Shown: positions 1-1,610 of the stretch, piece by piece | How positions within the stretch are numbered: the stretch's first letter is position 1 | How the letters are laid out: every line of letters begins with the position of its first letter | DNA from: Escherichia coli | GTDB lineage: Bacteria; Pseudomonadota; Gammaproteobacteria; Enterobacterales; Enterobacteriaceae | Direction: 5' to 3' (one strand) | Assembly (NCBI RefSeq): GCF_003334405.1 | Contig: NZ_QOWM01000042.1 | Length of the DNA: 1,610 bases | Notes under the pieces: model-generated | The model's input: the letters and a program-made list of their open reading frames with translations, nothing else | What the model was told of the DNA's origin: nothing | Database searches by the model: none | Made by a program: the position numbers and the translations under genes

Positions 1-1610
1 ACGCTGGCGCGGCTGTGGGGGGCGCTGCCGCCGGATATCCGGTTAAGCCCGCATCTTTACCTGGCGACCAACAGCGCACAGGGGCCGTGGTGGATACTGG
101 GGTGGTCTGAGCGGGTGCCGGGTGCTGAGGACGTACTGCCAGCGCCGCTGCCGCCGTACCGGGTGCTTACCGGGATGGCGGACCGCTTCGGGCGGACGCT
201 GACGTACCGGCGTGAGGCCGCCGGTGACCTGGCCGGGGAAATCACCGGCGTGACGGACGGTGCCGGGCGGGAGTTCCGTCTGGTGCTGACCACGCAGGCG
301 CAGCGTGCGGAAGAGGCCCGCACCTCTTCGCTATCTTCTTCTGACAGTTCCCGCCCTCTCTCAGCCTCAGCGTTCCCCGACACACTGCCCGGTACCGAAT
401 ACGGCCCCGACAGGGGTATCCGCCTTTCGGCGGTGTGGCTGATGCACGACCCGGCATACCCGGAGAGCCTGCCCGCTGCGCCACTGGTGCGGTACACGTA
501 TACGGAAGCCGGTGAACTGCTGGCGGTATATGACCGCAGCAATACGCAGGTGCGCGCTTTCACGTATGACGCGCAGCACCCGGGCCGGATGGTGGCGCAC
601 CGTTACGCGGGAAGGCCGGAGATGCGCTACCGCTACGACGATACGGGGCGGGTGGTGGAGCAACTGAACCCGGCAGGGTTAAGCTACCGCTATCTTTATG
701 AGCAGGACCGCATCACCGTCACCGACAGCCTGAACCGGCGTGAGGTGCTGCATACAGAAGGCGGGGCCGGGCTGAAACGGGTGGTGAAAAAAGAACTGGC
801 GGACGGCAGCGTCACGCGCAGCGGGTATGACGCGGCAGGAAGGCTCACGGCGCAGACGGACGCGGCGGGACGGAGGACAGAGTACGGTCTGAATGTGGTG
901 TCCGGCGATATCACGGACATCACCACACCGGACGGGCGGGAGACGAAATTTTACTATAACGACGGGAACCAGCTGACGGCGGTGGTGTCCCCGGACGGGC
1001 TGGAGAGCCGCCGGGAATATGATGAACCGGGCAGGCTGGTATCGGAGACATCGCGCAGCGGGGAGACAGTACGCTACCGCTACGATGACGCGCACAGTGA
1101 GTTACCGGCGACGACAACGGATGCGACGGGCAGCACCCGGCAGATGACGTGGAGCCGCTACGGGCAGTTGCTGGCGTTCACTGACTGCTCGGGCTACCAG
1201 ACCCGCTATGAATACGACCGCTTCGGCCAGATGACGGCGGTTCACCGCGAGGAAGGTATCAGCCTTTACCGCCACTATGACAACCGTGGCCGGTTAACCT
1301 CGGTGAAAGACGCACAGGGCCGTGAAACGCGGTATGAATACAACGCCGCAGGCGACCTGACTGCCGTTATCACCCCGGACGGCAACCGGAGCGAGACACA
1401 GTACGATGCGTGGGGAAAGGCGGTCAGCACCACGCAGGGCGGGCTGACGCGCAGTATGGAGTACGATGCTGCCGGACGTGTCATCAGCCTGACCAACGAG
1501 AACGGCAGCCACAGCGTCTTCAGTTACGATGCGCTGGACCGGCTGGTACAGCAGGGCGGCTTTGACGGGCGGACGCAACGTTATCATTATGACCTGACCG
1601 GAAAACTCAC
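1..1610 (+). CDS. rhs: Rhs-family YD-repeat protein, conserved core region (partial at both ends; internal fragment of a much longer ORF)
   Basis: Seen in sequence: frame 1 (position 1 = first base of a codon) is open through 1608 with no stop codon; I translated it codon by codon. Translation includes ...RYRYDDTGRVVEQLNPAGLSYRYLYEQDRITVTD..., ...TRSGYDAAGRLTAQTDAAGRRTEYG..., ...VRYRYDDAHSELPATTTDATGST..., ...TRYEYDRFGQMTAVHREEGISLYRHYDNRGRLTSVKDAQGRETRYEYNAAGDLTAVITPDGNRSETQYDAWGKAVS...MEYDAAGRVISLTNENGSHSVFSYDALDRLVQQGGFDGRTQRYHYDLTGKL. Established knowledge: this YD/RHS repeat signature defines Rhs/teneurin/TcC-type shell proteins, and the sequence matches my recollection of the E. coli-type Rhs core. 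Family-level symbol only; the paralog letter cannot be assigned from the core. True start and stop are outside the window. Confidence 0.93.
322..378 (+). other. Ser-rich low-complexity segment (TSSLSSSDSSRPLSASAFP) within the CDS; likely flexible linker preceding the YD-repeat region
   Basis: Seen in sequence: codons 322-378 translate to TSSLSSSDSSRPLSASAFP. The DNA here is a pyrimidine-rich tract (cacctcttcgctatcttcttctgacagttcccgccctctctcagcctcag) with T/A-ending serine codons (TCT, TCA), unlike the G/C-ending codons elsewhere. The linker function is inference. Confidence 0.5.
487..1608 (+). repeat. Array of ~17 degenerate YD (RHS) repeats, conserved at protein level, within the Rhs core CDS
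   Basis: Seen in sequence: consecutive units at approx 487-552, 553-624, 625-684, 685-780, 814-876, 877-942, 943-1005, 1006-1068, 1069-1137, 1138-1200, 1201-1263, 1264-1326, 1327-1395, 1396-1455, 1456-1515, 1516-1575, 1576-1608+. Each has an aromatic-rich start (RYxYD / YxYD / EYD) followed by G(R/D/Q)(L/V/M)(T/I/V). Unit boundaries are approximate. At nucleotide level the units are diverged, apart from short shared codon strings such as cgctaccgctacga. Possible additional RHS-like unit upstream at ~181-290 (FGRTLTYRREAAGDLAGEITGVTDGAGREFRL). Confidence 0.75.

Follow-up and report, generated by a model that had tools for sequence, protein, structure and literature searches.

The closest solved relatives of the window analysed here are two T6SS Rhs effectors, Tse5 of Pseudomonas aeruginosa (PDB 8cp6) and RhsA of P. 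protegens (7q97). Tse5 is cleaved between K47 and P48, and its plug spans residues 48-124 (PMC10684867). In Escherichia coli, rhsD is a long-known textbook gene, and two thirds of the complete genomes contain it. The E. coli Rhs cores were reportedly divided by Wang et al. in 1998 into the A-B-C-F, D-E and G subfamilies. The domain DUF4329 was described by Zhang et al. (2012) as Tox-JAB-2, with Imm-NTF2-2, noted as E. coli only, as its immunity partner (PMC3482391). The window, that is the whole stretch of 1,610 nucleotides of E. coli DNA under study, is compared below with these systems.

Identity and reading frame of the window

With high confidence, the window comes from the interior of an E. 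coli gene of the rhsD type (RhsD/E core subfamily), of which it covers codons 154-690. In the 4281-nt rhsD gene of K-12 MG1655 (b0497, NP_415030.1) it corresponds to nt 460-2069 (offset 459), with six mismatches over 1610 bases (99.6% nucleotide identity). The translation differs from K-12 RhsD by one amino acid in 536 (H425 versus R), in the same frame and register. The rhsD gene of PigCaeca_1, the best match in a complete genome, aligns over 1610/1610 nt with a single mismatch (99.9% identity). Similar sequence was detected by megablast in 3661 of the 5426 complete E. coli genomes, at a median of 3 places per genome, and a 100% identical copy in none of the 5426. The best matches (99.9%, all 1610 bases) are annotated as "rhsD: rhs element protein RhsD", and among the matches listed every one with at least 99.3% identity carries the rhsD annotation. 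A plasmid origin was also considered and rejected, as the five matches in the plasmid collection are either E. coli records of megabase size or small contigs classed as non-mobilizable.

The features assigned to the window are as follows (all on the plus strand).

1..1610, +, internal part of the coding sequence of rhsD, with neither start nor stop (open frame 1, rhsD alignment, RHS_core profile)
1..495, +, N-proximal Rhs shell just past the plug (aa 1-165), with degenerate or undetectable repeats and a low-confidence model (Pfam, AlphaFold, alignments)
322..369, +, Ser-rich low-complexity stretch, aa 108-123, TSSLSSSDSSRPLSAS (alignment against RhsA/B/C)
499..1610, +, YD (RHS) repeat array, predicted beta-hairpins of the cocoon wall, aa 167-536 (Pfam, TIGR01643, AlphaFold, Foldseek, phmmer)
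989..989, +, sole mismatch to rhsD of PigCaeca_1 (best match in a complete genome), C in the window and A in PigCaeca_1, Ser330 versus Tyr
1149..1274, +, cluster holding all six differences from K-12 rhsD, allelic variation, five synonymous and one H425 versus R

The NCBIfam profile NF041261 (RHS_core) matches aa 1-536 end to end, on profile positions 154-693 of 1261, with 1123 bits. The curated whole-protein cut-off of this "RHS element core protein" equivalog is 2000 bits, and the window stays below it because the fragment covers only that part of the profile; the full-length K-12 RhsD reaches 2787.7 bits over profile positions 1-1261 (protein aa 1-1258). The preliminary description had placed the window entirely inside the conserved core of an Rhs gene, and aa 154-690 indeed lie within this match, with the plug upstream and the autoprotease motif far downstream. 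The near-full-length profile alignment that it predicted was found, as was a close relative among the E. coli RhsA-D cores, namely rhsD. Its judgement that this part is conserved, structural and not itself novel also agrees with what was obtained, a known rhsD core at an ordinary allelic distance from the reference strains.

Frame 1 of the plus strand, which the same description had called stop-free over all 1608 in-frame nucleotides, is open throughout: nt 1-1608 contain no stop in 536 codons, and two further bases complete the window. The remaining five frames contain 20, 23, 21, 18 and 7 stops. None of the mononucleotide shuffles (n = 20,000) was stop-free in frame 1 (mean of 15 stops), and the probability of a stop-free frame calculated from the base composition is 2.6e-7. 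The window has a GC content of 64.5%, and the values of 65/52/77% at the three codon positions are those expected of a coding frame.

The assignment to the D/E subfamily was based on near-identity to the rhsD core, combined with rhsA/B/C cores that diverge by about 22-25%. The window shows 99.6-99.9% identity to rhsD, 97.7% to a core at the rhsE locus (strain FDAARGOS_772), and only 76.2-76.4% at the nucleotide and 75% at the amino acid level to rhsA, rhsB and rhsC of K-12, and is therefore placed in the RhsD/E core subfamily. Down the ranked matches (sampled in even steps), the identity decreases smoothly from 99.9% to about 93% for the D/E-type sequences and then jumps to about 77% (A/B/C-type). 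The rhsE gene of K-12 is a truncated pseudogene that does not reach this part of the core. At the six sites that differ from K-12 rhsD, the alleles of the window are shared by the rhsD gene of PigCaeca_1 and by the rhsE-locus core of FDAARGOS_772; since they match this D/E-type core, K-12 is the variant. Gene conversion from rhsA/B/C was considered as the origin of the six-site patch and rejected, as the alleles do not track the A/B/C cores. The C at nt 989 is also present in K-12 rhsD and in the rhsE-locus core, so the window carries the common allele at this position.

Two other readings of the window itself were weighed. The fragment could come from another D/E-type paralogue, such as the vgrG-linked gene at the rhsE locus, or from a gene-conversion mosaic of both. 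Over nt 875-1330, a stretch that holds all six sites differing from K-12 rhsD, there is no difference between the FDAARGOS_772 core and the window, and the median of three matching places per genome likewise leaves room for a paralogue. We nevertheless regard this origin as quite unlikely: the rhsE-locus copy has 37 mismatches and the best rhsD only one, the rhsD annotation is uniform among the listed matches of at least 99.3% identity, and both loci inspected (PigCaeca_1 and K-12) sit between ybbP and ybbC. It is scarcely credible that the open frame is incidental to the high GC content, with an antisense gene or a non-coding element as the true feature. The minus strand does contain ORFs of 168 aa (57-563) and 138 aa (679-1095), and one of its frames has just 7 stops, but the scarcity of antisense stops is due to the 77% GC at the third codon position of frame 1, and these ORFs were rejected as its by-products. 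No frame other than frame 1 is free of stops, and its translation matches curated protein families with E values down to 0, whereas the RefSeq records examined have no annotated antisense gene. A search of all Rfam families on both strands gave no match in the window at E<=1, and the promoter-like and terminator-like matches in the window (one of each) are at chance level. No Chi site (GCTGGTGG) is present in the window.

Shell wall, YD repeats and the region past the plug

The domain composition of the complete protein is taken from K-12 RhsD, which is 1426 aa long.

RhsD aa 2-29, weak PAAR-like N-terminus (PAAR_motif, E 0.098)
RhsD aa 46-123, DUF6531 plug (E 7.5e-19)
RhsD aa 1-1258, RHS_core match (2787.7 bits, above the cut-off)
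RhsD aa 1181-1258, Rhs_assc_core (TIGR03696) / PF03527 (profile matches)
RhsD aa 1232-1257, DPMGx18DPMG autoprotease motif
RhsD about aa 1292-1411, DUF4329 C-terminal domain (E 3.2e-37, HTH...S...D motif)

Rhs_assc_core, PF03527, DPMGx18DPMG and DUF4329 are present in rhsD of both K-12 and PigCaeca_1, and all lie outside the window, which is shell sequence only and contains no catalytic site, cleavage site or toxin. A location of the plug and of the N-terminal autocleavage site inside the 5' end of the window, suggested when the numbering of P. protegens RhsA was extrapolated linearly, was rejected by direct alignment. In the phmmer alignment RhsD 48-175 (PVNPLLGAKVLPGETDLAL...) pairs with residues 1-124 of the cleaved Tse5 shell chain, and N47/P48 of RhsD aligns with the cleavage sites K47/P48 of Tse5 (PMC10684867) and H304/P305 of RhsA (PMC8765631). 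As the cleavage site aligns at RhsD 47/48 and the plug at 46-123, both are upstream of the window. DUF6531 ends at aa 123, 30 residues before the window begins, and from the alignment the window would start about 30 residues into the barrel. Very probably the window codes for approximately the first 40% of the wall of the Rhs beta-cocoon, from about 30 residues past the plug onward.

The YD repeats are well recognised by two profile families. Pfam RHS_repeat (PF05593) gives 12 matches, 8 of them at E<=1e-3 and all of these between aa 212 and 525; a further match at aa 167-204 has an E value of 0.0014, and weak ones are found at aa 509-536 and aa 56-90 (E 0.61). Apart from RHS_repeat, Pfam reports nothing of note on frame 1. 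TIGR01643 (YD_repeat_2x) matches seven stretches with an E value of 8.7e-49 and 162 bits, against a cut-off of 15.8. The two families agree in making the window part of a multiple-YD-repeat protein, and the many matches correspond to what the preliminary description expected. There are 14 YD/YN dipeptides between aa 177 and 530, the last seven spaced by 20-21 residues. The statement that the frame encodes tandem YD repeats holds at the protein level for ~70% of the window, whereas the first ~165 residues have no significant match.

The repetition exists at the protein level only. Tandem Repeats Finder (minimum score 30) detects no DNA tandem repeat in the window, and the direct and inverted DNA repeats are two-copy only, 14-17 nt long (15-17 nt for the direct ones); these short copies arise because the codons of the YD repeats recur.

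The shell fold is indicated by both sequence and model comparisons. A phmmer search of the PDB matches Tse5 (8cp6) with an E value of 1.7e-58 (aa 137-533) and P. protegens RhsA (7q97) with 1.5e-51, and further matches include RhsP, the Rhs cores of Salmonella bongori and Advenella, Tse15, Tre23-Rhs and teneurins. The AlphaFold2 model was calculated from a shallow alignment of five sequences and has a mean pLDDT of 64.9. Residues 165-536 are modeled with pLDDT of 70-93 as about 35 consecutive beta-strands, and residues 1-164 with values below 50. In Foldseek the model is closest to Tse5 (8cp6_B; E 1.5e-30, TM 0.59, 33% identity over 406 columns) and to RhsA (7q97_A; E 7e-27), followed by other T6SS Rhs cores, teneurins and Tc toxin BC. 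For aa 165-536 the predicted hairpin sheet can be superposed on the solved Rhs shells, as expected for a beta-cocoon. The beta-shell of the preliminary description is therefore matched by the model over the 3' 70% of the window, and over the 5' 30% it comes from homology.

This 5' part (aa 1-165, nt 1-495) shows no significant repeat, the weak RHS_repeat match at aa 56-90 being its single one, and is conserved in RhsA/B/C in the protein alignment. Within it, the Ser-rich stretch contains a 5-residue insertion relative to RhsA/B/C, with a 1-residue gap nearby, and is the only sizeable indel of the window. It is also the most divergent segment between the D-type and A/B/C-type sequences: the nucleotide identity to rhsA/C is 52% in columns 301-400 and 65-91% elsewhere. 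The stretch is outside the confident part of the model and is probably a variable surface loop. A hairpin at 310-329, in the same Ser-rich segment, is not taken as functional.

Locus, toxin and delivery

As the window has no flanks, its locus, toxin tip and immunity gene are read from near-identical genomes. In PigCaeca_1 and K-12 the gene order is ybbA-ybbP, rhsD, ybbC, ylbH, ybbD, ylbI. The ybbC gene begins 40 nt past rhsD and is annotated as PF15631 / YbbC-YhhH family protein; PF15631 we take to be Imm-NTF2-2. The following ylbH is an orphan pseudogene fragment, in which a match to Rhs_assc_core is followed by a different C-terminal sequence. The GC content is 61-69% through the core, 32-35% in the toxin tip and the downstream cassettes, and 35% in the upstream intergenic region, which is the classical Rhs picture. 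The preliminary description took the window as the mark of a toxin/immunity locus. In the genomes that carry the sequence this is borne out by the DUF4329 tip, ybbC and the orphan cassettes, but it cannot be read from the window, so the claim is backed by the context and not by the window itself. In the literature searched, no experiment on RhsD toxicity or YbbC immunity was found.

We infer the mechanism of rhsD from homology to the solved T6SS Rhs effectors. By this analogy, the YD-repeat hairpins would spiral into a closed shell enclosing the C-terminal toxin, whose tip varies between rhs genes and would here be DUF4329/Tox-JAB-2. The conserved DPxGx18DPxG aspartyl autoprotease would cut the toxin free inside the shell, and the PAAR-like peptide together with the DUF6531 plug would seal the other end and mount the protein on the VgrG spike for contact-dependent delivery. 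The product of the downstream ybbC (Imm-NTF2-2) may render the producing cell immune, and recombination with the orphan C-terminal cassettes past ybbC could swap the toxin.

Delivery by a T6SS is unproven for RhsD, because K-12 keeps an intact, open rhsD and yet, to our knowledge, has no T6SS. Nor does rhsD lie beside vgrG or other T6SS genes in either of the two genomes inspected. The annotation of PigCaeca_1 shows no vgrG, hcp or other T6SS gene up to 9 kb away from rhsD, and that of K-12 shows none over the stretch covered, which reaches about 4 kb before the gene and 5 kb beyond it. In an in-silico study of EHEC, rhsA-D are likewise described as orphans outside the vgrG islands (PMC7216683). 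These observations would suit an intact gene whose function needs no T6SS; instead of a delivered weapon, its product could be, for instance, a growth regulator acting inside the cell in the manner of a toxin-antitoxin system, and Salmonella Rhs elements are reported in one study to act as type II TA modules (PMC7043789). We nonetheless consider such a gene unlikely. The PAAR-like peptide, the DUF6531 plug and the aligned cleavage site make up the apparatus by which T6SS Rhs effectors are delivered, and in FDAARGOS_772 the near-identical (97.7%) D/E-type core of the yncH-rhsE locus is located directly 3' of a gene annotated as "type VI secretion system tip protein VgrG". The vgrG-linked core and the plug and cleavage-site features of the RhsD N-terminus together make T6SS delivery, by analogy, the most likely mechanism of RhsD. 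The content of the window bears neither way on this choice.

A T6SS-independent role of RhsD, suggested by the near-unchanged shell in T6SS-free lineages such as K-12 and by the vgrG-free locus, is very unlikely. Intracellular growth control of a toxin-antitoxin-like kind, by analogy with the Salmonella Rhs elements, would be one possibility; a role in phage encounters is hinted at by the enrichment of rhsD::Tn in every phage INSeq screen of one study, which its authors dismissed as background (PMC7414163). Within the window there is no support for a role of either kind.

The sequence alone suffices to recognise the window as an Rhs core. It is placed precisely, at rhsD codons 154-690 in the shell wall past the plug, and nothing unusual is hidden in it. 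In practice, such a fragment may serve as a flag for the genome of E. coli or a close relative with a polymorphic-toxin locus, while the informative parts of that locus (the toxin tip, the immunity gene, the orphan cassettes and any vgrG) fall outside it.

Comparison with related Rhs and YD-repeat proteins

RhsD of K-12 and of PigCaeca_1 shows only allelic differences from the window, six at nt 1149-1274 in the former and one at nt 989 in the latter. The RhsA, RhsB and RhsC cores of E. coli have the same architecture and the same YD-repeat register and align collinearly with it, but belong to a different subfamily: about one quarter of the positions differ, and the Ser-rich loop contains the 5-residue indel.

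Tse5 of P. aeruginosa and RhsA of P. protegens have the beta-cocoon fold in common with the window, at about 32-33% identity over ~400 columns. With the full rhsD gene they also have in common the N-terminal cleavage-site motif, the DUF6531 plug and the DPxG autoprotease. They are distant orthologues of RhsD at best, and the toxin tips differ, that of Tse5 being a pore-former and that of RhsD DUF4329/Tox-JAB-2. P. protegens RhsA additionally has a prePAAR and transmembrane regions that are absent from RhsD. Both Tse5 and RhsA are demonstrated T6SS substrates, whereas RhsD is a predicted one. The Tc toxin BC components (TcdB2-TccC3, YenBC) and the teneurins have the YD-repeat shell fold in common with the window (Foldseek E values of 1e-12 to 1e-18), but their identity to it is 11-17%, and their plug domains, delivery systems and biology are different (PMC8765631).

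Differences among D/E-type cores

All six differences between the window and the K-12 rhsD gene (b0497) fall, in the nucleotide comparison, within 126 nt (window 1149-1274). At each of these sites the window is identical both to rhsD of strain PigCaeca_1 and to a second core of the D/E type (the RhsD/E subfamily), found at the yncH-rhsE locus of strain FDAARGOS_772:

FDAARGOS_772 yncH-rhsE locus (L007), 6366-12783: RHS core of the D/E type, sharing 97.7% identity with the window

No difference from this core is observed over window nt 875-1330, and the 37 mismatches lie outside that span. Gene conversion or patchy recombination between D/E-type cores would fit this pattern, the unusual patch then being that of K-12. 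Upstream of the FDAARGOS_772 core, at a distance of 68 nt, is a vgrG gene; downstream of the core come "RHS element protein dsORF-h1" and a pseudogene for an ISAs1 transposase. The same family of cores is thus T6SS-linked in one place and, at the rhsD locus, orphan.

Serine-rich segment and orphan cassette

Within the window region, the divergence of the D-type core from the RhsA/RhsB/RhsC (A/B/C-type) cores is greatest in a low-complexity stretch (52% nucleotide identity, columns 301-400), which also holds the only sizeable indel between them:

Window 322-369, residues 108-123: Ser-rich low-complexity stretch, TSSLSSSDSSRPLSAS

A terminator-like hairpin (window 310-329) overlaps the start of this stretch, the match being at chance level.

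The gene ybbC, directly 3' of rhsD, is followed by an orphan cassette:

PigCaeca_1 rhsD locus (L001), 13254-13940, and K-12 rhsD locus (L002), 8950-9660: ylbH

The cassette begins with a match to Rhs_assc_core (RHS_core profile positions 1169-1261) and continues into a different C-terminal sequence; ylbH is a silent alternative toxin tip. Such tips are thought to be exchanged into rhs genes through recombination.

Klebsiella records and phage screens

In the plasmid collection, two small non-mobilizable "plasmid" records of Klebsiella oxytoca, NZ_CP069916.1 (19 kb) and NZ_CP069926.1 (5 kb), contain rhsD (99.4% identical to the window) and an rhsB-type core. Both look like E. coli chromosomal contigs, either misassigned or contaminant. 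Modest enrichment of rhsD::Tn mutants was reported in all phage INSeq screens of one study (T6, T2, R3, U115, P2, 8S, EC35, EC14), whose authors judged it to be background and did not pursue it (PMC7414163).

Predicted N-terminal cleavage site

The N-terminal autocleavage sites of two T6SS Rhs effectors were mapped by experiment, to K47/P48 in Tse5 of Pseudomonas aeruginosa (PMC10684867) and to H304/P305 in RhsA of P. protegens (PMC8765631). Both align with N47/P48 of K-12 RhsD (SGN/PVNPLLGAKVL; L002 4262-4402, residues 1-47/48), which predicts that E. coli RhsD would, like them, be cleaved here, giving a PAAR-like N-terminal fragment of ~5 kDa.

Follow-up and report, generated by a model that had tools for sequence, protein, structure and literature searches.

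The question raised by this stretch of Escherichia coli DNA is what its first 321 bases encode. The window, by which we mean the whole stretch of 1,610 nucleotides that was analysed, opens within an Rhs-type reading frame and continues through a regular array of YD repeats. The first 107 or so codons, which include a Trp-rich stretch, were set apart in an initial annotation as a region that precedes the repeats, and it was pointed out that the N-terminal regions of Rhs proteins often carry modules such as PAAR-like domains that specify the route of secretion. The segment could accordingly belong to the delivery apparatus of the protein or to the body of the protein itself. Deciding between these requires the gene to be identified, its true start to be located, and the segment to be placed within the fold.

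An internal portion of rhsD and its true start

A Megablast search of 5426 complete E. coli genomes places the window inside rhsD, with 99.9% identity to the annotated gene. It is matched in 3661 of these genomes, and the best matches are annotated as "rhs element protein RhsD". In the best-match record (locus L001), the window occupies bases 12001-13610 and the rhsD coding sequence extends from 11542 to 15822, encoding 1426 residues. By the coordinates of this record, the window opens on the first base of codon 154, so that RhsD residues 154-260 are the product of bases 1-321. The window as a whole (bases 1-1610, plus strand, as are all features described below) is thus an internal fragment of the coding sequence, comprising codons 154-689 and two further bases and remaining open at both ends. 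The single mismatch with the nearest complete genome is at base 989, outside bases 1-321, where C instead of A gives S483 in place of Y483. The 321-base segment itself matches rhsD of a K-12 strain with 100% identity and was found in 3524 of the 5426 genomes (3525 records), with 3512 of the 3525 matching records showing at least 95% identity.

The reading frame is equally clear. Frame +1 has no stop codon across the 1610 bases and the remaining five frames have 7-23 each; third codon positions have a GC content of 0.77 over the whole window and of 0.82 over bases 1-321. ORFs on the antisense strand or off frame, such as one of 168 amino acids on the minus strand at bases 57-563, were rejected as by-products of a coding region with 64% GC, given the 7-23 stops in these frames and the absence of any annotation support. 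A search of both strands of the window against Rfam at permissive thresholds gave no match, and the only DNA repeats in the window are short pairs of 14-17 nt that echo the protein repeats.

At the protein level, full-length RhsD of the matching genome reaches 2786.3 bits with the NCBIfam equivalog model RHS_core (NF041261) over residues 1-1258, above the cut-off of 2000, and the 107 residues encoded by bases 1-321 map to positions 154-260 of that profile. The models TIGR01643 (155 bits) and TIGR03696 (82 bits, residues 1181-1258) are also passed by the full protein, which has the multiple RHS/YD repeats (PF05593/TIGR01643) expected of a Rhs/YD-repeat protein. Beyond the window, the toxin tip is a DUF4329 domain (Pfam, E 2e-37), and a DPMG-x18-DPMG autoprotease motif can be read in the translation ahead of it. 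RhsD therefore has the Rhs-associated core (TIGR03696) and a DPxG-x18-DPxG aspartyl autoprotease before its variable tip.

The first codon of the window is ACG, which the initial annotation did not accept as a start, placing the true N-terminus upstream instead. With the window opening at codon 154 of a gene of 1426 codons in annotated genomes, this was right. Extension upstream leads to the annotated ATG at position 11542 of the best-match record, 459 nt (153 codons) before the window, with the Shine-Dalgarno sequence AAGGG 8 nt 5' of it. An in-frame TAA lies 9 codons ahead of this ATG, and no other start codon lies between the two. The opposite scenario, in which a start codon and ribosome binding site at the very edge of the window would have defined an unusually short Rhs-like protein, is excluded by the position of the annotated ATG. 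A promoter scan upstream of rhsD found sites no more numerous than in shuffled sequence. Along the locus, the GC content changes from 27% in the upstream intergenic region to 61-70% in the rhsD core and 32-48% in the 3' tip; a core rich in GC followed by an AT-rich tip is the classical pattern of Rhs elements described by Hill and colleagues (summarised in PMC2935791). Bases 1-321 are an ordinary, already known internal portion of E. coli rhsD, and the identity of the gene, its reading frame, start codon, domain layout, fold and conservation are established by the present analysis.

Delivery-related elements ahead of the window

With the start codon in hand, the N-terminal region can be read from its first residue. 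Conservation was taken from an alignment (A1) of 59 homologs with 31-80% identity, obtained by a representative-library search; this search was used in place of a word-indexed one, which gave hardly anything beyond close E. coli paralogs and was too shallow for modelling. A search of the N-terminal region with PAAR and DUF models, as had been proposed, recovered DUF6531 at residues 46-123 (Pfam, E 1.3e-18), corresponding to a plug that spans residues 48 to about 125. The PAAR models stayed below threshold. For residues 2-29 (SGKPAARQGDMTQYGGPIVQGSAGVRIG), Pfam PAAR_motif (PF05488) gave two partial sub-threshold matches with E-values of 0.14 and 1.5, and NCBIfam T6SS_PAAR_dom (NF033420) scored 12.4 bits on RhsD against a cut-off of 124, so that a complete three-repeat PAAR domain is not recognised.

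A search of solved structures was more informative about these residues. They align to the third and last PAAR repeat of 4jiv_D (residues 67-93 of 93, E 0.008) and to residues 71-98 of 99 in 9rce_c. Moreover, five homologs (P0196, P0199, P0201, P0244 and P0247) have three PAAR repeats before the same ACSxCPGG...PVNPLLGAKVL linker and plug. One of these, P0199, taken as a three-repeat control, passes the Pfam PAAR_motif model with an E-value of 4.6e-21, and residue 1 of RhsD aligns to its residue 61 (40% identity over 256 residues). Because the alignment is to the last repeat only and the homologs have three, RhsD has a one-repeat PAAR remnant in place of a full PAAR domain. Canonical PAAR proteins (PDB 4JIV chain D, 93 residues) consist of three repeats, whereas RhsD has a single one and falls short of the whole-domain models. 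The expectation that a PAAR-type module might lie upstream was thus borne out as far as a PAAR-related element is concerned, but not in the form of a whole domain. This one-repeat remnant, seen against the three-repeat homologs, is the single point of possible specialist interest here; it lies outside bases 1-321, and the literature on the Rhs effector Tse5 already uses the term 'PAAR-like' for such an N-terminal element.

The PAAR repeat is followed by a linker (residues 30-47) and then by the motif PVNPLLGAKVL, which starts at P48. The motif aligns to the first residue of the shell chain of Tse5 (8cp6_B) and to the H304-P305 site of RhsA from Pseudomonas protegens, and by alignment with the cleavage sites of these two proteins the putative cleavage position in RhsD is between N47 and P48. 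Among the 59 homologs, conservation is 90% or more at P48, V49, P51, K56 and L58, and G54 is invariant. N-terminal cleavage has been determined experimentally both in Tse5, between K47 and P48 (PMC10684867), and in RhsA, between H304 and P305 (PMC8765631). RhsD has the same Tse5-type arrangement of a DUF6531 plug preceded by a conserved cleavage-site motif, and by analogy it would be cleaved between N47 and P48. No experiment on the cleavage or secretion of RhsD itself was found in the literature. Every element related to delivery, be it the PAAR repeat, the cleavage motif or the DUF6531 plug, is encoded before the window begins.

The first strands of the Rhs shell

What follows the plug has been described for both solved relatives. 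In Tse5 the plug comprises residues 48-124 and is followed by the barrel (PMC10684867), and in P. protegens RhsA the plug comprises residues 268-386, again with the barrel after it (PMC8765631). The profile built from A1 can be aligned with the Tse5 shell from one end to the other, positions 48-1166 of the profile matching residues 1-1121 of the chain with 1168 bits, and the counterpart of RhsD 154-260 in Tse5 is at about residues 147-232. The AlphaFold2 model of RhsD residues 1-700, computed with A1, has a mean pLDDT of 90 and a pTM of 0.87. Its best Foldseek match is Tse5 (8cp6_B; TM 0.79, rmsd 3.1 Å, E 1.6e-53), with RhsA (7q97; TM 0.73) next and other T6SS Rhs cores after it. For residues 215-251, the pairwise match to Tse5 is not significant by itself, and the correspondence there is carried by the profile alignment only. 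Given the published limits of the plug and the barrel that follows it, bases 1-321 encode the portion of the shell wall that comes first once the plug has ended. We regard it as very probable (roughly 0.9) that the Rhs beta-shell wall starts with this segment, right after the DUF6531 plug, and that the segment is not a secretion-targeting domain.

The first of its elements is a connector after the plug (bases 1-57, RhsD 154-172), which AlphaFold predicts as two short helices at residues 156-160 and 164-167, with block pLDDT values of 88-93. The connector aligns to residues about 99-118 of the Tse5 chain, and its W159 and P163 are conserved in 73% and 66% of the 59 homologs. Next comes a non-canonical beta-hairpin, predicted to be the first of the shell (bases 58-102, RhsD 173-187), with strands at residues 173-176 and 183-187. 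WWILG, from within the Trp-rich stretch GPWWILGW, makes up the second of these strands; GPWWILGW had been quoted correctly and lies at bases 82-105. The enrichment in Trp is real, as the first 35 of the 536 codons account for 4 of the 7 Trp residues. Across the 59 homologs, W184, the middle Trp, is the only one characteristic of the family (83%); W183 is present in 31%, W188 is usually replaced by Pro, and position 186 is Phe in 75%.

The connector and the W-rich hairpin are also where the shell reading meets a competitor. The stretch, or its first 20-50 residues, which cover the two helices and this hairpin, could instead be part of the assembly of plug and aperture that holds the cleaved N-terminal peptide. 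In Tse5, the aperture residues S131, S133, E134 and Q363 help to thread the N-terminal peptide (PMC10684867). Their equivalents S134, S136 and E137 in RhsD are 90-97% conserved and lie a mere 17-20 residues ahead of the window, and phmmer alignments to Tse5 and RhsA that start in the plug extend as far as residues 165-169. However, the published plug limits of Tse5 and RhsA given above correspond to RhsD only up to about residue 130, the Pfam DUF6531 match stops at residue 123, and residues 154-172 are only moderately conserved. An assignment of the stretch to the plug and aperture is, on this evidence, unlikely.

Returning to the shell wall, the non-canonical hairpin is followed by a variable loop (WSERVPGAEDVLPAPLPP; bases 103-156, RhsD 188-205), which is irregular in the AlphaFold model and coincides with a dip in pLDDT to 71-84. 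Its positions 190-201 are filled in 21-39 of the 59 homologs. After this loop comes the first hairpin of canonical Rhs/YD type (bases 157-213, RhsD 206-224), with predicted strands at residues 206-213 and 219-224 and the turn DRFGR at bases 181-195; L209, D214 and G217 are 90%, 88% and 97% conserved. The second canonical hairpin (bases 241-294, RhsD 234-251) has strands at residues 234-238 and 244-251 and the turn DGAGR at bases 256-270, and here conservation is all but complete, with D239 and R243 present in 100% and G242 in 98% of the 59 homologs, which span 31-80% identity. In Tse5, the DxxGR motif forms the turn of a hairpin (PMC10684867).

Further on, a predicted alpha-helix (QAQRAEEARTSSLS; bases 295-336, RhsD 252-265) spans base 321. 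It leads into a Ser-rich insertion, disordered and modelled with low confidence (bases 337-411, RhsD 266-290, block pLDDT 58-77), which interrupts the repeat array. Positions 261-284 are filled in only 1-15 of the 59 homologs, and the insertion is specific to an E. coli-like clade. Judged from the model, base 321 is therefore not the boundary of a domain, as it falls within the helix that leads into the insertion. The regular shell of YD repeats continues over bases 418-1610, as seen from Pfam RHS_repeat and from strand pairs in the model from residue 293 on; between window residues 167 and 525, RHS_repeat gives eight matches with E-values of at most 0.001 and one of 0.0014.

From this layout, it becomes evident to what extent bases 1-321 can be called "pre-repeat". 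The early part of the segment does precede the array, but two canonical hairpins lie within it at window residues 53-98 (bases 157-294). Pfam RHS_repeat barely detects them, with one weak match in this region (window residues 56-90, E 0.61), and this explains why the region looks as if it came before the repeats. The onset of the repeat array is near base 157, about 55 codons earlier than models of the sequence repeat suggest.

The same data bear on the proposal that the stretch is an independent module, PAAR-like or another DUF, that binds an adaptor or targets the protein for secretion and so sets the route of delivery. Two surface loops that vary between lineages (residues 190-204 and the start of 261-290) could in principle serve as interaction sites for such a module. 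Against this, the Pfam and NCBIfam matches in this region are to RHS_core or RHS_repeat only, the PAAR-related repeat and DUF6531 are both upstream of the window, the strands modelled with high confidence run on into the shell, and the match to the Tse5 fold covers the region. This proposal is therefore highly improbable.

As the beginning of the shell wall, the segment may have a more specific task. In RhsA, the upper Rhs repeats bear hydrophobic patches that are complementary to the plug (PMC8765631). By extension, and by homology with the structures determined for Tse5 and RhsA, the first strands within RhsD residues 154-260 would form the rim of the N-terminal opening of the shell and seat the plug, and residues 154-260 would probably be in contact with the plug or with the N-terminal peptide. 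The shell, in turn, would enclose the C-terminal toxin, here the DUF4329 domain.

Genomic context and comparison with solved Rhs effectors

Whether RhsD is delivered at all is a separate matter, on which the neighborhood of the gene was consulted. In the annotated best-match locus, rhsD is preceded by ybbP and followed by ybbC and an orphan Rhs C-terminal fragment. The check for neighboring vgrG or hcp genes that had been recommended gave a negative answer, as neither these nor any other T6SS gene is annotated within 12 kb on either side of rhsD. Linkage to a T6SS is thus lacking at the rhsD locus and is found instead for a paralogous copy in O157:H7. At the rhsE locus of O157:H7 strain FWSEC0004, the segment occurs at 99.1% identity and with the same 459-nt offset within an RHS core gene whose start is 67 nt downstream of a gene annotated as T6SS VgrG, with the protein accession WP_000103276.1. 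Over its first 260 residues, the encoded Rhs protein is 98% identical to RhsD, and residues 154-260 are identical. By association, this ties the N-terminal module to VgrG-dependent export, and the rhsD copy itself may be exported in a similar way.

The absence of T6SS genes within 12 kb would also be consistent with rhsD being an unused relic, its product remaining undelivered and the segment being without current function. K-12 strains are not known to have a T6SS, which would fit with this as well; a literature search for an explicit statement to that effect found nothing. An in-silico study of EHEC also refers to rhsA-D as 'orphan' and places them outside the vgrG islands (PMC7216683). However, the frame of 1426 codons is intact, the 321-base segment is conserved at the level of at least 95% identity in nearly all of the records in which it occurs (see above), and an N-terminus that is 98% identical is linked to vgrG at the O157:H7 rhsE locus. 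Given this last point, the orphan copies could be served in trans or form a reservoir for recombination. The relic interpretation is rather doubtful, and it concerns the use of the gene and not what the segment encodes.

A more direct part of the segment in delivery can also be imagined. RhsD/E-type proteins keep one of the three PAAR repeats and for this reason may need extra contacts to mount the VgrG spike. Loops 190-204 and 261-290 are near the plug in sequence and so are probably near the N-terminal opening of the shell. The variable loop 190-204 and the Ser-rich 261-290 could then supply a surface for the binding of VgrG or an adaptor, which would make the segment a determinant of delivery, though we consider this very unlikely.

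Setting these possibilities beside the shell wall, the place of the segment among known systems is a familiar one. E. coli RhsD (b0497), of the RhsD/E subfamily of Rhs element core proteins, is the same gene as that in the window and has the same neighbors. Few repeat-protein genes of E. coli have been studied for so long, and structures of the same fold class have already been solved for Tse5 and RhsA, which are close relatives in architecture. What the analysis usefully yields is a clean annotation, with the real start, the upstream delivery elements and the earlier onset of the repeat array.

Of the two relatives, Tse5 of Pseudomonas aeruginosa (PDB 8CP6), a T6SS Rhs effector, shares with RhsD a layout of a PAAR-like fragment of ~47 residues, a cleavage position, a DUF6531 plug and a YD shell, and in both proteins the cleavage position precedes PVNP(M/L)LG. 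Sequence identity between them is only about 31%. Neither loop 190-204 of RhsD nor its Ser-rich insertion at 261-290 is present in Tse5, whose toxin is pore-forming, whereas that of RhsD is a DUF4329 domain. Cleavage and dependence on VgrG have been demonstrated in Tse5, while for RhsD both would be expected by analogy. Like RhsD, RhsA of P. protegens (PDB 7Q97) has a plug (cork), a cleavage site before Pro, putative in RhsD, with H304 and P305 corresponding to N47 and P48, and an Rhs cocoon. The two differ in what precedes this site: the N-terminal region of RhsA comprises 304 residues with a prePAAR, transmembrane helices and a full PAAR domain, whereas that of RhsD comprises 47 residues with a single PAAR repeat.

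Linkage to vgrG at the rhsE locus but not at rhsD

The RhsD-type N-terminus also occurs beside a type VI secretion system (T6SS) VgrG gene. At the rhsE locus of E. coli O157:H7 strain FWSEC0004 (L002, 6367-12744), an annotated T6SS VgrG gene is followed, 67 nt downstream, by the start of an RHS core gene, and the N-terminal 260 residues of the RHS core protein are 98% identical to RhsD. This is in contrast to the rhsD locus itself, around which T6SS genes are absent within 12 kb.

Two proteins from the word-indexed homolog search join the two families in a single chain. In P0011 (701 aa) and P0018 (538 aa), an Rhs N-terminus of approximately 375 and 325 residues, respectively, is fused to a VgrG C-terminal portion, and the terminus of P0018 (...KQDTPDMREY) matches that of the O157:H7 VgrG gene. 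Each is the sole member of its own cluster, and both may have arisen by recombination or as artefacts of assembly.

The element downstream of rhsD

The rhsD element of the best-matching complete E. coli genome (L001) has the classical layout. RhsD carries a DUF4329 domain as its tip, and the region 3' of the gene (L001 15862-17411) contains, in order, ybbC, an orphan 'RHS repeat-associated core' fragment which lacks an N-terminus, and small hypothetical genes. The ybbC gene belongs to the YbbC/YhhH family and is probably the immunity gene.

Variation in the repeat array and N-terminal region

The repeat array is broken up by a Ser-rich, low-complexity insertion (TSSLSSSDSSRPLSASAFPDTLPG...; window 322-411, RhsD residues 261-290), whose positions are occupied in just 1-15 of the 59 aligned homologs and are modeled with low confidence (pLDDT 58-77). 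Substitutions and indels in this insertion separate the RhsD-type from the RhsB-type proteins of E. coli. The sole mismatch between the window and the nearest complete genome is found at base 989 (codon 330), where C replaces A; this places Ser instead of Tyr at RhsD residue 483, in the sequence AVV(S/Y)PDG inside a repeat.

Upstream of the window, the N-terminus of RhsD consists of one PAAR repeat (L001 11545-11628, residues 2-29) in which the letters P-A-A-R are literally present. However, homologs P0196, P0199, P0201, P0244, and P0247 have three such repeats, followed by the same linker and plug as in RhsD. The loop ERVPGAEDVLPAPLP (window 109-153, RhsD residues 190-204) is carried by only about one-third to two-thirds of the homologs and has no equivalent in Tse5, the T6SS Rhs effector of P. 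aeruginosa.

Follow-up and report, generated by a model that had tools for sequence, protein, structure and literature searches.

The described protein closest to the locus studied here is E. coli K-12 RhsD, a rhs element core protein of the rhsD-E subfamily, and the nearest solved structure is that of Pseudomonas aeruginosa Tse5 (PDB 8cp6; sequence E = 4e-121, fold TM 0.85), which resembles RhsD in its plug, barrel, and aspartyl-protease-plug architecture. In Tse5, the plug spans residues 48–124 and the surface of the shell bears lineage-specific protrusions with an assigned membrane-binding role, one of which cannot be seen in the map (PMC10684867).

The window, i.e., the whole 1,610-nucleotide stretch of E. 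coli DNA analyzed, is the core of rhsD, a long-known toxin-shell gene. It is 99.9% identical over 1610 nt to the annotated rhsD of NZ_CP039298 and 99.6% identical to K-12-type rhsD, with which it shares gene and locus (ybbP–rhsD–ybbC) and from which it shows no substantive difference; the 101 nt around segment 322–378 match MG1655 at 100%. At least 80% of the window is present in 3624 E. coli genomes. Base 1 of the window corresponds to base 6001 of the NZ_CP039298 rhsD locus, in which rhsD occupies 5542–9822 with the same gene order. No vgrG or hcp was found within 5.5 kb upstream of rhsD at this locus; at a Salmonella homolog locus, hcp and vgrG lie directly upstream. Within the protein, PF05593 (RHS_repeat) yields eight matches at E ≤ 0.001 across residues 365–678, with weaker matches from residue 320. 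Read outside the window in the NZ_CP039298 rhsD translation, a DUF6531 plug is found at residues 46–123 (E = 5e-18), along with a DPxG-x18-DPxG aspartyl-protease motif at the C-terminal end and, after it, a variable toxin tip.

The feature under study is a short Ser-rich patch in this core, and we find it to be real, explained, and ordinary, in a gene that was already known. It is likely the hypervariable, probably disordered center of a ~40-residue insert, particular to an enterobacterial clade, in one inter-hairpin connection within the first turn of the RhsD beta-cocoon. The elements involved are as follows.

1..1610, + strand: part of the rhsD core ORF (RhsD residues 154–690), with frame 1 open throughout and the stop codon absent, assigned through rhsD identity and RHS_repeat Pfam matches.
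238..294, + strand: shell beta-hairpin preceding the insert (strand 234–238, DGAGR turn, strand 244–251; ITGVTDGAGREFRLVLTT), predicted with pLDDT of about 87–96.
295..336, + strand: predicted alpha-helix, RhsD 252–265 (QAQRAEEARTSSLS), making up the first, conserved half of the clade-specific insert and helical at 252–265 in both AF2 models.
322..378, + strand: the reported segment, RhsD 261–279 (TSSLSSSDSSRPLSASAFP), a hypervariable, low-complexity stretch encoded by a polypyrimidine tract with TCN serines, mostly predicted as low-confidence coil.
379..417, + strand: conserved end of the insert, RhsD 280–292 (DTLPGTEYGPDRG), predicted by AF2 as coil leading to the next strand.
418..447, + strand: next shell strand, RhsD 293–302 (IRLSAVWLMH), conserved and predicted with pLDDT 94–97.

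The place of the segment in the fold was read from two AF2 models, one covering the full shell (RhsD residues 1–1200; mean pLDDT 87.7, pTM 0.80) and a second built with a deep enterobacterial alignment. The RhsD model superposes on Tse5 8cp6 with a TM of 0.85 normalized to the target (E = 2.8e-85), and against the Tse5, RhsA, Tse15, and RhsP shells the target-normalized TM ranges from 0.61 to 0.85, or 0.77–0.85 for all except Tse15. As modeled, the RhsD core is a beta-cocoon closed by its N-terminal plug (DUF6531). Prediction places shell beta-strands at residue 131 and beyond, and both models agree on a strand at 244–251, a helix at 252–265, coil at 266–292, and a strand at 293–302. The hairpin at 238..294, with column identities of 0.65–1.0 at most positions (exceptions: E244, 0.13; R246, 0.51), aligns to Tse5 LLTGVRDSAGRSYALVY, and the strand at 293–302 aligns to Tse5 ‘DDGLRLFGVIL’. 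Since the segment sits ~140 residues past the plug and between two confident shell strands, it is, in these models, a loop in the shell wall rather than a linker preceding the repeats. The original prediction had put it between the N-proximal region and the start of the YD repeats; this placement fails, the plug ending at ~123 and shell strands beginning at 131, and the idea that the repeats start after the segment stands only for Pfam-recognizable repeats (from ~320), as shell strands are already predicted from 131.

The insert would cover about residues 252–292, and would run from a conserved helix (QAQRAEEAR...) through an unstructured Ser/Pro/Ala/Leu-rich loop to a conserved FPDTLP-TEYG-D-G motif leading back into the sheet. 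The QAQRAE motif is conserved in enterobacterial Rhs and missing from distant Rhs, and residues P283, Y287, G288, D290, and G292 are 89–100% conserved. The last five residues of the predicted helix are the first five of the Ser-rich segment (261–265), the rest of which is predicted as coil. In the full-shell model, pLDDT in the 10-residue blocks across 261–290 is 69, 60, and 71, compared to 87 and 94 in the adjacent blocks; in the deep-alignment model, it drops below 50 at residues 265–276, with flanks above 87. The low-confidence coil in both models agrees with the disordered region that had been proposed as a possibility, and suggests that loop 261–279 is probably disordered. Low pLDDT at the insert is partly due to the gappy alignment there, and is not proof of disorder. 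On the TOP-IDP scale, a crude one, the window centered on residue 270 ranks only 97th of 1406, i.e., a moderate disorder signal. If Tse5 and its surface protrusions (PMC10684867) are a guide, the loop may lie on the outer face of the shell.

The composition of the segment is clearly unusual. As originally described, translation of 322–378 gives a 19-residue, low-complexity stretch (TSSLSSSDSSRPLSASAFP) in which 9 of 19 residues are Ser. This richness is far beyond chance: 9 Ser in any 19-residue window was reached by 1 in 20,000 shuffles of the 536-residue translation, and residues 261–279 form the lowest-entropy 19-mer in the entire 1426-residue protein. Inside the segment, Ser is encoded by TCT (four times), TCA (twice), TCG, TCC, and AGT, whereas outside it, across a 1280-codon core, AGC (42) and AGT (11) prevail over TCN (19), a contrast between TCN and AGY that is significant both for this core (Fisher p = 0.0005) and for the window alone (p = 0.0018). 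The codon-usage switch proposed for this stretch thus holds for TCN versus AGC serines, but its GC3 component is modest (0.53 vs 0.75–0.78; Fisher p = 0.036, z = −1.7) and not unique, several other windows of rhsD being equally low. What sets the segment apart is a coding-strand C+T content of 77% vs 43.5% (z = 4.7), with no other 19-codon window of the 1280-codon core exceeding 67%, and a C at codon position 2 in 13 of 19 codons vs 22% elsewhere. A polypyrimidine tract with many NCN codons therefore captures the segment better than a GC3 drop does. Codons made only of C and T encode just Ser, Pro, Leu, and Phe, and the amino-acid bias and the apparent codon switch are probably a single DNA-level property of such a tract. 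Likewise, C+T amounts to 64–75% in the homologous Ser-rich loops found in Salmonella and in another E. coli subfamily, whose serines are TCN within the loop and AGC beyond it, while the short RhsA/B/C-type loop, at 47% C+T, is not CT-rich.

The segment is also highly variable among homologs. Across 105 homologs, the connection between the flanking strands measures 12–49 residues, with length classes of 30, 33, 34, 38, 41, and 43, and in the homolog alignment the segment shows a mean column identity of 0.34 and 35% gaps, compared to about 0.69–0.77 and 1–4% gaps for its flanks. The same two strands are separated by about 5–15 residues in Rhs proteins at 35–47% identity and by about 6 in Tse5; in a close homolog from Enterobacter (P0096), the whole insert is absent and the connection is 12 residues long. 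Structure prediction and alignment together depict neither a conserved, well-packed strand nor a segment of invariant length. The alleles of rhsD differ by one in-frame indel immediately upstream of the segment.

320..321, + strand: site of a 9-nt indel (TAAACAGCG; adds KQR, KQH, or KPH), located by DNA and codon alignment, the window allele being the deleted form.

These length differences and this indel, together with the low identity, bear out the suspected hotspot of indel and length variation between paralogs. Other rhsD alleles carry the +9 form, as does a different E. coli Rhs subfamily; it corresponds to an 80–90% identity band comprising 523 of 3509 E. coli records. Identity to the 101-nt allele is at least 99% in 2462 of the 3509, and the remainder fall into discrete classes. 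Divergence between alleles is patchy along rhsD: for a 97.8%-identical allele, 17 of 35 differences fall within 69 nt at the segment. A single loop allele (KPHTASLSSPDSPRPLSAPSF) is shared by backgrounds 89% and 71% identical to RhsD. Ser-rich loop variants have the motif S-[LF]-S-S-P-x-[ST]-P-R in common, which shows them to be homologous. Since Escherichia and Salmonella share the SLSSPxSPR motif and the allele is stable, the loop is not free of constraint, which leaves room for a specific role. Synonymous and non-synonymous differences are both raised in the segment, a pattern that old alleles and recombination fit better than simple relaxed constraint, with too few sites for dN/dS.

Taken together, these patterns suggest a loop under weak constraint, which would drift by small in-frame indels and by first-position substitutions that interchange Ser(TCN), Pro(CCN), Ala(GCN), and Thr(ACN) codons, while recombination would carry old, discrete loop alleles between rhs backgrounds. 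The window allele would then be derived, having lost 9 nt (KQR) and converted two ancestral Pro codons to Ser (CCT to TCT, CCC to TCC). The place of the segment in the predicted fold, its low confidence, its variability, and its composition are observed; the direction of these changes, the outer-surface location, and the role of the loop as a tolerant spacer without specific function we infer.

Alternatively, the loop could be a specificity-determining surface element that contacts a partner, e.g., a cognate VgrG/PAAR spike, a chaperone, or a target-cell component, its old alleles being kept by diversifying or balancing selection. The alleles are indeed discrete, old, and stable, with no continuum, an identical allele occurs in different rhs backgrounds, non-synonymous changes cluster here (S/A, S/P, S/T, and S/P, between two rhsD alleles), and the lineage-specific protrusions of Tse5 have been assigned a membrane-binding role (PMC10684867). 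However, the composition is typical of unstructured spacers, no partner is known, synonymous differences are raised too, some homologs have no loop, and K-12-type rhsD loci have no adjacent vgrG, all of which make this reading unlikely. The fuller version, an exposed specificity determinant on the Rhs shell acting, e.g., in spike loading or target-cell contact, with a few ancient allele classes under balancing or diversifying selection shuffled between rhs paralogs by gene conversion, is improbable; if true, the loop would be a second, previously unnoticed polymorphic Rhs site besides the C-terminal toxin tip.

The codon switch could also mark foreign or mosaic DNA, i.e., a short acquired piece or a recombination junction between rhs lineages. 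The composition is unlike that of the GC-rich core, divergence is patchy with loop alleles common to several backgrounds, and in a database protein (P0095), VgrG is joined to Rhs at E257/E258, immediately 5' of the segment. Yet 57 nt are too short for origin to be inferred from composition, the junction in P0095 is seen once, on a contig of 1.2 kb, and the tract is homologous in Escherichia and Salmonella Rhs, and therefore old and endogenous to the family. Recombination between paralogs is itself a part of the drifting-loop explanation that we favor, not an alternative to it, and an acquired piece seems a poor prospect.

Still less probable is the interdomain hinge that had originally been suggested, a flexible Ser-rich tether letting an N-proximal domain and the YD-repeat shell move relative to each other. 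Low-complexity Ser-rich composition, low predicted confidence, and Pfam-detectable RHS repeats that start only at about residue 320 would all suit a tether. This reading is contradicted by the plug, which ends at about residue 123 (Tse5 48–124, PMC10684867), by the confident shell strands that flank the segment, starting at residue 131, and by the flanking strands 244–251 and 293–302, which belong to one shell sheet in the models and align to consecutive Tse5 barrel strands ~6 residues apart. In addition, the absence of the insert from some close homologs, such as Enterobacter P0096, is incompatible with a required tether.

Two readings at the level of DNA and RNA are hardly credible. In the first, the CT-rich run would be a contingency tract slipping at high frequency in replication and switching the length or frame of rhsD, in line with its short (TCT)3 and CTCTCTC runs, the in-frame indels between alleles, and database proteins frameshifted across the segment; but Tandem Repeats Finder detected no array at a score of at least 30, and the alleles, discrete and steady over thousands of genomes, are not those of a slippage tract, so that phase variation is largely refuted by allele stability over the 3509 records. 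The +1-frame database proteins (P0052, P0094, and P0102) carry many more frameshifts along their whole length, and these are assembly errors. A search for local direct and inverted repeats at the segment returned only short chance matches.

310..329, + strand: RNA hairpin GAAGAGG-CCCGCA-CCTCTTC, followed by a pyrimidine run.

In the second, this hairpin and its U/C-rich tail would form an intragenic terminator or pause site, as a terminator-like scan match, a stability of −12.1 kcal/mol (z −2.3), and an equally stable hairpin in the +9 allele might suggest, but the scan found 1 site vs 0.6 expected over the whole window, C interrupts the tail, the stability of the 101-nt region does not exceed that of its shuffles (z −0.53), Rfam gives nothing at E ≤ 1, and the site lies inside a translated ORF. 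GAAGAGG and CCTCTTC are complementary because purine-rich Glu codons adjoin the pyrimidine tract, and we judge the hairpin to be a by-product of this adjacency. No internal promoter was found near the segment. Alternative-frame and antisense ORFs over it (305–442 on the + strand; 242–484 and 57–563 on the − strand) were rejected as ordinary spurious ORFs of a GC-rich gene.

Overall, the result adds a structural place and an evolutionary description for a low-complexity patch of a long-known gene, and as such matters little; it would be a new addition to Rhs biology only if the loop were a determinant of partner specificity. Literature searches found no published description of this RhsD loop. 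A polypyrimidine tract accounts for the apparent codon-usage switch, which is not a sign of foreign origin or regulation. In practice, tags or insertions would likely be tolerated at the loop in RhsD-type shells, the loop can serve as an allele marker for rhs paralog typing, and the region is worth masking in Rhs core alignments.

RhsA/B/C-type and other enterobacterial Rhs share the flanks TTQAQRAEEAR and FPDTLP-TEYG-D-GIRL and have the insert at the same place, although the RhsA/B/C-type loop core (QQAISGGTEPSA) is not CT-rich and differs from that of RhsD in both length and sequence. The loop core of another E. coli Rhs subfamily reads KQRATSLSSPAGPRSASSSS, and Salmonella Rhs has a 33-residue, S/P-rich version of the loop. 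When solved structures were searched with the local 148 residues, Tse5 was the sole match, and there the insert is absent, only about 6 residues occupying the position of the RhsD segment; the Tse5 protrusions (141–167, 873–914, and 1031–1062) lie elsewhere and are amphipathic helices, unlike the Ser-rich coil of RhsD. The segment also has its composition, low complexity, predicted disorder, and length variability in common with Ser/Pro/Thr-rich bacterial linkers, but whereas these join separately folding domains, the RhsD segment appears to be an excursion within a single beta-sheet wall.

Frame 1 of the plus strand runs without a stop across all 1,610 bases of the window. The sequence matches the rhsD annotated in E. 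coli PigCaeca_1 at 99.9% identity and K-12-type rhsD at 99.6%. At least 80% of it is present in 3,624 of 5,426 complete E. coli genomes, mostly at several paralogous places, and in NZ_CP039298 (locus L001) rhsD is flanked by ybbP and ybbC, as in K-12, and the 5.5 kb upstream contain neither vgrG nor hcp. The gene is rhsD, and its product combines the identity, repeats, plug, cocoon fold, and DPxG-x18-DPxG motif of the Rhs core family (the motif being read in the L001 translation). Since window base 1 falls at codon 154 of the 1,426-residue RhsD, bases 322-378 encode residues 261-279.

Translation of these bases (TSSLSSSDSSRPLSASAFP) and their codons agree with the original prediction of a Ser-rich 19-mer. 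Its 9 Ser were equalled in 1 of 20,000 shuffles of the window protein, and no other 19-mer of RhsD has lower entropy. Ser is encoded here by TCT (×4), TCA (×2), TCG, TCC, and AGT, and elsewhere in the 1,280-codon core predominantly by AGC (42, with 11 AGT and 19 TCN; p = 0.0005 for TCN vs AGY, segment vs rest of core). The proposed switch in codon usage stood in part: the drop in GC3 is real (0.53 vs 0.75, p = 0.036), but modest (z = -1.7) and matched by several other rhsD windows. The sharpest anomaly found was coding-strand C+T content, at 77% vs 43.5% (z = 4.7), while 19-codon windows elsewhere in the core reach at most 67%; C occupies position 2 in 13 of 19 codons, vs 22% elsewhere. Ser, Pro, Leu, and Phe are the only residues that all-pyrimidine codons can specify, so the codon switch and the bias toward them are a single property, namely a polypyrimidine tract.

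More distant Rhs proteins (35-47% identity to RhsD) have ~5-15 residues between the strands TDGAGRxYRLxL and GxDSGxRLxxVxL. The enterobacterial insert at this position (RhsD ~252-292) has conserved ends (TTQAQRAEEAR and FPDTLP-TEYG-D-GIRL), with the Ser-rich segment at its center. Both anchors are present in 105 homologs, where the connection spans 12-49 residues in discrete length classes. Alignment columns for residues 261-279 average 0.34 identity with 35% gaps, vs 0.69-0.77 and 1-3% in the flanks. At the segment's 5' edge, other rhsD alleles have 9 additional bases (TAAACAGCG, i.e., KQR, KQH, or KPH) along with clustered substitutions; 17 of the 35 differences from a 97.8%-identical allele are confined to 69 nt, and this region is the most divergent 60-nt bin against a 75%-identical RhsA/B/C-type core. 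The segment is therefore a hotspot of indel and length variation between paralogs, as had been proposed. A further in-frame length variant of the same connection was seen in P0114, an RhsD-like allele in which seven residues of the helix preceding the loop are tandemly duplicated (AEEARQQ AEEARQQ; ~window 307-321).

By Pfam, the DUF6531 plug spans residues 46-123, and significant matches to RHS repeats begin at residue ~320. The nearest solved structure is Pseudomonas aeruginosa Tse5 (8cp6, E = 4e-121), whose N-terminal plug is defined as residues 48-124 and the remainder as barrel (PMC10684867). For RhsD 1-1200, an AlphaFold2 model from an alignment of 48 diverse Rhs proteins reached a mean pLDDT of 87.7 and a pTM of 0.80, superposed on solved shells (Tse5, RhsA, Tse15, RhsP, and others) with target-normalized TM scores of 0.61-0.85, and had its first beta-strands at residue 131.

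Predicted local order around the segment (RhsD residues)
234-238: strand, followed by a DGAGR turn
244-251: strand
252-265: helix
266-292: coil
293-302: strand
10-residue mean pLDDT: 251-260, 87; 261-270, 69; 271-280, 60; 281-290, 71; 291-300, 94

Residues 125-420 were modeled again independently from a 55-sequence alignment rich in insert-bearing enterobacterial homologs, giving the same secondary structure, with pLDDT <50 at residues 265-276. The segment is thus modeled as a helix tail followed by low-confidence coil, within the connection joining two shell-wall hairpins, and has the character of a disordered low-complexity loop. A second low-confidence dip (pLDDT 61) was noted at window 112-141 (RhsD 191-200, within PGAEDVLPAPLPPY), a Pro-rich and better conserved loop between shell strands, also in the first shell turn.

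Two further observations concern the N-terminal part of these proteins. The N-terminal autocleavage site of Tse5 (K47/P48, PVNPMLGSK) has a position-by-position counterpart in RhsD P48-VNPLLGAK, suggesting that RhsD, too, is cut there, freeing a 47-residue PAAR-like N-terminal fragment. In the E. coli proteins P0095 and P0041, a VgrG N-terminal part runs straight into the Rhs shell; P0095 comes from one sequence on a 1.2-kb contig, and could therefore be a deletion fusion or a chimeric assembly.

Putative cleavage region and VgrG-Rhs junctions
L001 5682-5710 (RhsD residues 47-56, outside the window): putative cleavage region, by alignment to Tse5
~Window 205: P0041 junction, ...DQEGQ/YRREAAG
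~Window 310-315, just 5' of the segment: P0095 junction, ...NLNRE/EARTSSLSSS

Residues 261-279 likely form a tolerant, flexible excursion of the shell wall; that the loop serves no specific function is less certain. The conserved insert ends (helix and FPDTLP-TEYG) would anchor this excursion, and its center would vary freely within a small, polar, pyrimidine-encoded alphabet. By analogy with Tse5 surface protrusions, and because the cavity must be kept free for toxin, the loop probably lies on the outer surface. A variable loop setting partner specificity is the only rival explanation that keeps an appreciable probability. Our literature searches found no paper describing the 261-279 loop. 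An interdomain hinge between an N-proximal domain and the repeats, as originally envisaged, does not fit: the segment lies ~140 residues past the plug, in a connection within the shell wall, and only the motif-recognizable repeats start downstream.

A mutable contingency repeat was rejected on two grounds, as TRF detected no tandem array in the tract, and the 101-nt allele is stable (≥99% identical in 2,462 of 3,509 E. coli records, the rest forming discrete classes). Across the tract, three database proteins (P0052, P0094, and P0102; ~window 100-700) follow the +1 or +2 frame, e.g., YLLLTVPALS, but their frameshifts also occur far from it, which points to error-prone assemblies rather than to tract-specific slippage.

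The unusual composition was also weighed as a sign of foreign DNA. The motif S-[LF]-S-S-P-x-[ST]-P-R of rhsD alleles recurs in the loops of another E. coli Rhs subfamily (L006, KQRASSLSSPASPRSVSSSQVF) and of a Salmonella Rhs adjoining hcp-vgrG (L007, 33 S/P-rich residues). These loops are likewise pyrimidine-rich (64-75% C+T, GC3 0.50-0.61, with Ser as TCN inside and AGC outside), unlike the short RhsA/B/C-type loop QQAISGGTEPSA, which lacks this richness. Given the shared motif and composition, the Ser-rich variants are homologous and old. With L006 and L007 as outgroups, the window allele appears derived, having lost 9 nt and, through two Pro-to-Ser changes (CCT to TCT, CCC to TCC), become the most Ser-rich version. 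Allele differences are chiefly first-position swaps among TCN, CCN, GCN, and ACN, and synonymous differences are raised too. The loop allele KPHTASLSSPDSPRPLSAPSF is carried on backgrounds with 89% and with 71% identity to RhsD, and divergence from the rhsD-like alleles L003 and L004 is patchy (vs L004, 9-17 differences per 60 nt at ~361-600 and 1021-1140, and 0-2 in many other bins), the mosaic expected of gene conversion among rhs paralogs. Together, these patterns point to old loop alleles within flanks exchanged or homogenized by recombination among paralogs.

As for an RNA hairpin, terminator-like sites across the window are at chance level (1 vs 0.6 expected), and the one found is probably incidental, the result of Glu codons adjoining the pyrimidine tract.

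Terminator-like hairpin
Window 310-329, tail to ~342: GAAGAGG-CCCGCA-CCTCTTC then GCTATCTTCTTCT (-12.1 kcal/mol, z = -2.3)

The 9-nt indel sits in its loop, and the hairpin of the +9 allele is equally stable. A sigma-70-like match within the ORF (window 1562-1590; TTGACG, 17-nt spacer, CATTAT; 9/12) is also at chance level (1 vs 0.3 expected).

Overall, the finding is real, explained, and ordinary, in a long-known gene. Tse5 has ~6 residues between the two corresponding strands, whereas enterobacterial Rhs proteins carry the ~40-residue insert; lineage-specific shell protrusions have already been documented in Rhs proteins (PMC10684867).

Follow-up and report, generated by a model that had tools for sequence, protein, structure and literature searches.

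The window, by which we mean the whole stretch of 1,610 nucleotides analysed here, is located within the rhsD coding sequence of Escherichia coli and opens at the first position of codon 154 (Table 1). The annotated rhsD gene is 99.9% identical to the window over 1610 nt, the closest deposited allele differs at about 2 of 1610 bases, and K-12 rhsD is 99.6% identical. The match lies within the rhsD CDS, which is flanked by ybbP and ybbC in the order ybbP-rhsD-ybbC. Frame +1 runs through 536 codons with 0 stops, and the differences between the window and its homologues fall mostly at codon position 3, as illustrated by rhsA with 91, 85 and 212 differences at positions 1, 2 and 3, respectively. 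The translation of this frame contains eight matches to Pfam PF05593 (RHS_repeat) with E<=0.001 and a ninth with E=0.0014, as well as 12 'YD' dipeptides, compared with 20 in the whole rhsD gene. The rhsD identity together with the RHS_repeat matches bears out the assignment of the sequence to an Rhs core, as proposed in an earlier note on this DNA.

Ahead of the repeat array, the sense strand encodes a Ser-rich linker that coincides with a negative GC skew, and which is 9 nt longer in three alleles, owing to an insertion after nt 318, and 15 nt shorter in rhsA/B/C, owing to a deletion. The hyperconserved core-end motif PxxxxDPxGL is present as PLQQIDPMGL at rhsD residue 1249, outside the window, and marks a drop in GC content from 63.2% ahead of the motif to 36.5% past it. 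According to the annotation, rhsD is directly followed by ybbC, a candidate immunity-type gene of the YbbC/YhhH family, and by a pseudogene for an 'RHS repeat-associated core domain' that is truncated at its N-terminus. The overall arrangement is that of the E. coli Rhs elements of clade I (RhsD-E subfamily) described by Hill and colleagues and by Jackson et al. 2009 (PMC2935791). The gene containing the window shares with these elements a near-identical rhsD sequence, the YD repeats, a GC-rich core of ~1250 residues that ends with PxxxxDPxGL and is followed by an AT-rich tip, and the presence of ybbC and an orphan RHS fragment downstream, with no substantive difference between them.

Table 1. 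Features of the 1,610-nt window, in window coordinates; minus-strand ORFs are labelled according to their probable nature.
Feature	Position	Strand	Remarks
rhsD CDS, internal part (codons 154-689 of 1426)	1..1610	+	Frame +1; GC-rich Rhs core
Ser-rich low-complexity linker (TSSLSSSDSSRPLSASA)	319..375	+	From translation; length varies between alleles/paralogues
YD/RHS repeat array	499..1608	+	Pfam PF05593 RHS_repeat, residues 167-525
Probable shadow ORF, 168 aa, GTG start	57..563	-	Frame sharing wobble positions with the sense frame
Probable shadow ORF, 80 aa, GTG start	242..484	-	Start is GCG in rhsA/B/C
Probable shadow ORF, 98 aa, TTG start	367..663	-	Codon-aligned antisense frame
Probable shadow ORF, 138 aa, GTG start	679..1095	-	Codon-aligned antisense frame
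Probable shadow ORF, 76 aa, GTG start	696..926	-	One stop in rhsA/B/C
Probable shadow ORF, 65 aa, TTG start	920..1117	-	Stop in 4/6 divergent rhsD-lineage alleles and in rhsA/B/C
Probable shadow ORF, 57 aa (under the 60-aa cut), GTG start	1102..1275	-	Start only in this allele
Probable shadow ORF, 73 aa, TTG start	1275..1496	-	In rhsA/B/C, start is CTG and stop is lost
Probable shadow ORF, 3' part of a 240-aa codon-aligned ORF	1294..1587	-	Starts past the window end

The base composition of the window is strongly displaced towards G and C. GC content is 64.5% overall and 60-73% in 200-nt windows, with values of 65.1%, 51.9% and 76.7% at the first, second and third codon positions (GC1, GC2 and GC3), and within frame +1 the third positions consist of 42% G and 35% C. 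Thus, the hand counts of the earlier note, which had given ~63-68% GC and a predominance of G/C-ending codons, were accurate. Across 162 ordinary E. coli CDS, GC is ~52.5-52.9% (maximum 59.0%), GC1 60.9%, GC2 ~40.7-40.8% and GC3 ~56.2-57.1% (sd 6.4, maximum 73.3%), and 0 of the 162 reaches the GC or the GC3 of the window. The host is an enterobacterium of ~51-52% GC (51.8% in a 211.6-kb sample), such that the comparison with the genome average suggested by the earlier note returns a large contrast rather than a uniform composition. Recoding the protein encoded by the window with background codon usage yields 57.8% GC. Because GC2 stands more than ten points above its background value, ~40% of the GC excess can be assigned to an amino-acid composition rich in Gly, Arg, Ala, Thr and Pro, with the remainder arising from synonymous codon choice.

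On the minus strand, the window contains exactly eight mutually overlapping ORFs of at least 60 aa, as had been reported. Their translations had been described as rich in Arg, Pro, Ala and Ser; these four residues do account jointly for 46%, but Val is the third commonest residue. At least one minus-strand ORF covers 84% of the window and at least two cover 57%, compared with 15-23% for the latter in the nulls. The count of eight exceeds the shuffle expectation of 4.1-5.1 (p 0.006-0.025) and is higher than in any of 26 background windows (maximum 7), which have the same length, are in frame and were placed within ordinary E. coli genes according to annotated gene coordinates. Both the count and the coverage by at least two ORFs lie above every null built (p 0.001-0.025), although the window was chosen because of its ORF count. 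The longest ORF, with 168 aa, is unremarkable under most nulls (p 0.17-0.41), with p reaching 0.034 under a block-wise synonymous shuffle. We considered and rejected the possibility that the excess is a general property of Rhs cores, since six other core segments from the rest of rhsD, rhsA and rhsC are at expectation. Heterogeneity in GC content within the window (70% at the start and 62% later) is also insufficient, as block-wise shuffles lift the expectation merely from 4.1 to 5.1.

The antisense frames had been termed stop-free, which is not what is observed. The three minus frames hold 21, 18 and 7 stops, and the total of 46 is nothing unusual among long E. coli genes: the 26 background windows contain a mean of 50.7 stops (sd 10.2, range 37-80), with 46% of them having 46 or fewer. 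Rather than being depleted, stops are more numerous than expected from dinucleotide shuffles (36.2), synonymous-codon shuffles (40.0) and block-wise synonymous shuffles (43.1), and the synonymous-shuffle expectation is exceeded in 7/7 Rhs segments. The same protein with background codon usage would be opposed by 55.6 antisense stops, indicating that the GC3 bias removes ~10. The suggestion that GC3 bias depletes stops on the opposite strand therefore holds for the reduction itself, from ~56 to 46, but not for the outcome, which is an ordinary number for E. coli genes, nor does it consider that C-ending codons create many stops, for example at CGC.TAC and ATC.ACC. High GC3 trims ~10 antisense stops without being the main cause of the ORFs. 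Far longer shadow ORFs are present opposite genes of ordinary GC content, namely, rpoB (962 codons), rpoC (803) and pta (756).

Each of the 46 antisense stops could be mapped to a sense codon or codon pair. In one minus frame, 18 of 21 stops are located at Tyr codons, and in another, 16 of 18 are a TCA that spans NTC.ANN. Every antisense stop corresponds to TTA, CTA or TCA on the sense strand, with a source that differs by frame. In the codon-aligned frame, only a TTA, CTA or TCA codon can produce a stop, and such codons are rare (7 in 536 codons), which explains why the frame is tiled by ORFs of 98, 138, 57 and 240 aa. In the other two frames, stops are generated by codon pairs that characterise the YD repeat, the first type being a C- or T-ending codon ahead of Tyr, for the most part CGC.TAC (Arg-Tyr), and the second ATC, GTC or TTC ahead of an A-starting codon (Ile, Val or Phe before Thr or Ser). 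Clustering of these stops at the repeat motifs leaves long gaps between the clusters, where several ORFs of 65-168 aa overlap across frames. We attribute the excess in ORF count and overlap, as an assignment rather than a proof, to the clustering of stops, to chance and to the selection of the window. The ORF count stands at the upper end of the range that composition yields.

A similar situation is encountered for the shadow ORFs of GC-rich or strongly codon-biased genes that work on ORF statistics has dealt with (e.g. PMC3454372). Long ORFs are likewise found opposite a real gene, the longest being in the codon-aligned frame, codon-aligned stops likewise come from rare sense TTA, CTA and TCA only, and the translations are likewise rich in Arg, Ala, Pro, Ser and Val and are sporadically mis-annotated as 'hypothetical proteins'. 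The window differs in that its total stop density is no lower than in ordinary E. coli genes, since stops are created by the Tyr-rich repeat in combination with the C-ending codons.

The minus-strand ORFs bear few of the marks of genes. With the 57-aa ORF included, 8/9 have a GTG or TTG start, and for 9/9, rhsA/B/C or rhsD-lineage alleles show an in-frame stop, a lost start codon or both. A consensus scan for Shine-Dalgarno (SD)-like matches of at least 5 nt found 0/9 for these ORFs versus 17/31 for annotated neighbouring genes, and a second one, for promoters, found no promoter-like site on the minus strand of the window. The promoter and terminator scans returned one promoter-like and one terminator-like site, both on the plus strand and at approximately the level of shuffles. 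None of the nine ORFs matched a family in an NCBIfam search, and an Rfam search of the window returned no relevant family. This agrees with the earlier note, in which the minus-strand ORFs are taken for a consequence of base composition rather than for genes.

The individual ORFs are broken in different ways. In rhsA/B/C, the 168-aa ORF carries two in-frame stops and has lost its start codon; upstream it has an SD-like GGTG of 4 nt only. It is intact in 7/7 rhsD-lineage alleles examined, a test with little power because these alleles are 93-99.9% identical. The 98-aa ORF has CTG in place of its start in 4/6 divergent rhsD-lineage alleles and one stop in rhsA/B/C. Strains S51, ETEC6333 and O157 H2495 have a stop within the 138-aa ORF, and rhsA/B/C have two. 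The start of the 57-aa ORF is GCG in K-12 rhsD and most other rhsD-lineage alleles, and GCT in 2013C-4282. Antisense amino-acid identity is 0.47 for the 80-aa ORF, where the sense identity is 0.79-0.81, and 0.32-0.35 for the 65-aa ORF, where it is 0.60-0.63. We note that in the wobble-sharing frame, antisense identity approximates sense identity by geometry and is thus uninformative as a test of selection. The ORF at 1294..1587 runs past the window edge, its full 240 aa corresponding to window-equivalent positions 1294..2016. It contains a stop in rhsA but is open in most homologues, and sporadic database entries of 62-234 aa record it as a 'hypothetical protein'. In total, some annotators have entered four of the minus-strand ORFs in public databases under the name 'hypothetical protein'.

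One alternative is that at least one minus-strand ORF is a real translated gene overlapping rhsD internally, for which the best candidates would be the ORF at 57..563 and the 240-aa ORF starting at 2016. Overlapping genes in antisense orientation are on record for E. coli O157:H7 (PMC9927249), and the number and overlap of the ORFs in the window exceed the composition nulls. The first candidate is unbroken in every rhsD-lineage allele examined; the second is open in most homologues and has been called by some annotators. However, the candidates lack an SD, a promoter-like site and a family match, their GTG and TTG starts are lost in homologues, stops occur in rhsA/B/C and in several rhsD alleles, and the ORF excess is confined to one segment. 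Moreover, the surplus of stops over the synonymous-shuffle level, which extends to every Rhs segment, is the opposite of what selection for open frames would produce. The rhs genes are unmentioned in PMC9927249, and nothing relevant was found in a literature search for rhsD antisense expression. The overlapping genes of E. coli O157:H7 and Pseudomonas aeruginosa (PMC9927249; PMC8850804) share with the ORFs described here the geometry alone, namely, an ORF embedded antisense in an annotated 'mother' gene. For those genes, promoters and transcription start sites have been mapped and both ribosome footprints and mutant phenotypes are documented, whereas the ORFs in the window are devoid of such sequence signals and broken in homologues. 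We consider a translated overlapping gene within rhsD to be very improbable, and it is scarcely credible that one of the two candidates (57..563 or 1294..2016) represents a young, lineage-restricted overlapping gene opposite the Rhs core. Instead, the window is almost certainly ordinary coding sequence for RhsD, a toxin-delivery protein of the Rhs type in E. coli, and lies within its GC-rich core, with minus-strand ORFs that are non-coding shadow ORFs set by the codons of the sense strand. We infer that none of the ORFs is expressed.

Horizontal acquisition is the classical view of Rhs elements, and the earlier note had interpreted the composition of the window as foreign and thereby horizontally acquired. 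The composition does deviate strongly, but composition alone does not establish horizontal acquisition, with ~40% of the GC excess being derived from amino acids. That the core owes its high GC and GC3 to horizontal acquisition from a GC-rich donor, as an unameliorated signature, is possible, if somewhat doubtful. A GC3 above that of all 162 background genes is consistent with such a donor, as is the abrupt fall to 36.5% GC past the core, which together with downstream genes of 28-31% GC makes the locus a compositional mosaic. The window is also patchily distributed, being matched in 3661/5426 complete E. coli genomes and thus without a match in about one third, and a Kosakonia plasmid Rhs displays the same contrast (63.5% vs 51.7%). 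Furthermore, distant Rhs genes are low in GC in low-GC hosts, and therefore the fold itself does not call for high GC. By contrast, Jackson et al. 2009 describe rhs as an ancient family at the core of enterobacterial genomes, often gained and lost but only occasionally transferred laterally, the lineages of which mostly predate the Enterobacteriaceae and the composition of which varies with the host genome, and they credit patchy distribution mainly to gain and loss (PMC2935791). An ancient resident gene would be expected to have ameliorated. Nor is an integrase, tRNA or transposase annotated within 20 kb on either side of rhsD in NZ_CP039298.

Alternatively, the GC3 excess could be actively maintained within the genome, either by GC-biased gene conversion among recombining rhs copies or by a lineage-specific codon preference, which we regard as unlikely. 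Rhs cores are multi-copy, occupying a median of 3 places per genome and up to 8, with roughly 11,800 places homologous to the window across the 3661 matched genomes, and rhs elements are known recombination substrates by name and history (PMC2935791). The near-identity of rhsA, rhsB and rhsC to each other across the window would be compatible with ongoing conversion, and an offset above the host recurs in Serratia (core 67.7%; PMC2935791), Kosakonia and Pantoea. However, distant Rhs genes in low-GC hosts are offset by merely 0-6.5 points, in a sample of six plasmid loci.

Collectively, the GC-rich rhsD core and its shadow ORFs are real but ordinary, and all of this is already known biology. 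Descriptions of the GC-rich Rhs core and its AT-rich tip go back to the 1990s, and shadow ORFs on the antisense strand are a familiar nuisance in annotation. The biological weight of the ORFs is small, and their practical value is one of caution, with four already deposited as 'hypothetical proteins'. The intuitive rule that high GC leads to few antisense stops fails for this window. The composition of the window bears on the question of why enterobacterial Rhs cores keep a GC3 ~20 points above that of their hosts, if the family is ancient.

Frame +1 of the window runs without a stop across 536 codons, with 7–23 stops in each of the remaining five frames, and its translation contains eight matches to the Pfam family RHS_repeat (PF05593) at E ≤ 0.001. 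The top megablast matches to the window are annotated as rhsD and share 99.9% identity, and megablast places the window in 3661 of 5426 complete E. coli genomes, with a per-genome median of 3 locations. In NZ_CP039298, where rhsD is flanked by ybbP and ybbC, the window corresponds to nt 460-2069 of the rhsD CDS (4281 nt), its first base being the first position of codon 154. The end of the RhsD core is marked by the PLQQIDPMGL motif at residue 1249, and the GC content is 63.2% upstream of this motif compared with 36.5% downstream. This layout follows the classical Rhs architecture described in Jackson et al. 2009 (PMC2935791), in which an A+T-rich extension succeeds a G+C-rich core. The genes directly 3' of rhsD are extremely AT-rich, such that the locus forms a sharp compositional mosaic.

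The high GC and the predominance of G/C-ending codons that the earlier note had counted by hand are correct, with the window reaching 64.5% GC (60–73% per 200-nt window) and 76.7% GC3 (G 42%, C 35%). The proposed contrast with the host is also real, and the refuting outcome named in the earlier note, a genome-wide GC similar to that of the window, does not hold: GC is 51.8% in a 211.6-kb background sample comprising the rhsD neighbourhood and four K-12 regions. Among the 162 annotated CDS of this sample, GC averages 52.5% (sd 3.4, maximum 59.0%) and GC3 56.2% (sd 6.4, maximum 73.3%). GC1 is 65.1% in the window versus a mean of 60.6%, and GC2 is 51.9% versus 40.7%, a value equally high in 1 of the 162 genes. 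Because the window protein recoded with background codon usage has 57.8% GC, the protein's richness in Gly/Arg/Ala/Thr accounts for about 5 points of the ~12-point excess and synonymous codon choice for about 7.

While the contrast stands, the step from 'compositionally foreign' to horizontally acquired is insecure, and no mobility genes are annotated beside rhsD in NZ_CP039298. Jackson et al. 2009 (PMC2935791) concluded that rhs genes form an old family belonging to the enterobacterial core, often gained and lost but transferred laterally only on occasion, and reported that within one clade their base composition varies between host genomes. Among six plasmid-borne, distantly related Rhs genes, a small sample, those from the low-GC hosts Acinetobacter, Lactococcus, Stanieria and Pseudoalteromonas (loci L016, L017, L018 and L019) have 38–44% GC, differing from their neighbours by between about −2 and +6.5 points, so the fold itself does not impose high GC. 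The E. coli offset recurs in Kosakonia (63.5% versus 51.7% GC; GC3 79% versus 57% in neighbours) and Pantoea (58.8% versus 53.1% GC). In this six-gene sample, high GC is thus a property of enterobacterial Rhs lineages, which is compatible with a foreign origin or with a maintained bias, for example through conversion among multiple copies. We note that rhsD also occurs in NZ_CP069916.1 (3781-5388), a 19-kb entry whose label is Klebsiella oxytoca plasmid, with a window protein 99.6% identical by tblastn; actual transfer, wrong assignment of a chromosomal contig and contamination are possible explanations.

The antisense frames, previously described as stop-free, contain 46 stops (21, 18 and 7 per frame). 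By comparison, 75 are expected in uniform random sequence, 55.6 ± 4.8 for the same protein with ordinary E. coli codon usage and 50.7 ± 10.2 (range 37–80) in 26 in-frame 1610-nt windows from 24 long E. coli genes. The GC3 bias does deplete antisense stops, removing about ten, but the resulting density is ordinary for E. coli, yet above that predicted from the window's own composition by dinucleotide (36.2), global synonymous (40.0) or block-wise synonymous (43.1) shuffling.

All 46 antisense stops map to TTA, CTA or TCA on the sense strand. In the codon-aligned frame, which is in register with the sense codons, all 7 stops fall on rare codons, namely TTA (4), CTA (1) and TCA (2). In the frame sharing wobble positions with the sense strand, 18 of 21 stops arise where a Tyr codon follows a codon ending in C or T. 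Most of these are CGC.TAC or CGC.TAT, encoding the Arg-Tyr step of the RYxYD repeat motif, and the stops are frequently paired 6 nt apart. Within the third frame, 16 of 18 are TCA spanning ATC/GTC/TTC/CTC and an A-starting codon (Ile/Val/Phe/Leu before Thr/Ser/Ile). Many antisense stops are thus generated by the preference for C-ending codons itself. The stops concentrate at repeat motifs and are few in the Tyr-poor, 70%-GC first 500 nt, where the 168-aa ORF is located; such clustering would create more stops and also more long gaps. Such stops are seen at window positions 603-696, 1074-1080 and 1158-1275 and throughout, and likewise in rhsA and rhsC. Each of the seven Rhs core segments analysed in rhsD, rhsA and rhsC has more antisense stops than synonymous shuffling predicts (for example, 50 versus 40.8, p=0.003), the reverse of the outcome from selection for open antisense frames. 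Codon pairs that recur in the YD repeat, namely CGC.TAC (Arg-Tyr) and ATC/GTC.ACN, appear to cause the excess, which may represent a codon-pair or repeat-motif effect.

The count of eight overlapping, Arg/Pro/Ala/Ser-rich minus-strand ORFs was exact: eight ORFs of at least 60 aa (65–168 aa) are present besides one of 57 aa, at least two ORFs overlie 57% of the window, and these residues make up 46% of the products. Eight exceeds the expectation under global synonymous shuffling (4.1, p=0.006), block-wise synonymous shuffling (5.1, p=0.012), block-wise codon-order shuffling (5.1, p=0.025) and protein recoding (3.3, p=0.001), as well as the 26 background windows (mean 3.4, maximum 7). The length of the longest ORF does not stand out against most nulls (p 0.17–0.41), with p=0.034 under block-wise synonymous shuffling. 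The remaining rhsD core and either half of the rhsA and rhsC cores are at expectation, with p 0.47–0.79 for count and 0.38–0.84 for overlap in block-wise shuffles and a lowest count p of 0.048 in the global shuffle. Since the excess is limited to one segment, the window was flagged for this very feature and several ORFs barely exceed the 60-aa cut, we treat it as a fluctuation. Codon-aligned shadow ORFs opposite the K-12 genes rpoB, rpoC and pta, which have ordinary GC, far exceed in length any ORF opposite the GC-rich Rhs window.

A GTG or TTG start is used by 8 of the 9 minus-strand ORFs, and none has an upstream Shine-Dalgarno-like match of at least 5 nt, compared with 17 of 31 annotated neighbours. 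No promoter-like site was found on the window minus strand, no family by an Rfam search and none by an NCBIfam search of the minus-strand ORFs. In a codon alignment of the window with six divergent rhsD-lineage alleles (93–98% identity), K-12 rhsD and the paralogues rhsA/B/C (about 76%), sense differences accumulate at codon position 3 (91/85/212 versus rhsA). Stops arise already within the rhsD lineage in ORFs 679..1095 and 920..1117, and start codons are lost there in 367..663 and 1102..1275; across rhsA/B/C, 6 of 9 ORFs acquire in-frame stops in at least one paralogue and 7 of 9 lack the start codon. Antisense amino acid identity falls to 0.32–0.55 versus 0.60–0.81 for sense, except in the wobble-sharing frame, where the geometry forces the two identities to be equal. 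ORF 1294..1587 (97 aa) is the 3' portion, cut by the window edge, of an ORF that in the genome has 240 aa and is followed by a 353-aa ORF. Exact translations of 57-563, 367-663, 1102-1275 and 1294-1587 (minus) have been deposited in public protein collections under the name 'hypothetical/uncharacterised protein' from E. coli or Shigella, on 2–38 contigs each, with cluster members of 62–234 aa for 1294-1587. As very few of the genomes with this DNA have such an entry, the four entries are probably spurious gene calls reflecting sporadic over-calling. We found no literature report of antisense expression in rhsD, and the published set of EHEC overlapping genes that was checked does not include rhs.

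The Ser-rich linker of the window varies in length, with a 9-nt insertion (CGTAAACAG) after nt 318 in some rhsD-lineage alleles and a 15-nt deletion in rhsA/B/C. The terminator-like hairpin at its start is probably due to chance, since one such site was observed versus 0.6 expected.

Features in the window and in compared loci (L001, the locus holding the complete rhsD; L014, L015 and L021, further loci)
Feature	Location	Strand	Remarks
Ser-rich low-complexity linker TSSLSSSDSSRPLSASA	window 310-375		negative GC skew
Terminator-like hairpin GAAGAGGCCCGCACCTCTTC, then T-rich tail	window 310-329	+	sequence scan
240-aa ORF	L001 21294-22016	minus	codon-aligned
353-aa ORF	L001 22101-23162	minus	codon-aligned; inside rhsD downstream of window
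ybbC	within L001 23862-25411		downstream of rhsD; 30.6% GC
Orphan RHS fragment	within L001 23862-25411		downstream of rhsD; 44.1% GC
Two hypothetical genes	within L001 23862-25411		downstream of rhsD; 28.0% and 36.2% GC
Kosakonia plasmid Rhs	L021 10438-15018		adjoins VgrG
rpoB shadow ORF, 962 codons	L015 (K-12 4150001-4200000) about 32297-35183	minus	opposite highly expressed gene
rpoC shadow ORF, 803 codons	L015 about 37038-39447	minus	opposite highly expressed gene
pta shadow ORF, 756 codons	L014 about 14677-16945	minus	opposite highly expressed gene

Thus, the earlier observation was numerically right except for 'stop-free', and its interpretation holds for the Rhs core, the GC contrast and the shadow ORFs, but is overstated as regards stop depletion and horizontal acquisition. 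Judged from its sequence, the window is best read as part of a known gene whose unusual composition is likewise known; its shadow ORFs appear trivial, and it is of low interest.

Follow-up and report, generated by a model that had tools for sequence, protein, structure and literature searches.

The locus considered here is a 1,610-nt stretch of Escherichia coli DNA (contig NZ_QOWM01000042.1), referred to in its entirety as the window, in which short units with a YD dipeptide recur along an open reading frame. It raises the question of what these units form, whether the periodicity belongs to the DNA or to the protein only, and whether the units that depart from the YD consensus occupy distinct positions in a protein shell, as proposed in an earlier note made from the sequence letters.

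Frame 1 is open over all 1610 nt (64.5% G+C), and the window shares 99.9% DNA identity over this whole length with the annotated rhsD gene of many E. coli chromosomes. Its translation is identical to RhsD of strain ATCC 8739 at 535 of 536 residues, with window residue 1 corresponding to RhsD residue 154. The NCBIfam model NF041261 (RHS_core) is matched co-linearly at model positions 154 to 693 of 1261 with 1123 bits, the whole-protein cutoff of 2000 bits being out of reach for a 43% fragment. By near-identity and by co-linearity with RHS_core, the window is E. coli rhsD:

Positions 1 to 1610, plus strand: internal piece of the rhsD coding sequence (Rhs core, frame 1), RhsD residues 154 to 689.

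The E. coli Rhs cores are G+C rich, with YD repeats in tandem; the description is that of Hill and colleagues, summarized in PMC2935791. The window is one of the E. coli Rhs cores (RhsA to RhsD; NF041261) and differs from them in nothing of substance, being an internal fragment that lacks the N-terminal PAAR/plug start and the C-terminal toxin. Of 5426 complete genomes, 3661 had copies related to rhsD (median per genome, 3). The gene sits between ybbP and ybbC in the best-matching genomes, and the ATCC 8739 copy lies downstream of ybbP. Some rhsD copies are disrupted; in ATCC 8739, the toxin end is cut by IS1 (IS1A). The N-terminal plug domain DUF6531 (PF20148) precedes the repeats, as found on P0001, a protein of 696 aa to which the window is 100% identical, and only the tail of this domain falls in the window, where it is modeled with low confidence. 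The aspartyl-protease motif DPxGx18DPxG falls beyond the window. The ATCC 8739 gene (L001; 99.8% identical) has DPMG at RhsD residues 1232 and 1254 and PLQQIDPMGL at residue 1249, and the motif ends the Rhs core in this near-identical full gene. An Rfam search of both strands of the window returned no RNA family. Long antisense open reading frames are also present in the window and were taken as spurious by-products of the high G+C content.

BLOSUM62 autocorrelation of residues 163 to 536 peaked at lag 21 (z = 10.1), with harmonics at lags 42, 64, 86, 107, and 128 (z = 5.6 to 6.8), against a top z of 4.79 among 1000 composition-preserving shuffles; no periodicity was detected by autocorrelation in the upstream residues 1 to 162. 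Pfam RHS_repeat (PF05593) had 12 matches in the window (8 with E < 1e-3), and TIGR01643 (YD_repeat_2x) scored 162 bits versus a cutoff of 15.8, over seven stretches. With copies of both profiles and a periodicity of ~21 residues, the window encodes a YD/RHS-repeat protein. The earlier note had counted about 17 units of 20 to 23 aa between positions 487 and 1608, which is essentially right: segmentation yielded 17 complete units and a partial 18th, of 20 to 24 aa each, with exactly 21 aa in 11 of the 17. The internal periodicity of the frame 1 translation on which that reading had been staked is evident in both the lag-21 signal and the RHS_repeat and TIGR01643 matches. The unit map is as follows.

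Positions 487 to 1608, plus strand: uninterrupted run of YD units, 17 complete and a partial 18th (segmentation, lag-21 signal, and two model strands per unit).
Starts of units 1 to 9 (nt): 487, 550, 622, 685, 745, 814, 877, 943, and 1006.
Starts of units 10 to 18 (nt): 1069, 1138, 1201, 1264, 1327, 1390, 1450, 1513, and 1576.

When a profile built from the window's own units was run on full-length RhsD, it matched 18 times inside 487 to 1608 and 12 times elsewhere, with 11 further units downstream of the window and ~1 match per shuffled copy. The array therefore runs on downstream of the window.

To our knowledge, there is no solved RhsD structure. An AlphaFold2 model of the 536-residue fragment, made with 19 aligned sequences and read for secondary structure rather than coordinates, had a mean pLDDT of 81, mostly 88 to 96 over residues 141 to ~530. 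The homologues P0030 and P0242 are misaligned in units 7 to 11 and were left out of the structure alignment. The model is a plain beta-meander with 37 strands between residues 141 and 527, two per unit, irregular units included; a canonical unit consists of a strand, a 5-residue turn, a strand, and a second 5-residue turn. All top Foldseek matches of the model were Rhs, Tc-toxin, or teneurin shells, and the match to the shell of Tse5 (8cp6_B) had an E value of 2e-37, a TM score of 0.76, and an rmsd of 3.4 Å. Mapping the units onto a predicted or homologous shell had been recommended as a check, and the two strands per unit and the TM score of the Tse5 match bore the repeat out. Each unit is predicted to be a hairpin, and the modeled array superposes on solved Rhs cocoons; the fold itself is predicted rather than solved.

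In Tse5, the shell consists of 40 hairpins in which DxxGR makes the turn and Tyr points toward the cavity, and the Tyr, Asp, and Arg positions of the motif are frequently replaced (often Trp, His, Phe, or Arg for Tyr and Asn or Ser for Asp) with the hydrogen-bond pattern kept (PMC10684867). In Pseudomonas protegens RhsA, 76 antiparallel strands spiral into a toxin-holding cocoon (bioRxiv 10.1101/2021.09.14.460138). The cocoons of the solved relatives make three anticlockwise turns of YD hairpins around the cleaved, largely unfolded toxin and are shut by the N-terminal plug and a C-terminal aspartyl-protease plug. In RhsD, each ~21-residue YD unit would likewise be one beta-hairpin (strand, 5-residue turn DxxG[R], strand, 5-residue turn DxxG), with the aromatic residue of YD probably facing the cavity. 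Adjacent hairpins would hydrogen bond into one unbroken antiparallel sheet, which would wind up as a closed cocoon and, by homology with Tse5, RhsA, and Tse15, would enclose the C-terminal toxin until delivery. The window would then represent roughly the first 40 to 45% of the shell wall, straight after the N-terminal plug. Cavity orientation, encapsulation, and aperture contact are suggested here by homology with relatives at 33 to 36% identity.

The closest solved structure is Pseudomonas aeruginosa Tse5 (8cp6; E = 1.7e-58), co-linear over query residues 137 to 533. Common to both proteins are unit 11 in the W-N...TDCSG form, a Gly-rich turn in unit 5, and the DUF6531-plug architecture, but Tse5 has only about 32 to 36% identity, lacks the helix and Ser-rich linker of window residues 98 to 136, and has RRWTALV, which is not Lys rich, as the unit 5 strand. 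Its toxin is a pore former, whereas the RhsD toxin domain is unrelated and lies outside the window. P. protegens RhsA (7q97; E = 1.5e-51) is co-linear with query residues 153 to 533 and has W-N...LDCSG in unit 11 and a cocoon of three turns; it differs in a unit 5 that is three residues shorter and nonbasic and in its prePAAR/TMD N terminus. The same YD-hairpin spiral shell occurs in Tc toxin BC (4igl and 4o9x) and teneurin (6fb3), with Foldseek E values of 1e-14 to 1e-21, and teneurin was matched in a sequence search of solved structures as well. These shells share only 12 to 16% identity with the window and have different plugs; Tc toxins have four turns versus three in Rhs shells, and teneurins neither encapsulate nor cleave a toxin.

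Descriptions of YD repeats in E. coli Rhs cores go back to the 1990s. The finding holds but is nothing unusual: what the window encodes is a familiar structure, the YD-repeat wall of the toxin shell of E. coli RhsD, as already established for Rhs proteins. Several structures solved for Rhs, Tc, and teneurin shells show the hairpin-spiral fold and its tolerance of non-YD residues, and the result has little importance beyond correct annotation. Its useful outcome is a corrected unit map for RhsD residues 316 to 689, together with two small leads: in unit 5, the Gly-rich turn, placed at the N-terminal aperture, and in unit 11, the invariant motif DCSG.

The corrections concern the irregular units. 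The YD dipeptide is absent in 7 of the 18 units, which have YT, YE, TE, LN, YN, WS, and YN at this place. The unit at positions 1138 to 1200 had been singled out for lacking YD; its translation is exactly as quoted, with W-S for Y-D, but it is not alone in this. In the strand list of the model, units depart from the canonical geometry in turn length only; unit 7 has a 6-residue first turn and unit 15 a 2-residue second turn, and the following units stand out by length, dipeptide, or turn.

Positions 550 to 621, plus strand: unit 2, 24 aa, in which the first turn has 7 residues (DAQHPGR); strands 183-189 and 197-202; length 24 in 21 of 25 homologues.
Positions 685 to 744, plus strand: unit 4, 20 aa, with YE for YD and a tight 2-residue turn (QD) for DxxGR; strands 229-234 and 237-242.
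Positions 745 to 813, plus strand: unit 5, 23 aa, with TE for YD and a Gly-rich 6-residue turn (GGAGLK); strands 247-253 and 260-265.
Positions 1069 to 1137, plus strand: unit 10, 23 aa, in which the first loop has 10 residues (YDDAHSELPA) and the second strand is short; strands 356-360 and 371-373; length 23 in 21 of 25 homologues.
Positions 1138 to 1200, plus strand: unit 11, 21 aa, with W-S for Y-D and a canonical hairpin; strands 379-384 and 390-394, 5-residue turns.

Positions 685 to 780 had been described as one longer unit with a Lys-rich insert, a description that did not hold. This interval translates to YRYLYEQDRITVTDSLNRREVLHTEGGAGLKR, which spans all of unit 4 and the N-terminal half of unit 5. 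At 20 and 23 aa, both units are of normal size, and each length is kept in 23 of 25 homologues; the dipeptide place of unit 4 is never mostly YD. The peptide GLKRVVKKELADGS is located at nt 769 to 810, mostly beyond that interval. Its basic part forms a conserved strand, GL[KR]R[VLI]V[KR], found down to homologues of 38% identity, and the second strand of unit 5 reads RVVKKE, pLDDT falling to 77 in the turn. The "insert" is no insertion but the turn and second strand of unit 5.

Some of these units can be placed on the Tse5 shell. Chain B of 8cp6 has 1121 residues, Tse5 P48 to L1168, so that chain numbers equal native numbers minus 47. Under this offset, six of seven shell residues named for Tse5 fit the expected type (Gln326, Glu328, Arg334, Gly361, Gly362, and Gln363), and the seventh, Trp355, is Tyr at that place in the deposited chain; the mapping is good, not perfect. 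These residues thread or anchor the N-terminal fragment, Tse5-NT, at the N-terminal aperture (PMC10684867). They align to units 3, 4, and 5 of RhsD, with Gly361-Gly362-Gln363 opposite A256-G257-L258 at the start of the "Lys-rich" stretch of unit 5, and this alignment makes it probable that units 3 to 5 line the N-terminal aperture next to the plug. Units 3 to 5, including the Gly-rich turn and basic strand, would then probably touch the N-terminal segment threaded into the cavity. The proposal that irregular units mark structurally distinct shell positions thus gains support for units 3 to 5 but not for unit 11, which is canonical, and all units, regular or not, are modeled as hairpins. Outside the aperture passage of the main text, no mention of Cys501, Trp489, Gly361, or Gln363 was found in the Tse5 paper or its supplementary material.

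Tandem Repeats Finder (minimum score, 30) reported nothing in the window, and direct DNA repeats are scraps of 12 to 32 nt, some in register with the units. In-register unit pairs share on average 25.6% of amino acids and 40.0% of nucleotides, versus 7.1% and 28.9% for random-register pairs. A 63-nt lag exceeded a codon-order shuffle (z = 5.2), and the signal was gone when synonymous codons were permuted with the protein fixed (z = −0.4). Codon identity at same-residue cells was 0.417 versus a null of 0.415 ± 0.019 (z = 0.13), and third-position identity was 0.355 versus 0.350 (z = 0.48); the synonymous sites between units are therefore fully randomized and give no sign that units were recently duplicated or underwent gene conversion. 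The DNA similarity between units is wholly explained by the protein, and the repeat exists at the protein level only, as the earlier note had stated. The lack of any DNA-level trace beyond that imposed by the protein is now quantified, so that arrays of this kind will always escape repeat finders that work on DNA.

The same note had read the divergence as a sign of purifying selection on the fold rather than recent duplication, and comparisons between genes agree. Against another E. coli Rhs core (L002; 76.8% identical), the repeat region has a dS of 0.87, a dN of 0.18, and a dN/dS of 0.21 over 374 codons. In co-linear homologues at 37 to 47% identity, 13 or 14 of 17 units find their best match in the unit of the same number (mean score, 45 to 52 versus 14 to 16 for other units); that unit is best for 9 of 17 in Tse5 and 7 of 17 in P. 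protegens RhsA, unit orthology fading at that distance. The search of representative proteins was led by giant multirepeat proteins, whose summed scores outrank co-linear homologues, and ~7 Rhs-sized proteins were usable. Across 25 aligned homologues, each position in the array keeps its unit length and the residues at its YD place. The array is thus older than these lineages, with each unit evolving as an individual element. The duplications that built it would far predate the divergence of the Pseudomonas proteins from the enterobacterial ones, and the units would since have evolved singly, in a position-specific manner, under purifying selection. This combination of ancient duplication and unit-wise purifying selection would explain why the units still share the structural motif but no synonymous similarity.

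We are therefore confident that the window encodes part of the RhsD shell wall, made of old YD units under purifying selection in which the irregular units are conserved adaptations. Other origins of the periodicity fare poorly. A compositional artefact of a Gly-, Arg-, Asp-, and Tyr-rich frame with 64.5% G+C could draw on that composition and on the long antisense frames, but composition-keeping shuffles fall far short of the lag-21 peak, curated profiles match, solved homologues are co-linear, and the fold matches shells in Foldseek; we regard this explanation as having virtually no chance of being right, and it was rejected on the shuffles, the RHS_repeat and TIGR01643 profiles, and the Foldseek match. 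Concerted evolution, in which ongoing duplication, unequal crossing-over, or gene conversion rather than unit-wise selection keeps the units alike, has precedents among relatives: exact in-frame tandem duplications of 42 aa (two units) occur in P0024 and P0040, an exact tandem duplication of 18 aa occurs in six O157 entries, and one relative has a deletion between 9-nt direct repeats. Unit-scale rearrangement therefore does occur. The window, however, contains no exact tandem duplication, its codon and third-position identities lie at the synonymous-permutation null, its most similar unit pair (62% DNA identity) falls within the null, and its units are individually orthologous across genera. 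Concerted evolution is accordingly very improbable for this array and was rejected for the window sequence by the synonymous-permutation test.

A more serious competitor concerns the irregular units only and holds that they are frozen accidents, early neutral departures tolerated by a robust hairpin and kept with the whole shell, without any position-specific role. The frequent replacement of Tyr, Asp, and Arg in Tse5 without change in hydrogen bonding (PMC10684867) fits this idea, as do the canonical geometry of unit 11 in the model, the share of non-YD units (7 of 18), which makes departure the norm, and the lack of the Trp and Cys at the equivalent place in Salmonella bongori Rhs. Against it, the turn-length changes of units 2, 4, 5, and 10 are kept in 21 to 23 of 25 homologues, the Tse5 equivalents of units 3 to 5 make named contacts with the N-terminal fragment, and residues C396 and S397 of unit 11 are invariant in 19 sequences down to 33% identity, whereas most adjacent nonmotif positions vary. 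Neutral retention is possible but in our judgment rather unlikely, and the noncanonical units would instead be conserved local adaptations, mainly of turn length, and not signs of decay.

Unit 11 itself is a canonical hairpin in the model, with tolerated substitutions, W-S being exactly of the types given as tolerated in Tse5 (PMC10684867). It carries the invariant D395-C396-S397-G398 (nt 1183 to 1194), a motif also present in Tse5 and P. protegens RhsA and absent from S. bongori Rhs. It is conceivable, though a long shot, that unit 11 marks a site whose function is confined to the PAAR/DUF6531-type clade of Rhs proteins, where Cys-Ser could help to hold or process the encapsulated N- or C-terminal segments; a term search of the main text of the Tse5 structure paper found no discussion of the Cys-Ser motif.

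The beta-meander of the model begins 5' of nt 487, with strands at residues 68 to 97 and 141 to 149, and is broken between them.

Positions 178 to 291, plus strand: upstream YD-like strands, residues 60 to 97, where the meander starts (model strands 68-71, 81-85, and 91-97).
Positions 292 to 408, plus strand: helix (residues 99 to 112) and Ser-rich, low-confidence linker (residues 113 to 136) that break the meander in the model.
Positions 421 to 447, plus strand: long strand IRLSAVWLM, residues 141 to 149, which resumes the sheet in the model (pLDDT, ~90).

Residues 56 to 90 have a weak RHS_repeat match (E = 0.61), and the upstream strands align weakly to Tse5 chain positions 146 to 182. In the linker, pLDDT is below 50 at residues 114 to 123 and 131 to 135. 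The helix and linker are variable among enterobacterial homologues and are skipped by the Tse5 alignment, in which query residues 99 to 137 correspond to a step from 182 to 189. In the region of the resuming strand, D137, G139, R141, and L147 are nearly invariant in the alignment.

Only one stretch of the 19-sequence alignment has four invariant residues in a row: D-C-S-G (aa 395 to 398). It lies in unit 11, the repeat with W-S in place of Y-D:

1183-1194, plus strand: D-C-S-G of unit 11 (aa 395-398), invariant columns

D-C-S-G is also present in the Pseudomonas aeruginosa Rhs toxin Tse5 and in P. protegens RhsA, whereas S. bongori Rhs has D-G-E-G at the same place. A term search of the main text and supplements of the Tse5 paper (PMC10684867) found no mention of D-C-S-G. 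The same paper (section 6) names “Trp355” among the shell residues anchoring the N-terminal fragment of Tse5; in the deposited chain, position 355 is Tyr and the closest Trp is 366 (47-residue offset), and this offset fits the other six named Tse5 residues checked.

The beta-meander of the structure model is broken by the following segment:

292-408, plus strand: helix and Ser-rich stretch (aa 98-136), from the structure model

Residues 99 to 112 (TQAQRAEEAR...) are predicted to form a helix, and the Ser-rich stretch after it, which breaks the meander, is modeled with a pLDDT of <50. The segment of aa 98 to 136 is hypervariable among enterobacterial Rhs cores and has no counterpart in the Tse5 alignment.

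Exact in-frame tandem duplications were found in two E. coli Rhs entries, P0024 and P0040 (42 aa, equal to two units), and in six O157 E. coli Rhs entries (18 aa; among relatives P0060 to P0067). In another relative, P0011, 29 aa are missing; the missing stretch lies between copies of CAGATGACG, both present in the window:

1141-1149 and 1228-1236, plus strand: copies of CAGATGACG bounding the 29-aa loss in P0011

These duplications and the loss could be either real unit-scale rearrangements or assembly artifacts. Three incomplete E. coli proteins, P0049, P0051, and P0069, carry a VgrG annotation (PF05954), yet they contain Rhs repeats 97 to 100% identical to ~70% of the window; their sequences suggest that the same core is shared by fusions of VgrG and Rhs, or by assemblies in which the two were joined.

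The G+C content of the window (1-1610) is 64.5%, far higher than the E. coli average, and high G+C is a known signature of the Rhs core (PMC2935791). This composition also accounts for the long antisense open reading frames, of which two examples are:

57-563, minus strand: antisense ORF, 168 aa
679-1095, minus strand: antisense ORF, 138 aa

In ATCC 8739 (L001, positions 9675 to 10372 and 11031 to 11717), an IS1A insertion truncates rhsD at its 3' end, and beyond the truncated gene there is an orphan fragment labeled “RHS repeat-associated core domain,” followed by small downstream ORFs.

Follow-up and report, generated by a model that had tools for sequence, protein, structure and literature searches.

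The stretch of Escherichia coli DNA analysed here (1,610 nucleotides, hereafter the window) lies within the core of an rhs gene and carries one short sequence, CGCTACCGCTACGA, at two distant positions. A previous sequence-only reading of the window proposed that such a repeat could act as homology for an in-frame deletion of the DNA between its copies, and named as the opposing possibility that the repeat is just a coincident choice of codons for a conserved motif. The question raised by the locus is therefore twofold: how the repeat arose, and whether it has any mutational consequence in natural populations.

The host gene and the origin of the repeat

In rhsD, whose coding sequence is 4281 nt long, the window covers nt 460-2069, with an identity of 99.9% to rhsD of strain PigCaeca_1 and 99.6% to that of K-12, and frame 1 of its + strand is open through all 536 codons. 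A match to the window is present in 3661 of 5426 complete E. coli genomes, at a median of 3 places per genome. The rhsD gene itself sits between ybbP and ybbC, with ybbC (Pfam Imm-NTF2-2) on its downstream side, followed by an orphan core fragment.

That rhsD encodes the core of an Rhs / YD-repeat polymorphic toxin is evident from its model score, its YD repeats, the difference in GC content between core and tip, and its structurally solved shell relatives. The K-12 RhsD protein scores 2788 bits against the NCBIfam model NF041261 RHS_core (cut-off 2000), with residues 1-1258 covered, and an NCBIfam scan matches both TIGR01643 YD_repeat_2x and TIGR03696 Rhs_assc_core to the full protein. A periodicity test detects only the YD period of about 21 residues, and the GC content is 60-69% in the core and 32-37% in the tip. 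The closest relatives with a solved beta-cocoon shell are Tse5 (8cp6; E 4e-121, query residues 290-924 aligned to chain residues 189-826) and RhsA (7q97; E 2.5e-86). The rhsD core thus consists of YD hairpins of roughly 21 residues that build a shell around the C-terminal toxin. At the nucleotide level, Tandem Repeats Finder reports no DNA-level tandem repeat at a minimum score of 30, and an Rfam search gave no match. The features discussed below are collected in Table 1.

Table 1 Features of the window, with positions counted from its first nucleotide
Feature	Position	Strand	Remark
Internal part of the rhsD/rhsE-subfamily Rhs core ORF	1..1610	+	Frame 1; encodes YD-repeat shell hairpins
TGGTG 5-nt microhomology, partner at 653-657	485..489	+	Upstream endpoint of natural 168-nt (56 aa) deletion
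Direct repeat copy 1, CGCTACCGCTACGA, R209-Y-R-Y-D213	625..638	+	Upstream endpoint of natural 447-nt deletion
Missing 447-nt segment (149 codons, about 7 YD units)	639..1085, equally 625-1071	+	Absent in five public assemblies
12-nt in-frame deletion site, LSYR lost from GLSYRYLYE	679..691	+	In both rhs paralogs of the DAM/ANT/VTB97584v lineage
10-nt repeat CCGGACGGGC copy 1 (15/16 extended)	928..937	+	Upstream endpoint of natural 63-nt deletion (one YD unit)
10-nt repeat CCGGACGGGC copy 2	991..1000	+	Downstream endpoint of 63-nt deletion
Direct repeat copy 2, CGCTACCGCTACGA, R358-Y-R-Y-D362	1072..1085	+	Downstream endpoint of natural 447-nt deletion
9-nt repeat CAGATGACG copy 1	1141..1149	+	Upstream endpoint of natural ~87-nt (29 aa) deletion
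9-nt repeat CAGATGACG copy 2	1228..1236	+	Downstream endpoint of ~87-nt deletion

An exact-match search and the frame 1 translation bear out the description of the repeat given by the sequence-only reading, at both positions, in frame and in the encoded peptide. The 14-nt sequence occurs exactly twice in the window, on the + strand, with no further site even when 2 mismatches are allowed; both copies begin at a codon start and encode R-Y-R-Y-D, and they are spaced 447 nt, or 149 codons, apart. The repeat extends to 17 nt with one mismatch (16/17), and the 14-nt form is the longest exact direct repeat of the window, and also of rhsD over its full 4281 nt.

How unusual such a repeat is depends on the null model. 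When the window was shuffled while preserving dinucleotides, two copies appeared in 0 of 200 shuffles, a null which is too generous because it ignores the conserved YD-repeat motif encoded at both sites. Shuffling synonymous codons while keeping the protein gave an exact repeat of at least 14 nt in 22% of windows and in 30% of whole genes, and the two particular RYRYD sites became identical with a frequency between 1.6% (calculated analytically) and 2.8% (14 of 500 shuffles). The paralog rhsC, with 77% DNA identity, encodes RYRYD at both homologous sites by different codons (CGTTACCGTTACGA and CGCTACCGTTATGA), which indicates that it is the peptide that is conserved, and that the nucleotide identity is a coincidence of the rhsD/E subfamily. 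The repeat itself varies among alleles: in L003 and L004 the exact repeat is 17 nt long, and of 105 metagenome contigs with copy 1, 18 have CGGTATGCTTATGA at the second site. The identity of the two copies is coincident codon choice within the rhsD/E subfamily. As to a higher level of organization in the protein, the presence of two repeat families at 447-nt spacing hinted at a 149-residue higher-order period, which we rejected: the offset of 149 has a z-score of 1.2, with 20 of 149 residues identical in that register.

A natural 447-nt deletion between the two copies

To search for the predicted deletion, we constructed a junction 40-mer in which the repeat is preceded by the 13 nt that lie before copy 1 and followed by the 13 nt that lie after copy 2. 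No intact gene has more than 27 exact bases in common with this sequence, which is under the 28-base word of megablast. Among the 5426 complete E. coli genomes there was one full-length match at 100% identity, in strain R18 (sputum, Taiwan), and the remaining three matches are intact genes with GAT, not GAC, after copy 1. As controls, the corresponding native 40-mers were found in about 3200-3500 genomes, that of copy 1 at 5596 places and that of copy 2 at 4678, placing the frequency of the deletion allele in complete genomes at approximately 1 in 4700 loci.

The R18 allele is accounted for to the last base by the loss of the segment between the copies. Its rhsD is 3834 nt long, compared to 4281 nt, and encodes 1277 aa in a single open frame that retains the repeat once; removing the 447 nt from K-12 rhsD in silico reproduces it with 0 mismatches over 3834 nt. 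The 4 kb on each side of the gene contain one base difference each relative to K-12, and the downstream ybbC immunity-like gene is intact. Against NF041261 RHS_core the R18 protein scores 2444 bits, split over two stretches, and the Pfam families RHS_repeat, TEN_YD-shell and RHS are on record for this product.

Further alleles were found at the protein level. The translation of the window (536 aa) was searched against a large protein collection, and each of the 120 proteins listed was aligned to it. Four of these (P0072, P0073, P0074 and P0153) have a 149-residue gap that starts exactly at residue 209, with 99% identity elsewhere, and every protein cluster carrying this deletion has one member. 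A search with an 85-aa junction peptide returned short native fragments only, and failed to recover the R18 protein although this is on record. The total number of junction-positive cases is five, comprising the complete genome of R18 (GCF_049354865.1), three draft genomes and one metagenome contig (assemblies GCA_001575375.1, GCA_050073135.1, GCA_031888655.1 and ERZ28667247). In all five alleles, nt 1-1097 of K-12 rhsD are joined to nt 1531 onwards with a 14-nt overlap, leaving the repeat once. The in-frame deletion of 447 nt through the repeat, anticipated by the sequence-only reading from the letters of the window, is thus present in R18 and in four further assemblies with the frame kept, and the length polymorphism at the repeat for which that reading had suggested searching population genomes does occur there. 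The possibility of coincident codon choice, on the other hand, fares differently in its two halves: it holds for the origin of the repeat, as judged from the shuffles and from rhsC, and fails for the consequence, since deletion alleles exist. The view that the repeat is an inert coincidence in a conserved motif can draw on the synonymous shuffles, which reach at least 14 nt in 22-30% of cases, on the different codons used by rhsC for the same peptides, and on the 18 metagenome contigs, out of 105 with copy 1, whose second site has a different sequence, but with five assemblies that carry a deletion with exactly these endpoints we regard it as scarcely credible.

We also scanned a metagenome collection with a junction 26-mer (GAGATGCGCTACCGCTACGATGACGC), which gave 0 matches among about 105 informative contigs in that collection; a degenerate control in the same scan recovered 107 native contigs. 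One of the five alleles, L121, contains the junction 26-mer, and its ENA assembly evidently lies outside the scanned collection. For the reciprocal event, a duplication, no match covering more than 88% of the query junction was found in the complete genomes; this query shares 28 exact bases with native copy 2 and thereby hits 4660 native places, and its counts are otherwise meaningless.

Given that all five alleles are known from assemblies alone, they might in principle be artefacts of sequencing or assembly, produced by template switching during library PCR or by a mis-join in a multi-copy gene. The rhs cores are indeed multi-copy and are common points of contig breaks in draft assemblies, and three of the alleles (L119, L120 and L122) are on contigs that end inside the core. 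Several observations nevertheless make this explanation highly improbable: assemblers work with k-mers or overlaps longer than the 14-nt repeat, the R18 chromosome is finished and unique sequence flanks the gene on either side, the identical junction comes from five independent projects on different haplotypes, and the same approach finds a 63-nt deletion (see below) in six finished genomes.

The five alleles are distributed over two loci. R18 and L119 (LOOE01000013.1) have the deletion at the ybbP-rhsD locus, while L120 (DBIHND010000123.1) and L121 (an ENA metagenome scaffold) have it directly downstream of vgrG, at an rhsE-type locus; the L122 contig is wholly within the core. To place each allele on its background, we sought the closest match among 100-odd intact loci by comparing the 534 nt before the junction and the 860 nt after it. 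The closest intact allele is K-12 for R18 (0 mismatches), L029 for both L120 (2 mismatches) and L122 (0), and L045 for L121 (0), and L119 has 3 mismatches to its best intact match. Every closest intact locus has the normal 447-nt spacing, and all three intact parental alleles have a repeat of exactly 14 nt, extended as 16/17. The deletions occur on three haplotype backgrounds, and the nearest SNPs that separate these lie 13 nt upstream of the junction and 77 nt downstream of it. These relationships make it likely that at least three independent intragenic deletions took place, on three backgrounds and at two loci.

The main competing account has the deletion arising a single time, with homologous recombination or gene conversion then carrying it into other alleles and into the second locus. 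The paralogs rhsD and rhsE clearly do undergo conversion, as seen from deletions that they share in strain MRE162 and likewise in the DAM/ANT lineage (see below), and the small distances between some alleles (3 SNPs between L002 and L119, 2 SNPs between L120 and L122) suggest that the five alleles may represent only three events. A single origin would, however, require three conversion tracts of less than about 100 nt, each centred on the junction, because the backgrounds differ so close to it, and each background has an intact counterpart with 0-3 mismatches on both flanks. We therefore consider a single origin unlikely.

A related candidate, in which the 447-nt deletion is an inter-paralog mosaic, was hinted at by the 6 mismatches between R18 and the window, all of which are downstream of the junction. 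These six sites also distinguish K-12 from the window, and since R18 equals K-12, the mosaic was rejected. More generally, both flanks of each deletion match one and the same intact allele, so that the deletion is not a crossover between different paralogs.

Other in-frame deletions and exchange between rhsD and rhsE

The 447-nt event is the largest of four larger in-frame deletions found in the core. One YD unit, 63 nt or 21 residues, is missing in the metagenome contigs L022 and L072, and the corresponding junction is found in 6 complete genomes, each of which has it twice (12 places in all), namely in rhsD and in the vgrG-linked rhsE. The lineage with this deletion has been sampled in the UK, Lebanon and South Africa; the loss of one unit is tolerated and has persisted in a lineage. 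The deletion of about 87 nt is present in the proteins P0049, P0050 and P0052, and in CP026872.1 (L123) the BLAST segments on its two sides overlap by 12 nt. For the 447-, 63- and 87-nt deletions, the window offers no exact match at the respective spacing that is longer than the repeat used (14, 10 and 9 nt). The fourth, the 168-nt deletion (P0067, L124), joins window positions 1-489 to 653-1367 and ends in an overlap of 5 nt.

The distribution of the 63-nt deletion provides an illustration of exchange between paralogs. In strain MRE162, rhsD and rhsE are located about 1 Mb apart; both have the deletion, their first 3.2 kb are 100% identical, and they diverge only in the tip. The DAM/ANT lineage shows the same pattern. 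The same 63-nt deletion in both paralogs of one genome, together with identical cores, directly demonstrates gene conversion between them, and the sequence comparison thus supports a spread from paralog to paralog for the 63-nt deletion. Recombination between paralogs is the origin of the "rearrangement hot spot" name of the Rhs family and is established in the literature (PMC3150448, citing Lin, Capage and Hill 1984). The sequence-only reading had brought it up as a property of the core; it is sound as background and is exemplified by the 63-nt deletion shared by rhsD and rhsE, without being the source of the 447-nt deletion.

Pathway, shell structure and significance

We are fairly confident that the repeat acts as a mutational hotspot, generating recurrent 447-nt deletions that exist as rare alleles and constitute mutational noise, probably damaging the shell or at best shortening it. 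As a possible course of events, two hairpins 149 codons apart encode R-Y-R-Y-D by the same codons and thereby provide the 14-nt direct repeat, the copies of which would occasionally pair out of register, either through slippage of the nascent strand at the replication fork or, alternatively, through single-strand annealing after a break. The intervening 433 nt would then be lost together with one repeat copy, and the product would be an open gene without residues 362-510, with the reading frame kept because the spacing is a multiple of three. In E. coli, deletions at homologies of less than 25 nt are described as RecA-independent, and as commoner with longer repeats and shorter spacing (PMC2621351; PMC5426353, citing Albertini 1982, Bi and Liu 1994 and Lovett 1993/94). 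From the length of the repeat alone we infer a RecA-independent slippage or annealing pathway. Judged by its sequence, the 447-nt deletion would belong to the class of short-direct-repeat deletions, with its endpoints in the repeat, one copy kept, a homology below about 25 nt and a recurrent junction.

The comparison with deletions selected in the laboratory (Albertini 1982; Lovett; as cited in PMC5426353 and PMC2621351) extends this assignment. As in those systems, the endpoints lie in a short direct repeat of which one copy is retained, the longest available repeat is preferred, the junction recurs, and 14 nt is far below the length needed for RecA-dependent recombination. In contrast to them, the rhsD alleles are natural ones in public genomes rather than selected mutants, and the repeat stems from an in-frame protein motif, so that the product remains open. 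The recombination between rhsA and rhsB (Capage and Hill 1979; Lin, Capage and Hill 1984; cited in PMC3150448) concerns the same gene family and also has internal repeats as its substrate, and the exchange between paralogs that it represents is seen here in the shared deletions and the identical 3.2-kb cores of rhsD and rhsE. The rhsA-rhsB event, however, involves kilobases of near-identity at different loci and rearranges the chromosome, whereas the 447-nt deletion is intragenic, involves 14 nt and draws both of its flanks from one allele. The displacement of Rhs C-terminal tips, with recombination of orphan tips (Jackson et al. 2009, PMC2935791), is likewise a recombination-driven source of rhs variation, but it swaps the AT-rich toxin tip, while the rhsD deletions remove YD units in the GC-rich core and leave the tip untouched. 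Finally, the loss of whole repeat units in frame resembles what is seen in tandem-repeat surface proteins and contingency loci. Unlike in those loci, the YD units are not tandem repeats at the DNA level, the deletions are rare, and no duplication junction was found. We consequently rejected a tandem-repeat contingency locus as a candidate, on the grounds that there is no tandem repeat, no full-length duplication junction, and an allele frequency of about 1 in 4700 loci.

The effect on the protein can be approximated from the structure of Tse5, in which 40 YD hairpins form a barrel from one spiralling sheet that is closed by two plugs (PMC10684867). Since residues 290-924 of RhsD align to residues 189-826 of Tse5, the first half of the shell would lose about 7 hairpins along with residues 362-510. 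By this analogy, about 7 of about 40 shell hairpins would be lost and closure of the shell is probably prevented.

This bears on whether the in-frame deletion might be selected, either for a smaller working shell or for a disarmed effector in which translation into the toxin tip and the immunity gene is kept. The intact frame and the intact downstream ybbC immunity-like gene in R18, the recurrence of the 447-nt event, and the persistence of the 63-nt deletion in a lineage from the UK, Lebanon and South Africa are all compatible with such selection. A spacing that is a multiple of three keeps the frame automatically, however, all 447-nt alleles are singletons, as predicted for mutation without positive selection, and a closed barrel as described for Tse5 (PMC10684867) is unlikely to be sealed when about 7 of its about 40 hairpins are missing; we find selection very improbable as an explanation. 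That every 447-nt allele is a singleton fits instead with recurrent mutation that does not spread. The broader proposal, that in-frame loss of blocks of YD hairpins is a recurrent and tolerated way for E. coli to resize or disarm an Rhs shell, with gene conversion copying the changes between loci, is also one to which we give little credence. If it were true, the 149- and 21-residue deletion alleles would be functional variants, free of polar effects on the toxin tip and the immunity gene.

Much of what surrounds this observation is already known: the gene family, the YD shell, deletion at microhomology and recombination between Rhs paralogs are all established (PMC3150448, PMC2935791). In the literature covered, which was incomplete, we found no published description of in-frame deletions within Rhs cores or of this hotspot. 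The 447-nt hotspot adds a well-documented new case to a process already known, in an equally familiar gene, and represents no new mechanism or system. It does demonstrate that a prediction made from raw sequence, in which a short in-frame repeat deletes the intervening DNA, can be confirmed to the exact base in public genomes. In practical terms, an rhs gene that falls 447 or 63 nt short of normal length is not to be written off as an assembly error, and the 14-nt junction is a simple marker with which independent deletions can be counted across large genome collections. For the Rhs family, gene conversion between rhsD and rhsE is clearly illustrated by the deletions that the two have in common, and the natural shell deletions of 149, 56, 29, 21 and 4 residues constitute a set of ready-made constructs bearing on how much loss of hairpins an Rhs shell can tolerate.

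In-frame deletions within the rhsD core

Besides the 447-nt deletion of the complete genome R18, several shorter natural deletions that preserve the reading frame were found within the core. The 63-nt deletion removes one YD unit, and the 12-nt deletion shortens GLSYRYLYE to GYLYE. The latter is common to both rhs paralogs of the DAM/ANT/VTB97584v lineage, and it is absent from MRE162, which does carry the 63-nt deletion. In CP026872.1, which carries the ~87-nt deletion, rhsD is split over several ORFs and an IS1 lies close by.

Positions of variants in the core and in related proteins (window nucleotides, or aa for protein alignments)
Feature	Position	Carriers	Endpoint or flank
63-nt deletion	928-1000	L117 and L126 (MRE162), L115, L116, L118; metagenome contigs L022, L072	two copies of CCGGACGGGC
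12-nt deletion	679-691	L115, L116, L118	microhomology of just 1-3 nt
~87-nt in-frame deletion	1141-1236	L123, CP026872.1	9-nt repeat CAGATGACG
168-nt in-frame deletion	485-657	L124, JBFZNW010000147.1	TGGTG
GAT for GAC after copy 1	639-641	L003 3001-3030; L004 3001-3033	
Differences from K-12 rhsD	1149, 1182, 1206, 1242, 1257, 1274		
9-nt insertion	~315-330	many alleles, including O157	
+18 residues	aa 477	partial proteins (O157)	
+42 residues	aa 200	partial proteins	
67-, 25- and 21-residue deletions	close to aa 45-58	partial proteins	

The R18 deletion allele (L002 7931-11764) is labelled by PGAP as a 'DUF4329 domain-containing protein' rather than as RhsD, and it scores 2444 bits in two stretches on the RHS_core model, for which the cut-off is 2000. 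As to the 14-nt direct repeat at the ends of this deletion, the codon that follows copy 1 is GAT instead of GAC in three complete genomes, and the exact repeat thereby grows to 17 nt (CGCTACCGCTACGATGA).

Exchange between rhsD and rhsE, and a possible recombination or conversion patch

In six complete genomes, the 63-nt deletion is present both in rhsD and in the vgrG-linked rhsE. In MRE162, where each of the two genes has this deletion, the first 3.2 kb of one match those of the other at 100% identity, and this indicates that gene conversion took place between paralogs lying ~1 Mb apart. The window departs from K-12 rhsD at six nucleotides, all of them inside 126 nt, the remaining 1484 nt matching without a mismatch, and judging by this clustering the segment looks like a short patch from recombination or conversion.

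Length variation in other Rhs proteins

The 9-nt (3-residue) insertion in the Ser-rich stretch TSSLSSSDSS makes the matches of the alleles that carry it 1619 nt long rather than 1610, and more distant homologs have several additional small indels grouped at residues 105-132. At the level of protein alignment, more length variants were seen in the partial proteins P0099-P0106, P0063, P0156/P0157, P0141/P0143 and P0145-P0150. Seven further partial Rhs proteins, with 72-75% identity to the window (P0091-P0093, P0123, P0151, P0152 and P0154), have a 21-residue gap roughly where the 63-nt deletion sits; other proteins in this identity range are without it. These seven apparently belong to the other rhs subfamily, in which rhsC shows 77% DNA identity, and their gap may represent a parallel deletion of one unit in that subfamily.
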